The notes under the pieces were generated by a model, which did not search any database, was not told the DNA's origin, and saw only the letters and a program-made list of their open reading frames with translations. Positions 1 through 64,000 of a DNA stretch of 64,000 bases are shown here, piece by piece. How positions within the stretch are numbered: position 1 is the stretch's first letter; each line of letters opens with the position of its first letter. Source of the DNA: Okamejei kenojei (Eukaryota); contig CM069137.1 in the NCBI GenBank assembly GCA_035221665.1, positions 76,694,001 to 76,758,000 of the forward strand. The letters are read 5' to 3'. Made by a program: the position numbers and the translations under genes.

Positions 1-819
1 CTTTAATGTCCAAAAACCCAAGGCCTAATCTAAGAGGAGAATGTCTAAATTTGGTCCCCCAAACTAGCCTTTAAAGATAGAATAGTATTAAGCAAATAAA
101 AGTGTCAACATACTAATGGAATTAATGATACCAAGTGAGAAAGAGTAATTTAATGCTATTAACCATGCTATCAATTTGTTCTTTTGTGAATATTAAATGC
201 TGTGCATATTAAGAGATTGCATGCAGAATTTGTAAAATTGACAGATTTATATCATGCATTTTTGTTTTTAACAAGACCATAGCTTCAGGCATTCAAGCTT
301 AAAATTCACGATGTGCTAGATTAGCTGATAACTGGAAGCCTCCAGTTTGTGAACTGCCTGGTCTCTGCTGGAGCACCAATAATAACTGAACTTTGATACC
401 CTGGGTCTCAAGAGAGGAAAATCTAACCAGAATTTCAATTACCATCTCTTTTCAACTTTGCCATCCTCTTGGGATATGTTTTCAGATGTATGTGAAGATG
501 GAATAATGTGACTTCCCCATTCCAGTCAACCGCCACACATTTTTTTGTATCCATTGAGGTTTGTTAATATTTCTCTGCTGTTTTGCATGAATAACAGGCC
601 CCTTGGATAAAAATTGAATCCAGAGCTGAGCAGCACAAATTAAAGCTGGAAAGGAGGGAAAAAAACTTCCCACTTAATTGTGTCTTAAACATGTAGCACT
701 AAGTTTTATTAGTGATTTTCTTCCGTTGTTATAAATTACAATGAAATAAAATTATTCACTTTTCAAATGTTTATGCTTTTCAGTAATTAACTATAATAGT
801 TTAAATGTTATTTAAACTA

Positions 820-879
820 TTCGGCACGGACTGGAAGGGCCGAGAGGGCCTGTTTCCGTGCTGTAATTGTTATATGTTA
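820..879 (+). mobile_element. short CR1-type LINE 3' tail
   Basis: Near-identical to the tail at 20143-20203 (TTCGGCACGGACT.GAAGGGCC...CTGTTTCCGTGCTGTAATTGTTATATG). Confidence 0.8.
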
Positions 880-1964
880 GTACATTCACATCAAGAGAAT
901 ATAATTGCTTTAAGAGCAGATATTTTGAAGTATTGTAATCCAAATTGGGTATTGTGGAGCCATTAAGATATCAGCATGATTGATTTATAATGTCATGTAT
1001 AAAATGTGAATTTTGCTCTTGGTCAATAACTATTGGGGAAAGGACAATAATATCCCTTTAGGATTTGCTAGTTCGATGTGTGAAATGGCCTGCTTTTTCT
1101 CGATGACGGCTTTTATAAAGAAATTAAATTGTTCTGAAAATATGTTGATCTAGATTAATATTTAAATATTAGTGAGAAAATAACAGAACTTCACTCCCTT
1201 CAGAAACTAATAGATCAAGTTAAGTCAAATTTATTGTCATGCACAAGTACGTTGAGGGTCAGGACAAGAAAATTTGGATTGCAGCAACATCGCAGGCAGA
1301 TGGACTCAGACAAACACACAAAAACAAATTACACGTATTTCAAAAAAATGATAATGCAAAATAAATTACTGCACAATGTTAGATCTTTGCTTGTAATTGT
1401 GAATATTATTAAACTAATGTAACATTGCAAGTACACAAACCTGCTATCATGGCATTCAGTTATGTTAAATTTGATTACGCCAACAATTCAAATCTTGTAG
1501 AATCTGAAGAGAATATTGACTTTGCAGGATGATGGAAGTAAGACATAGAGATCCAGTAATGGAATGGATACAATTTGAGCTGTGATTAAGCTTACATTAT
1601 TTTGATAGATTACAAATGTTGGTGTGCTGATTTTGCTCATCATCTTTTCAGTTGCTTTTTACAAAGTTACTGAAATAACATGTAATTCCTACTTATTTCA
1701 TTTTACATTTCCTCCTTTTGTATAACCTTAGAACATTTTTCTCATACTGATATTTACCGCGTATAGAGCAGTTTGTATTTTGGAATAAGTCACTTGTAGT
1801 ATGATTTTGTTAGAAAGATATAACTAACCACGTTTTCTAAAAGCCAGATTCTCCTTTTGAGGCTCGTTCATGATGTCTTTGAGTACTTGTGTTGAAATTA
1901 CCTCCCGAAGCCATTGTTGAATAATTGCCCTGCTGGATGAATTATAGTCACAAATTACTTAATC

Positions 1965-2016
1965 TTTACAAGTAAACCTTTAATCTATTTACAAGTAAAC
2001 TTTTAATCTATTTACA
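1965..2016. repeat. 23-bp tandem duplication (about 2.3 copies)
   Basis: TTTACAAGTAAAC(C/T)TTTAATCTA x2 followed by TTTACA. Confidence 0.9.
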
Positions 2017-2429
2017 GAGGGGTTTTTTTTTTAAAGACCCTCTCCCATTTTCTGAGCTTGTGGAAAATTACATATGTAATGATACTGAGCCAAATTAACC
2101 CCTTCATAATTTTAGTATTGTTCTGGCCTAGGTTTGAATTTAAATGTTGATTCTAATTAAATCATGATGTGGACAATGAGTGGAGTTTAACAAATGTAGC
2201 AAATATCATAAATCCTTGCAATTTCTTCTCTTCCATTCTGAATTACATGGTATATAATATCTGCTTTGTGGTAAAATGGTTAAAACTTTCAACCAAACAC
2301 TGCTTACAAATTGCTTTTTGAGAAGTTATATTCAACCAAAGCAACACAACCCCAGCCTGAGAAACGTTTTGTCTGCCCAAACTATTTTATTAAGTCTTTG
2401 AGAAAATACAAAATAGTTATAAATTTGAG

Positions 2430-3336
2430 ATTGGCAATAGGTGCAGCAGTAGGCCATTGGCCCTTCGAGCCAGCATTGCCATTCAATGTGATCATAGCTG
2501 ATCATCCCCAATCAGTACCCCGTTCCTGCCTTCTCCCCATATCCCCTGACTCCGCTATTTTTAAGAGCCCTATCTAGCTCTCTCTTGCAAGCATCCAGAT
2601 AACCTGCCTCCACCTCCCTCTGAGGCAGATGATTCTCAGACTGACCACTCTCTGTGAGAAAAAGTGTTTCCTCGTCTCTGTTCTAAATGGCTTACTCCCT
2701 ATTCTTAAACTGTGGCCCCTGGTTCTGGACTCCCCCAAAACTGGGAACATGTTTCCTGCCTCTAGTGTGTCCAAGCCCTTAACAATCTTATATGTTTCAA
2801 TTAGATCCCCTCTCATCTTTCTAAACTCCAGTGTACAAGCCCAGCTGCTCCATTCTCTCAGCATATGACAGTCCCGCCATCCCGGGAATTAACCTTGTAA
2901 ACCTACGCTGCACTCCCTCAATAGCAAGAATGCGCTTCCTCAAATTAGGGGACCAAAACTGCACACAATACTCCAGGTGTGGCCTCACTAGGGCTCCGTA
3001 CAACTGCAGAAGGACCTCTTTGCTCCTATTTTCGATTCCTCTTGTTATAAAGGCCAACATGCCATTTGCTTTCTTCACTGCCTGCTGTACTTGCATGCTT
3101 ACTTTCATAGATTGATGTACAAGGACCCCCAGATCCCGTTGTACTTCTCCTTTTCCCAACTTGACGCCATTTAGATAGTAATCTGCCTTCCTGTTTTTGT
3201 TACCAAAGTGGATAACCTCTCATTTATCCGCATTAGACTTCATCTGCCATGCATCTGGCCACTCCCCCCAACCTGTCCAAGACACCCTCCATTCTCATAG
3301 CATCCTCCTCACAGTTCACACTGCCACCCAGCTTTG
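2430..3336 (-). mobile_element. 5'-truncated CR1 (HER1-like) LINE: RT C-terminus and 3' tail
   Basis: QRDLGVLVH...LVRPHLEYCVQFWSP...LRGDLIETYKI motifs across two frames; tail GGCCATT.GGCCCTTCGAGCC. Confidence 0.93.
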
Positions 3337-3676
3337 CTAATAAAAAATGTAGTAATACTCTTGGAAGTGATCAAATTTTGATGTAGATCTACTATTCAAT
3401 ATAAAAGAAAGTCTACATAAAGGATGTAGAGATTCCTATATGTTATAACATTTTAATTAAACTTTTCAACTGCAGCTCACTTCAATGATCAACTGGCACA
3501 CGTTGACCAGCTATTATTGGAATACTACTAAATGCAGTTATTAACTTAGTTGCACTGTAGATCTGAGAATGTATGATCATTGATTACATTTGATAACTTC
3601 TGTGCTCCCAAACGATAACAAGCAATTTTTATTCTGGCCATTGGAGCAAAAACAACATTCAGGTGATTTTTTTTTA

Positions 3677-4088
3677 AGAAAGAACTTCAGATGCTGGAAA
3701 AATCGAAGGCAATTAAAACTACTATTCTATTAAATTAATCCTTCATACATACACAAAAATGCAAGTTTTTTTGTGTTTAGCTATATAAAAAAAAAGACCA
3801 AATTCCCCTGAATGTAGACATAAAAGCTGGAGAAACTCAGCGGGTGAGATAGCATCTATGGAGCGAAGGAATAGGTGACATTTCGGGTCGAGACCTTTCT
3901 TCAGACTGAAACAAAACTTCACCTATTCCTTCGCTCCATTGATGCTGCCTCACCCGCAGAGTTTCTCCAGCTTTTATGTCTACATTCAGGTGAATTTGGT
4001 CATTGTTTCTTTTATAGCTAAACACAAAAAACCTTGCATTTTTGTGTATGTATGAAGGATTAATTTAATAGAATAGTAGTTTTAATTG
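3677..4088. repeat. Penelope-terminus-derived palindrome extended into a hairpin with about 170-bp arms
   Basis: 3710-3878 is the reverse complement of 3919-4088; core resembles the Penelope terminus at 26445-26570. Confidence 0.85.
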
Positions 4089-4519
4089 TCCACTACACTG
4101 AACCATATAAATAAAAACTTTCTTTCGTTGCCTTCTTGTTACTTGCCTTGTCCCAATAGTTCTCATGGTCACTAACGGGAGTTTGAATGGAATAATAATG
4201 GCATGCTAGGTGTGAGGGCATGTCTGGAACCTGGAGGTCATCGTTTCAAAAGGCCAGTTAGAACAGAGGTGAGATAAAACTTCTCACTCAGTAGCGAATC
4301 ATTGGCATTTTCAACCCAAGGGTCTTCGTCAAAGTATATTCAAGGCAAAGCACAATAGATTTTTATATTTCAAGGAATTCAAGCAATTTACAGTTTCACA
4401 GGAAAGTGTCGCTAAAAGGAAATTTCACCCATGACTGGGAATGTAACATAAGGAGCTAAATGTCCTTTTGCTTCAATTTCTTGTGCTCCATGATACAAGA
4501 AACAGCTGTGTGATGCCAG

Positions 4520-4615
4520 TGACTGATCCCTCTGCAACTCTGGTTAATTCGCCCTTTCTCACCCACACCACCACATCCCTAGACACTTTCCCTGCAACCA
4601 CAGTTGTAACACCTT
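4520..4615 (+). mobile_element. Penelope-like element fragment (upstream piece of an interrupted copy)
   Basis: ACTTTCCCTGCAACC resembles TATTTCCCCTGCAACCGC in the Penelope copy near 27060-27085 (minus); appears to resume at about 8370. Confidence 0.5.
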
Positions 4616-4639
4616 TCATAGTAATTCAGTGCTGAAACA

Positions 4640-5190
4640 TCGCCTTTGGCTCTAATTGCCCACACCGACCAATTCTTGTGTAAAAAGGTTGCCCTTAAGG
4701 TTTCTGTTAAGAACCCCTCTCCCCCATTACCCTAAACCTGTGTCCTCTGTTTCTCAATTCCCTTACTCTGGGTAAAATACTGCATTTACCATATCTTCCT
4801 TGTGGGATCTTCCCTCATCCTCTTGCACGCGAAGGAATAAAATCTTAGCCCGTTCAATCTCTCCATATAAGCTCAGCCCCCCCCTCCCCCCACACCCTGA
4901 GTCCTGGCAACATCCTTGTAAATCATTAATGTCTCCTTTCCAGCTTAACATCTTTCCTATAACAGGGTGACCAAAACTGAACACAATACTCACTGAACAC
5001 AATACTCTAAATGTGGTATCACTAATACAGCAACTGCAACATAACCTTCCAACTTCTATGTTCAATACTTTAATGAAGGCCAATTTGCCAAAAAACCTTG
5101 ACCACCCTATCTATTTGTGACACCACTTTCAAGGAACTATACCTGCACTAGACCACTGCTCTACAATACTCCCCCAGAGCATTGCCATTC
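4640..5190 (-). mobile_element. old degraded CR1 LINE 3' fragment
   Basis: Traces of AFIK...IE, QFWSP-like (CAGTTTTGGTCACCCTG) and 3'UTR-like sequence. Confidence 0.7.
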
Positions 5191-5203
5191 AGAGCATCAG
5201 AGG

Positions 5204-8200
5204 ATAGAAACATAGAAAATAGGTGCAGGAGTAGGCCATTTGGCCCTTTGAGCCTGCGCCGCCATTCAATATGATCATGGCTGATCATCCAACTCAGTAT
5301 CCTGTACCAGCCTTCTCTCCATACCCCCTGATCCCTTTAGCCACAAGGGCCACATCTAACTCCCTCTTAAATATAGCCAATGAACTGGCCTCATCAACCT
5401 GTGGCAGCGAATTCCACAGATTCACCACTCTGTGTGAAAAATGTTTTTCTCATCTCGGTCCTAAAAGACTTCCCCCTTATCCTTAAACTATGACCTCGTG
5501 GTCTGGACTTCCCCAACATCGGGAACACTCTTCCTGCATCCAGCCTTTCCAACCTCTTAATTTTGTAAGTTTCTATAAGATCCCCCCTCAATCTTCTAAA
5601 TTCTAGCGAGTACAAGCCGAGTCTATCCAGTGTTTCTTCATATGAAAGTCCTGCCATCCCAGGAATCAGTCTGGTGATCCTTCCATGTATGGCAAGAATG
5701 TCTTTCCTCAGATTAGGAGACCAAAACTGTACACAATACTCCAGGTGTGGTCTCACCAAGACCCTGTACAACTGCAGCAGAACCTCCCTGCTCCTATACT
5801 CAAATCCTTTTGCTATGAATGCTAACATACCATTCGCTTTCTTCACTACCTGCTGCACCTGCATGCCTACATTCAATGACTGGTGTACAATGACACCCAG
5901 GTCTCGTTGCATCTCCCCTTTTCCTAATCGGCCACCATTCAGATAATAGTCTACTTTCCTGTTCTCGCCACCAAAGTGGATAACCTCACATTTATCCACA
6001 TTATACTGCATCTGCCATGCATTTGCCTACTCACCCAACCTATCCAAGTCACCTTGCAGCTTCCTAGCATCCTCCTCACAGCTAACACTGCCCCCCAGCT
6101 TCGTGTCATCCGCAAACTTTGAGATGTTGCATTCAATTCCCTTGTCCAAATCATTACTATATATATCGTAAATAGCTGGGGTCCCAGCACTGAGCCTTGC
6201 AGTACCCCACTAGCCACTGCCTGCCATTCTGAAATAGACCTGTTTACTCCTACTCTTTGCTTCCTATCTGCCAGCCAGTTCTCTATCCACATCAATACTG
6301 AACCCCCAATACCGTGTGCTATAAGTGTGTATACTAATCTCTTATGTGGGACCTTGTCGAAAGCCTTCTGAAAGTCCAGATATAACACATCCACTGGTTC
6401 TCCCTTTTGACTCTACTAGTTACATCCTCGAAAAATTCTACAAGAGTCATCAGATATGATTTACCTTTCATACGTCCATGCTGACTTTGTCCAATGATTT
6501 TACCACTTTCCAAATGTGCTCTGGAATTCTCTGCCACAGAAGGTAGTTGAGGCCAGTTCATTGGCTATATTAAAGAGGGAGTTAGATGTGTCCCTTGTGG
6601 CTAAAGGGATCAGGGGGTATGGAGAGAAGGCAGGTACAGGATACTGAGGTGGATGATCAGCCATGATCATATTGAATGGCGGTGCAGGCTCGAAGGGCCG
6701 AATGGCCTACTCCTGCAACTATTTTCTATGTTTCTATGTGCTGCTATCCCATCTTAAATAACTGACTAGCATTTTCCCCACTATCGATGTTAGACTAATT
6801 GGTCTGTAATTCCCTGTTTTCTCTCTCCCTCCCTTTTTTAAAAGTGGGGTTACATTAGCTACCCTCTAATCCTCAGGATCTACTCCAGAACCTAAAGAGT
6901 TTTGAAAAATTATCACTAATGCATCCACTATTTCTGGGGCTACTTCCTTAAGTACTCTGAGATGCAGCCTATCTGGCCCTGGGGATTTATCGGCCTTTAA
7001 TCCATTCAATTTACCTAACGCCACTTCCCGACTAACCTGGATTTCACTCAGTTCCTCCATCTCATTTGACAACCGGCCCCTGCTATTTCTGGCAGATTAT
7101 TTATGTCTTCCTTAGTGAAGACAGAACCAAAGTAGTTATTCAATTGGTCTGCCATGTCCTTGTTCCCCATGATCAATTCACCTGTTTCTGACTGTAAAGG
7201 ACCCACATTTTTTTTAACTAATCTTTTTCTCTTTACATATCTATAAAAACATTTGCAGTCAGTTTTTATGTTCCCTGCCAGTTTTCTTTCATAATCTATT
7301 TTCTCTTTCCTAATTAAGCCCTTTGTCCTCCTCTGCTGGACTATGAACTTCTCCCAGTCCTCTGGTAGGCTGTTTTTTCTGGCTAATTTGTATGCTTCAT
7401 CTTTTGTTTTGATACTATCCCTGATTTCCTTTGTTATCCATGGATGCACTACCTTCCCTGATTTATTCTTTTGCCAAACTGGGATGAACAATTGTTGTAG
7501 TTCATCCATGCAGTCTTTAAATGCCTTCCATTGCATATCCACCGTCAACCCTTTAAGAATCAATTGCCAGTCTATCTTGGCCAATTCACGTCTCATACCC
7601 TCAAAATTACGTTTCTTTAAGTTCAGAACCCTTGTTTCAGAATTAACTATGTCATTCTCCATTCTAATGAAGAACTCAACCATGTTATGGTCACTCTTGC
7701 CCAAGGCGCCACGCACAACAAGACTGCTAACTAACCCTTCCTCATTACTCAATACCCAGTCTAGAATAGCCTACTCTCTCGTTGGTTCCTCTACATGTTG
7801 GTTTAGAAAACTATCCCGCACACATTCCAAGAAATCCTCTTCCTCAGCACCCCTGCCAATTTGATTCACCCAATCTATATGTAGATTGAAGTCACCCATT
7901 ATAACTGTTTTACCTTTGTTGCATGCATTTCTAATTGGTCACCCTGGAGCCATGTCTCTGTGATCCCAACTATATCATATCCTTTAACAACTATCTGCAC
8001 GTTCAACTCATCCACCTTATTACGAATGCTCCTTGCATTGAGGCACAAAACCGTCAGGGTTGTTTTTACAACACTCTTACCCCTTATACAATTATGTTGA
8101 AAAGTGGCCCTTTTAGATTTTTGCCCTGGATTTGTCTGCCTGCCACTTTTACTTTTCACCTTGCTACCTACTGCTTCTACCCTCAATTTACACCCCTCTG

Positions 8201-8235
8201 TCTCTCTGCTCATGCTCCCACCCCCCTGCCACATT
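5204..8235 (-). mobile_element. CR1 (HER1-like) LINE ORF2 pseudogene: APE endonuclease + RT + tail, with internal deletions
   Basis: LCLNARSIRNK...GITETWL, LGKSDHN, KSPGPD, YLDFQKAFDKVPH, QGSVLGP, RPHLEYCVQFW; microsatellite tail at 5204. Confidence 0.95.
6521..6735 (+). mobile_element. CR1 3'-end insertion nested antisense in the CR1 above, with 7-bp TSD
   Basis: TSD ATGTGCT at 6514-6520 and 6736-6742; insert is the reverse complement of the host tail 5205-5418. Confidence 0.9.
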
Positions 8236-8239
8236 ATTT

Positions 8240-8355
8240 TAAGTTATGGGGAGAAGGCTGGAGAATGGGGTTAGGACGGAAAGAGATCAGCCATGGCAGA
8301 TTAGACTTGATGGGCCAAATGACTTAATTCTGCTCCTGTCACATGATCTTATGAA
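8240..8355 (+). mobile_element. CR1/HE1-type 3' tail fragment
   Basis: GGGGAGAAGGC...GATCAGCCATG...GATGGGCCAAATG.C.TAATTCTGCTCC; related copy on the minus strand at 15070-15195. Confidence 0.65.
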
Positions 8356-8369
8356 TCACTGTGTAATGC

Positions 8370-8825
8370 CCTATACCTACTCCCTCGCATCCATACAGGA
8401 TGTTCACACGCATCTCCTCTAACTCTATTGTATCCGTTCCCGATGTGGCTTCAGTGAGACCAAGCGTAGATATGCCGACTGTTTTGCCAAACACTCGCGC
8501 TTGGTTCGCCAAGGCTTACTGGATCTCCTGGTTGCTGACCATTTTAATTCCCCTTTGCATTCCCATATAGACAATTCTGTCCTGGGCCTTCTCCATTGCC
8601 AGAGTGAGGACATATGCAAACTACAAGAACAGCACCTCATACTCTGCTTGGGTTGCTTACAACCCAATGGAAAGAAAATGTAATTCTCCAATTTTGGGTA
8701 ATTAACCTACAAACACCCCGACCTCCTCTCTCCTCCCGCACTTCCTTATGCCTCACCTTGATGTGCACCCATTTCTTCCCTTCCACCTATATATCTTTAT
8801 ATCATCTTTATATCTTGCTTTATAT
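8370..8825 (+). mobile_element. Penelope-like element, decayed GIY-YIG endonuclease C-terminal region
   Basis: VADHFNSPLHSH...LGLLHCQSE...LQEQHLILCLGCLQPNG, homologous to 26700-27010. Confidence 0.85.
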
Positions 8826-8827
8826 AT

Positions 8828-9344
8828 GGTTTATATCAACGGGTCGAAGGTTGAAAGGGTCAAGAGCTTCAAATTCCTGGATGTGCACATCTCTGAAGAT
8901 ATTTCCTGGTCTGAGAACACTAATGCAATTATTAAGAAAGCACATCAGCGCCTCTACTTCCTGAGAAGATTACGGAGAGTCGGTTTGTCAAGGAGGACTC
9001 TCTCTAACTTCTACAGGTGAGAGCATGCTGACCGGTTGCATCGTGGCTTGGTTCGGCAACTTGAGCGCCCTGGAGAGGAAAAGACTACAGAAAGTAGTAA
9101 ACACTGCCCAGTCCATCATCGGCTCTGACCTCCCTTCCATCGAGGGGATCTATCGCAGTCGCTGCCTCAAAAAGGCTGGCAGTATCATCAAGGAACCACA
9201 CCATCCTGGCCACACACTCATCTTCCCGCTACCCTCAGGTAGAAGGTACAGGAGCCTGAAGACTGTAACGACAAGGTTCAGGAATAGCTATTTCCCAACA
9301 GCCATCAGGCTATTAAACTTGGCTCGAACAAATCTCTGAACACT
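8828..9344 (+). mobile_element. Rex1/Babar LINE, 5'-truncated RT C-terminal fragment
   Basis: INGSKVERVKSFKFL...KKAHQRLYFLRRL...LPSGRRYRSLKT.TTRFRNSYFPTAIRLLN. Confidence 0.9.
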
Positions 9345-12300
9345 AATAGTAAGATTAAACGAGAACTTACCAGTTCAAAGTTTGATCGTTATTTTATGAG
9401 GAGTAACGATGAGGGATTACGTGAAGAAGCCCCGCCTGGCGCTGGAACGGCATACTTCAAAGCAGCGGCATGAAAAACACAGAACATAATAGCCGGAGTA
9501 AGATAGTAAGGCTCAACATAGATTTAGAACTACCAGATGATCATTTATTTTATGAGGGTCGGGAGTGGAGGGCACGTAATCCCTCATCGTTACTCCTCAT
9601 AAAATAACGATCAAACTTCGAACTGGTAAGTTCTCGTTTAATCTTGCTATTTTACTTCGGAGTCACGTGAGTGACTACATGAAGATTTTGAAGCTTTCTG
9701 TGTTTTTTATGTCGTAGACTCATTCCATACGACACTCTGGCTCATTCAACACAGTAATGAGCAAAATAACACATTTTTTTCCTCCAAACATTGCCTCAAG
9801 TTATGTGATAAAGTATTTCACGTTATAAAAGAATAAAAGTAATGCCCTTTCCATTGAAAGGCAAATTTATCACAAAATATCAATTGATAATATAATTTGA
9901 TGGTATGAACAAAGCAACAATTATAGAGAACCCAACACTCCGTGTCCAATCCTGACACCATGACTGGTTCCATTTAATTTAATATTTATTTTACACCCTC
10001 CCGTGGCCTTGAATCTTTGCTCGAGCGGCTCATCCTGTGCCATTCCTGTGAATGTATCTACCTCCTTAACAGAGTGATTTTCCACATTTCAGTGTCTAGT
10101 TCCACTGAGTGTTATTCAAGTTTTAACCATCTAGAATACATTTCTCTAGAACCATCAGTTTTTACTGAAACCGAATGTGGTTTTTTGTGTGTAATAAGTA
10201 GTGCTTTCTCACCACCACAGACTCTTACCTACTTCAACATATTTCATCAATGTTGACTCACACACAATTTATGGCCGACAGGATATGCTTATAGATTTAC
10301 CTTGGTTTCAGCTCTTCTTGGTCTGCTTTGTTTGGTAAATTCATAAACATATATGATAATGTAATCTGTATCCACATGCAATTATAACGTAATATTTGCA
10401 ATGTTTGCACTCTTATGTTGATACTAAAGTCATGAGCATTATTACTTTCAATGTTAACTTTTTTGAATCATTGATAGAATTGGAGTCCATTGCCTAAGGC
10501 AATTCAGGACTATATTAATATCCCGACTTATGTCTTGCAACTTTGGACAGATTATATATATATATCTATATTTATATCTACATATATATCCCTTTTTCCA
10601 TATCGGGATATTACGAATGAACCCGATAACCTTTTGGTTAGTAGATTGTCCGTAAATGGGACGATAACACTCTGAGCCCTACTATTGGCTCTATCAATTA
10701 GATACTCAGAAAAAATGCAATCCACAAGGAACTCACATATATCTAATATAACAAATAACTTTACTGTCTACACAGACTTCCAATTTCTTATAACAAAATT
10801 TTGTTTTTTAAAACTTATTTCTCCAAATTGGAGGTGTAACACTTCTTTTATACATAATTATTTTATTGTTATGTTGTTATATTAGTTAAAACATTCATGG
10901 ACTTCTTTGACCATCAACTGTTGTAATGGTCTGGTCAACCTGCAGATAGTCAAATTCATATTTTCATGTCATGGATGCCTTTGTACAACAATAAATTACT
11001 GCAACTATGAATCATCACAAGTGGTTCAACATCACTCAATATTTATGAAAACCATGAAGGTCCGTTTTGGGCCACCAAAGCGCCTCTGGCAGTGTCCTGC
11101 TGCATTTTCATCAGACACTGCCCTATCAGACAAAAAATGAGGAACATAAAAGAACATCTTTCCTCATGTAATTGAGAGAAATGCATCCACCTTTCCTGTT
11201 CTTGGTTTACCCACGAGAACATTTGAAAGATCGGTGATTTAATCTGTATACAACCAGATTAATCGTAAGTAATCCATATTACTGACAATGTATTTTCCCC
11301 CCTTAATTTGTTGTCTGCGATAACATTGTCTCTTTCTTAGAGATAAACAGCTGGACTAAAACATTTTAGAATATGCCACATCTGTCTACTCAGATAATCA
11401 CATGATTATTATTTTACTTATCTTATGTGATTTAATATATGCCACAGCCGTGGCATTGTTCACCTTGATATGACATGGACACTTCCACAATAGAACAATC
11501 GATATTTAATCCATAACTCCTTATACTTCAATAATTAATACAAATGTTTTGGAGAAATTTCTTAGGACAATCCATTTGCAATTACCTGGTATTATTGTCC
11601 GTAGTCCCAACAAGAGACGTATCAATTATCTTTATAAGAATAGATATTATTCTTATCTTACCCAAATATTCACAGAAGCTGTCCATCATCTGTTAATACT
11701 TGCTTCAGCTTGCAACAGCTACTAAGCTTATAGTTGAAGCAGCTTGTGAACCTTTTTTTTTTTTTTAATCCATTACTTTAATAATGATAATGTATCATTT
11801 GGTATTTGCATAGGCCTCGCACAAAGGCATACATATTCTTATAAGCTTCTGTATTCCATCTTTTGGAGCTTTATTTACTCTTTACCTAGGCTCCTTTTCT
11901 AATGGAGGGACAAAGTATGTCAACAAAGCAATGAGACGTATTTGTATCATGGAACAATTTTCCCCCTCTTATGGTGCTGAATTACTCCCAAATCCAGAAT
12001 AGTAATTTATGAATATTTATGAATGCCTAAACATAGGCTTTATGTGATGGGTCAGGTCCTTGCCTTTCAACAGGCTTGTAATTGCAGCACTAATTTGCAG
12101 CTGACTCTTTATAACCTTCCAATTTAAATGTGATCAAGATAAACCATGACCATGTCCTCATTAGTGCAAGTGCTGATCTTTTTATCAGTACAATTGTTCT
12201 TCCAGTATTCTGTTTAACAGCCTTGAACTGGTTTTAATCCTTTAGACAATGTTTTAACCTGCACAGCTTGACCCATTTTAATTAATTTCAAGCACCTGTA

Positions 12301-14356
12301 ATATTTGATTAACAATTTGTTAATAACAACTGTATTTCAATGTTGAAGATGTTTCCATTTTAATAAAATGTTTTTACACTGTGAAAGTGTATATAAAATG
12401 ATGTTTTGTATGGTTTATACCATCACATCTTTACACTGAGGTAATTTTATAATATATATATGTACGTACCCCTTCTTTATTGGAGTTACTTTGGGTGCAA
12501 ACCTAAAATCATTTTTTTAGGTTTTCTTATACAGGTGAACCAATTTCTACTACAATTTTTTGTAGTCCTTAGTTATATTAAATTAATGATCATAATACAC
12601 CTGTAATTATGATAATTAATTTTGGAGATTTCATCAACTTATTTTGTAACAAGTTGTTTGCACCTCTTCAACGTACTTCAAGCCTTCTTTTCCCAATTAT
12701 ATGGGTTCAGATAAGGCTATGTTGGATAATATTTATTTATCATACTTTGTTTTGATCCATTATCAAATCTTTATATTGTATCATAATTTTTCCCCCCCAA
12801 AGTTTAAAGACCAATAGTCTGTTCTTTTGTAATCAATGTTTTGATTTATCATAAGGCAGGTTTTATTCCATAATAATCAGGAGTTTAACATAACCTGATT
12901 TGTATTGATCTGCAAATCTAGAGTGCAGATTAGGTCCCTATACAATTACATATATATAACTAAAATTAATATTATATATTTCTTCCCATTGAGCTCCACA
13001 AACTGATGGCAATTTATTTTTATTTTAAATGTATTGGTTATTTGCACAATGTTTTCCATTGAATAGTGATGCCATGCACCAGTTTGAAATACTTTGAAAT
13101 CGTATTTCCTTATATCTCATATAATTGAGACATGGATATCATAAACGGATTCACCGTTGATATCCTTATAAAACATAAAAGTTTTATCATATTCTGCTGT
13201 TTCAACCATAACAGCTTTGGTGAGACCAATTAATTTTTGGTTTCCATGTTTACTTTCCATGGCCTCACTCATTCATTCGGGTATCGTACCTAGTACACCT
13301 CTATATATATATTTTGTGCTGAGGTGTACCTGAATAAAACATAAAAGTTTTATTTTATTCTGCTGTTTTAACCATAACAGCTTTAGTGAGAGACCAACTA
13401 ATTTTGGTTTCCATGGTTATTTTCCATGGCCTCACTTCTTATTCAGGTGTNNNNNNNNNNNNNNNNNNNNNNNNNNNNNNNNNNNNNNNNNNNNNNNNNN
13501 NNNNNNNNNNNNNNNNNNNNNNNNNNNNNNNNNNNNNNNNNNNNNNNNNNNNNNNNNNNNNNNNNNNNNNNNNNNNNNNNNNNNNNNNNNNNNNNNNNNN
13601 NNNNNNNNNNNNNNTTATGACCAGCCACCACTATCAGTGCACTTTTAGGGTCAGTTTTCCATTTTGTTTTTACTGCCCTTGTTACTCCTGAGTTTTTCCC
13701 TCAAGGAGACTACCTCCAAACATATCTGAGGTAGATATTTCCACAATATTTCATCATATATATTAATATATGAAACCCCCTTAGGGTAGGTTAGGGAATG
13801 TTTTTGGGCCTTTTAACCCTTTTTGGTTGAATTATTGATTTTTTTTTTTTTTTTTGGAATCTTTTTCCATTATTTTTTAGTCTGAAGGCCTTTTATTGAA
13901 CCTTTTAAATTATGGCCTTTCTGACTTTATTAAATTCCCCCCCCCCCCCCCCCCCCCCGCCAAAAGTTTGTTGGAGCGATTAAAAATCTTCCTAACGTAA
14001 TTTTGACGGCCACCGGTATAGGAACCGGCTCCGTAATCTCCCGTCCCGATCGCTTCCCCTGGGACGTTCTTTTAAAAATCTGTTGTTTTTAATCAGAGTA
14101 TTTCCTTTTTATTTTATTTTAACTTTTACTTATTTTTTGCTTTTAAAATTCGTTTTAAATCCTGGTGTTCAATACCAGCCACAGAGGTTTTAGACCCTGA
14201 AAGGTTTTCAACTGTACTTGCCTGCGGGCCCGTACCTACCGCTGTCGAGGAGCTGCCTCTGCAGCTCATGCTCTGCCGTCAGCGTCGACGTAATGCCGTT
14301 CCAGCGCCAGGCGGGGCTTCTTCACGTAGTCACTCACGTGACTCCGAAGTAAAATA
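9345..14356 (-). mobile_element. DIRS1-type tyrosine-recombinase retrotransposon: intact termini and ICR, decayed RT/MT/YR
   Basis: Perfect 36-bp ITR 9418-9453 / 14293-14328; ICR 9573-9685 complementary to both ends; relics VYLDH (12130-12141) and LLITHKKPH..SRWLK..HSVK (10065-10204). Confidence 0.9.
13168..13440. repeat. imperfect 166-bp-period duplication next to an assembly gap (N 13451-13614)
   Basis: ATAAAACATAAAAGTTTT...CCATGGCCTCACT begins at both 13168 and 13334. Confidence 0.85.
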
Positions 14357-14537
14357 ACCCATTATCTGTTATTTGCACTTTATCAGTTTATTTATTTATG
14401 TGTGTATATATTTATGCAATGGTATACGAACACACTGATCTGTTCTGTAGTCATGCCTACTATGTTCTGTTGTGCTAAAGCAAAGCAAGAATTTCATTGT
14501 CCGATCAGGGTCACATGACAATAAACTTTCTTGAATC
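14357..14537 (+). mobile_element. 3'UTR and end of the interrupted Rex1/Babar element
   Basis: Resumes directly after the DIRS end; ends AAGAATTTCATTGT...ACAATAAAC..TCTTGAATC. Confidence 0.7.
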
Positions 14538-14539
14538 TC

Positions 14540-14782
14540 CTCTAGTTTCATAATTTGCATTTCTATCTTTCTCACATCTTTTATGTTTTCATATCTGGCC
14601 TTTGACCAACCATCTGCCTATCAAAAATCCTCTCATCTGTGTATACCAATCACTTCCAGCTCCCCCCACGCCCAGCTACAATCAGTCAGAAGAAGGGTTC
14701 CAACCTGAAATGTCACCTGTCCCATGTTCTCCAAAGATGCTACCTGACCAGTTCAGTTACTCCAGCACTTTGTGTCTTTTTA
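14540..14782 (+). mobile_element. 3' terminus of the interrupted Penelope-like element, with a hammerhead-like core
   Basis: CAGTCAGAAGAAGGGTTCCAACCTGAAATGTCACC...TACTCCAGCACTTTGTGTC, homologous to 26480-26575 (minus). Confidence 0.75.
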
Positions 14783-15069
14783 TGTTAATCTGCTCAATGG
14801 AATTAATATGTTTGGAGAGCCAGTTTATTTTACAATTTAAACATCGGGTAAACTGAAGCCAAATTCACAACTTTGCCATTGATTTCAACACCTCAGTATC
14901 GCATCTGGTTAAACTAGATCTTATTGAAACCTGAATAATTCTGAAGGGGTTTAGATCATTAAAAAATACTGATATTTCCATTGTTATTCTCCACTGGAAT
15001 TAAAATTGTGGTTGACCATGCATTTAGTTTTTAAAATCGGACAATTTTTTAAAAACAAAATTACTTAAA

Positions 15070-15195
15070 TGACCATAAGACATTGAAGCAGAATTAGGTC
15101 ATTCAGCCTATCAAATCTACTCTGCCATGCAACAATGCTGATCTAGTTTTCCCTCTTAACCCCATTCTTCTGCCTTCTCCCTGTAACCTTTGGCA
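15070..15195 (-). mobile_element. CR1/HE1-type 3' tail fragment
   Basis: CATAAGACAT.G.AGCAGAATTAGG.CATTCAGCC...CTGCCTTCTCCCTGTAACC. Confidence 0.65.
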
Positions 15196-15392
15196 CTTGA
15201 AAAAACACTTTAAAACATCAACATTTTTTTCACGGTTACATTTTCAAAATTTATGTGAACTAAAATTCTGGTGCTTTAGTATAGCCAGGTGATGTTACTA
15301 AATGGTTAAAGTATTGTGCGTCACAATAAATGCTTGTACTAAAGTGATGTACGAAATAAGACAGAACATGTTTATAGGTGCGGAAAACATGC

Positions 15393-15398
15393 TTTATT
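15393..15398 (-). promoter_or_regulatory. probable titin polyadenylation signal AATAAA
   Basis: AATAAA on the minus strand about 1.1 kb after the stop, followed by GT/T-rich sequence; proximal candidates at 16364 and 16398. Confidence 0.55.
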
Positions 15399-16513
15399 TC
15401 ACAAACAAATTCAGTTTTACTTTTCTAATTCTCAAGGAGGTCCAATAATATAAACTAAACACTACTTATCTAAATAAAGTTATTGCATAGGGCATTATAA
15501 TGTTGGAACACAGTGTAATTTTCAATGTGCTAATTTCTGTTGTCAATGCCCTAAGAACAAATAACATTAAATATAATTCTACGACTACCACACAAAACCA
15601 GTGCATCCCATGGAAAACCTCCTTGGGTTAGCACTGCTTCTACATAGGAGAACTTGGAATAGTTTGCTGACATGAGGGTATGACCAGGTTGATGTATTTA
15701 TACTATTCAAGAAGTCACCATGCTAGAAACAGGGCAATATGGTTATACAAAGTAATGGCCGCTTATACTTTGTATTCATCATTGATTATCTTGTCTATGT
15801 TAAACAGTGATATGACATAGTCGGTTCATTGGCTGTTGTGATGGTATTCGCAGGAGGGTATTTGCAAATAGCATCACAAGGCTAGCCATCTAATTCCACA
15901 AACTCGTAGGTTGTCTTCAGCAGGGAGCCTCTCCACCTGCTGAGGTATTCTTAGACATCAACATTGCGTTGAGGCACAAATTTTAGTTCCAAGTTAAACA
16001 AGGTAATCGTCCTATTCAAACTTTCCCCTGCTAACTATCAGTTTCAAAGTTGCAATGAAAATCTCATGAAACACAAGGTACAAAACTTGCATAACCGTTT
16101 AGACCGGCTATATACAGTATGTACATGTCACAGAAAATGGTAAAAAATTCCTAAATCAAGTGCAATAATTCTTTACTGCACAATCTATCATTTGTTCAGA
16201 AATTGTCAGGTTCGGTATAAATGCATGGTGTCAAGTCAGGTACAAAAAATAAAATAATATATACAAGTCAGATTCAAGTTCATTACAATTACAATATCTA
16301 TTAATTTTCCAGTTTACACAATGCCCCTCACAGTGGGAACCATTGTGGGGGGATGTTTTTCTGTTTATTGTTAAATTCTTTAATGTTGTGTCTTATTTTT
16401 ATTGCTGTGCTGCAGATGGCAAGTCAAATTTCACTACACCAATTGGTGTATGTGGTAATAAATGTCCTTTGTCCTTTGTTTAGCTTACAACGTGTGTTGT
16501 CAGATTCAAATCT

Positions 16514-16812
16514 TTAAATTGATCTAATTTTAATATTTACAGTGGCAGAATCTGATCCAAATTCATTTGAGAGTCTTAAAGTGTAGCGTCCTGCATCGTT
16601 TTCTTGGACACCTGTAATAATGAGTGTTGTTAGATCATCTGTAGTTTCAATGTGGAATCGGCCACCTTCTACTTCATCAGAAAGAGGTTTTCCTCCACGT
16701 GACCATTTTACTTGAGGCAGGGGTTCACCTGAGAAAGCACAGGCCACTGTTAAAACTTTTCCTTTCTCGATTGTGATATCCGATGGTAAAGCTTCGATTT
16801 TAGGAGAAGACC
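16514..16812 (-). CDS. ttn: titin Mex6 (M10) to the stop codon
   Basis: SSPKIEALPSDITIEKGKVLTVACAF...GRFHIETTDDLTTLII...NEFGSDSATVNIKIRSI* (TAA at 16514-16516). Confidence 0.97.
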
Positions 16813-16913
16813 CTGTTTAAAAAAAAGAAACAAGAGGGTAATTTGTGTCTCTGTCCAGCACACTGGATATAATTAATAGAAAAAAAATTAATGCGCTTTA
16901 GTAATAACATCAC

Positions 16914-17189
16914 CTTTAATACTACCGCTAATCATTCTGCCAGTACTTGCTTCCAACTGACTCATACTGGAATGCTCCATAAAAGAGCTGGAGCTCGATG
17001 ATATCCTCGATTCTTTAAAAGATGACATACTGCTTGAAGACATACTGGCAAACTTAACTTCACTCATGCTGCTGCTGGCCTCTTGCTTGGACATTTGCAA
17101 TGTTTTGGAAGAGAAATGTTCCTGCATCATAGCGGAGGCACTGGCACCGGAGTCTAAAACTACCAATTTTGAAGGTTCTTCAAGGAGAC
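16914..17189 (-). CDS. ttn: titin Mex5 (Ser-rich is7, 276 bp, symmetric phase-1 cassette)
   Basis: LLEEPSKLVVL...KQEASSSMSEVKFASMS...GSIK; CAG / GTGATG; length divisible by 3. Confidence 0.93.
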
Positions 17190-17369
17190 CTGTAGAACAT
17201 AGAGTATCACGCATCACACGATAATTGATCAAGGAAAACCATCAACATATTTGCATCTAGTTTAAATTTTAAATCGTGTACAGTATTTTCAAGTGAAACT
17301 TTGTTCTATGTTGTACTAAAGGATGTTCTATAAAATGCCAAGATAATAAACAGAGAATAAGAGGTGGTG

Positions 17370-20204
17370 GGTTTCTTAGATATGTATATGTTAATGCTAG
17401 GAGAATTGTAAGAAAGGTGGATGAGCTTAGAGCCTGGATTGACACCTGGAAGTATGATGTTGTGGCGATTAGTGAAACATGGTTGCAGGATGGCTGTGAT
17501 TGGAAACTAAATATTCCAGGATTTCGTTGCTTCAGGTGTGATGGAATTGGAGGGGCAAGAGGTGGAGGTGTTGCATCGCTTGTCAGGGAAGATATTACAG
17601 CAGTGCTTTGGCAGGATAGATTAGAGGGCTCGTCTATGGAGGCTATTTGGGTGGAACTGAGAAATGGGAAAGGTGTAGCAACTCTTATAGGGGTGTATTA
17701 TAGACCGCCTAATGGGGAGTGAGAATTGGAAGAGCAAATATGTAAGGAGATAGTAGATATTAGTAGTAAGCACAAGGTAGTGATTGTGAGAGATTTCAAT
17801 TTTCCACACATAGACTGGGAAACACATTTTGTAAAAGGGCTGGATGGTTTGGAGTTTGTAAAATGTGTGCAGGTTAGTTTATTTGCAGCAATACATAGAG
17901 GTACCTACTAGAGAAGGGGTAGTGCTGGACCTCCTGTTAGGAAATGAGACAGGTCAGGTGGTGGAGGTATGTGTTGGGGAGCACTTCGGGTCCAGTGATC
18001 CAGGGTTCAATATAATTATGGTGAAGGTCAGAACTGGTCAGAAGGTCAGAGAAGGGTTGAGATTTTTGATTGGAGAAAGGCTAACTTTGAGGAGATGCGA
18101 AAGGATTTAAAAGGAGTAAATTGGGACATTTTGTTTTATGGGAAGGATGTAGTAGAGAAATGGAGGACATTTAAAGGTGACATTTTAAGAGTACAGAATC
18201 TTTATGTCCCTGTTTGGTTGAAAAGAAAGAGTAATAATTGGAAAGAGCCATGGTTTTCAAGGGAAATTGGTTCAGAAAAAGAGAGAGATTACAATAATTA
18301 TAGGCAGCATGAAGTAAATTAGGTGCTTGAGTATAGAGAATGTAAAAAGAATCTTAAGAAATAAATTAGAAAAGAAGATATGAGGTTGCTTTGGCAAGTA
18401 AGGCGAAAGTCAATCCAAAGGGTTTGCTACAGCTATATTAATAGCAAAAGGATAACGAGGGATAAAATTGGTCTATTAGAGAGTCAGAGTGGACAGCTAT
18501 CTGCAGAGCCAAAAGAGATGGGGGAGATATTGAACAATTTATGTTCTTCGGTATTCACCAAGGAGAAGGATATTGAATTATGTGAGGTAAGGGAAACAAG
18601 TAGAGTAGCTATGGAAACTATGAGGATCAAAGAAGAGGAAGTACTGACACTTTTGAAAAATATAAAAGTGGATAAGTCTCCAGGTCCTGACAGGATATTC
18701 CCTAGGACATTGAGGGGAGTTAGTGTAGAAATAGCAGGGGCTATGACAGAAATATTTCAAATGACATTAGAAATGGGAATGGTGCCGGAGGATTGGCGTA
18801 CTGCGCATGTTGTTCCATTATTTAAAAAGGGTTCTAAGAGTAAACCTAGCAATTATGTAAACCTGTTAGTTTAACGTCAGTGGTGGGCAAATTAATGGAA
18901 AGGATACTTAGAGATAATATATATAATCATCTGGATAACAGGGTCTGATTAGGAACAGTCAACATGGATTTGTGCCTGGAAGGTCATGTTTGACTAATCT
19001 TCTTGAATTTTTTGAAGAGGTTACTAGGGAAAATGATGAGGGTAAAGCGGTGGATGTTGTCTATATGGACTTCAGTAAGGCCTTTGACAAGGTTCCACAA
19101 GGTTGGTTAAGAAGGTTCAATTGTTGGGTATTAATAGTGGAGTAGCAAGATGGATTCAACAGTGGCGGAATGGGAGATGCCAGAGAGTAATGGTGGATAA
19201 CTATTTGTCAGGTTGGAGGCCGGTGACTAGTGGGGTGCCTCAGGGATCTGTGTAGGGTCCATTGTTGTCTGTCATATACATCAATGATCTGGATGAAGGT
19301 GTGGTAAATTGGATTAGTAAGTATGCAGATGATACTATGATAGGTGGTATTGTGGATAATGAAGTCGACAGAGAGATTTAAGCCATTTGGAAGAGTGGGC
19401 TGAAAGATGGCAGATGGAGTTTAATGCTGATAAGTGTGAGGTGCTACATCTTGGCAGGACAAATCAAAATAGGATGTTCATGGTAAATGGTAGCGAATTG
19501 AGGAATTCAGTTGAACAGAGGGATCTAGGAATAACTGTGCATAGTTCCCTGAAGGTGGAATCTCATGTAGATCGGATGGTAAAGAAAGCTTTTGGTGTGC
19601 TGGCCTTTATAAATCAGAGCATTGAGTATAGAAGTTGGGATGTAATGTTCAAATTGTACAAGGCATTGGTGAGGCCAATTCTGGAGTATGGTGTACCATT
19701 TTGTTCGCCAATTATAGGAAAGATGTCAACAAAATAGAGAGTACAGAGGAGATTTACTAGAATGTTGCCTGGGTTTCAGCACCTAAGTTACAGAGAAAGG
19801 TTGAACAAGATGGTCTTTATTCTTTGGAGCGCAGAAGGTTAAGGGGGGACTTGATAGAGGTCTTTAAAATTATGAGAGGGATAGACAGAGTTGACGTGGA
19901 TAAGCTTTTTCCATTGAGAGTAGGGAAGATTCAAACAAGAGGATTTGAGAATTAAGGGACAAACGTTTAGGGGTAACATGAGGGGAACGTCTTTACTCAG
20001 AGAGTGGTAGCTGTGTGGAATGAGCTTCCAGTGGAAGTCGTGGAGGCACGTTCGATTTTATCATTTAAAAATAAATTGGATAGGTATATGGACGGGAAAG
20101 GAATGGAGGGTTATGGTCTGATGGGACTAGGTGAGAGTAAGTGTTCGGCACGGACTAGAAGGGCCAAGATGGCCTGTTTCCGTGCTGTAATTGTTATATG
20201 GTTA
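17370..20204 (+). mobile_element. near-complete CR1 ORF2 pseudogene in the titin Mex4-Mex5 intron, antisense to ttn
   Basis: VNARRI..KVDEL, AISETWL, GVYYRPPN, KSPGPD, MDFSKAFDKVP, SGVPQGS, YADDT, 3' tail; multiple stops and frameshifts. Confidence 0.95.
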
Positions 20205-20272
20205 AATCAGATTCACGGAAATCAAAATTATGTAATAGCAAGTATAATAATTAATTTATGACACTAACTTAC

Positions 20273-20426
20273 CAAGTACAATCAAAGAGGCTGTTGCTGA
20301 ACATTGTCCATGGAAATTCTTTGCCGCTGCTGTATATTTTCCACTGTCAGAGACCGCTGTGCACCTAATCTCTAATGTATACATGTTTTTCAAACGATTG
20401 ATTTTTATATTTCTTGAGACTGCAAT
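20273..20426 (-). CDS. ttn: titin Mex4 (second half of M9, 154 bp)
   Basis: IAVSRNIKINRLKNMYTLEI...GQCSATASLIVL; CAG / GTAAGT; phase 0 to 1; not in the ORF track. Confidence 0.95.
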
Positions 20427-20502
20427 CTGAAATATAGAATGTCAAATTATTATTTGGATAACTAGATAAATGAGCAAAAACTGAAAATAATTAATTACTT
20501 AC

Positions 20503-23500
20503 AGGTTGGTTGTCTTTTAGCCATTCAACCTCTGGAGAAGGATCTCCTGCAATTTCACAATTAAACATCACCTTTTCTCCTTCATTGACATTTTGGGATT
20601 TGGGCTGCTTTATGAACTTTGGGGCATTTGATTCTTTTTGCTTAATGGTTAAATCAAATTGACATTTAACTATTCCATGTTCAGTTTTTGCTTCACAGGT
20701 GATTGTGCCTTCATCTCTGAAACTGATGGTTTTGATAGTTAAAGTGTGGTCACTTCCAGATACACCATATTGATAGTCTTCTGAATTGGTAAGCTCAACA
20801 CCATTTGCAACCCATTTCACACTGGATGCATTTGGTATGCTGGCCTTGAGAATGGCCTTTTGACCATCAACTGCATTAATCTGTACACGTGTAGCTGTAA
20901 TCTCTGTGTACGATGTTTTCAGTTCCTTTTTCACAATTTGTTCCTGAACTACCTTTGCTTCTCCAAGCGACTTAGCTACAGTTTTTTTCTGAGTAGCTTC
21001 CTTTGATTCAGCTAACTTGGTCACTTTGTTGACAATGTTTTTGAATACTTGACCAACAAAGGAAAAAGTTGTTTTGGAAACTCCTCCCTCACCGGTGATT
21101 TCACAAGTATATTCGCCTTCATCAGTTTCATTAATTCCATAGATACTTAAGGTGTAGACACCATTTGCAGCATATTTCAATTTGTAATGACTGTTTTCTC
21201 TTATTTTACATCCATCCTTAAACCAAGTTAATTCTTTCACATTCAGAGCTGTGCTTTCAACTGCACATGCTAGTTTTACAGAACCATCGTCAGAAACTTC
21301 AGCTTTCAAAGCTTGAGAAATCTTAGGTGGAGCACTTGCCGGGATCTCCACTCGTTCTGCTGAAGGCTTCCTGACAGTTGGTGGAGATTTAACTCTTGGA
21401 AATGAACTGACTGGTTCTGGTGATTTGATTCTCTTGGAAGTTTTTGTTCCCTCAAAAGATTTTGTTTGAGGTTCAGGGACCTTTCGCATTGGCTCTGCTA
21501 CAATACCCACTTCCTTTACCCCTGCCCTTCGTATTGTCAGAGTAAAATGTGCTTCTTGTTTTCCTTCAGAATTTTCTACCATCACTGTATAGCTTCCTTC
21601 ATCAGATGATTGAACTGATGTAATTGTAAAGGTAGATTTATACTGTGTTGTAACAATAAGTAAATGTTTAGAAGTTGTAATAATTCTTCCCCCATGCATC
21701 CAAGTCACAGTGGGTGTTGGCTCACCATCAGTGCCACAAGAAAATCTAACAGATTCTCCCTCTGCTACTGTGACTGATTGTGGTTTTGTTAGTATTTTGG
21801 CAGGAAGAGTTCGCTTAGATGCATAAGCTGCCTTTTCCTTTGAATCATAGAGACCGTAGCTGATCGATTCCTTTATTTCGGATTCTTTTGTTTTAGTTTC
21901 TTTTGTCTCTTCAAATTCTGCAGATTTTCTAATTGTAGATATTTGGTAAAAATCCGTTTTTGTCAGTTCAGGTACAAGTGATTTTGGTGCTTCCTCATCT
22001 CTACGGCGAGACAAGTAGGTAAGGTAGTCACCTCCTGTAATATCTAATGTTGCATAGTCAGAGGCCTCACCTTTATAATTGGAACAAACAACACGATAGG
22101 TTCCACTATCTTCAGCTTGACAATCCAGAATTTCCAGTGTCAGGACACCAGTCATATCAGTAAAACGATACTTGTCACCCTCTTGAATTTCTTTACCATT
22201 GTGGTACCAACTAACTTCAGATTTTGGCTTGGACAGAATATTTAGAGTAAATCTTGTATTTTGACCACGCGGGATGCGGTGAGAACGCATTCTCAAAGTT
22301 ATACGTGGACCATGGTCAAGGCTGAAAGGCTCTTGAGTAATAACTTCATATTTCTCTTCTGAAGTTCTTTGAGATTTTAAAGCAGTTTTCATTGACTCAT
22401 ATCGTGAAAAGATGTCAAATCTAGCAGTTCTTTCAAAGCGTGAAAGTGAACTCTCTCGAGACACAGGGCTGGGTGAACGAGGCCGGGTTCTCTCGGGTGT
22501 GGGTGAGCGTCTTTCTAAACCTTCACTTTCAAATTCGGTAGGACGTGTTCGAGATCTGATCAGTTCAGAAACAGGTCGCATTAATTCAATGTAAGTTGGG
22601 GAAAGTGATCTCCTTCTCCTAAGAAGCCTTGAGACAGATGGGGATTCTTGACGAACATATTGCTTAACCTCGATGGCTTGTTGTTCTTCCTCTTCTGATT
22701 TTGTTACAAATATCTCTCTTTCTCGTCTACGTTTGATCCTTGCTTTTTCCTCATGTTCCATGTACTCAAGTTCTTTTCGGTAGGTTGACAATCTCTGAGT
22801 GGTAGCAACTGGCCTAAGGAGCTCGTCGTCTTCTATGTCTTCCATCATTCTTTGTCTTTGCTTTGGGGGTTTATAAACAGCTTTGTCATGTCGCTGCTTG
22901 AGATCTGTATAACTAGGGCCAGCTTCATATTTGGAAGGGATGTGATATTTTTGGTAGCCGGTATATTTTTCCTCTTTTTGTGCTGCGGCTAATTGTGTCT
23001 GTTTAGATCTTTGCTGAAGGGCTAATAATTCAAAACCGGGAGGGCTACGGCGCGGAGGTGATGCAGAAAATCCTAATTCAAGCTCCTCCTCAAGACGTAA
23101 TCTTTCCTCCTCCACTCTTTTCATTGAGAGATAGTCATCAACAGGTAGAAGTAAATCGTCTTCTGACATGTCCCCAAGTGATCGCCTTCTTGGTCTGTAA
23201 TACATTTCGTAGTCAGGTGATGGGGTTCGCCTCCGAGCTGGTCTTACTGTTTCCAAATCATCTTGTGACAGTTTTGGAATTCGCCATTTGGGTTTATACT
23301 GATCGGTAAAGCGTGGCAATGGCATAACGTAAAATTGCTCCCATCTTGACAGACGAATTCGTTTTGGCCGTTTTGTTACAATTCTTTCCAATGGTGCTGG
23401 CATTTCATATTGGTCTCGCAATTTCCTATACCATTTCATGTCTGACAAAGGCACAAACTGTTTAATATCTTGATTTTCTTCCATTACACTTGCTGCATGA

Positions 23501-26378
23501 ACACGAGGTTCTGGAATTTCATAGGGCATTCTAAGTCTCTTTTCTTCCTTTCTCTTTTTGATCTCTGAAATTTCATATTCACCTTTTACGTTCTTGGTAC
23601 TGACAGCTGGTTTGTACAATATTGCAGCTTCTTGCAGAGCTTGCTTTGCTACAGCGTTCAGTGGAACAGATTCAACATTTGCAAGTATTTCTGCCATTCT
23701 AATTGTTTTGTCAATTTGTTTCTGAACATGTTGCTGGCGATCCTCCTCACTCTTGTATTGACGCTTAACATAAGTCATGCGTTCAACTTTCAGATACGCT
23801 TGGCAACTTGCAGATCCAGCACTGTTGGTAGCAGTGATTCGGTAAATGCCAGAATCTTCAGGCAAAGTATCCCTTACATGCAAAACATAGTAGTCCAGAC
23901 CTTCATGTACAATTTCAATATTTGGACATAATGACAAAGCCTGTCCATCTTTCTCCCATTTCAGAGTTGGCGCTGGTGTGCCAGACACTCTACACTCAAA
24001 ACGAATGTTCTGGCCTTCTATACATTCTGCATTAGCCAACAAACGTTTAAACATTGGTCTCAAAGTGCTGTCTGCTGCAGGTGGGCGAGGTATTACAGTT
24101 AGTTTGGCTTTGCAGCTGTCGTCACCATATCTATTGCGAGCTTGTACTGTGTACTCAGCATCATCATCGTTTGTTAACTTGTGAATTATCAGCTGATAGA
24201 GACCTTTGTCAGACACAAAAGTATATTTTTTCTCATCTTCACCAGGCTTAATCTTTTGTCCAGATTTCAACCAAGTTACTCTTGGGTCAGGGTGAACAGT
24301 TATAGTAACACCAAATCTGACATCTTCTCCAATGTAGGCAGTTTGGTTGTACAAAGGCAGAGTGAATTCTGGTGGTCTTTCAAGAAGCCTCATTGCATCC
24401 ACTTTACGTTTTACTCTCTTTACAGTACGTTGCATAAAGAATTTACGGATTTCTCTTACACCGCTCACAAACAGTTCAGCATAGGAACTATCTTCACCAT
24501 AGTCATTTACTACTTTGCACCTGTATGTACCATCATCTGTCTTGTTTATGTCTTTAACATACATTGTTGCCAAACCATCCTGATAGGTAATTTCATACTT
24601 GTCACTGCATTCAAGTTGCCTGACACCAAAGTACCAAGTGACTTGGGTAGATTGATCGTAATTTTCGATTCTGCAGGAATATTTAACATGACCGCCCTCT
24701 TCAGCAGTAGCGTGCATGATCTGTCCAGCAAGTGGACCAATTTCAATTGAAGATATTTTAACTTTAGCAACTGTAACTCCCCTTTGAGCTCTAACAGCTC
24801 CACCAAAGGAAATTCGAGCCACGGAAACAACAAGGTTCATTTCCTTCTTTATTAAGGTCTGATAGTACCTTCTGTGTCTCAAAGTCTTAATTACTTTGGT
24901 GCTCATTTTCTCTGTCTTCTGCTTCAACCATGTATGTTCAAGAGCATCAGCAGCTGTCATCCGACTCTTCCTTTCCTTGACCAACAGGCGATCAATGAAG
25001 TCAAGAGCTTCAGTTGTGATGTCCTTGAAAGCTTCATCCTCAAAACTATATTCTGCTCTAATAATGTTATCAATAACCTGTTGGTTTGTTTCAGCAATAA
25101 ATGGATTCAGACCACTGAGTAATACATACGCAAGTGTACCGACTGACCACATGTCTGTGGCTGCATTGACCACATCATGTTGGTGCAGTTCAGGTGCTGC
25201 GTACTCTGAAGCAGTGAACTGAATTCTAATGCTGTCTCCCGGTGTGAGTGCCCTGGCCTGACCAAGTTCAACAATCTTAATAAAAGAGCTTTTCCTTGTG
25301 GTATAGATTATATTGTCTGGTTTGATATCAAAATGCGCCACATTCTGATTATGTAGAAATTCCAATGCTTCACAGACTTGGCGAATGTAGATGATAACTT
25401 CTCTTTCAGTTAGTTCAAAGGTAGTAGTATTAATGCGCTCAAATATGTCAGCACCTGAAATAAACTCGAAGATCATGACTAATTCTTCAAGGCTCTCAAA
25501 TGATTCATGAAGCCATAGAATACTTCTGTGTCTAGCAATATTGAGAATGTCAATCTCTTTCTTCACAAGTACCTGATCAGCACCTTTGATTTTCACAAAC
25601 TTTGCCATGTATGTTTTCTTGCTTACGTTTTCCATACAGCGATGAACAATACTAAATTGTCCACGTCCTAGCTCTTCAGCAAATGTGTAGCGGGAATGAA
25701 GATCTTTAATAGTAGAATGATTAGCTTTGCTTTTAGTAATTGTTATTGTTTCATCGACCTCTTCATCATAGTTTATAACTCTTGACTTGTCTTCTTTTGT
25801 GACTATTGGATCAGTTGGCTCTGATGGCTTGCTCTGTCCAAACTTGTTTTCAGCAATCACACGGAACTGGTAGCTAGTTTTGCCAAATAGATTTACAACA
25901 GTGTAATGTGTATCACGTGACTGTGCTACGCGTATCCACATCTCTGCAGTTGTTGCACATTTCTCAATGATATAGTTAATTACTTTACTTCCACCATCAT
26001 TAGCTGGAGGACTCCATGTTAAATTGACAGAATCACGTGCAATGTCACTGACTTTAATTCCTCTTGGCATGTCAGGCACATCTGCTACGTCCAGTTCAAC
26101 TGTTTGCTGATCTATGCCAAATCTGTTCTTGGCACACACAACATAGAAACCAGCATCTTTTATGTCAACTCCATTCGGGAACACCAGAGATGTAAAAGAT
26201 CTGGTGACAATTACTTGAAAATGGCCGTTATTATCAATGAGATCTTGTCCTTTCTGCCATGTAATTACGGGATCAGGTCTTCCACTGAAAGGAATCTTAA
26301 TGCTTACAATTTCACCACGGAGAGCATGAACTGCACCCATGCCTTCAAGATGTTTGGGTAGTTGAATCTTGGCTGGGA
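20503..26378 (-). CDS. ttn: titin M-band exon (5876 bp): A169, A170, kinase (about 24925-25689), M1-M6, M8 and first half of M9 (fused Mex1+Mex3)
   Basis: 1965-aa ORF with kinase motifs GRGQFS, MAKF, HFDIKPDN, ELG, APE; TAG acceptor, CCT|GTAAGT donor. Confidence 0.96.
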
Positions 26379-26439
26379 CTAGAAACAAACAAAAAAAGGT
26401 TATAAATACTTAAAGGCAAGTGAATGTAAAAGTTAATGA

Positions 26440-27090
26440 GTAGGAAAGAACTGCAGATGCTGGTTTAAATCAAAGGTAGACACAAAATACTGGAGTAAAT
26501 CAGCACGGGACAGGCAGCATTTCTGCAGAGAAGGAATGGGTGACGTTTCGGATCGAGACCCTTCTCCAGATTGATGTCAGGGGAGTGGGCGGGATAGAGA
26601 TAGAATGTAGTCAGAGACAGTAAGACTGGTGGGAGAACTGGGAAGGTGGAGGGGATGGAGTGAGAGGGAAAGCAAGGGGTATTTGAAGTTAGAGGTCAAT
26701 GTTCATACCGCTGGGGTGTAAGCTACCCAGGCAAAATATGAGGTGCTGTTCCTCCAATTTGCGCTGGGCCTCACTCTGACAATGGAGGAGGCCCACAACA
26801 GAAAGGTCAGATTGGAAATGGGCAGGGGAGTTAAAGTGCGGAGCAACCGGGAGATCAGGTAGGTTAAGGTGGACTGAGCGGAGTTGTTCAGCGAAACAAT
26901 CGGCGAGTCCGAACTTGGGCTCGCCGATGTACAGGAGTTGACACCTTGAACAGCGGGATACAGTAGATGAGGTTGGAGGAGGTGCAAGTGAACCTCTGCC
27001 TCACCTGAAAAGATTGTTGGGGTCATTGGATGAAGTCGAGGGGCAGGTAAAGGGACATCTCCTGCGGTTGCAGGGGAAATAACCTGGGTT
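26440..27090 (-). mobile_element. Penelope-like element 3' part (GIY-YIG and terminus) in the intron before the kinase exon, sense to ttn
   Basis: FQVRQRFTCTSSNLIYCI(frameshift)RCSRCQLLYIGE...HFNSP...KLEEQHLIFCLGSLHPSGMN, followed by a terminus with a hammerhead-like core. Confidence 0.9.
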
Positions 27091-27279
27091 ACTGAGTTAC
27101 TGAAAGTGAATGAGTTTGAAATTGGTCTTGGAAAGCAGAGCAAAACTGGGAGTAGTGAATTGACAGCCCACTTTATAACCCACATAATATTTTCTTTAAT
27201 TCACGTTGATATAAAAGAAGAATGAAAAACAAAACCAGGCAACTTTTAAAATGTGGAAACAAAGAACTGCAGATGCGGG

Positions 27280-27425
27280 TTAAAGGGCCTGTCCCACTTA
27301 CAGGACCTTTACAGGCGACTGCCGGTACCCGTCATAGGTCGCCGAAATTTTCAACATGTTGAAAATTCAGCGGCAACCAGAAAGACGCTACGACTCTTTC
27401 GAGACCTCTCACGACCATACAGCCT
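27280..27425. mobile_element. one end of a probable MITE / non-autonomous DNA transposon
   Basis: TTAAAGGGCCTGTCCCACTT terminus interrupting a Penelope-type GAACTGCAGATGC start; internal palindrome AATTTTCAACATGTTGAAAATT; second end not found. Confidence 0.4.
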
Positions 27426-27639
27426 GTATGCCCAGGTGAGGGAGGGGGGATTTCATCGGAGGCTGGTTGGAACAAAGATAAGAAAGGATGGTAGATGTGT
27501 GGGACAGGTTTGAAGAGTTGCAAATCCAGAGGAGGGAAATTGGCAGGTGAGGGAGAAACACGGGGGTTCCAAGCTGAGTAGGAGGTGTCAAAGCACTGAG
27601 ATTGCTGTTTCACAATGATAATTTTGGATAACTCCTCAG

Positions 27640-28270
27640 ACTAATTACAGGTGCTTGGTTGATCAGGAGGGCAGTAATGGTATTTGGCACACTTGCCTTC
27701 ATTGGGAACATTATTAAGTACAAACATTGGCACATCATGGTGCAGTTGTACAAGTCATTGGTGAGACCATATTTGAGGTACTACGTGCAGTTCTGGTCAC
27801 TCAGCTATAGGAAGGATGTAAATTGAGTTGGAAAGGGTGAAGAAGAGATTCACAAGGATGATACCTGGGCTTGTGGGCTTGAGTTATTGGGTGAAGTTAG
27901 ATAGACTGTGACATTTTTCTTTGACACAAATGAGGTTAAGGGTTGTCCTTATTGAGGTATACAAGATCATGAGGGGCATTGAATCTCACTTTTTTCCCCA
28001 AGGCTGGAGCTTTCTAAAAGAAGAGGGCATTGGCTTAAGGTGAGAGGTGAGTGATTTAAGAAGCTCCTCATGGGCAACATATTCACTCGGAGAGTGGTCC
28101 GTATCTGGAATGAGCAGAGTAAGCTAAAGAATTGGTTACAATTACAACATTGAAAAGACATTTGGATAGATAGGAAAGGTTTAGTGGGCTATGGGCCAAA
28201 TGCAGGGTAGTGGGACTAATTTGGTCTGCATGAACAGGGTGGGCTGAATGGCCTGTTTCCATGCTCTATG
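27640..28270 (+). mobile_element. old CR1 LINE 3' fragment
   Basis: LYKSLVRPYLRYYVQFWS-like relic and tail GGGCTGAATGGCCTGTTTCCATGCT. Confidence 0.85.
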
Positions 28271-28342
28271 AATTTAATCACATCCCAGGTGTATTCAGAA
28301 ATATTACACAATTTTTTAAGATAATTTTTATATGAAACATAC

Positions 28343-28936
28343 CATCAACATCTAAAGATACTGTTGATGAGATGGAACCTCCTTGATTGATTGCTCTGAC
28401 TTGATATACGGTTGCATCTTCTCCTGTGACGCCAGTAATTACCAGTTGATAGTAGCCTCCCTTAAATTCCTGGATCTTTACCTTTTCACCATCCGGTTCA
28501 ATTTCCTTTCCCTGTTTAAACCATTTCACAACAGGTTTAGGATGACCAATAACCTTGCATACGAATGTGGCATTGCTCTTATATTTCACACTTAAATTGC
28601 GTATTTCTTCTTTAAACTTTGGTGCCTTGATTGGTATATCGCACATTGGAATAACAGGATCGGATATTTCACTCCAGTCACTCTCACCACCAAGGTTTTC
28701 ACATTTAACACGGAACTCATACTCCTTGCCTTCAATGAGGCCTTTGACACTGTGAGCTGTTTCATGGATTTCATCAGTTGTTACAGCGATCCATTTATTC
28801 TGCTTTTTCTCTCGTTTTTCAAGGTAATAATTTTTGATCTTTGCACCACCATCACTGGCAGGTGGCTTCCATGAAACCATACACGAGTCCTTTGTGACCG
28901 CAGCTACTATAGGTTTGGCTGGATTCCCCGGCTTCT
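28343..28936 (-). CDS. ttn: titin exon, FN3 A167 + Ig A168 (594 bp)
   Basis: EKPGNPAKPIVA...SLDVD; CAG / GTATGT. Confidence 0.94.
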
Positions 28937-29025
28937 CTGTAGACAGAAGTTAAGTGAGATATTTTAATATTTAGGCTATAACATGTTAATAGACAAACAA
29001 CAAATTCATTTATGTAGATACTTAC

Positions 29026-29331
29026 CAAATTGACTCTTGACGATGACAACGGAGGAAACTTCCAATGGTTTACTGACACCAAACTGATTTTGAGCAGAGA
29101 CACGGAAGTAGTAGCCAGCATTGTTGTTGAGGTGTGTAATCCTACAAGATGTGCCAGCAATAGAAGAAGATACCAGATGCCATTGTGCATCTTCCTTAGC
29201 TTCACGTTTTTCTACAATGTAGTTGGTAATTACAGCACCTCCGTCATCAAGTGGTGGCTTCCAACTGATTACTATAGAATTTTTCAGAAATGCATCAATT
29301 GATATTGGTCCTTCTGGCATATCTGGCTTAT
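29026..29331 (-). CDS. ttn: titin exon, FN3 (306 bp)
   Basis: DKPDMPEGPISID...VKSQF; CAG / GTAAGT. Confidence 0.93.
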
Positions 29332-29425
29332 CTGTATGGAAACATAGATGGTATTAGGCATTTCATTATTATTAACATTCATTGTAATGTAACTTATGCA
29401 TACATACACAATTGAATATCATTAC

Positions 29426-30001
29426 CTTGGATTTCTACGTTAAATGTTTTATCGATTGTTCCAAATGAATTGCTGAGTTGCACTCTGTATTTTCCAACAT
29501 GATTCTTTCGATGAATATTTCTCACTACAAGATGAGTGTAATGCTCTGTGTTCTCTATTGAAATATTATCTGAATCTGACAAGAGTTTCTTTTCATGGAA
29601 CCAGCGAATAGCAGGCACTGGACGGCCAATGTATACAACATGGATACGAAGACTTGTACCAACGCTTACAACATAGAGGTCTTTTTGTGGAAAAGAGGGA
29701 TGGAATTGTGGAGCAGCCTCAAGCAATACACTGCCGCTGATCTCGATTTCACCAGTATCATTAGTAGCTTTACAGTTATAGAGACCTTCATCATCTTGAT
29801 CGTCTGTTAAAATGGTGATAGAATGATTACGCCCGTCTGAACTCATCTTAAACTTGCGGCTTTGTTGCAATTCCTTTCCATAATGGTACCACTTAATTTC
29901 TGGAAGTGGTCTACCAATGATCTGGCAAGCCAGTTTTGCTGGTTCACCTAGCTTGGCAACAACTTCTGTGATTTCTTGTTTAACTGTTGGATCTTCTCCC
30001 G
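29426..30001 (-). CDS. ttn: titin exon, Ig-Ig (576 bp)
   Basis: GEDPTVKQEI...NVEIQ; CAG / GTAATG. Confidence 0.94.
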
Positions 30002-30092
30002 CTGTTGACAAAGAAGAGGAGACAAATGAGCTAAAGTCATTATATAACACAAAAATTATATTATTTAAAATAAAATATAAAAAAATACACAC

Positions 30093-30392
30093 ATGTCAAT
30101 TTAGTCTTGATTGCAATAACAGTTCTGCGAGGTCGGCTGATTCCTGTCTCATTCTCTGCAAAGACTCTGAATTCATATTCCGTGGCTTCCAGAAGACCAC
30201 CTTGTATAAACTGCCTATCCTTCATTCGTTCCTTACTGCATTTTTTCCAAGCACTATCACCGGACTGACGATACTCAACCCAGTAACCAATAATTTCCTT
30301 GCCACCATCGCATTCTGGACGGTCCCACTGAATGGTGATGCTATCTTTTGTGACAGATGTAACTTCAATCTCTCCAGGTTGGCTTGGTTTAT
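30093..30392 (-). CDS. ttn: titin exon, FN3 (300 bp)
   Basis: DKPSQPGEIEVTSV...KTKLT; CAG acceptor, weaker GTGTGT donor; joins the next exon as TKLT-S-GED; not in the ORF track. Confidence 0.88.
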
Positions 30393-30504
30393 CTGCGGAA
30401 ATGTATTTACTTGTTAAAATCTAGTAATTGTGTCATATCTGAAGTCACATCATCATAAATTTCATATTGATGTAGCATATTAATAGAGATTGAATGAAAC
30501 ATAC

Positions 30505-30810
30505 CAAAAGGATCCTTGCATTGAACTACATCAGAAGGTGGGCTTGGCTCACCAAGACCAATGTCATTCTGTGCCAAAATACGGAACTGATATTCAGCAT
30601 CTGGTATAAGTCCAGAAACACTGTACATTGTAGTGGTGATGTGAGTCTTGTTTTGTCGCACCCATTTATCTGTGCTAGACTCTTTGCGATCGATAAAATA
30701 TCCAGTAACACGCGATCCACCATCATCCTTTGGTCTTGACCAGCACAGGGTGACAGAACTCTTGGTGACATCCAGTATTTCTGGAGGATTGCTTGGAGGC
30801 TCTGGTGGAT
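30505..30810 (-). CDS. ttn: titin exon, FN3 (306 bp)
   Basis: PPEPPSNPPEILDV...CKDPF; TAG / GTATGT. Confidence 0.93.
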
Positions 30811-30908
30811 CTAGAGTGACAGTAGTGAATTAACAACCACGTACAAAAATTAAATAAATTCAAAAGATAAGATGACATTAAGATGACAATGAACAATATT
30901 CAACTTAC

Positions 30909-31493
30909 ATAGTGGTGTCTTTGGTACAACTGATTCTTCTGATTTCAAAGATTTGCTAATGCCGAATTGATTTTCAGCAGAAACTCGGAAGTGGTATTCC
31001 ACAGTTTCTTTCAAGCCTTTGACAACAATGGCAGTGTCCTTTACTCTAGAATCAACAGTGTACCAGGCAGTTTTGGATACTTCACGTCTCTCAACAATAT
31101 ATCCAATGATATCAGATCCACCATCATCAACAGATGGTCGCCAGCTTACTCTGACAGAACGAGCTTGAATATCATCAAATTCAAGTGGACCTTGTGGAGG
31201 ATCTGGATTGCCGATCACCTTCACCTTAATGTATACTGTCTTTTTGCCACACTTGTTTTCAAGAACAAGGTCATATGTGCCTGAATCTTCTCTGACTGAT
31301 TCTTTAATCACAAGTTCGGTGTGAGTCTCAGAAGTTGCAATCATTGCACGCATACTGATATCACGACCATCCTTTGTCCACTTGCAGACAGGAACAGGTT
31401 TGCCTTTAATGGGTACTGTTAGTTTGATTGCTCCACCTTGTCTTACAATCAGGCCTTCAACGTATTGATGGTCAAGTTTATAATCAGGATACT
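30909..31493 (-). CDS. ttn: titin exon, Ig+FN3 (585 bp)
   Basis: EYPDYKLDHQY...PKTPL; CAG / GTAAGT. Confidence 0.94.
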
Positions 31494-31860
31494 CTGTAAG
31501 AAAATAAAAATCAAGTTTTATATTAAAAAACAAGCAAATAATACATTAGTACCATCCAATAGCTAGGTATACATTTACAAAAGAACAAAACATAATACTC
31601 CAAAATTTCAATATGGGTTGAAAACAAAAATTGGAAAAGCCTAATAAGCATGTAAATTTTGTGGTAAAAATATAGGTCCCATTTCTTCTTTCATCACCGA
31701 GTGCCTGAGAATTAGCTGATGGTCTAACAGAGCATCAAAATGCATAAAAAGATGGAGGGTTCTTTTTTCATTTTAATGGCTAGCTGACAAATGTGAATTC
31801 ACCTGTATAATTCAACACACTTAGCTGAACACAAAACATAAGAATGTCAAAATTTCTCAC

Positions 31861-32163
31861 CGAGCATTTCAGTGACCTTAACAGTTCCTGGCACATCAGC
31901 TGGCTCACCAGGACCACCGGCATTAACTGCCATAATACGGAACCTATACTCGGCACCCTGTGGCATGTGAGTCAGGGTGTATTCACAGATCTTTGTTGGA
32001 GTAGTGTTGCACTTAGTCCATTCAAACTGGTCAACTTTCTGCATCTCAATAAGGTAGCCTGTGACCTTCGAACCACCTTCCTCTTCTGGTGGACTCCAAG
32101 CAACAGAAATTGATGTTCTGGATGTGTCCGTAACTCTTGGATTTTGTGGTTTTCCAGGTGGAT
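31861..32163 (-). CDS. ttn: titin exon, FN3 (303 bp)
   Basis: DPPGKPQNPRVTDT...VTEML; TAG / GTGAGA. Confidence 0.93.
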
Positions 32164-32843
32164 CTACAGAAACAGTAAATGTCATTAGTAATTGAAATTT
32201 TTATGTAAATAGTGTATTGAAAATACTTTTCCAAATGATGCTCAATGATTTGAAACAGAGTACAAATGAGGCAACTGGAATGTCAAAGTTTGACACATGG
32301 TTTATGTTAGGTAATTTAAGTTAAGCTTGTAATTGACAATACATGTAGGTTCATATATTTTTGCCTAGTGAAAAGAAAATCAGAGCGGGATCTGTTTTTT
32401 AACAGCTATTCAATGCCACCTATTGGAAGCGTACGTGGGGATTCTTCGTGAATACGTTTGGAGATTCTCCATAGTCAGATTACAGCACTTACAAAGCAAA
32501 CAAATATCATCTGATATTTTTACTACCTCAAACAATTTTACCAGAGATGTGCAGTTAATCCAGACACTGTGGTTTTCAGGCATTATTCCCATCATATTAA
32601 CCAAATTTTCCTATCACGGTGGAAAATGCAGCACTCTACAGTTGCACATCCACCTTGGCACCAGAAAAAAAAAAAGCAGCTCATTTAAACATTTTTCATT
32701 ACTATTATCTATAGGAAATTATTAATATTTAAGAAACTGAATGGAAGAGAGACCATTAGAATCATGAAATAAAATCTAAACAATTGATTTTTGGTGGCAC
32801 CTCTATCTTTGTACTGATATTGTAATTTGAATTGATACGTTAC

Positions 32844-33146
32844 CTATCGGGTCCATTGCAACTGCAGATTTGGAAGGTCTGCTTGGTTTGCTGGTCCCTC
32901 TAGCATTCACAGCTGTCACGCGATGTTCATATTCTAATCCTTCTATAAGGCCAGTGGAACGGTACCTTGTCATTGTCACAAGCACTTTGTTAACTTTCAC
33001 CCATCGCTCAGACCTTAGCTCCTTGCGTTCAATGATGTAACCAGAAATTGACGAACCACCATCTTCGATTGGTGGTTCCCAGGTAAGTGTCATGCCATCA
33101 CGGGATACATCAAATACATGGGGAGTACCAGTGGGGTCAGGCACAT
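32844..33146 (-). CDS. ttn: titin exon, FN3 (303 bp)
   Basis: VPDPTGTPHVFDV...AMDPI; CAG / GTAACG. Confidence 0.93.
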
Positions 33147-33455
33147 CTGCAGGGAAAAGAGAAATGAGGTTTGTAGAAAGATTATCATCCAGTGATTCAT
33201 AAAGAAATATTTGTAAAATATATTTTTAAATTATTACTGAACATTAGTGATTCTAAAAGTTCTAATATTCTATTGTTCAGGAAAAAAGTATGTTCTTAAA
33301 CCATTTATTTAATATTTAAATATCAATACTGGTTCATTAATTCATCATTACTGAAATAGTTATTCATTATAAATGTTAATGGATGAGCATTATGATCAAT
33401 CTTTACAACAAGCAATCCATTATTTATCTCTAATCATCACCAATTTTGCACTTAC

Positions 33456-33755
33456 TAATGGCACTCTTGCACTCCACAATGCTAGACTGTACGAATGACC
33501 CAATACCAAAACGGTTTGAGGCAGCGACACGGAATACATATTCAGTGCCTTCAGTTAATCTTGTAAATTTGAATGTGTTCCTGGTAACGGATTCAGACAC
33601 AGGCAGCCATCCTGGGCGATGAGCATCGCGTTGTTCCACAACATAACCGCTGATGGCGGCACCTCCATCTTTCTCTGGTGGTTCCCAACTGATGGTGACG
33701 GTGGTGGCATCAATTTCATCAATTTTAATTGAGCCTCTGGGTGGTCCTGGTTTAT
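33456..33755 (-). CDS. ttn: titin exon, FN3 (300 bp)
   Basis: DKPGPPRGSIKIDEI...CKSAI; TAG / GTAAGT. Confidence 0.93.
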
Positions 33756-33858
33756 CTATAAATTAATTGATATATTTAACAAAGATTCAAAAAATATTAC
33801 ATACTACATTGGGTAGCTGTTTAAGATTTTACAAATAGAATTTGGAAGAAAAACATAC

Positions 33859-34146
33859 CAAGAATGATCACTTTGATGGATTCAGTCGTAGTTCCGGCAA
33901 CATTTTTCAGTTCAAGTGTATAGTCACCAGTATCATCTATGGTGGTTTCACGCACAGTAAGATTGGTCACCTTTGCAATTCTTTCTATTTTGGTGCGATC
34001 ACTTTCTTTCAGTTTAGTACCTTCAAAGTACCATGTTGCAGCAGGAGGTGGACGTCCACTAATTGGAATAGATAATTCAATAGGCCTTCCAACATGTACG
34101 TTGATTGTCCTTTGAGGTATGCCTGCCAAATCAATCTTTGGTATCA
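33859..34146 (-). CDS. ttn: titin exon, Ig (288 bp)
   Basis: VIPKIDLAGIPQ...KVIIL; CAG / GTATGT. Confidence 0.93.
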
Positions 34147-34270
34147 CTGTTGGAAAATAAGCACAAGAATAAGACATATTTATGTATTATTATTACATTC
34201 ATCATGTACAATTTCATATCAATATGAGAACATATGTAAACAACAAAACTGAATTTAAAGCGGCACATAC

Positions 34271-34864
34271 CTTTTTGATCTTGCACAATGACAGCAGTTA
34301 CAGTCTCTCTTGGTTCACTGACACCTTTGTCATTCTGTGCCCTGACTCTGAACAGATACTGTTCAGACTCATTCAGAGAGATTATGGTATGCTCAAATAC
34401 TGTGTGCTTTAGAGTTGCAACTTTCATCCACCTTTCTGTGCCAGCTTTGCATGCTTCAATAACATAACCAGTCAGTCTGCAACCTCCATCGTGCAGTGGT
34501 TTTTCCCAGGCTAGTGTGACTGTGGATTTTGTGACATCAATTGCATCCAATTTCTGCGGCACCATTGGAACTTCTGAAACAAGGACTGCATCTGCGGTTT
34601 CACATGGCTCACCGACACCATAGATATTCTCTGGTGAGACTCTAAAATAATACATTGTGCCCTCAGTAAGTCCAGCTATTCTATAAATGGTCTTGCTGCA
34701 TTTAATTGTCACAGTTTTGAATGCTCTCATAGCAGCTTCCCGTCTCTCAATTATGTAATTGTTGACTGGTGCTCCACCATCAATCATTGGAACATCCCAT
34801 GTGATTACTACAGAATCTCTAGAGACTTCCTTTACTTTAACTGCACCAGGAGGGCCAGGCGTAT
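34271..34864 (-). CDS. ttn: titin exon, FN3-FN3 (594 bp)
   Basis: DTPGPPGAVKVKEV...VQDQK; CAG / GTATGT. Confidence 0.94.
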
Positions 34865-34953
34865 CTGAGAAGAGAGAAGTTATTTAAAAAACTTTTGCTA
34901 CTTTTTAAAAGTCTTGGAATAGATGGTAAATGAAAATATCTTGTTTCACATAC

Positions 34954-35235
34954 CATATACTTTGGCAACTATAGTAGCTGACTTCTTGCCTGAAGGATTT
35001 TCAGCCTCAATGGTGTATTTGCCTGCATCATAGCGATTCACCTTGTCAATTACAAGCAATGTGTAAGAATCTGTTGTATCGATATAAGCATGACTGTAGA
35101 GGTCAACATTTGGTTTACTCCATGTTAACACTGGAGCTGGTCGACCTGACACTGACACCATTAAGCGGAGTGAGCCACCGGCTCTGACAGTAACTGTCTT
35201 TTTGAGATCATCTGCAAGTTCAAGATCTGGTATTT
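34954..35235 (-). CDS. ttn: titin exon, Ig (282 bp)
   Basis: EIPDLELADDLKK...AKVY; TAG / GTATGT. Confidence 0.93.
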
Positions 35236-35483
35236 CTAGAAAAATAAAATAAAATGAAATAGAGAAGAAAAACACATTGCAGTCTTCCACGATAAAATAT
35301 TCAAGGTGTTATTCAAAATTGACATTGAATAAAATACTTAGGAGTAGATTCATTTCTAGTCACAATTAAACAGTAGCATATTTTAAGTAGCAGCTATGCA
35401 TATTTTATTCTAATATCAAAGGTACAGTCAGCAGTGTGTGAATAAAGAAAAACAATATAGATTGTTTTTATAATGCAACTTAC

Positions 35484-35789
35484 CTATTCTTTCTACTGCT
35501 TCAATTACAGCAGATGACTCACTGTATTCACTCATTCCATTTATGTTGACAGACGCAACTCTGAAATAGTATTTCTTGTTGGTGGTAAGACCTGTAATGG
35601 TATATTCTGTATTTCTTATGTTGTCTTTTGTGTGCGCTCTATACCACTGTTCCATACTTTCCTCTTTCATTTCGAGTACGTATCCAATAATATCAGAACC
35701 ACCATCATACATGGATCTTGTCCATGCTAAGCTGATACTGTGTTTGGTTGTATCTACAACTCTTGGTATTGAAGGTACTCCAGGTGTAT
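35484..35789 (-). CDS. ttn: titin exon, FN3 (306 bp)
   Basis: TPGVPSIPRVVDT...AVERI; TAG / GTAAGT. Confidence 0.93.
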
Positions 35790-35876
35790 CTACAATATAA
35801 TTTAAAAATATTATGTTCATAATTATTTACAGAATTACAACAAGAAACTAAAATAAAATAAAAATCTGACACTTAC

Positions 35877-36182
35877 ATGTGGGATCTTTGCATAGGATGT
35901 ATTGCGATGATTCACTAGGTTCACTGTTACCCGCGGCATTCACTGCTGTAACACGGAACTGGTATTCACAGCTCTCCATTAGATTTGTTATCTTGAGTCT
36001 AGTATCATAAATAGTAACGTCTTTGTTGACTCGAGTCCAGCGTACACTTCGTTTTTCACGTTTATCTACCAGATAATTACTAATTTCTGCTCCACCATCA
36101 GTTTCAGGTTTCAACCACTGGATAATTATGTGATCTTTTCCCACTGTAACAAGCTCTGGTTCACCAGGTGGTGATGGAATAG
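35877..36182 (-). CDS. ttn: titin exon, FN3 (306 bp)
   Basis: IPSPPGEPELV...CKDPT; CAG / GTAAGT. Confidence 0.93.
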
Positions 36183-36291
36183 CTGTTTAAAATTAATTGA
36201 TTTCAATTAATCAACCAATCAATTCATTCATTCATTAATAATCATTACTAAGATTAATAATAATTTGAAAATGAAAAAGAATTGTACTTAC

Positions 36292-36591
36292 TGTATGATT
36301 TTCTGGCCAAGACTGGTACAGACTCCAATGGCACACCAGGTCCATACTTATTAACTGCTCTTACTCTAAAAATGTATTCATTGTTCTTTATAAGTCTTGT
36401 AACAACACTGGAGAGAGCCTTGCACTCAGCTTCAACGATGACCCAGTTAAGTCTGCTCGTCTCACGTCTCTCTACAATATAGTGTGTAATCTCTGCTCCA
36501 CCATCTTCCTTTGGCATATTCCATGATAAAGTGCACTTCTCTTCAGTTAATCTGCTGATGTTAAGTGAACCATCACAAGGTCCTGGTGAAT
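36292..36591 (-). CDS. ttn: titin exon, FN3 A150 equivalent (300 bp)
   Basis: DSPGPCDGSLNISRLTEEKCTLSW...; TAG / GTAAGT. Confidence 0.93.
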
Positions 36592-36697
36592 CTATATAGA
36601 GTTTGGAACATAAAAATTAGGATGCATACAATGCCAATATTGTACCTTGATGCTTTTGTACATGATTTTTTTTTCTATTTCATTGCAGAAAACATAC

Positions 36698-36988
36698 CTT
36701 GCACTTTAACATTTACAGACACAGTCTTAGCTCCACTTGGATTTTTCACAGTTAGTGTATACTTTCCAGTATCATTTCTGTCACAGAACTTGATAATGGC
36801 AACAGCTCGCTTGTTTGTGTACTGTAGAGAAATCTTCTCACAAAGTTCTAGTTCTTTGTTTCCTTTAGACCAATAGACCTTCGGGTCAGGTTTCCCCCCA
36901 ATGAAAGCATCGAGCACCAAGTCGGATCCTGCCCTTATGGTAATAATGTCTCCAAGTAATCTGCTGTCCAGTTCTGCCTTAGGAGGTA
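36698..36988 (-). CDS. ttn: titin exon, Ig (291 bp)
   Basis: VPPKAELDSRLLGD...NVKVQ; CAG / GTATGT. Confidence 0.93.
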
Positions 36989-37081
36989 CTGTAAATCAGA
37001 ATAAAAAGTAATTAATTATCTTCGAAAAAGATGTTTCTTGTTCAACAGAAAATGTATAGATATATTTTCACACCAGCATAC

Positions 37082-37387
37082 CGTATTCATCTTTGCATGT
37101 GACAGGTCCAGTAGATTCAGATGGTGTACTAATTACTCCACTTGCATTCTTGGCTAAAACGCGGAATTCATAGACCTCCGAATCACTTAGTCCTGTCACA
37201 GTGTAGAAGGTTTCAGAGATGGATGTGTAGTTGCACTTCAGCCAGCGGCCATCACCAGTTTCATTATAGGGCTTGCGATCTACGATGTATCCAACAATTT
37301 TACTTCCACCATCGTGGAGTGGTACAGTCCATTTTATCGAAACTGATGATCTCGTAACATCTGTTACTTCTGGTTTACCTGGAGGAT
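37082..37387 (-). CDS. ttn: titin exon, FN3 (306 bp)
   Basis: DPPGKPEVTDV...CKDEY; AAG acceptor, GTATGC donor. Confidence 0.9.
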
Positions 37388-37487
37388 CTTTATACATTTA
37401 AACAAAAGTACATTTCAATTGAAATCTGTAAATATTTGCAAATATAGAAAGTATAATATATGAATTTCATTTTACTTTTGATCTTAC

Positions 37488-37790
37488 CAACAGGATCTTG
37501 TGCCATTATTAGTCTAGAAGCTTCACTTGCTTTACTCAAGCCAGCTGTATTCATGGCGTAAACCCTAAACTGGTATTCCAAGCCTTCCACAAGAGTGGAT
37601 ATTTTGTAATGGCAATCAATGCATGGTATTTTGTTTTCTTTCACCCAGAGAATGCTGTTACGTTCTTTCTTTTCAATCCAGTAGCCTGTAACTTTGCTGC
37701 CACCATCATGATATGGGTCTTCCCATTGGATTGACATGGCATTAGCAGATACAAAATTCACTACTGGCCTGGTTGGAGGGCTTGGTGGAA
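37488..37790 (-). CDS. ttn: titin exon, FN3 (303 bp)
   Basis: VPPSPPTRPVV...AQDPV; CAG / GTAAGA. Confidence 0.93.
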
Positions 37791-37879
37791 CTGCAGGACA
37801 TAAAAATATATAATTAGTAAGTTTTCTCCAGCTTCATTGCTTAATATGCATTATCCAATAAATAGAAGTTTTGACTTAC

Positions 37880-39943
37880 CAAATGGATGTTCTGCAACGA
37901 CAGGTTTTGATTCCAATGGTTTGCTGACACCAAATCTGTTCTCTGAACAGACACGGAACGTGTATTCCATATACTTTGTCAAGTGGGTAACTTTAATCTG
38001 AGTACGTTTCACACTGGAATTGATGAGCTGCCATGTTGTGGTACCAGATTCACGTTTTTCTACAATATAGTTGGTGATATCAGTACCACCATCATCTTCA
38101 GGCTCTGCCCATGACAAAACGCATGAATCTGCAGTGACGGATGAGATACTCACAGGTCCAGTCACTGGACCTGGTCGACCAATAACATTAACAGTTACAG
38201 TAAATGTCATGACTCCTGCTGTGTTTTCAAGTGTTAGGTAATATTTTCCCGAGTCACCTCTCATAGCGTCCTTCGCAGTCAACGTAGTTCTCTCTTTTGT
38301 CGTTGTGATACTGACCCTTTCAGTTTCCTTTAATCTCATTTCCTCAAGCTTCCACGATACCTTAGGAGCAGGACGGCCACTAATAGGTACATCGATGGTA
38401 AAGGTACTTCCTGATTTACAGGTAATTGTTTGATTGGTGATTCCTGATAAATCTGCTTTAGGCTCAATCTGTGGTTCTTTAATAATAACGGATGAAAATG
38501 CCTCTCTTGGTTCACTGTGACCTGCATCATTTTTCGCTCTGACACGGAATTCATACTCTTTATTTTCAACAAGTCCATCGATTTGAAGTGTAAGGAGTTT
38601 GGTTTGACCACCTTCAACCCAGTGATCTGAACCTTTTTGTTTCATCTCCACTACATAACCAGTAATTGAACTGCCACCATCATGCTCTGGTTTCATCCAA
38701 GCCAAAATTGCAGAGGTTCTGCCTGTATCGACAATATCTAGTCTCTTCGGTGGTGCTGGTTCCTCAGTGGCTATAATAGGTTCTGTTATCTCATATGGTA
38801 CACCAAGGCCATATTCATTTTCTGCCATGACCCGGAAAAAGTATGGCACTCCTGCAAGTTCTTGTGCTCTGAAGATCTGTCGGGGGCATTTGCCACTGAT
38901 TTCTTGCCAGCTGCGTCGACTGGCTTCACGCTTCTCAATTACATAATGACGAACACGGGAACCTCCATCATGAATGGGAGCATCCCACATCAACGTAATT
39001 GCACCTCGAGTGACATCTTTGAATGTAATTGGTCCTGGTGGACCTGGAGTGTCTTGTACTTTAACAGTAAAAGTTATAGACTTGCTGCCAATGCTGTTTT
39101 CCACAGTAAGAGTATATTTCCCAGCATCGTATCTATCACAGTTCTCTATTGTTAACGTACTGTTCGTATCTGTTGTATTAATGTGAACATGTACTCCAAT
39201 AGATGAATCTGCTTTTTTCCAAGTGGCCATTGGAACTGGCCTACCTTGGAAGGCAATATGCAGCTGAATGGTATTGCCAGCTTTAACAATATGTATTTGT
39301 TTGAAATTGGCATCAGTCTCAATTTCTGGTGCTGTTAACCTATCTGTAGCGTGTACTGACGCAGCAAGTTCGCAGCTATCTCCTTTTCCTGCCGCATTAA
39401 CAGCACAGACACGGAATTTGTACTCTTCACCAGGTTCCAATTCTGTAACTGTGTATTTGGTATTGACGCATGCTTCAACATTAACCTTATGCCAATCTCC
39501 AAGACTGGCTTTGCACATTTCAATTATGTAGCCAATAATTTCCATGCCTCCGTCAAAGACAGGCTTAGTCCATTCTAAGCTTACAGATTTATTTGTTGTA
39601 TCTGTGACTCTAACAATGGTGGGTGCACCTGGTGGGTTTACTGGTTCTCTACACTTAATAAGTCTAGAAATATCACTTGAGGGGCCCACTCCAGCTTTAT
39701 TTTCTGCCATGACATGGAATTCATATTCGTTTCCTTCTGTGAGGTTACTCACTTTGAACCGGTTTTCAGTAATCGGTCTTTTGCTGGAAACTTTGACCCA
39801 GCGCAGACTCTTCTTCTCACGTCGTTCAAGAATGTAATGTATAATTTCATTCCCTCCGTCTGATTTTGGTCTTGACCAAGTAAGGGTAATAGTTTCACTT
39901 GTAACGTTGGTTGGTTCTGGTGTACCAGGTGCATCTGGCACAG
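37880..39943 (-). CDS. ttn: titin exon, 7 Ig/FN3 domains (2064 bp)
   Basis: ORF 37851-39941; CAG / GTAAGT. Confidence 0.95.
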
Positions 39944-40055
39944 CTGTGAAACAAAAAAAACAAGTTAATTAAGTAGCACTGTTTGGACACGGAAAGACTG
40001 GCAAATGTTTGATAAAAGATTGGAACATCAATTATAAATTCTGAAAAATACATAC

Positions 40056-40355
40056 TGTATTGTATCTGTGCAATAACTGGCTCTGAATCTAATGGTCTGC
40101 CAGTGCCAAATTTGTTGACAGTTGAAATTCGGAACTGGTACTCATTCCCCTTAATTAACTTGGTGACTGTATACGAACAGGCTTCACAATTATCATTGAC
40201 CATTGCCCATGTAAGTCGACTGGTCTCACGCTTTTCTATTACATAATTGCTAATGACAGCACAGCCATCATTTTCTGGTGGCATCCACCACAATGTAAGC
40301 TTCTCTCCTGTGATGTTGGTAAATCGAATTGGTCCAATTGGTGGTCCCGGAGTGT
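40056..40355 (-). CDS. ttn: titin exon, FN3 (300 bp)
   Basis: DTPGPPIGPIRF...AQIQY; TAG / GTATGT. Confidence 0.93.
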
Positions 40356-40470
40356 CTAAGGAAAACCAGAAATGTTAGTACCCAGCAAGTGAACTAAAAT
40401 ATTAAAATTACTAAAACATTAAACTGAACAATTATAAAGAGCACACAAGTTGCCAATAACTTCTAATTAC

Positions 40471-40758
40471 CGTGAACCCTAACATGAATGTCAGCCTTCT
40501 GGATGCCTGATGCATTCTTGGCTTCCACAGTATAAATGCCACGATGATCTCGGTTGCAGTCTCTGACAAAGATGGAGCTGGACCCAATAACGTTGGTGAT
40601 ATCCACCATCAATTTCTTATCAATCTCCTTTCCATCTTTGTACCAGGTTACTTGAGGTAATGGGCGACCTTTGATATGTACCTTAAGTCGCATACTCTCA
40701 CCAGATTTTACTGTCACACCTTCAAAATGTTCAGCACCAAATTCAATTGATGGTGATA
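40471..40758 (-). CDS. ttn: titin exon, Ig (288 bp)
   Basis: SPSIEFGAEHFEGVTVKSGE...VRVH; TAG / GTAATT. Confidence 0.93.
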
Positions 40759-40851
40759 CTATGAAAGAAACAGATAAGTGATTGCCAGGTCAAAGGCATT
40801 ACAAGCATAAACAATACATATGCAAACTATTTTGCTTTTAGATGTACTTAC

Positions 40852-41145
40852 TGCTTTCATCCCTTGTCATAATGTTGCCTGATGACTGAGATGGTGGACT
40901 GACTGTTCCAACAGCGTTTCTAGCAATTATGCGGAATTCATAACGATCACCAGGGCTAAGGCCTGACACTGTATATTGGCATTCATTAATATCAATAAAG
41001 TTGCACCGCAACCAACGACCTCCACCTTGCCGCTTTTCAACACTGTATGCCACAATTTTACTTCCACCATCACGAGCTGGTGGTTCCCACTTAAGTGTTA
41101 TAGTATCTCTTGTCACATCAATGTAATCTGGTGTACCAGGTGGAT
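40852..41145 (-). CDS. ttn: titin exon, FN3 (294 bp)
   Basis: DPPGTPDYIDVT...TRDES; CAG / GTAAGT. Confidence 0.93.
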
Positions 41146-41266
41146 CTGATGAAATAATTTTGCAAGTAGTCGGGTAAATATAAATCCAATCAATCGTCAA
41201 CATCAACTGTTATGCCTTAATACAAGTAGAATACTTGTTGTATGTTTGAGGAAAGAAATTACTTAC

Positions 41267-43033
41267 CAACTGGTGAGACAGCCAATGTGAATTTGCTTGC
41301 TTCACTAACTGTGCTCAATCCAACACTGTTTTCAGAATAAACTCGGAACTGATAGTCCAGGCCTTCAATAAGTCCTAATATTCTGTATTCTTTGTTAGAA
41401 ATAGGTGTTTTGTTGATTTTTTGCCATAGGATGCTGTTTCTTTCTTTCTTCTCAACATGATATCCAGTGATTTCTGAACCACCATCATATAAAGGTGCAT
41501 CCCATGAGATTGTCATACCATCACAAGTGATATTGTATACAACAGGCTTTCCAGGGGGTCCAGGAAGTCTGTACTGATGTTTTGCTATAACAGCCATTGA
41601 ATTCAGTGGCAGACTTACTCCATATCTATTTTCAGCATAAATTCTAAATTGATATTCTAGATCTTTAACCAGTTTGGTAACTTTAAAGGTTTCCCTGGCT
41701 GCACTGGAACAAACCACTTTCCAATTGGTTTGTGAAGTTTCACGTTTTTCAATACTGTAGCTCGTAATTTCACTTCCTCCATCATCGTCAGGTGCATCCC
41801 ATGAAAGTACGATACTTTCAGACTTGATTTCATCAAATCTAATTGGCCCTTTCGGCTTCGAAGGAGGGCCAAGAGTAATTATTGTAAAGTTGAATGACTT
41901 TCTTGAAACTGCATTATCAAGAATCACGGTGTACTTTCCACCATGTTCTTTCTTGACATTCTTAATACTTAATGTAAGTTTGTCTTCTGCTTTTGTGTAC
42001 CGGACTTGTTCACTTTCTTTTAATGGAATGTTGTCTTTCACCCATTTAATACTTGGTCGAGGTTTACCCTTATATGGAAGATCAACATGAACATTGTGTC
42101 CAATTCTTACTTTAATTTGTCCTCCTGCTATTTCAGATAAGTCAGCTTCAGGTGTAATGACATAATCTTTCACAGTGATAGGTGCAGTAATAACACTATC
42201 ACTTAATCCTTTTTCATTCTTTGCAAAGACTCGGAATTCAATTACTGTTAACTCCTTTAATTTAGTAACTTCAAAGGTACAGACTTTGGAAATCCCAGCG
42301 TGACACCACTCTTGTTCCTCTTTCAATTTCTTTTCAATTACATATTCTGTAATTATGCTGCCTCCATCATAGTCAGGTTTGTTCCATTGTAACACCACAG
42401 AAGATTTTGTTGAGTCTTTCATCATAAGATCCTTGACAGGCCCTGGTACTTCAGTGGCTTTCACTGGATCTGCTGTGTCACATGGCTCACCAATTCCGTT
42501 CTCATTCTCTGCTATTACTCGGAAAAAGAATGAGCACTTTTCTGACAAGTTAATGATTTTAAAGACTGTGCTGGAACATTTGGTTGTAACACCAGACCAG
42601 GCTCGTTTTGTTGCATCTCTTTTTTCAATAACATAATTGACAATTTCAGCACCACCATTAATAAGAGGTGGTTCCCAAACTAATGTGACTGTACCTCTGG
42701 TCACATGCTTAACATGCAACTTCTGACAAGGTCCAGGAGATGCAAGGACTTTCACATTTACAAATGTTGATTTGGGTACTCCAACACCATTTTCAATTGT
42801 CAAAACATATTTTCCAGTATCTTCACGGTTGACCTCGGTAATATTGAGAAGGGTAGATGACTCCGTATTGTGGATGGTGTATCTTTCATCAGCGTTGATA
42901 TTTTTCTCACCCTTTCTCCAGGTGACATTTGGATGAGGTCGACCTTTGAAAGGTATCATAATTTCTACATTTTCTCCTGTTTTTGCTGTTATGGAAGTCC
43001 TGAGTGCAACATCGAGATCAATCTCTGGCTCCT
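41267..43033 (-). CDS. ttn: titin exon, Ig-FN3-FN3-Ig-FN3-FN3 (1767 bp)
   Basis: ORF 41259-42959 extended to the CAG acceptor; GTAAGT donor. Confidence 0.95.
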
Positions 43034-43120
43034 CTGTAGAAGGAAATGTAAATATATATCAGGATCTAATATATACACATGCTAATTGTAATCAAGGCAT
43101 TCTACATATCATAGACTTAC

Positions 43121-43426
43121 CTAGTATGTCTTTAGCCTGTACAGGTTCCACCATTTCAATTGGTTCCCCTTGTCCTGCAATATTAACTGCGCAGACACGG
43201 AAGTAGTAGTTTACGCCATGTGTCAAGTGGAACACAACATATTCTGTTGTCCTGACTTCTCCCTTAGAAGTAACTACTGTCCATTGTTCTTCATCAGCTT
43301 CCCTCATTTCAACAACATAGCTCGTTATTGCACTTCCTCCGTCATAGACAGGTTTAACCCAGCCAAGAGTGATGGAAGATTTAGTGCTGTCCACAATCTT
43401 CAGTTTGGTTGGTTGACCAGGTTCAT
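43121..43426 (-). CDS. ttn: titin exon, FN3 (306 bp)
   Basis: DEPGQPTKLKIVDST...AKDIL; TAG / GTAAGT. Confidence 0.93.
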
Positions 43427-43520
43427 CTAGATATAAGAAAGAGAATATTTGAAAGAATTAACCGTAAAATATTGATACACATTGCTTAATCTTTTGCAAA
43501 TTTCCATTAATTTTCCATAC

Positions 43521-43823
43521 CAATTGGATCAGCAGCCTTGTAGAAATCAGAAGGATCAGAGTATGGACCCTCGCCTGCTGCATTGATAGCACACACTTGG
43601 TACTGATATTCATTTCCTTCTGCAAGCCCAGAAACCTTTTGCCTGGTATCACGGATTGGTTCCTTAGTAACCTTAAACCATCGTAGACTCTTTTTCTCGC
43701 GTCTTTCCAAGATGTAGCCACTGATTTCATTGCCACCATCGACAGTTGGTCTCATCCAGCTTATAGTCATTGTTTGTTTAGTTATCATGGAAGCTTCTGG
43801 CAATGATGGCTGCCCGGGTGTAA
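43521..43823 (-). CDS. ttn: titin exon, FN3 (303 bp)
   Basis: VTPGQPSLPE...AADPI; TAG / GTATGG. Confidence 0.93.
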
Positions 43824-43906
43824 CTATTAAAAAAGTTCTCAAATTAACCTTCATGTAACAATTAAGAAGAGCATTCATTGGAAAAAAAATGGTCTTGTTT
43901 TCTTAC

Positions 43907-44206
43907 CAAATGCATTCTTAGCAATAACAGCATCAGATTCCAGTGGATCACCGACACCATATTTATTCACAGCCCGAATACGGAACACGTATTCATTGCC
44001 CCTAATGATATTATGTACAGTAACGATAGTATGTTCCATCTTTTCTGAAATGAGCGACCATACTACTCGACTTGTCTCACGCTTTTCAACAATATAGTGG
44101 CTGACGGGGGCACCGCCATCATCCGTTGGAGCAGCCCAAGTAAATGTGATCTTTTCAGCTGTAACAGTCTTAAACTGTACAGGCCCAAGTGAAGGTCCAG
44201 GTTTGT
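43907..44206 (-). CDS. ttn: titin exon, FN3 (300 bp)
   Basis: DKPGPSLGPVQF...AKNAF; CAG / GTAAGA. Confidence 0.93.
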
Positions 44207-44297
44207 CTGTGAAACAGAAGCATATAAATCTTGCAACTCCTGAAAAAAGTGTAGTTTCAAAAATAACCTTCAATTTATAAGCAATACATTCACATAC

Positions 44298-44585
44298 CTA
44301 GAACTTGTAATCTGATTGTTCCTGATGCTGAGCCTAAGGGGTTCTTAAGCCTGACCTCATAGCTTCCAGTGTTGATACGACTGGCATCCTTAATAATTAC
44401 TGCTGCAGAGTCTGTTGTGTTTTCAATAAAGACTTGTGAACTTGTCTCAAGTTCTTTACCGTTTTTATACCATTCAATAGACGGCAGAGGCTTTCCAGAG
44501 ATACCAACTTTAATCTTTATGGCTGAATCGGCCTTAAGTTTGACAATATCCATATACTCCAAAGGCAAGTCAACCTCGGGTGCAC
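44298..44585 (-). CDS. ttn: titin exon, Ig (288 bp)
   Basis: APEVDLPLEYMDIV...IRLQVL; TAG / GTATGT. Confidence 0.93.
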
Positions 44586-44683
44586 CTAAGCAGCAAAGTT
44601 AATAACAGCAACATTATTAGCAATACTAATCACAAAAGAAAATCCTATATTTGCAGATATAGAGTAAGTTGCAAAACAGTTAC

Positions 44684-44980
44684 CAATGGTATCACGGCAG
44701 GTTACAGGTCCAAGAACCTCAGACGGATTACTTATTGAACCAATAGCATTCTTCGCAAATACACGGAATTCGTACTGTGCATCTTGAGTCAAGCCTGATA
44801 CAGTGAAATGAGTCTCAATAACATTTGTAAAACTGGCCTTTGTCCATCTTCCATTTGGCAAATCACGTTTTTCAACAATGTAGCCGGTAATCTTGCTGCC
44901 ACCATCATAAGATGGTTTTTTCCAGCTGAGGCTTACAGAGGTCTTTGAAACATCTGTTACACGTACATTTGTTGGGAACT
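44684..44980 (-). CDS. ttn: titin exon, FN3 (297 bp)
   Basis: EFPTNVRVTDVSK...CRDTI; CAG / GTAACT. Confidence 0.93.
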
Positions 44981-45099
44981 CTGAAAGACAAACATGAAAG
45001 AGATTTATTTATCTGATTATATTTACAAATACTTGTTTATCACCATCAATTCTACATTGAAATGAAATGAACCAAAGCACAATTTCAGGGAATACCAAC

Positions 45100-45402
45100 C
45101 ACAAGCATCAATTGCTAGAACTTGATCAGAAGGATGGCTGACTTTTCCAACGCCTGCAGCATTTACTGCATATACACGGAATTCATAGATAAGTCCACCA
45201 CTGATAGTTGTGACCTTGAAGTGTGTTGTACGGATAATTGTCTTGTTAACTCTCTGCCATAAAATGCTATTCCTGTCCTTCATTTCTAAATGATAACCAA
45301 TCACATGGTTACCACCATCAGAAACAGGCTCATTCCAACCTACTGTTATACTTTCTCTGGTGACATTAGTAACCCATGGGGTTGATGGAGGACCAGGTGT
45401 TG
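45100..45402 (-). CDS. ttn: titin exon, FN3 (303 bp)
   Basis: TPGPPSTPWVTNV...AIDAC; CAG acceptor, GTTGGT donor. Confidence 0.93.
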
Positions 45403-45505
45403 CTGAAAAATACAGGGAATATAGAGTTAGCATTGTGAGCTGATGAAGATTAACAATATTATTTGCTAAGATGAATAGTCATGCAAACAAGAGCAAACAA
45501 CTTAC

Positions 45506-46093
45506 TATATGGCAACTTGACTGTTACACAAGTGGAGTCAATATGATCACTGATTCCAAAACGGTTCTCAGCTTTGATGCGGAACTGGTATTCCTCTCCA
45601 GTAGTCAGCTTCATGACTTTGATTAAACTTCTTGCTGCAGTAGCAGATACTTCTGACCAAGCAGCTGTGCTGGTTTCTCTTTTCAAAACTATGTAATTTG
45701 TTACCTGACTTCCACCATCATATGTTGGTGGTTGCCATCTCAATGCCACACTATCTTCAGTAACATCACTAATGTTTACAGGGCCCACTGGAGGGCCAGG
45801 CCTGTCCAGCACTACAATATTAATGAATGACTTTGTTGTTCCACTGGAGTTAGAAGCAGTAATATCATAGTGACCAGAGTCACTGGCAACACTTTCTTTC
45901 AAGTTCACAATCATGCTTTCTGCAGTCATTTCAGTGTTAAATCGCATGGATGACTTCACACAAATGCCATCTTTGGACCAAGATATGTTAGGCTGTGGCT
46001 TGCCAGAAACTGGGATTTCAAATTTTAGGTTGGATCCAGCTCGAACATAAACAGTGTTGCGTGGGAAGTTCTTCATGTCAATTTCGGGTGATT
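45506..46093 (-). CDS. ttn: titin exon, Ig+FN3 (588 bp)
   Basis: ORF 45459-46076 trimmed to CAG acceptor and GTAAGT donor. Confidence 0.95.
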
Positions 46094-46240
46094 CTGAAAA
46101 TAATTTGAAAAAATATATAGTAGTCTTGATTCAATTAATAAATCCTCAAGCTCAAAGTGCTATTGGACTAAAAGTGACCAACATTAATTAGAGATACTCA
46201 CACTACAGATTGGTATAATTATAATATGAAAAATAATTAC

Positions 46241-46537
46241 CAAGTTGTTCTTTAACTGTTACTGGTAGAACCATTTCCTTTGGGTCACTTAGGCCAGCCT
46301 GATTTTCAGCAGAAACTCTAAAGAAATAGTCAACATTTTGTTTCAAACCATGTATAACATGATATGTAGTCTTCACAACAGCACATTTAATCCACTTTTG
46401 TTGGCCTTTTTCAAGAGCTTCTATAAAATAGCTTGTGATCCTACTGCCTCCATCATGTTCAGGCTTTGACCACGCAAGTGAAACGCTATCTTTGGTGACA
46501 TTCGTTACTCCAAGTCGCTCAGGTGGGCTTGGTTTCT
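46241..46537 (-). CDS. ttn: titin exon, FN3 (297 bp)
   Basis: TTTCAG|AG acceptor, EKPSPPERLGVTNV..., donor TTG|GTAATT; not in the ORF track. Confidence 0.93.
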
Positions 46538-46719
46538 CTGAAAAAAAGCATAATACATTTTTAAAGCTTAAATTAAGAATAATGAAAATAAAAATGTCAA
46601 AATATTCTTTGGCTGAATTTTGGCCATGTGCTTTGCTTCTCTACTTAAATCAAAATCTTTACTTCCTCCATGTTATTAACACTGTGTAATAACTTGATAT
46701 CTCGATTTAATGAGTTGGT

Positions 46720-47285
46720 AAAGACTGAGAGGGTATCATATTAGGAATGAGAAAAGAGAATCTCCCCCAGACTAAAACATATGTATCCTTAGGCCTATGT
46801 AAAAAGGTATTGATGAACCTCTGTAAAGCACTGATTTAGCCATAACTACAGTATTCAGTACAATGGGAAGAACGTGAAATTGCCAGAGGTGGTGCAGAAA
46901 AAAATTAGTAGAGAGGATGTGGGAATTTAGTTGATAATAGCTAGATTTGAGAAGCTAACTTTTTTCTCCTTTGAACACTGAAGGCATAGAGGTGATTTAA
47001 TGGAGGTATTCAAAATTGTTATGGGCTCAGGTAAAATGAATGAATCAGAAATATTTCCATTGGTTGAAGAATTGAAAACCAGATTTACAGTGATTAGTGA
47101 AAGAACCAGGGATGACATTGGGAAAAGTGTGTTCACAATGTGATTTGTCACAACCTGCATTTCACTTTCAAACCGGCATTGGAAAGATAGTTGACAGAGA
47201 AATAAATTGCTGGGAAAAAAAATTGGATTTGCCATGGAAGCGCATGCAAATAGCCAGCACACATTTAATGGGCCTAATAATCATC
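46720..47285 (+). mobile_element. very old CR1/L2-like LINE 3' fragment in a titin intron
   Basis: Relics LCKALI.P.LQY.VQW and RGDLMEVFKIV; tail ATGGGCCTAATAATC. Confidence 0.6.
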
Positions 47286-48150
47286 TTCAAAGTTGCAATA
47301 AATCTGATTCTATATCCTGTCGCTCAAACGGAGCAGAAAATATATTCTGATGAGGTCAGCCATTTAAGGAAGTGTCTCTGGCAGTACAAAACAATATTCC
47401 TGACATAAATATATTGGAATCCTCATGCCTGAATCAGCCCTCTCTTTGAAGCTATGTATCATAACTATAGAGTCAGTGAAAGACTGCTCCAATCTTAATA
47501 ATTTAATGGAAACTGGGATTGATTGAATACCACCAACTATTTTTTGTTCAAGAAATTGGTAAAACATTGCTGCTGTGTTAGAAGCAGGTGTACTGATTAA
47601 TGTCCCAATCTCAGCACCCTCTTTTGCATTTTGCACCCTTTTTGCATCCTCCTAATCACTAGGTCGATCTTCCTCTTTCCTTTCAGGATTACTTTGAGCA
47701 TGATGGAATGTGATTCATTTTCTTAAGGCAGGCAGGCTGTTTGTGGAGGCTCACCAAATAATGACAGATCACCTATTAAGATTATTGAGATCCAATGCAT
47801 AGTTTTTTATTGCTTTTGCCAATTAGTCGTACACATATTGAGGCCACAATAACACATTCACAGCTGATACTCAGTATGGGCTGATTATTTTTTGTGCGAA
47901 TTTGTGATAATTTGCGATTTTTTGAGCATTTGTGAGAACACCAGGGGATTAATCATTCTCACTCTTGGGAAAAAGCATATTTCTCTATACCAAGATACAA
48001 TGACTTCATGGAAAAAGGTAAGTTAAATTGTGAGAAATTACACAAAAATTCCATTGCTAATTCTAAAGAATGTTATGCGATTATGCCACAATACATTGTT
48101 CAATAACGTAATAAAAATATTAAAGTGGCAATAATAAATGGATAAATTAC

Positions 48151-51100
48151 CTGTTATTTTAACTCCTTCCTTGGCCTCAACAGGTACACCAATGCCAAAC
48201 TCATTTTCTCCCCGGACACGGAAATAATAAATGCCTCCTTCTTGCAAGTCACTGACTTTGTAAGTAAGTCTCTGACAGTTGTTTGTTACAGTGACCCATG
48301 CCTTCTTACTAGCTTCATGCTTTTCAATATGATATGTCTTCACACGAGCACCTCCTTCATTTTCCGGAACGTCCCAGGCCAGTGTTACAGATTCTTTGGT
48401 AACTTCTTTTACAGTAATAGCACCAGGAGGTCCAGGTGAATCCAGAACTTTGACAACCAGTGTCAGTGTGGCAGTGGCTAAGATGTTCTGCAATGTTACT
48501 GTGTATTTACCACAGTCATTCCTTGTTGCTGTTTCGATTGTCAGCGATGTTTTTGTATCACTAGTCTCTATATTTCCTCTTACCCGGAGATCTACATCAG
48601 GTTTGCTCCACATAACATTAGGTACTGGTTTTCCGCTAAAAGGTACAGTTAATGTAAAGGAACTTCCAGCCTTGACAATCAACGTTTTACGCATTTCGTT
48701 ATCAATATCAAATGCGGGTTCCTCTTCTCTTTCTTTAGCAATTTGTGGCTCTGATATTTCACTTGTATCACTGACACCAACTTTGTTAATGGATCTTATA
48801 CAGAAAAGATACTCTGCTCCGGATGTAAGTCCATGCACCGTATACTCAGTGCCCTTCAAATTCTGAACTGCTTTTGTCCATTCAGTGTCGTCAGACATTT
48901 TATACTCTACAGTGTATCCTGTCACTGGTGATCCACCGTCAAACAGTGGCTTCTTCCAGCTAGCAGTAATGCTTGTCTTTGTTGAATCAATAATTTTTGG
49001 TCTGGATGGTGGAGAAGGTAAGAAAACTGGATCTTTTGCACAGATTAACATTGATGGTTCACTTGGAGGACTGAGTCCTGCAGCATTTTCTGCATAAACA
49101 TGATATTCATATTCAGCACCTTCACGAAGTCCTGCTGCTTTTACTCTTAGATCATACACAGGTTTCTTAGTGACTCGAATCCAGCGTAAACCTGTCTTTT
49201 CACGCTTCTCAATAACATATCCAGTAATTGGATTTCCACCATCACTCTCAGGTCTTCCCCAGCAGATAGTCATAGAATTCTTTGTGACATTGCTAATTTC
49301 AATTGATTTTGGTGCACTGGGAACTGTGAATGGATCTACAGCTTTTACAGGTTCACTCTCCAAGACTTCACCAACTCCAAACTTGTTGACTCCCATTACT
49401 CTAAAAACATACTCATTGCCTGGAAGCAGTTTAGTTACCTTGCAAGATGTTGTAGGTAAGTTATCTGTTACGCATGTCCATGCGATGCGACTTGTTTCTC
49501 GTTTTTCTATAATATAGTGATCAATTTCTGCTCCTCCATTCTCTTGAGGTGGTGCCCATGACAATGAACACTTTTCAGATGTGCAGCCAGTTATTTCCAA
49601 AGGACCAGCAGGTGGACCTGGTCTGTCCAGTACCTTACAGTTAACAGCTAGGGATCTTGTTCCTGCTACATTCTGCAATGTTATGACATATTGTCCTGAG
49701 TCTCTTCTAATGCAGTCTTTAATGACAACTGCAGTGCTGCTGTCAGTTGACTGGATTTCAACTCTAGCATGCCCTTCAAGTTCTTTACCATCCTTTGTCC
49801 ATGATATCACCGGAAGAGGACGGCCAGCTATATCTGCATTAAACTTGACAGTGTCACCTGCCTTAACAATAATCTCTCTAAATTTGGCATCCATCATAAT
49901 TCTTGGGGCTTCCATATCATCCTTTACAGTAATGGGCCCTGTTGATTCAGATGGTTCACTGAATAGTCCTGCAGCATTCTTTGCAATAATATGGAACTCA
50001 TAGCGTTGATCTTCAGTAAGACCAGTAACATCAAAATATGTTTCTTGGATGTTGGTAAAGTTACATTTAAGCCAGCGTCCATCAGGTAGTTGCCTGGATT
50101 CAATAATATAACCAGTAACTTTAGCTCCACCATCATATTCAGGCTTAGTCCAAGAAAGTGAAACAGAGGTTCTGGTAATATTTGTTACGGCAGGTTGACC
50201 CGGAGAGTCACATGGATCTCTTGCTGCAACAGTTTCAGAAGCTTTACTGGCTCTGCCAATGCCTGCAATATTTTCTGCATAAACACGGAACTCATATGAC
50301 AGACCTTCATCAAGGCCAGTTACTTTCATTTTTGTGTCATTAATTGGACCTCTATTCATCTTCGTCCACAGGATACTGCTTCTTTCTTTGCATTCAAGAT
50401 GGTATCCAATAATTTTAGAACCTCCATCGAAAACTGGTTCATTCCATTTTACAATCATATAACCTTTGGTGGCATGTGCAACAATAGGAGTTGATGGAGG
50501 ACCAGGCAGTTTAAATGGATATTCTGCAACAACAGCAGAAGATTCACAAGAGTGGCTTTTACCATATCTGTTTTCTGCATAAACACGGAACTGGTATTCA
50601 CTTCTTGTTGCAAGTCCTGTGATTTTAATTGATGTTCTTGCTACAGTGGCAGAAACTATTTGCCAGGTTGTTGTTGTGGTGTCTCTCTTTTCAACAATGT
50701 AATTGGTAATTTGGCAACCACCATCATATTCTGGTGCTGTCCAAGATATAACCACATAATCAGAACTAATTTCATCAAAACGAATACTATTTGGTGGTCC
50801 CGGTTTGTCAAGAACAATGACATTAATTAAGAAAGTTTTTGATCCTATACTATTGGCAACAGTTAGTTCATATTTTCCAACATCTTCCTTTATGGCTTCT
50901 TTGATGGTCAAAAGAGTTGATGTTTTTGATGTCTGAAAATGTAATCGTGTTGTTTGTCTCAAAGGCTGGCCATCCTTCTTCCATGACACAGTTGGCAAAG
51001 GTCTTCCTCTAAATGGTATGTCAATCTTGAGGTCATCACCAGCCTTAACACTGAAACTATTGAAAAGAAGCTCAACAGAGGGTTCAATTTCAATATCTTT

Positions 51101-54100
51101 TGCAATTACTGGTACTCCTAACTGCCTTGGATCACTCTTTCCTTTCTCATTAACAGCTCGCACAGTAAAGGTGTATTCTTCACCCAAGGTTAATCCTTTC
51201 ACTGTTGTCTCTAGTGCTTTCACTTGGGCACATGAGATCCATTTTTCACTTCCTTTTGTCTGCATTTCAACAATGTAGGAAGTTATTTTGCTACCTCCAT
51301 CATGTTCCGGTTTCTCCCAGGTAAGTGTTGCACTATTTCTTGTTACATCTACCAATATCACTTTGCTTGGGGGCAAGGGCACCTCAGATGCTTTAACAGG
51401 CTCGGTAGTCTCTGCTGGTAAGCCAGTCCCATACTCATTGACTGCCATTACACGGAATAAATAAATCCCCCCTTCTTGTAATGAATCAATTTTGTATGTG
51501 TTTTTCATACAATTGTTGGTAACAGCAGCATAAGCTTTTCTAGTAGATTCACGCTTTTCAACAATGTAATTTGTTATTTTAGCTCCACCATCAATAAGAG
51601 GTGGTTCCCATGATATAGTTACTGAATCTTTTCTCACTTCTTTTATATGCAGATTCACAGGACTGCTAGGTGAATCAAGTACTCTGACATTAACAAAAGC
51701 AGATTTGCTACCACTGTTATTTTCCAAAGTCAAATTATACTTGCCACTGTGAAATCTGTTAACGTTATCCACTACTAACATGGTGTAAGAACCTGTAACT
51801 TCAATCTGGGCTCTCTCACTTAAAGCACCTTCAGCTTTTTCCCATTTTACTTCAGGTTCTGGTCTTCCTTTAATGGGAACAAATAACCTCAAAGTACCAC
51901 CAGCTCGTACAGACACCACCTTTCTGAGATTAGCATCCAACTCAATTTCTGGTGCTTCAAGCTTATCAGCTGCAATTACTGTACCAGATATATTAGCAGG
52001 TTCGCCTACTCCTTCTGAATTAATGGCGCAGATGCGGATATTATACTCAGTATTCTCCTTCATGTTTGTTAATGTGAAATGTATTGATTGTACACCTGTT
52101 GGAGGCGTGCATGTGATCCAGTCATCAGCATTGGTTTCTTTAATCTCCACAGTATAACCCTTAATTTTAGCTCCACCATCATAAATTGGCTTGCTCCATG
52201 CAAGGGATACTGTGGATATTGTTGTGTCGATCACCTTTGGATTGTTTGGTGGGCCAGGAACATAAATTACATCACAGGCTCTGTAGAAAATGGATGGTTC
52301 ACTTGCGTCACCTACGCCAGCAGCATTTTCAGCAGACACACGGAATTCATAGAAATGACCTTCTGTTAAGCCAGTAGCTCTAAATCTTAAATCATTCAAC
52401 CTCTTCTTATTGCATTTGATCCATCTGATTCCATCTTTGTCTCGCTTCTCCAGTACGTAACCTTCAATTTCAGCTCCACCATCATCCACAGGATGCCCCC
52501 ACGTCACAACCATAGAATCTTTAGTAATAGCTGTAACCTCAGGCGTTGTTGGTGCACTTGGGGTATGGTACGGATTTTTAGCCACAACTGGTTCAGATTC
52601 CAGTGACTCACCAATTCCATATTTGTTTACTGCCATTACACGGAAAATATACTCATTACCTGGAAGAAGTTTGGTTACCTTGTGACTAATAGCTTGCACG
52701 TCAGATGCTACTTGTGTCCATGAAAGTCTGGAAGTTTCTCTCTTCTCAATTATGTAGTGAGAAATATTGGCACCGCCATCCTGAGAAGGCGGATTCCAAG
52801 CCAGGTAGCACTTTTCTGCAGTAACACCAGAAACCTTCAAAACACCATCGGGAGGGCCGGGCCTATCAAGAACCTTAACAGTTATAGGAATAGATTTCTC
52901 TCCACCTACATTACTGAGCTTAAGTACGTAATGTCCTCCATCAGTTCGTATACAATCCTTGACAGTAAGACTAGTTCTTTGAATGCTGGATTTAATCTCC
53001 ATTCTTGCAACATTTATATCAATATCTTTGCCATCTTTGATCCATGCTACATCAAGGATAGGTTTACCATAGATGTCAGCATCCAATACAAAGGTGTCTC
53101 CTGCATGAACAACGATTATATCTTTGTACTTGGGGTCCATGGAAACCCTTGGAGCTTCAATTTCATCTCTCGCTGTAATTGGTCCAGAGCTTTCAGATGG
53201 TTCACTGAAAATACCAGCTGCATTTCTCGCAAGTGCTCTAAATTCATATCTTGCATCTTCAGTTAATCCAGTAACTGTGAATTCAGTTTCAATAATGTTT
53301 GTAAAACTAGCTTTTATCCAGCGACCATCAGGAAGATCTTTCTTTTCAATAACATACCCAGTAATTTTGCTTCCACCATCATATTGAGGCCTTTTCCATT
53401 GTAGAGTAACATAATTTCTTGTGATGACAACTCCCTCAGGACAGCCAGGTGGATCACAAGGATCACGTGCTACATAACATTCGGACACCTTGCTAAGTTT
53501 ACCAATGCCAACAATATTCTCTGCAGACACTCTGAATTCATATTCAATACCTTCTTCCAGGTTATTACATTTGTATTGTGTATCCTGAATAATGGTCTTG
53601 TTTAATTTTGTCCAGAGAATACTGTTTCTTTCTTTGCGTTCAAGGTGGTAACCTAATATTTTACTTCCACCATCAATCACTGGTTCATTCCATTGCACGT
53701 GCATATTGTCCTTTGTGGCAGATGACACAAATGGAGTTCCTGGTGGTCCGGGTTGTTTGTACGGGTACTGTGCTATTACTGCTACAGAATCTAAAGATGA
53801 ACTCTTTCCATATCTATTTTCAGCAAAGATTCTGAATTGATATTCAGATCCTGTGGTAAGTTTAGCGATTTTAATCGTTGTCCGTGCCACAGTTGCAGAC
53901 ACCAGGTTCCATGTAACAGTAGTTGTGTCCCGTTTCTCAACTATGTAATTGTTAATTTGACATCCTCCAGTATATTCAGGTGGATTCCATGATATTACAA
54001 TGAAATTCGCACTAACTTCATCAAATCTTACAGGTCCAATTGGTGGACCTGGTTTATCAAGCACGATAATGCCAATTTCTTCTGTTACTGTTCCGCCAGC

Positions 54101-57100
54101 ATTTGTAGCACTTACTGAATACTTCCCATAGTCATCTCTGTGACTTTCTTTTATAAGAAGGTTTGTAGCTGTTTCTGCATCTTCAACATTAACTCTTGTT
54201 GTTTGTTTTAGTGTCTGCCCATCTTTCATCCATACAATCTTGGGTTTTGGACGGCCAATAAATGGAACTTCAATCTTCAGAGTTTCCCCGGCTTGAACAC
54301 TATATGTGTTGAATAAGAGCCTGAAATCTGGTGCTATACTTTGATCTTTGGCTATCACTGGCACAGCCAACAGTCTAGGATCACTTTTTCCTTTCTCGTT
54401 GAAAGCAATCACACGGAACAGATATTCCTGCCCTGAACTGAGACCAGCAACGACTGCATCGCAAGTTTTGGATTGGGTAGCAACACCCCACTTCTCAGAT
54501 CCTTTAGATTGCATTTCAACCAAGTATCCCATGATTCTGCTACCTCCATCATGGTCAGGTTTCTCCCAAATAAGTGACACAGTCTTTTGAGTGATATCGA
54601 CAAGGGTGATCTTTCCTGGTGGTAAAGGTGGTTCAGAAGCCTTTACAGCATCCACAGTTTCAACAGGTACACCAACACCAAACTCATTTTCTGCCATTAC
54701 TCGGAAATAATAAATAGCTCCTTCAGCTAGATTCTCAATTTTGAGATTGCATTTATTACATTTACTGGTTACATTAGCATAGGCTTTTCTGGTTGCTTCT
54801 CGCTTATCAATAATGTAATTCTTAACCTTTGCACCTCCATCAATAATGGGTGGTTCCCACACCAGTGTAACTGATTCTTTCCTTATCTCCTTTACAGTTA
54901 AATTCTGTGGAGCTCCAGGTGTGTCAAGGACTTTTACGGTAACAAATGCAGATTTAGTAGTACTGCTGTTGATCAAAGTCAAGATATATTTGCCAGCATC
55001 ATTTCTATCACAGTTATCTATTGTTAATTGAGTATAATTCAGGCCCTTTTCTAATTGAGACTTTTCAGATAGCTCACCCTCTTCCTTAGACCAAGTGATC
55101 TCAGGTGTTGGTCTCCCTTTAAATGGTATGAAGATTCTGATAGTATTGCCAGCTCTTGTTGTGATTCCTTTTCTTAACTCTGCTGTAAGTTCAATTTCTG
55201 GTGGTTCAAGTTTATCTTCAGTTTTAACCATACCAGGTACTTGTGCTGGCTCTCCAACTCCAATCTTATTGACGGCACATACTTGAATATTATATTCCTG
55301 ATGTTCAATAAGTTTTCCAATTTCAAGGCGAGTCACTTGGAGTCCAGATTGTGGTGTGCACATTGTCCAGTCTTCCTCATCTGCTTTACGTATTTCCACA
55401 ATGTATCCTTGAATGTTACTGCCACCATCATAAATTGGCTTACCCCATATAAGCACAATAGAATCTTTTGTTGTATCTGCAACGCGAGGATTTGCTGGTG
55501 GCCCAGGCTTGTAAATTGGATCACATGCTTTATAGAAATTTGTTGGATGACTTGGCTCTCCAATTGCAGCGGCATTTTCAGCAGAGACCCTAAATTCATA
55601 ATCATGGTCCTCTGCGAGACCTGTGACTCTGAAACGCAAATCTGTTATGTTATGTTTGTTGCACTTTGTCCACCTGATTCCAGCCCTATCCCTTTTCTCC
55701 AGGACATAACCAATAATTTCACTCCCACCATTGTCATCTGGTCTATTCCAGCAGATAGTCATCGAATCTCTTGCAATATTAGTTACTTCCAAAGATTTTG
55801 GTGGACCAGGAGGTACAAATGGATTCTTCATCAGAATGGGTTCAGACTCCAAGGGTTCACCAACACCAAACTTGTTCACAGCCATTATACGGAAGATATA
55901 TTCATTACCTTCCAGAAGCTTGGTAACTTTATGCATTGTAGCTTTGATATCTGATGTCACAACAGTCCAAGCCAGGTGACTAGTTTCCCTTTTCTCAATA
56001 ATATAATGTGAAATTTCACTTCCGCCATCATGTTCTGGTGGGCCCCAGGATAATGAACACTTTTCAATGGTGATGCCAGTTACTCGGATTGGACCTGCTG
56101 GAGGTCCTGGTCTGTCCAAGACTTTTACATTAATTGTAACAGATTTTGTACCAGCCACATTTGAAGCTTGAAGTATGTATTGTCCACCATCTACTCTGAT
56201 TGCATCTTTAACTACAAGTAAAGCTTTAAAATCAGTGTTTTTAACTTCAAGTCTTGCTGACTCTTCAACTTCTTTTTCACCTTTGATCCACTGTATAATG
56301 GGTAATGGTTTGCCATGAACATCAGCATCTAACTTAAATGTTTCACCTGCATGAACCACTATTGTATCTTTGTATTTTGGATCCATGGATATTCTGGGTA
56401 GCTCAACTTCATCCTTTGCAGTGATTGGCCCAGTATTGTCAGATGGTTTACTAAATGTACCAGCAGCATTCTTGGCAATAACCCTGAAGTCATACCTGTC
56501 ATCTTCAGTGAGACCAGTTACAGTGTATTGGGTTTCAATTATATTTGTAAAGCTTGCCTTCATCCAGCGACCCTCGGGTAAGTCACGTTTCTCTACAATA
56601 TATCCAGTAATGACACTGCCTCCATCATATTCTGGTTTTGTCCACTGAAGAGTTATTGAATTTCTTGTTACAATAATTGCTTCCGGGCAACCTGGAGGAT
56701 CACATGGATCACGAGCAACATAGCATTCTGAAACTTTGCTGGGTTTTCCAATACCAACAATATTTTCAGCATATACTTTGAATTCGTATTCAATGCCTTC
56801 TTCAAGTCCTGTAGTTTTAAGTCTTGTATCCGGTATTATAGTCCTATTGACTTTTGTCCAGAGAATACTGTTTCTTTCTTTACGTTCGAGATGATAACCA
56901 AGGACTTTACTACCTCCATCATTAATTGGTTCATGCCACTGGACAGCCATGCTGTCTTTACTAGCAGTTGCTACAAATGGTGTACCTGGTGGACCAGGCT
57001 CTTTAAAGGGATACTGTGCTAAAATTGCCCCAGAATCCAAAGCAAAACTTCTACCGTACCTATTTTCAGCAAATATTCTAAACTGATATTCGGCTCCAGT

Positions 57101-60100
57101 TTTAAGTTTGTTTATCTTCAGACTTGTTCTAGCAACTGTAGCTGAAACAATCTCCCAGTTTGTGGTAGTCGTATCTCTCTTCTCAACGGCGTAGTTAGTT
57201 ATCTGACAGCCACCAGTGAAGCTTGGAGGATCCCATGAAACTGTGATGCTTTCAGCACTAACTGCATCAAATCTTACAGGGCCACTTGGTGGGCCAGGTT
57301 TATCAAGTGTTATTATTTCAATGGATGCTGCTTTTTGGCCAACAACATTAGCCACAGTGATGGTATATAATCCATTATCATCTCGAATTGATTCCTTAAT
57401 GCTGAGTACCGTACTATTGTCAGAGTCAACGACATTGACTCTGGTCGTCTGCCTGAGTGGCTGACCATCCTTTATCCAAGTAATATTCGGTTTAGGACGT
57501 CCAGATATAGGAATTTCAATTTTTAGGTCTTGCCCTACCAGAATACTGTAACTACTAAATGTTGGTCTGACATCTGGTTCAATCACAAGATCTTTCGCAA
57601 CCACTGGCACTGCAAGAGTTCTTGGGTCACTCTTCCCCTTTTCATTCACTGCTATGACTCTGAACACATATTCCTCACCTTGGGCCAGGTTACTGATTGT
57701 CGCCTCAAGTGCCTTTACATGAGCACATGCTGACCACTTTTCGCTACCTTTCGTTTGCATTTCAACAATGTACTGGATAATTCTGCTACCACCATCATGT
57801 TCTGGCTTTTCCCACGTAAGGGACACAAACTTCCTTGTTACATCAATCACTGTTATTTTCCCCGGAGGCTGTGGCACTTCAGATACTTTAACTGGGTCAA
57901 TAGTTTCTGCAGGCAACCCAATTCCATGTTCATTTTCAGCTGTTACTCTAAAGTAATAATTGCAACCTTCTTGAAGTTGCTCTATCTTAAAAGACGTCTT
58001 GTGGCAATTCGTGGTAACAGCCGAGTATGCCTTCCTTGTAGATTCTCGCTTTTCAACAATAAAATTTTTAACTTTGGCACCTCCATCCAACAGAGGATGT
58101 TCCCAGGATAAAGTGACACTATCTCTTGCTATTTCTTTGACTTTAAGATTTATTGGTGGGCTTGGTGTATCAAGGACTCTCACATTAACAAAGGCAGATT
58201 TTGTTCCGCTACTATTTTCCAAATTTAATATGTATTTGCCCGAGTCATATCTGTTAACGTTATCAATTACAAGTAATGTATAACTATCAGAAACTTCAAT
58301 TTGTGCAGTGTCTCTTATTTCACCATCAGCTTTGGACCATTTTACTTCTGGAGTAGGCCGGCCTCTAATGGGAACAAATAATCTCAAAGAACAACTGGCT
58401 CTGACATTAATAATCTTCCTTAGATCTGCATCAAGGTCAAGATCTGGGACTTCTAACTTATCTTCCAAAAGAATAGTGTCAGGAAAGTCAGAGTGTTCAC
58501 CAACTCCAGCCTTATTGATAGCACAGACACGGAACTTGTATTCATGCTTTTCCTGTAATTTATCCACTTCAAATTGGGTCTTCATAATCCCACTTGCTGC
58601 TGTGCACATTGTCCATTCATCAGCACTTACATCACACATCTCTACAAGGTATCCTTTGATTTCACAGCCGCCATCATAAATAGGTTTTCCCCATGAAAGG
58701 AAGACAGAAGATTTTGTAAAGTCAATTACTTTAGGATTGTTAGGTGGTCCAGGTTTGTAGATGGGGTCAGATGCCTTATAGAAGATGGAGCATGGACTTG
58801 GTTCACTGACACCAGCAGCATTCTCAGCAGATACTCTAAACTCATAATTATGGTTTTCAATAAGTCCAGTAGCCCTGAAACGTAGTTCACTAATCAACCG
58901 TTTGTTACACCTTGTCCATCGTATGCCTTCCTTGTCACGTTTTTCCAAAATATAACCTTGAATTTCACTACCACCATCAGATACTGGTCTGCCCCATGCA
59001 ACTACCATTGAATCCTTTGTGATAGCAGTAACCTCTGGTGCCTTTGGTGCATCAGGGCAAACAAATGGATTCTTTGCTATTACAGGGTTAGATTCAAGGC
59101 TTTCACCTACACCATACTTGTTTACACCCATAACACGGAAGATATATTCATTTCCTTCCAGGAGTTTGGTAACTTTGCAACTTAAAGTTTGTACATTAGC
59201 ATCAACAAGTGTCCAGACTAAACGACTTGTTTCCCTTTTCTCAACAACATAATGTGAAACATCACTACCACCATCTTGTAATGGTGGCTTCCAGCTTAAT
59301 GTGCACTTCTCGGCAGCGACTCCACTGACAATAATTGGCCCTTCTGGTGGTCCTGGTTTGTCAAGCACCTTCACATTAACAGTTACAGACTTCTGACCAG
59401 CTACATTCTTTACCAAAAGGGTGTAGGGGCCACTGTCAACACGGATGGCTTCCTTCACAGACAGGTTTGTATTAAAGTCAGTACTTCTAATTTCAAGCCT
59501 CGCTGTATTTGCAAGTTCGTGGTCTCCTTTCATCCATTGAATTGTAGGTATTGGTTTACCATATACATCAGCTTCAATTTTGAATGATTCATCTGCATGC
59601 ACTACAATAACATCCTTATATTGTGGATCCATGCTAATTCGTGGTGGGTCTACTTCATCTCGAACAGTGATTGGACCAGTGGATTCAGAAGGTTCACTGA
59701 AAACACTTGCTGCATTTCTTGCTATTACTCTGAACTCATACCTTTGGTCCTCTGCTAAGCCAGTTACTGCAAACTGTGTATCAATTACATTAGTGAAGCT
59801 TGCCTTCATCCAGCGACCATCAGGAAGTTCTTTCTTTTCAACGATGTAGCCAGTGATTTTACTGCCACCATCATATTCTGGCTTCGTCCACTGCAATGTC
59901 ACTGAATTTCTAGTCACAATTATAGCTTCAGGGCGACCTGGAGGATCGCAAGGGTCTCTAGCGGCAACACATTCAGATACTTTACTTGGTTTTCCAATGC
60001 CAACAATGTTCTCAGCATATACTCTATATTCATATTCAATGCCTTCTTCGAGATTCGTGGTTTTGAATTTAGTATCGGAAATAATTGTTTTATTCAGCTT

Positions 60101-63100
60101 GATCCATAAAATGCTGTTTCTTTCTTTGCGTTCAAGATGGTAACCTAAAATCTTACTGCCACCATCAATGACAGGTTCATTCCATTGTACTACCATACTG
60201 TCCTTCGTGACATTTGTTAAGAATGGAGTACCAGGTGGACCAGGAGCCTTGTAAGGATATTGTGCAATGACAGATTCAGAAATAAGATTACTGCTCTTTC
60301 CATATCTATTTTCAGCTGCAATTCTAAACTGATATTCGGTACCGGTCTTTAAACGTGTAGCTTTGATTGTTGTACGGGCAACAGTGGCAGAAACCATCTG
60401 CCAGGTAGTGGTTGAAGTGTCTCTTTTCTCAACAATGTAATTACTGATCTGACAGCCACCATCATATTCTGGTGGTTTCCACGATATTGAGATATAATCT
60501 GCAGTAACATCATCAATTACGACTGGTCCAGCTGGAGGTCCAGGCTTGTCTAAAACAATAATGCTAAGATCTTCAGATGCTTCACCAGCATTATTTATAA
60601 GTTTCACATTATACTGCCCAACATCTTCACGACAGGCTTCCTTAATGAAAAGAACTGTTTTATTATCTTTGCTTTCAGCATTAATTCGTGTTGTCTGTTT
60701 TAATGTTTGATTATCTTTCCGCCAAGAGACTGTTGGCTTAGGTCGTCCGACAAATGGTACATCGACTTTCAAGTCTTCTCCTGCTAGGACACTGAAGGTA
60801 GTGAACAAAAGCTTAAAAGCAGGGGCAATCAGAAGATCCTTTGCAATTACTGGAACTCCCAGTTGTCGGGGATCACTGATACCTTTCTCATTTTGTGCCG
60901 ATACTCGTAACATATACTCTTCACCCTGCGTCAACCCTGTTATTGTGGCTTCAGTTACTTTCACAGTAGTGCATATTGTCCATTTTTCACTTCCTTTGCT
61001 TTGCATTTCCACAATGTATCCTGAAATTCTGCTGCCTCCATCATGTTCTGGTTTCTCCCATGTCAAAACTGCACTGTTTCTTGTTACATCCACAAGTGTT
61101 ACTTTGCCTGGTGGAAGTGGTCGCTCTGATACTTTAACTGATTCAGTTGTCTCAACAGGCAGACCTATGCCATATTCATTTTCAGCAAGAACACGGAAAT
61201 AGTAGTTACATCCTTCCTGTAAGTGATCCACCTTCCAACTTGTCTTATGGCAGTTGGCATTCACTGTAGAATATGCTTTTCTTGTTGACTCTCGTTTCTC
61301 CACTATGTAGTTTTTAATCTTGGAGCCGCCATCAATAAGAGGAGGTTCCCATGAAATTGTAACAGAGTCTTTGGAAATTTCCTTAATTTTGAGATTTTGT
61401 GCTGGCCCTGGGGTATCCAAAACTCTAACATTGACAAAAGCTGACTTGCTGCCGCCACTGTTCTCCACTGTCAGGATATATTTGCCGCTATCAAATCTAT
61501 TAACATTGGGAATGACAAGGAGTGAGTAAGAGCTTGTATTCTCAATTGAAGCCCTGTCCAGGGGTTCCCCATTTCCTCTTGCCCATTTAATCTCAGGAGC
61601 TGGTCTTCCTTTAATTGTAACAAATAATCTCAACGTGCAGCAAGCTCTTATAGACACCACCTTGCGCAAATCTGCGTCAAGCTCAATCTCAGGAGGCAAT
61701 AATCTATCTTCAGCTTTAGCTGTTCCAGGTACTTGTGCAGGTTCTCCAATGCCTTCAGAGTTGATAGCATAGATTTGAATTTTGTACTCTTGGTTTTCTT
61801 TTAAATCTATGATTGTAAATGATGTAGCCTTCAGTCCACTCTGTGGGGTTACAACTGTCCATTCATCTTCTTCAGGCAGACACGTTTCTACCAGGTAACC
61901 TGTGATTTCCGAGCCACCATCGTAAATAGGTTTATTCCATGCAATAGTGATTGAAGATCTGCTGGTATCCAGCACTCTGGGGTTACCTGGGGGCCCAGGT
62001 TTGAATACGGTGTCACATGCTTTGTAGAATGAGCTTGTTGAACTAGGTTGACTTAGACCAGCAGCATTTTCAGCCTGGATCCTGTATTCATATTCGTGCC
62101 CTTCTGTGAGTTTACCAACCTTGTATCGGAAATCAGTAACTATCCTTTTGTTGCATTTAACCCATCGCATTCCTGTTTTGTCACGTCTTTCAATAATATA
62201 GTTTGTGATTTCACTTCCACCATTAGAATCAGGATGTCCCCAGCAAACCACCATCGAATCCTTTGTAATTGCTGTAACTTCAGGGTTCTTTGGTGGGCTG
62301 GGTGGTACAAATGGATTAACAGCAACAACAGAATCAGATTCTAATGGTTCACCAACTCCATATTTATTTACGGCCATTACACGGAAAATGTATTCGTTTC
62401 CTTGCAGAAGTTTGGTTATCTTTAACTTATTTACTTGAACATCTGTAGCCACATTTGTCCAAGCAAGTCTACTGGTTTCACGTTTTTCAACGATGTAATA
62501 TTCAATCTTTGCTCCCCCATCATCTGGTGGTGGTAACCATGATATCACACATTTTTCAATTGTAACATCTGAAATTGCAATAGGCCCTTCAGGTGGTCCT
62601 GGTCTATCCAGAATTTTGACATTAAACACATGTTGAGCTGATCCTCCTGGATTGGATGCAGTGAGTGTATAAGCACCTCCATCTCTTCTCACACTATCTT
62701 TATGGATCAGTGCAGTAGAGAAATCGGCCATCTTTACTTCCACTTTTCCTGTTTCTTCAAGATCATTTCCATCTTTTGTCCAAACCATGGTTGGTGGAGG
62801 TTGTCCTCTAACATCAGCCTCAAGTTTAAATATTTCACCAGCTTTCAACAGCAAAACACTCTTGAATTTGACATCAACCAGTATTTTGGGTTCTTCAACA
62901 TCATCTCTGCATATTATTGCATCTGTAGGCTCAGATGGTTTGCTTACTGCGCCAGCAGCATTTCGAGCTACTATGCGGAATTCATATGTATCACCTTCAT
63001 TGAGACCACTGATGGTAAACAGAGTCTCTAGCACATTGCTGAAGTTTGCCTTAAGCCAGCGACCATTCGGTAAATCCCTTTTTTCCACTGTGTAACCAGT

Positions 63101-64000
63101 TATCTTGAAGCCTCCATCAAATTCTGGTTTTGTCCATATGAGTGTAATTGAATGCCTTGTAATATTTATTGGAACCGGCTTACCAGGAGGATCAATAGGG
63201 TCTAATGCATAAACTGGTTCTGATGCTTTACTTGGTTTACCTTTGCCAGCCATGTTTTCTGCTACAACACGGAATTCATATGCAATGCCATCAGTCAGCC
63301 CAGATGATTTAAATGTGGTAACTACAACCAGAGCCTTGCTTATAGTTTGCCAAAGAATACTGTTTCTTTCCTTTCTTTCAATGTGGTATCCTAAAATGCG
63401 ACTTCCTCCATCAGTAACTGGATCATTCCAGGTGATTGTCATTGAATCCTTATTAACAGCAATAACTTGTGGAGTTCCAGGAGGTCCTGGCACTTTAAAT
63501 GGATATGTTGCAACAACTGCCTCTGAGGCAATTGCAGGACCAGTACCATATCTATTTTGAGCCTTAATTCGGAACTGATACTCAGTTCCAGTAGTAAGGT
63601 GAGCAGCTTTAAATGTTGTACGTATCACAGTAGCCGCTTTCTCTATCCATGTTGTGCTGTTGGTTTCACGTATTTCAACAATGTAGTTGTTGATTGGCAC
63701 ACCACCATCACTTTCAGGAGGCTCCCAGGACATCAAAATATAATCAGATGAAATTTCGTCAAATTTAATTGGTCCTTTGGGTGGGCCGGGTATGTCATGA
63801 ACCTGAACAGTGATGACATCACTCACTTCACCTAGTACATTCACAGCTGTCAATGTAAATTTGCCACGATCACTTCGCACGCATTCATTAATGTTAAGAA
63901 TGGTTGAATTTGCTGTATTTTCAACATTCACTCTCTGTGTTTGCTTCAAAGCCTGGCCATCCTTTTTCCATGTGACTGTTGGATGTGGACGACCAAGGAC
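48151..64000 (-). CDS. ttn: titin giant A-band exon (human exon 326 equivalent), 5' end outside the window
   Basis: Uninterrupted ORF of >5280 codons of Ig/FN3 super-repeats; donor ...AAAATAACAG|GTAATT at 48151/48150. Confidence 0.98.

Follow-up and report, generated by a model that had tools for sequence, protein, structure and literature searches.

A DIRS1-like element lies on the minus strand of the 64,000-nt window (the whole stretch of DNA that was analysed), inserted into the 3' UTR of a LINE which we take to be Rex1/Babar; its parts, together with those of the host LINE, are collected in Table 1.

Table 1. Features of the element and of the LINE that carries it
Feature	Position	Strand	Remarks
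DIRS1-like element, whole	9345..14356	-	5,012 nt including a 164-N gap; 5,264 nt in the intact DIRS locus L002
5' terminus	14319..14356	-	37/38 complementary to left ICR; sense strand starts with TATT
Conserved ITR, 5' arm	14293..14328	-	36/36 with 9418-9453
Conserved ITR, 3' arm	9418..9453	-	36/36 with 14293-14328
Left ICR, template of 5' terminus	9648..9685	-	From self-comparison of the sequence
Right ICR, template of 3' terminus	9573..9651	-	Junction 4-mer 9648-9651 common with left ICR
Divergent ITR (9390-9417) and right extension (9345-9389)	9345..9417	-	77-90% identity to 3' ends or ICRs of intact DIRS loci
Extra 19-nt inverted repeat around ICR	9466-9484 / 9696-9714		89%
RT and connection relic, weak	11495..12759	-	YLDH at 12141-12130 in place of YLDD; colinear, not significant alone
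RNase H end and methyltransferase (RH-MT) relic	10933..11483	-	7 frameshifts, 4 stops; 21/45 near-invariant residues retained
Tyrosine recombinase (YR) relic, catalytic half	9999..10522	-	6 frameshifts, 2 stops; HSVK at 10076 for HSTR; 14/20 invariant residues retained
166-nt-period duplication and N gap, expected place of ORF1 (gag)	13168..13614		13168-13282 vs 13334-13448, 88%; N 13451-13614
CpG-rich 5' leader	13990..14292	-	18 CpG in 303 nt, o/e 1.22; putative internal promoter
Host LINE, 3' coding end	8802..9344	+	PF09004, E 3.9e-11; one frame break; natural stop 9337-9339
Host LINE, remainder of 3' UTR	14357..14540	+	From contig joints and depth; right limit approximate

Self-BLAST pairs 9418-9453 with the reverse complement of 14293-14328 without a mismatch in 36, as had been described, and the ITR including its divergent part is 89% identical over 65 nt. 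The left end (9345-9423) matches the reverse complement of 9573-9651 with 2 mismatches in 79 (E 9e-33) and the right end (14319-14356) that of 9648-9685 with 1 mismatch in 38 (E 1e-11); 114 of 117 bases thus agree between ends and ICR, and two of the three mismatches are CpG-type. The AATA motif is found at both element ends and the ICR halves overlap at 9648-9651, so that the two-part ICR (77/79 and 37/38) with its TATT/AATA overlap is as originally described, although the naming of its parts was swapped: the element is read on the minus strand, so the name left ICR belongs to 9648-9685 and right ICR to 9573-9651. The termini had also been called fresh; the close match between ends and ICR agrees with this, but only in a relative sense, there being three mismatches, two of them CpG-type, in the 117 paired bases. 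Identity is lost sharply at the limits of the element, and the ICR hairpin has a folding z score of -15.75, the extra 19-nt inverted repeat being unpaired in the minimum-energy fold. There is no true target-site duplication, and the short overlap of the ICR halves is complementary to the terminal motif, as is characteristic of DIRS1-like elements. Among the repeats listed there were no long terminal direct ones, as in the split direct repeats of Ngaro, PAT-like and VIPER elements; in self-BLAST the ends gave inverted matches only.

Public contigs in which the left flank runs directly into the right (joints 9347 to 14369 and 9349 to 14358) represent the empty site, and removal of the element does restore a continuous LINE 3' UTR. 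A joint from 14352 to 9345, also present in contigs, was considered as proof of a circle and rejected because the ICR carries the same sequence. The junction PCR originally proposed would amplify the ICR itself, since the junction sequence and the reverse complement of the ICR differ by a single base.

Gene relics and their decay

Between 9686 and 14292 the longest stop-free stretch is 92 codons on the plus strand and 74 on the minus, each frame holds 78-105 stops, so that the open pol and YR frames of an autonomous DIRS1 element are lacking, and GC is 0.33 against 0.39-0.40 in the flanks, in line with the AT-rich interior devoid of a long ORF that had been reported. The relic peptides quoted in the original prediction are present at the positions claimed for them. 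Against profiles of intact DIRS the YR relic (10522-9999) scored 82.4 bits with controls at most 18.6, and the RH-MT relic (11483-10933) 81.8 bits with controls at 18.9, the latter match being partly circular since the reference loci were chosen by the MT motif, a circularity of which the YR match is free. The RT relic scored 22.2 against a shuffle maximum of 22.5 in a first profile test, and 93.8 against a shuffle maximum of 88.6 and a reversed control of 96.3 in a second; the distance from its YLDH to the 3' end is 2,790 nt, compared with 2,850 for YLDD in the intact locus L024. The proposed colinear relics therefore stand as significant matches for YR and RNase H-MT, and for RT by position only; the DIRS1-like domain order, RNase H-MT then YR, is kept.

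Pfam gave 0 matches for the three whole minus frames and a single chance-level match (E 0.2) for six relic pieces. A phmmer search of a 430-residue frame against 1.84 billion proteins gave three matches. Two, both repetitive proteins, were dismissed as spurious; the third, P0006, was kept, a separate fragment of 50 aa with 70% identity in a frame that is non-coding, and it speaks for the family reading given below. Nothing was found with the relics in a word-index protein search or among PDB sequences, and nothing usable with a 38-aa YR piece in a protein atlas. The exact terminal 21-mer occurred 0 times in viral and 0 times in metagenome contigs, and the MT pattern 0 times in viral contigs. 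With a 70-aa MT piece, the top of the protein atlas consisted of unnamed clusters (0.92-0.93), Dam and PCIF1_WW clusters reaching only 0.81, which is a lead.

Space for ORF1 (gag) exists at about 12800-13990, where the single N run (164) also falls; a gag profile of 8 distant ORF1s gave 19.6 bits against a shuffle maximum of 21.1. The 18 CpG of the 5' leader were reached by 0 of 195 flank windows, and the leader is probably an internal promoter.

The relics retain 35 of 65 near-invariant residues. A simulated decay of 3% left fractions of 0.90 (RH-MT) and 0.96 (YR), whereas the observed retention needs about 20-25% and 15-20% neutral decay, respectively. This retention therefore suggests roughly 15-25% neutral decay in genes that were dead before insertion, a rough figure, as distant DIRS supplied the residue sets and some of the sequences used as zero-decay controls also belong to these sets. 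The aligned RH-MT and YR relics carry 13 frameshifts and 6 stops, that is, 19 breaks in 1,075 nt, against one break in 538 nt of the host LINE (binomial p=0.003), and the near-undamaged state of the LINE thus also argues that the genes died before insertion. With a multi-copy interior from which the studied copy departs by only ~3% (below), these results uphold the claim of gene death long before the last transposition, and coding capacity was likely lost long before this copy inserted. Interior CpG depletion (o/e 0.36) was rejected as proof of decay, as 3 of 6 intact pol frames also lie at 0.30-0.37.

Copies in public contigs

Public contigs cover 30 of 30 bins of the element in two runs, and a letter other than that of the studied copy holds at least 30% of depth at 153 (X2), 166 (X8, marked probably DNA) and 204 (X13) of about 5,110 scorable places, or 3.0-4.0%. 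The main check set for the original prediction, whether the dead interior recurs in many similar copies, thus came out in its favour. At many interior sites almost all depth carries another letter (809,293 of 809,370 at 11102, in 68 contigs), and the contigs therefore come from other loci. They differ from the studied copy by 2-14% in the interior, a spread which points to subfamilies. Raw reads of run X21 gave five reads, all <90% alike, and were uninformative.

Lesions are shared in part. X13 record 6 (11584-11756, 3 differences, no gap) is closed in all three minus frames, by 4, 2 and 6 stops. Among the 40 of 268 substitutions and 12 of 87 indels listed, indels at 11132 and 10218 coincide with 2 of the 13 frameshifts, and the depth carrying them is 30-32% and 32-60%; these two frameshifts are not family-wide, though short contigs may understate such shares.

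Run X13, from organism B, was rejected as proof of a family shared between species; LINE depth in it is low (253), which points to a minor share of organism-A-like DNA in the run. The idea that mutation in the studied copy is biased towards GC was likewise rejected, the full counts being balanced (62 vs 57 in X2).

Depth in the ICR bin exceeds the interior median by a factor of 17-34, and at 9695 the sequence of 135 contigs departs from that of the element; other families therefore share these ends.

Proposed mobilisation in trans and its alternatives

We consider it probable, at roughly three chances in four, that the element belongs to a non-autonomous, full-length DIRS1-like family of many copies, that its genes were dead before insertion, and that autonomous DIRS sharing its terminal signal mobilised it in trans. 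The anatomy, the relics, the multi-copy interior and the contrast with the host LINE are observed; movement through successive masters is likely, and we infer an autonomous helper, none having come to light for this genome in the public contigs. Minus-strand transcription would start from the CpG-rich leader, the helper's RT would copy the transcript, both ends would be rebuilt on the ICR and joined at the AATA/TATT junction into a circle, and the helper's tyrosine recombinase would integrate this at an AATA in the LINE 3' UTR, so that the 4-mer would remain at each end. Only the ends, the ICR and the leader would be under selection, and pol and YR lesions would accumulate from master to master whilst length and gene order stay. 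The long-lived lineage moving at full length in trans that was first proposed gains from the multi-copy dead interior and the near-intact LINE; its movement in trans is a deduction, however, and the evidence does not firmly distinguish the lineage from a single fossil revival.

Such a revival would require a copy to decay in place over a long time, to take up fresh ends and a fresh ICR from an active family by recombination, and afterwards to multiply in trans during one burst or a few. The genes would again be dead before insertion, and a continuous lineage would be absent. The end/ICR module is indeed common to far more abundant families, depth drops steeply between about 9700 and 9850, and the large indel load resembles genomic decay. 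We nevertheless regard revival as unlikely, as interior contigs differing from the studied copy by 2-14%, with partly shared lesions, fit successive masters, and the leader, at interior-level depth (250,597 at 14220) and hence separate from the abundant ends, has kept its CpGs. Distinctly less credible is passive multiplication of a dead DIRS by segmental duplication or within a larger repeat, its ends homogenised by gene conversion. The abundant termini could serve as donors, and none of the 20 loose ends listed of 1,527 lies at 9345 or 14356 to prove different flanks; but conversion must then have mended four separate tracts and spared the interior, and exact ends at the junction 4-mer in a far less damaged LINE, with empty-site joints, speak against it. 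We give least credence of all to an intact DIRS which decayed where it inserted, or to two halves joined by scaffolding. No public contig bridges the N gap or the whole element, depth is lowest around the gap (9,000-18,000 in X2, in bins partly N or masked) and part of the family is without some frameshifts. However, decay of 15-25% in place could not leave the ends matched at 97% and the host LINE broken only once, and in a chimera the flanks would hardly join into one LINE, nor the ICR of the left half match the terminus of the right.

Within the preferred reading of a non-autonomous family, we suggest more tentatively a DIRS1 parasite lineage with its own proteins absent, which drifted neutrally by 15-25% over many masters, retained its length for replication or internal cis signals and switched helpers through the conserved 3' terminus/ICR. 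Switching would be possible because this module shares 77-90% DNA identity across distant families whose proteins share about 30-39%.

A natural dead-gene insertion would answer in the wild whether the whole DIRS cycle runs without own proteins and, if the parasite lineage is real, would be natural proof of the complete cycle in trans, integration included. The mechanism itself is not new. Comparison of copies would map the cis needs of DIRS replication, that is, the parts conserved while the genes rotted. Pfam is blank on the relic frames, and ORF- or domain-based DIRS surveys would therefore miss such families, whilst ages estimated from gene decay would come out far too high.

Comparison with known systems

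The same 3' end occurs in 5 of 26 intact DIRS loci. In L024, L011 and L002, all from metagenome contigs, the 3' terminus and ICR are 77-90% identical to those of the studied element, and pol (724-800 codons) and YR (330-347 codons) are open where here they are closed. Motif distances from the 3' end are 769/1800/2169/2850 in L024 and 725/1793/2109/2790 here. Their proteins share only about 30-39% identity with the relics, and none of the three is therefore the parent family.

Non-autonomous derivatives are expected in most transposon orders; TOC1 has split direct repeats and is not known to carry gene relics, and Morgane has a degenerate pol. Neither TOC1 nor SIRE combines the ITR/ICR structure with colinear gene relics at full length, as the studied element does. 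LARD and Morgane resemble it in being long, with cis signals kept, coding capacity lost and mobilisation in trans, but are plant LTR/integrase elements without ICR or tyrosine recombinase. According to the extracts available, TOC1 of Chlamydomonas is a non-autonomous DIRS retrotransposon (PMC9940879), SIRE of Trypanosoma cruzi a non-autonomous VIPER derivative (PMC6681497), and LARD and Morgane are non-autonomous LTR retrotransposons (PMC2844528). Non-autonomous elements in the order of tyrosine-recombinase retrotransposons are thus already known, SIRE differing from the full-length studied element in being short (about 435 nt) and derived from a split-direct-repeat element.

Among vertebrates, DIRS-like Repbase families of Xenopus are ITR/ICR elements like the studied one, and 36 of 75 X. 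tropicalis families have degenerate repeats and/or ORFs, which the excerpted text treats as degeneration and not as gene-less families still moving (PMC9210276). Of the 15 papers that a search of the elasmobranch literature listed, none contains the word DIRS. In Dictyostelium, as excerpted, the DIRS-1 RT works in trans, the ICR is essential and reverse transcription in trans was obtained for a construct without proteins, although the full cycle could not be demonstrated (PMC7192593).

In the portion of Piednoel et al. 2011 (PMC3266345) at hand, DIRS1-like retrotransposons have conserved and divergent ITRs, a right extension, a two-part ICR and RT-RH-MT followed by YR. The studied element is unlike these in its closed frames, a junction overlap of 4 rather than 3 nt, YLDH and HSVK, and the lack of a gag signal; it agrees in the ITR parts, right extension, 3'-near two-part ICR, junction overlap, ATT ends and gene order. 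Of the elements in that portion, AcaDIRS1 of Aplysia is nearest in end geometry, with divergent ITR, conserved ITR and extension of 36/32/48 nt and an ICR of 45-88, compared with 28/36/45 nt and 38-79 here.

Anatomy and gene relics of the element

The element is read on the minus strand and carries, as noted earlier, perfect ITRs and a two-part ICR whose halves overlap at AATA, the 4-mer found at both element ends; the identities break off sharply at the limits listed in the table. A computed fold places a long ICR-terminus hairpin in the 3' 416 nt (z -15.75), which restates the terminus/ICR complementarity. The junction sequence is the reverse complement of the ICR, so the circle-junction PCR originally proposed needs redesign.

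Features of the element, its surroundings and related metagenome loci
Feature	Coordinates	Detail
ITR cores	9418-9453; 14293-14328	36/36 identical
Left terminus and ICR left part (reverse complement)	9345-9423; 9573-9651	77/79 identical
Right terminus and ICR right part (reverse complement)	14319-14356; 9648-9685	37/38 identical
ICR overlap	9648-9651	AATA
Inverted repeat on both sides of ICR	9466-9484; 9696-9714	19 nt
YR relic	10522-9999	
Insertion in YR relic relative to profile	10140-10157	6 codons
RNase H-MT relic	11483-10933	
Duplication running into N gap	13168-13614	166-nt period
CpG-rich leader	13990-14292	18 CpG vs 5.3 expected at interior rate
Host LINE, open	8802-9017	then one frame shift, open to stop
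Host LINE stop	9337-9339	
Inverted matches flanking LINE	8243-8334; 15087-15187	two, 40-43 nt, 85-86%
Decayed LINE-type RT fragments	2878-3264; 5655-7009; 18479-19689	matched by RT frame of locus L008
3' terminus/ICR matches to 9345-9660	L024:13-311; L011:53-401; L002:103-385; L020:3789-3853; L016:1-63	
Complete DIRS1-like element	L002:97-5360	5,264 nt; three open frames, ITRs, ICR; contig 5,855 nt

The interior is AT-rich without a long ORF, as had been noted (GC 0.33; 78-105 stops per frame; at most 92 codons open), and holds a single gap of 164 N. This stated size approximates one further unit of the adjoining 166-nt duplication, over whose second unit depth is low (2,114 at 13354 vs 92,983 at 13165).

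Direct protein and domain searches with element frames and relics (Pfam, phmmer, word-index, PDB sequences) did not detect the relics. A degenerate methyltransferase-motif pattern retrieved 26 metagenome loci, and Pfam assigned 11 frames from these to DIRS-type pol (four, all RVT_1, three with Dam or PCIF1_WW too), recombinases (five) and another RT (one), with one lacking a match. A profile built from 11 pol frames yielded 120 further proteins, and relics were scored with a custom frameshift-aware alignment. The YR relic scored 82.4 bits where no control (plus strand, reversed, eight shuffles) exceeded 18.6, and the N-terminal half of YR merely equalled its best shuffle (40.8); the RNase H-MT relic reached 81.8 against 18.9 (two controls), with database protein P0028 as its best single match (39% identity, 187 residues). 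Choosing the reference loci by MT motif makes the MT match partly circular; the YR match is free of this. The RT part scored 22.2 bits against a shuffle maximum of 22.5 (20 shuffles) and, by a second scoring, 93.8 against 88.6 (40 shuffles), but the reversed control gave 96.3. Profile alignment gave no gag signal in the element. Database protein P0006 matched the element at 70% identity over 33 residues in a non-coding frame.

Motif position supports a putative RT: measured to the 3' end, the distances of HSVK, the FPPF equivalent, NNAT and YLDH are 725, 1,793, 2,109 and 2,790 nt, and intact locus L024 has 769, 1,800, 2,169 and 2,850 nt. This spacing, and a length near that of L002, indicate a full-length element with colinear order. 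The colinear relics noted earlier stand for YR and RNase H-MT, with RT placed by position at a score below some controls.

In 118 pol proteins (two of the 120 dropped for length), 45 columns are conserved to 95% or more, and the pol relic retains 21 of them; the YR relic retains 14 of 20 columns invariant among 10 recombinases. The two aligned stretches carry 13 frameshifts and 6 stops in 1,075 nt. Neutral decay simulated on three intact frames each left, for pol and YR, 0.90 and 0.96 at 3% decay, 0.66 and 0.67 at 15%, and 0.47 and 0.55 at 25%. Relic decay would lie at some 15-25%, a rough estimate because the references are distant and an indel model was assumed.

Copies of the interior and the host LINE

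Part of the interior is present in 20 of the 24 listed sequencing runs, four of which were aligned to 9100-14600 at 85% likeness, copies less alike being invisible. X2 (organism A, DNA) supplied 74,796 contigs, a count that takes in flanks and ends; depth was found in 30/30 bins there, 30/30 in X8 and 28/30 in X13, with X21 giving only 5 unrelated reads. Of some 5,110 scorable places, 153 in X2, 166 in X8 and 204 in X13 showed another letter in at least 30% of depth (3.0, 3.2 and 4.0%, LINE flanks counted in). The interior is thus multi-copy at high identity, one part of what the original prediction had named as support. Nearly all depth differs from the window at many interior sites (809,293/809,370 at 11102; 668,832/668,975 at 12259), and the contigs therefore stem from other loci. 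The ratio of total to remainder depth reaches thousands, in keeping with a copy count in the hundreds to thousands, although summed depth cannot be read as copy number. Interior records differ from the window copy by 2-14%; among the contigs aligned to 9100-14600, no piece crosses the whole element or the N gap.

That the copies share their lesions held in part. Record 6 of X13 spans 11584-11756 with three differences and no gaps, and with those letters, carried by all X13 depth, all three minus frames are closed, by 4, 2 and 6 stops. Records 17 and 18 of X8, in the YR, have net lengths of -1 and +1 and are out of frame too by our own count; record 17 crosses the 6-codon insertion with a single gap letter, so this is common to other copies. 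Two frameshifts coincide with indels carried by part of the depth, one at 11132 (30-32% across three runs) and one at 10218 (46, 60 and 32%), so these two breaks are not in every copy. Lesions shared by some copies only are consistent with a stepwise loss from master to master; these are among the best 40 of 268 substitution, 12 of 87 indel and 20 of 1,527 loose-end rows, and further rows could reduce the proportion of lesions common to the whole family.

To the left, the element is flanked by a LINE's coding end (PF09004, E 3.9e-11), which we take to be Rex1/Babar. Contigs join left to right flank directly (9347 to 14369, 9349 to 14358); the element therefore lies within a single LINE that predates it, and removal of the element restores a continuous LINE, as had been claimed. 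The relics carry 19 breaks in 1,075 nt against 1 in 538 nt of LINE, counted from the LINE's own frames without a reference protein (p=0.003), which points to genes already dead before insertion. The inverted matches beside the LINE are probably two opposite copies of a common short repeat, and strong GC-skew blocks in the window are due to the decayed LINE-type RT fragments.

A shared end module

Depth in the ICR bin exceeded the median of the interior by factors of 20.5, 16.7 and 33.6, ratios inflated by ICR/terminus mutual complementarity, and 135 contigs depart from the window's sequence at 9695, so the end module is common to other families. The second arm of the 19-nt repeat exists as a variant in more abundant families (loose end at 9695). 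Two of the three end/ICR mismatches, 9377 and 9679, read as CpG-type changes, and at 9679 the letter that restores the match prevails in family depth (X2 2.53/3.57 million, X13 470/470, X8 9,499/10,015). The 3' end or ICR of five of the 26 loci, many of the others ending before the termini, is 77-90% identical in DNA to the element, against about 30-39% for their proteins and the relics; the terminal signal is therefore far more conserved than the genes. Judged from sequence, it may be a cis signal under deep conservation within one DIRS1 clade. The intact DIRS concerned lie on unrelated metagenome contigs, and L024 begins with nearly identical terminal bases.

Probable mobility in trans of a gene-dead element

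We put at roughly three in four the probability that the element would have been transcribed from its CpG-rich leader, supplied with RT and YR by a helper DIRS and integrated at AATA, through a succession of masters. A fossil revived a single time by acquiring new ends is unlikely: the end module common to other families would favour it, the partly shared lesions speak for successive masters. Passive duplication plus conversion appears improbable, and decay in place, or a chimera, slightly more so, given the break contrast with the LINE and the contigs joining its flanks. The proposed movement in trans at full length after early gene death was correctly read, and is better supported than from sequence alone.

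The sole work retrieved under the term non-autonomous DIRS, in journal and preprint versions, has TOC1 as its topic (PMC9940879). Titles and abstract starts gave no ITR/ICR family of full length whose dead genes are colinear, the search not extending to Repbase, Dfam or most subscription journals; such families may already be deposited, and the tables of families in PMC9210276 and PMC3266345 could affect how new this one is. Judged by its repeats, the host would be a cartilaginous fish. DIRS occurs in cartilaginous fishes, among others, according to PMC4350176, and the accessible portion of bioRxiv 2025.06.08.657570 makes no mention of it. Specialists would expect non-autonomous DIRS.

In its ITRs, ICR, and RNase H-MT and YR relics the element fits the DIRS1-like structural definition, and it departs from this in autonomy. 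In the DIRS1 model, as outlined in part of PMC3266345, ends are repaired on the ICR template, a junction forms and the recombinase integrates it without target duplication. For DIRS-1, the ICR is essential and RT works in trans, the full cycle in trans not being demonstrated in the portion available of PMC7192593; the element is a natural test of this step left open by the Dictyostelium assay.

Follow-up and report, generated by a model that had tools for sequence, protein, structure and literature searches.

The M-band region of mammalian titin comprises ten domains, M1 to M10, encoded by the six exons Mex1 to Mex6 (PMC6922384, Introduction). In this arrangement M7 lies between is5 and is6 and is split by an intron, and PDB entry 3PUC is given as titin M7 in PMC6922384. 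According to the legend of Fig. 1 of that paper, M7, M8 and M9 are missing from zebrafish and salmon titin. Where PMC6922384 and PMC5123623 list the partners of M-band titin, these bind to is2, is4, is7, M9-M10 and M10, and none is listed for M7. Our literature search, in which subscription papers were thinly covered, returned no report of M7 loss outside teleosts; papers on chicken or frog titin might depict it.

We analysed a 64,000-nucleotide stretch of the Okamejei kenojei genome (the window), the minus strand of which contains the 3' part of the titin (TTN) gene. A single stop-free frame (26409-20494, minus strand, as for all titin features below) codes for A169, A170 and the kinase, followed by the M-band as far as half of M9. 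The A169-A170-kinase-M1 block is evident from a match to 6ygn (E = 1e-290) and from the Pfam domain order, and the nine I-set stretches that Pfam finds in the frame correspond to A169, M1 to M6, M8 and half of M9. The exon itself, equivalent to Mex1 and Mex3 fused, spans 26378-20503 (5,876 bp) and is bounded by AG and GT. It is followed by exons equivalent to Mex4 (second half of M9; 20426-20273, after a 76-nt intron), Mex5 (is7; 17189-16914, after a 3,083-nt intron) and Mex6 (M10 and the stop codon; 16812-16514, after a 101-nt intron). The original prediction of four exons and nine Ig domains for the M-band agrees with these boundaries, and a contig carrying the same organism code (X6, study P3) skips exactly the three introns. 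The splice joints of the last two exons are also seen in a contig from organism D (X17). The is7 exon, which is alternatively spliced in mammals, is included in both X6 and X17. A decayed, high-copy LINE-like element lies antisense to titin in the 3,083-nt intron (about 17340-20200, plus strand); it gives an endonuclease family match (E = 2.4e-06) and very high depth, and the coverage of one run, X18, is confined to this repeat.

Orthologues of M4, M5, M6, M8 and M10 follow one another in titin order, each within a starred clade of a tree built from 62 domains and 91 columns. M5 (21804-21532) is 66% identical to hamster M5 and has titin M5 (1nct) as its top PDB match, M6 (21333-21052) is 58% identical to its hamster counterpart and M8 (20907-20632) 62%, with clade values of 96/97 and 100/97 for M6 and M8, respectively; the first half of M9 (20631-20503) shows 67% identity over that half. 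M6 and M8 are separated by 48 codons (21051-20908) within the intronless exon, as had been predicted, and the I-set scan that had been proposed for this interval, run with Pfam over 20881-21120, returned no Ig family. When the whole window was queried with five M7 sequences, among them a hamster domain that itself matches 3PUC, the outcome was generic Ig matches only, at 40% identity or less among each query's top matches. Queries with M5, M6 and M8 matched their own positions at 49-66%. Neither Pfam, nor the M7 queries, nor the tree revealed in the window an M7 of the mammalian kind, placed between is5 and is6 and split by an intron. The window gene is a real, spliced titin without Ig domain M7.

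The implied rarity of this layout did not hold up. Among 519 fetched proteins, in which rows are redundant and do not represent species counts, M6 leads straight to M8 in 43 and M7 is present in order in 47. The named records without M7 include 15 birds with an intact linker, a gecko, a cobra, three turtles, the frog Leptobrachium, and Scleropages (examples are Cuculus, Corvus, Naja, Pelusios and Sphaerodactylus). Furnarius is a further bird of this kind with a broken gene model, and the model of the turtle Gopherus has a shortened linker. As birds, reptiles and frogs also lack M7, its loss is not special to this animal, and an M-band with ten domains typifies mammals, not vertebrates at large. 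The titins of hamster, langur, Albula, Sinocyclocheilus and Fundulus do carry M7. The linker between M6 and M8 measures 48 residues in the window, 43-46 in frogs, 60-64 in birds and reptiles and 78 in Scleropages. The fusion of exons is also common to birds and frogs, because the genomic frames P0003, clustering with birds, and P0005, clustering with a frog, each extend within a single frame from A169 up to the M9 intron.

Teleost titin copies drop different M-band domains, with layouts M5-M7 (no M6), M5-M8 (no M6-M7), M5-M9 (no M6-M8) and M6-M10 (no M7-M9), the last of which matches the published absence in zebrafish and salmon. These uneven losses are suggestive of complementary loss after duplication. 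Teleost KSP counts reach 29-37, compared with two in the window. Proteins from Arapaima (P0325) and Scleropages (P0314) retain at most a stub of the first M7 strand before is6, which reflects either a faulty gene model or a further loss that broke at a different point.

The manner of the loss can be approached from the ends of the missing segment. In 35 mammal-like and teleost-like proteins, genomic frames end at one same point inside M7, which marks the intron, and a mammal-like protein (P0351) is a separate frame holding is6, M8 and half of M9. In alignments, the first ~22 residues of the window linker match the beginning of is5 and the remainder matches is6 of teleosts and of birds and reptiles, which places the join near 20995 (± ~15 nt). 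These features favour the first option of the original prediction, the deletion of M7, Mex2 and two introns with joining of Mex1 to Mex3. A single in-frame genomic deletion, reaching from is5 as far as the Mex3 start, would have removed the ancestral M7 together with both introns, and since it would have joined the end of the conserved post-M6 helix to the start of is6, Mex1 and Mex3 would have become one exon. The M6-M8 stretch would thereby have been shortened without removal of any known anchor.

A different route, which we regard as rather unlikely, would begin with the splicing of a phase-1 donor, located immediately past the M6 helix, to the Mex3 acceptor, followed by replacement of the genomic stretch with a reverse-transcribed copy of that mRNA, so that M7 and both introns disappeared at once. 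Such a donor can arise just after M6, because many teleost frames end ~20 residues past it, and the position near the 3' end of the gene fits the bias of retro-mediated intron loss towards 3' ends. The route would also predict the join close to the Mex3 start that is seen in the window and in birds and reptiles; such clustering of breakpoints is expected anyway, however, because only deletions confined to the interval from the helix to M8 would be viable. Frogs, moreover, lose more of is6, Arapaima retains its M7 stub, and the 76-nt M9 intron, only 400 nt downstream, was retained.

The is6 segment measures ~98 residues in mammals and ~39 in Albula, and alignment suggests that the long form is a mammalian feature and that the window mostly keeps an is6 of ancestral length. 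The expectation that the is6 proteolysis region would change is accordingly weak, as it mostly reflects an expansion for which mammals are the outlier. Cleavage in is6 is reportedly the subject of a 2015 paper by Charton.

As its second option, the original prediction had proposed that bony vertebrates gained M7 later, the window then showing the ancestral state. This is very unlikely, because the titins of hagfish (P0413) and amphioxus (P0442), both gene models unchecked against DNA, carry a domain of M7 type that is followed at once by an is6-like linker, M8 and M9. The six M7 rows of the tree (amphioxus, hagfish, Albula, Sinocyclocheilus, hamster and langur) form one clade, not starred and of moderate support (91/88), that includes no row from the window. 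The amphioxus domain is only 32% identical to hamster M7, which it matches with 71 bits, against 56 for M6. From this grouping and the hagfish and amphioxus domains, M7 is likely to predate the jawed vertebrates and its absence to be derived. The late gain is favoured by the moderate support of the M7 clade and by the sample, in which M6-M8 is spanned by no identified sequence from a shark, chimaera, coelacanth, lungfish or salamander and an M7 was not directly observed in any cartilaginous fish. Elephant shark primers, 11 of 12 of which match the window at 0-4 mismatches of 18, as befits a cartilaginous fish, bear indirectly on this point: those numbered a190, a193 and a194 fall in M6, M9 and M10, which leaves two numbers between M6 and M9. 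In PMC12241362, the source of these primers, the A-band domain structure of elephant shark titin is called 'almost identical' to that of human. The primer numbering hints that this species has retained M7, bearing in mind that it may be copied from human.

If M7 is ancestral, losses can be counted on the standard vertebrate tree. Since mammals and teleosts keep M7, those in frogs, in birds and reptiles, and in the lineage of the window are separate, and the linker lengths differ by lineage as separate events predict. At least three independent losses are thus likely, with more in teleost copies.

Contigs (not raw reads) from four sequencing runs were aligned to the window, and three of the four runs cross the junction. 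Over 20908-21050, where inspection of transcripts had been proposed, the spliced contig X6 runs ungapped; it is 41,426 nt long and covers 22400-20503 with 13 differing letters. The junction is also crossed ungapped by a DNA contig of 6,279 nt from organism B (X10) and by X17 (1,174 nt). A protein 95% identical over the exon (P0002) and its cluster members P0242 and P0243 share the 48-residue linker of the window. That the junction was created by collapsed or wrongly joined sequence in this assembly can be practically dismissed, even though the junction evidence consists of contigs rather than raw reads and an N run is present elsewhere in the window, since the contigs that cross it ungapped come from three other studies under three organism codes and the three proteins carry the same linker. 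The M7-less junction is real, is spliced into mRNA and is common to close relatives. The N run comprises 164 N (13451-13614) and lies downstream of the titin gene. At position 16467, a short tandem unit in the 3' UTR, X6, X10 and X17 all have 11 bases more than the window, which reflects either allelic variation or a minor error of assembly.

The binding regions of titin are all kept in the window (kinase, is2, M4, the KSP-bearing is4, is7 and M10), and as no partner is listed for M7 in the sources above, M7 is likely to be mainly a spacer; the absence of partners may also mean that M7 has been little studied. Its loss would be expected to affect M-band spacing. Taken together, an in-frame deletion of an ancestral, mainly spacing M7 with two introns, as one of at least three independent losses, is an account that we hold with good confidence. 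Birds, reptiles, frogs and this animal would then represent natural in-frame deletions of M7, in which the same loss of a domain plus introns recurs within one gene, and this should be considered when chicken, frog or fish serve as M-band models. Truncations in the same M-band exons cause early myopathy (PMC5123623); we predict that in-frame removal of M7, unlike these, is tolerated.

Each of the losses of M7 is likely to have spared a helix beside M6 for which the predicted fold resembles that of the spring modules in myomesin. In the window, this putative amphipathic helix (21054-20989, the start of is5) is modelled as packed on M6, and M6 with its helix (21333-20989) superposes on My10 with its own helix at 16-20% identity; the same module is predicted for a mammal-like titin. 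In the models the helix follows the Ig domain immediately and in the myomesin orientation, its start aligns in sequence with the myomesin helix, and the conserved F, I and V at helix positions 3, 6 and 10 fit the IgH interface (350-600 Å2, first three turns). M6 as a single domain scores 19.9 bits against My10, below titin I-band domains (28-32 bits), and the My10 match extends into the helix. The motif was found after none of the other domains searched (0/166 M4, 0/187 M5, 0/9 M7 and 0/109 M8 rows), and it is kept after M6 in zebrafish- and salmon-type titins without M7-M9. A helix joined directly to the next Ig domain of a repeated array was not seen in either model, as a disordered stretch comes next; in the window model the linker region (residues 120-148) has pLDDT <50.

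We therefore propose, giving the idea slightly less than even weight, that M6 of jawed-vertebrate titin, mammals included, may be a myomesin-type Ig-helix module, a so far unrecognised site of helical strain absorption or of docking, and a limit that independent deletions of M7 and of M7-M9 did not cross, with M7 a disposable spacer and M6 maybe a jawed-vertebrate addition, possibly related to myomesin. In the hagfish and amphioxus models, M5 leads to M7 through a linker of 70-88 residues with no match to M6. As M6 is missing there, it may be an addition of jawed vertebrates, or these gene models may miss it. An Ig-helix fold, if real, would move the boundary of the unsolved domain M6, for which a 2019 model used plain M-band templates, and M6 would allow elasticity based on a helix to be tested directly in titin. 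The helix of a myomesin-type module would be expected to unfold reversibly at low force.

Compared with known systems, the window titin shares with mammalian titin the kinase, M1-M6, M8-M10, is2, the KSP-bearing is4, the is7 exon, the M9 intron and M10 in the last exon, but it differs in the absence of M7, in having four exons instead of six and two KSP motifs instead of five, and in a distance from M6 to M8 of 48 residues rather than the ~245 of hamster. With the titins of birds, reptiles and frogs it shares the M6-linker-M8 order, whereas their differing linker lengths represent different junctions in separate lineages. Zebrafish (A5X6X5) and salmon titins, as described in PMC6922384, resemble it in having lost M7 and kept the helix after M6; these fish, with two titin genes, have also lost M8 and M9, which the window retains, and other teleost copies, without M6, M6 and M7, or M6-M8, are unlike it. 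The myomesin modules My9-My12, for which PMC3279516 describes an Ig domain with a packed helix, are the closest counterpart of the predicted M6 module, which would stand singly and be followed by a disordered linker instead of a further Ig domain.
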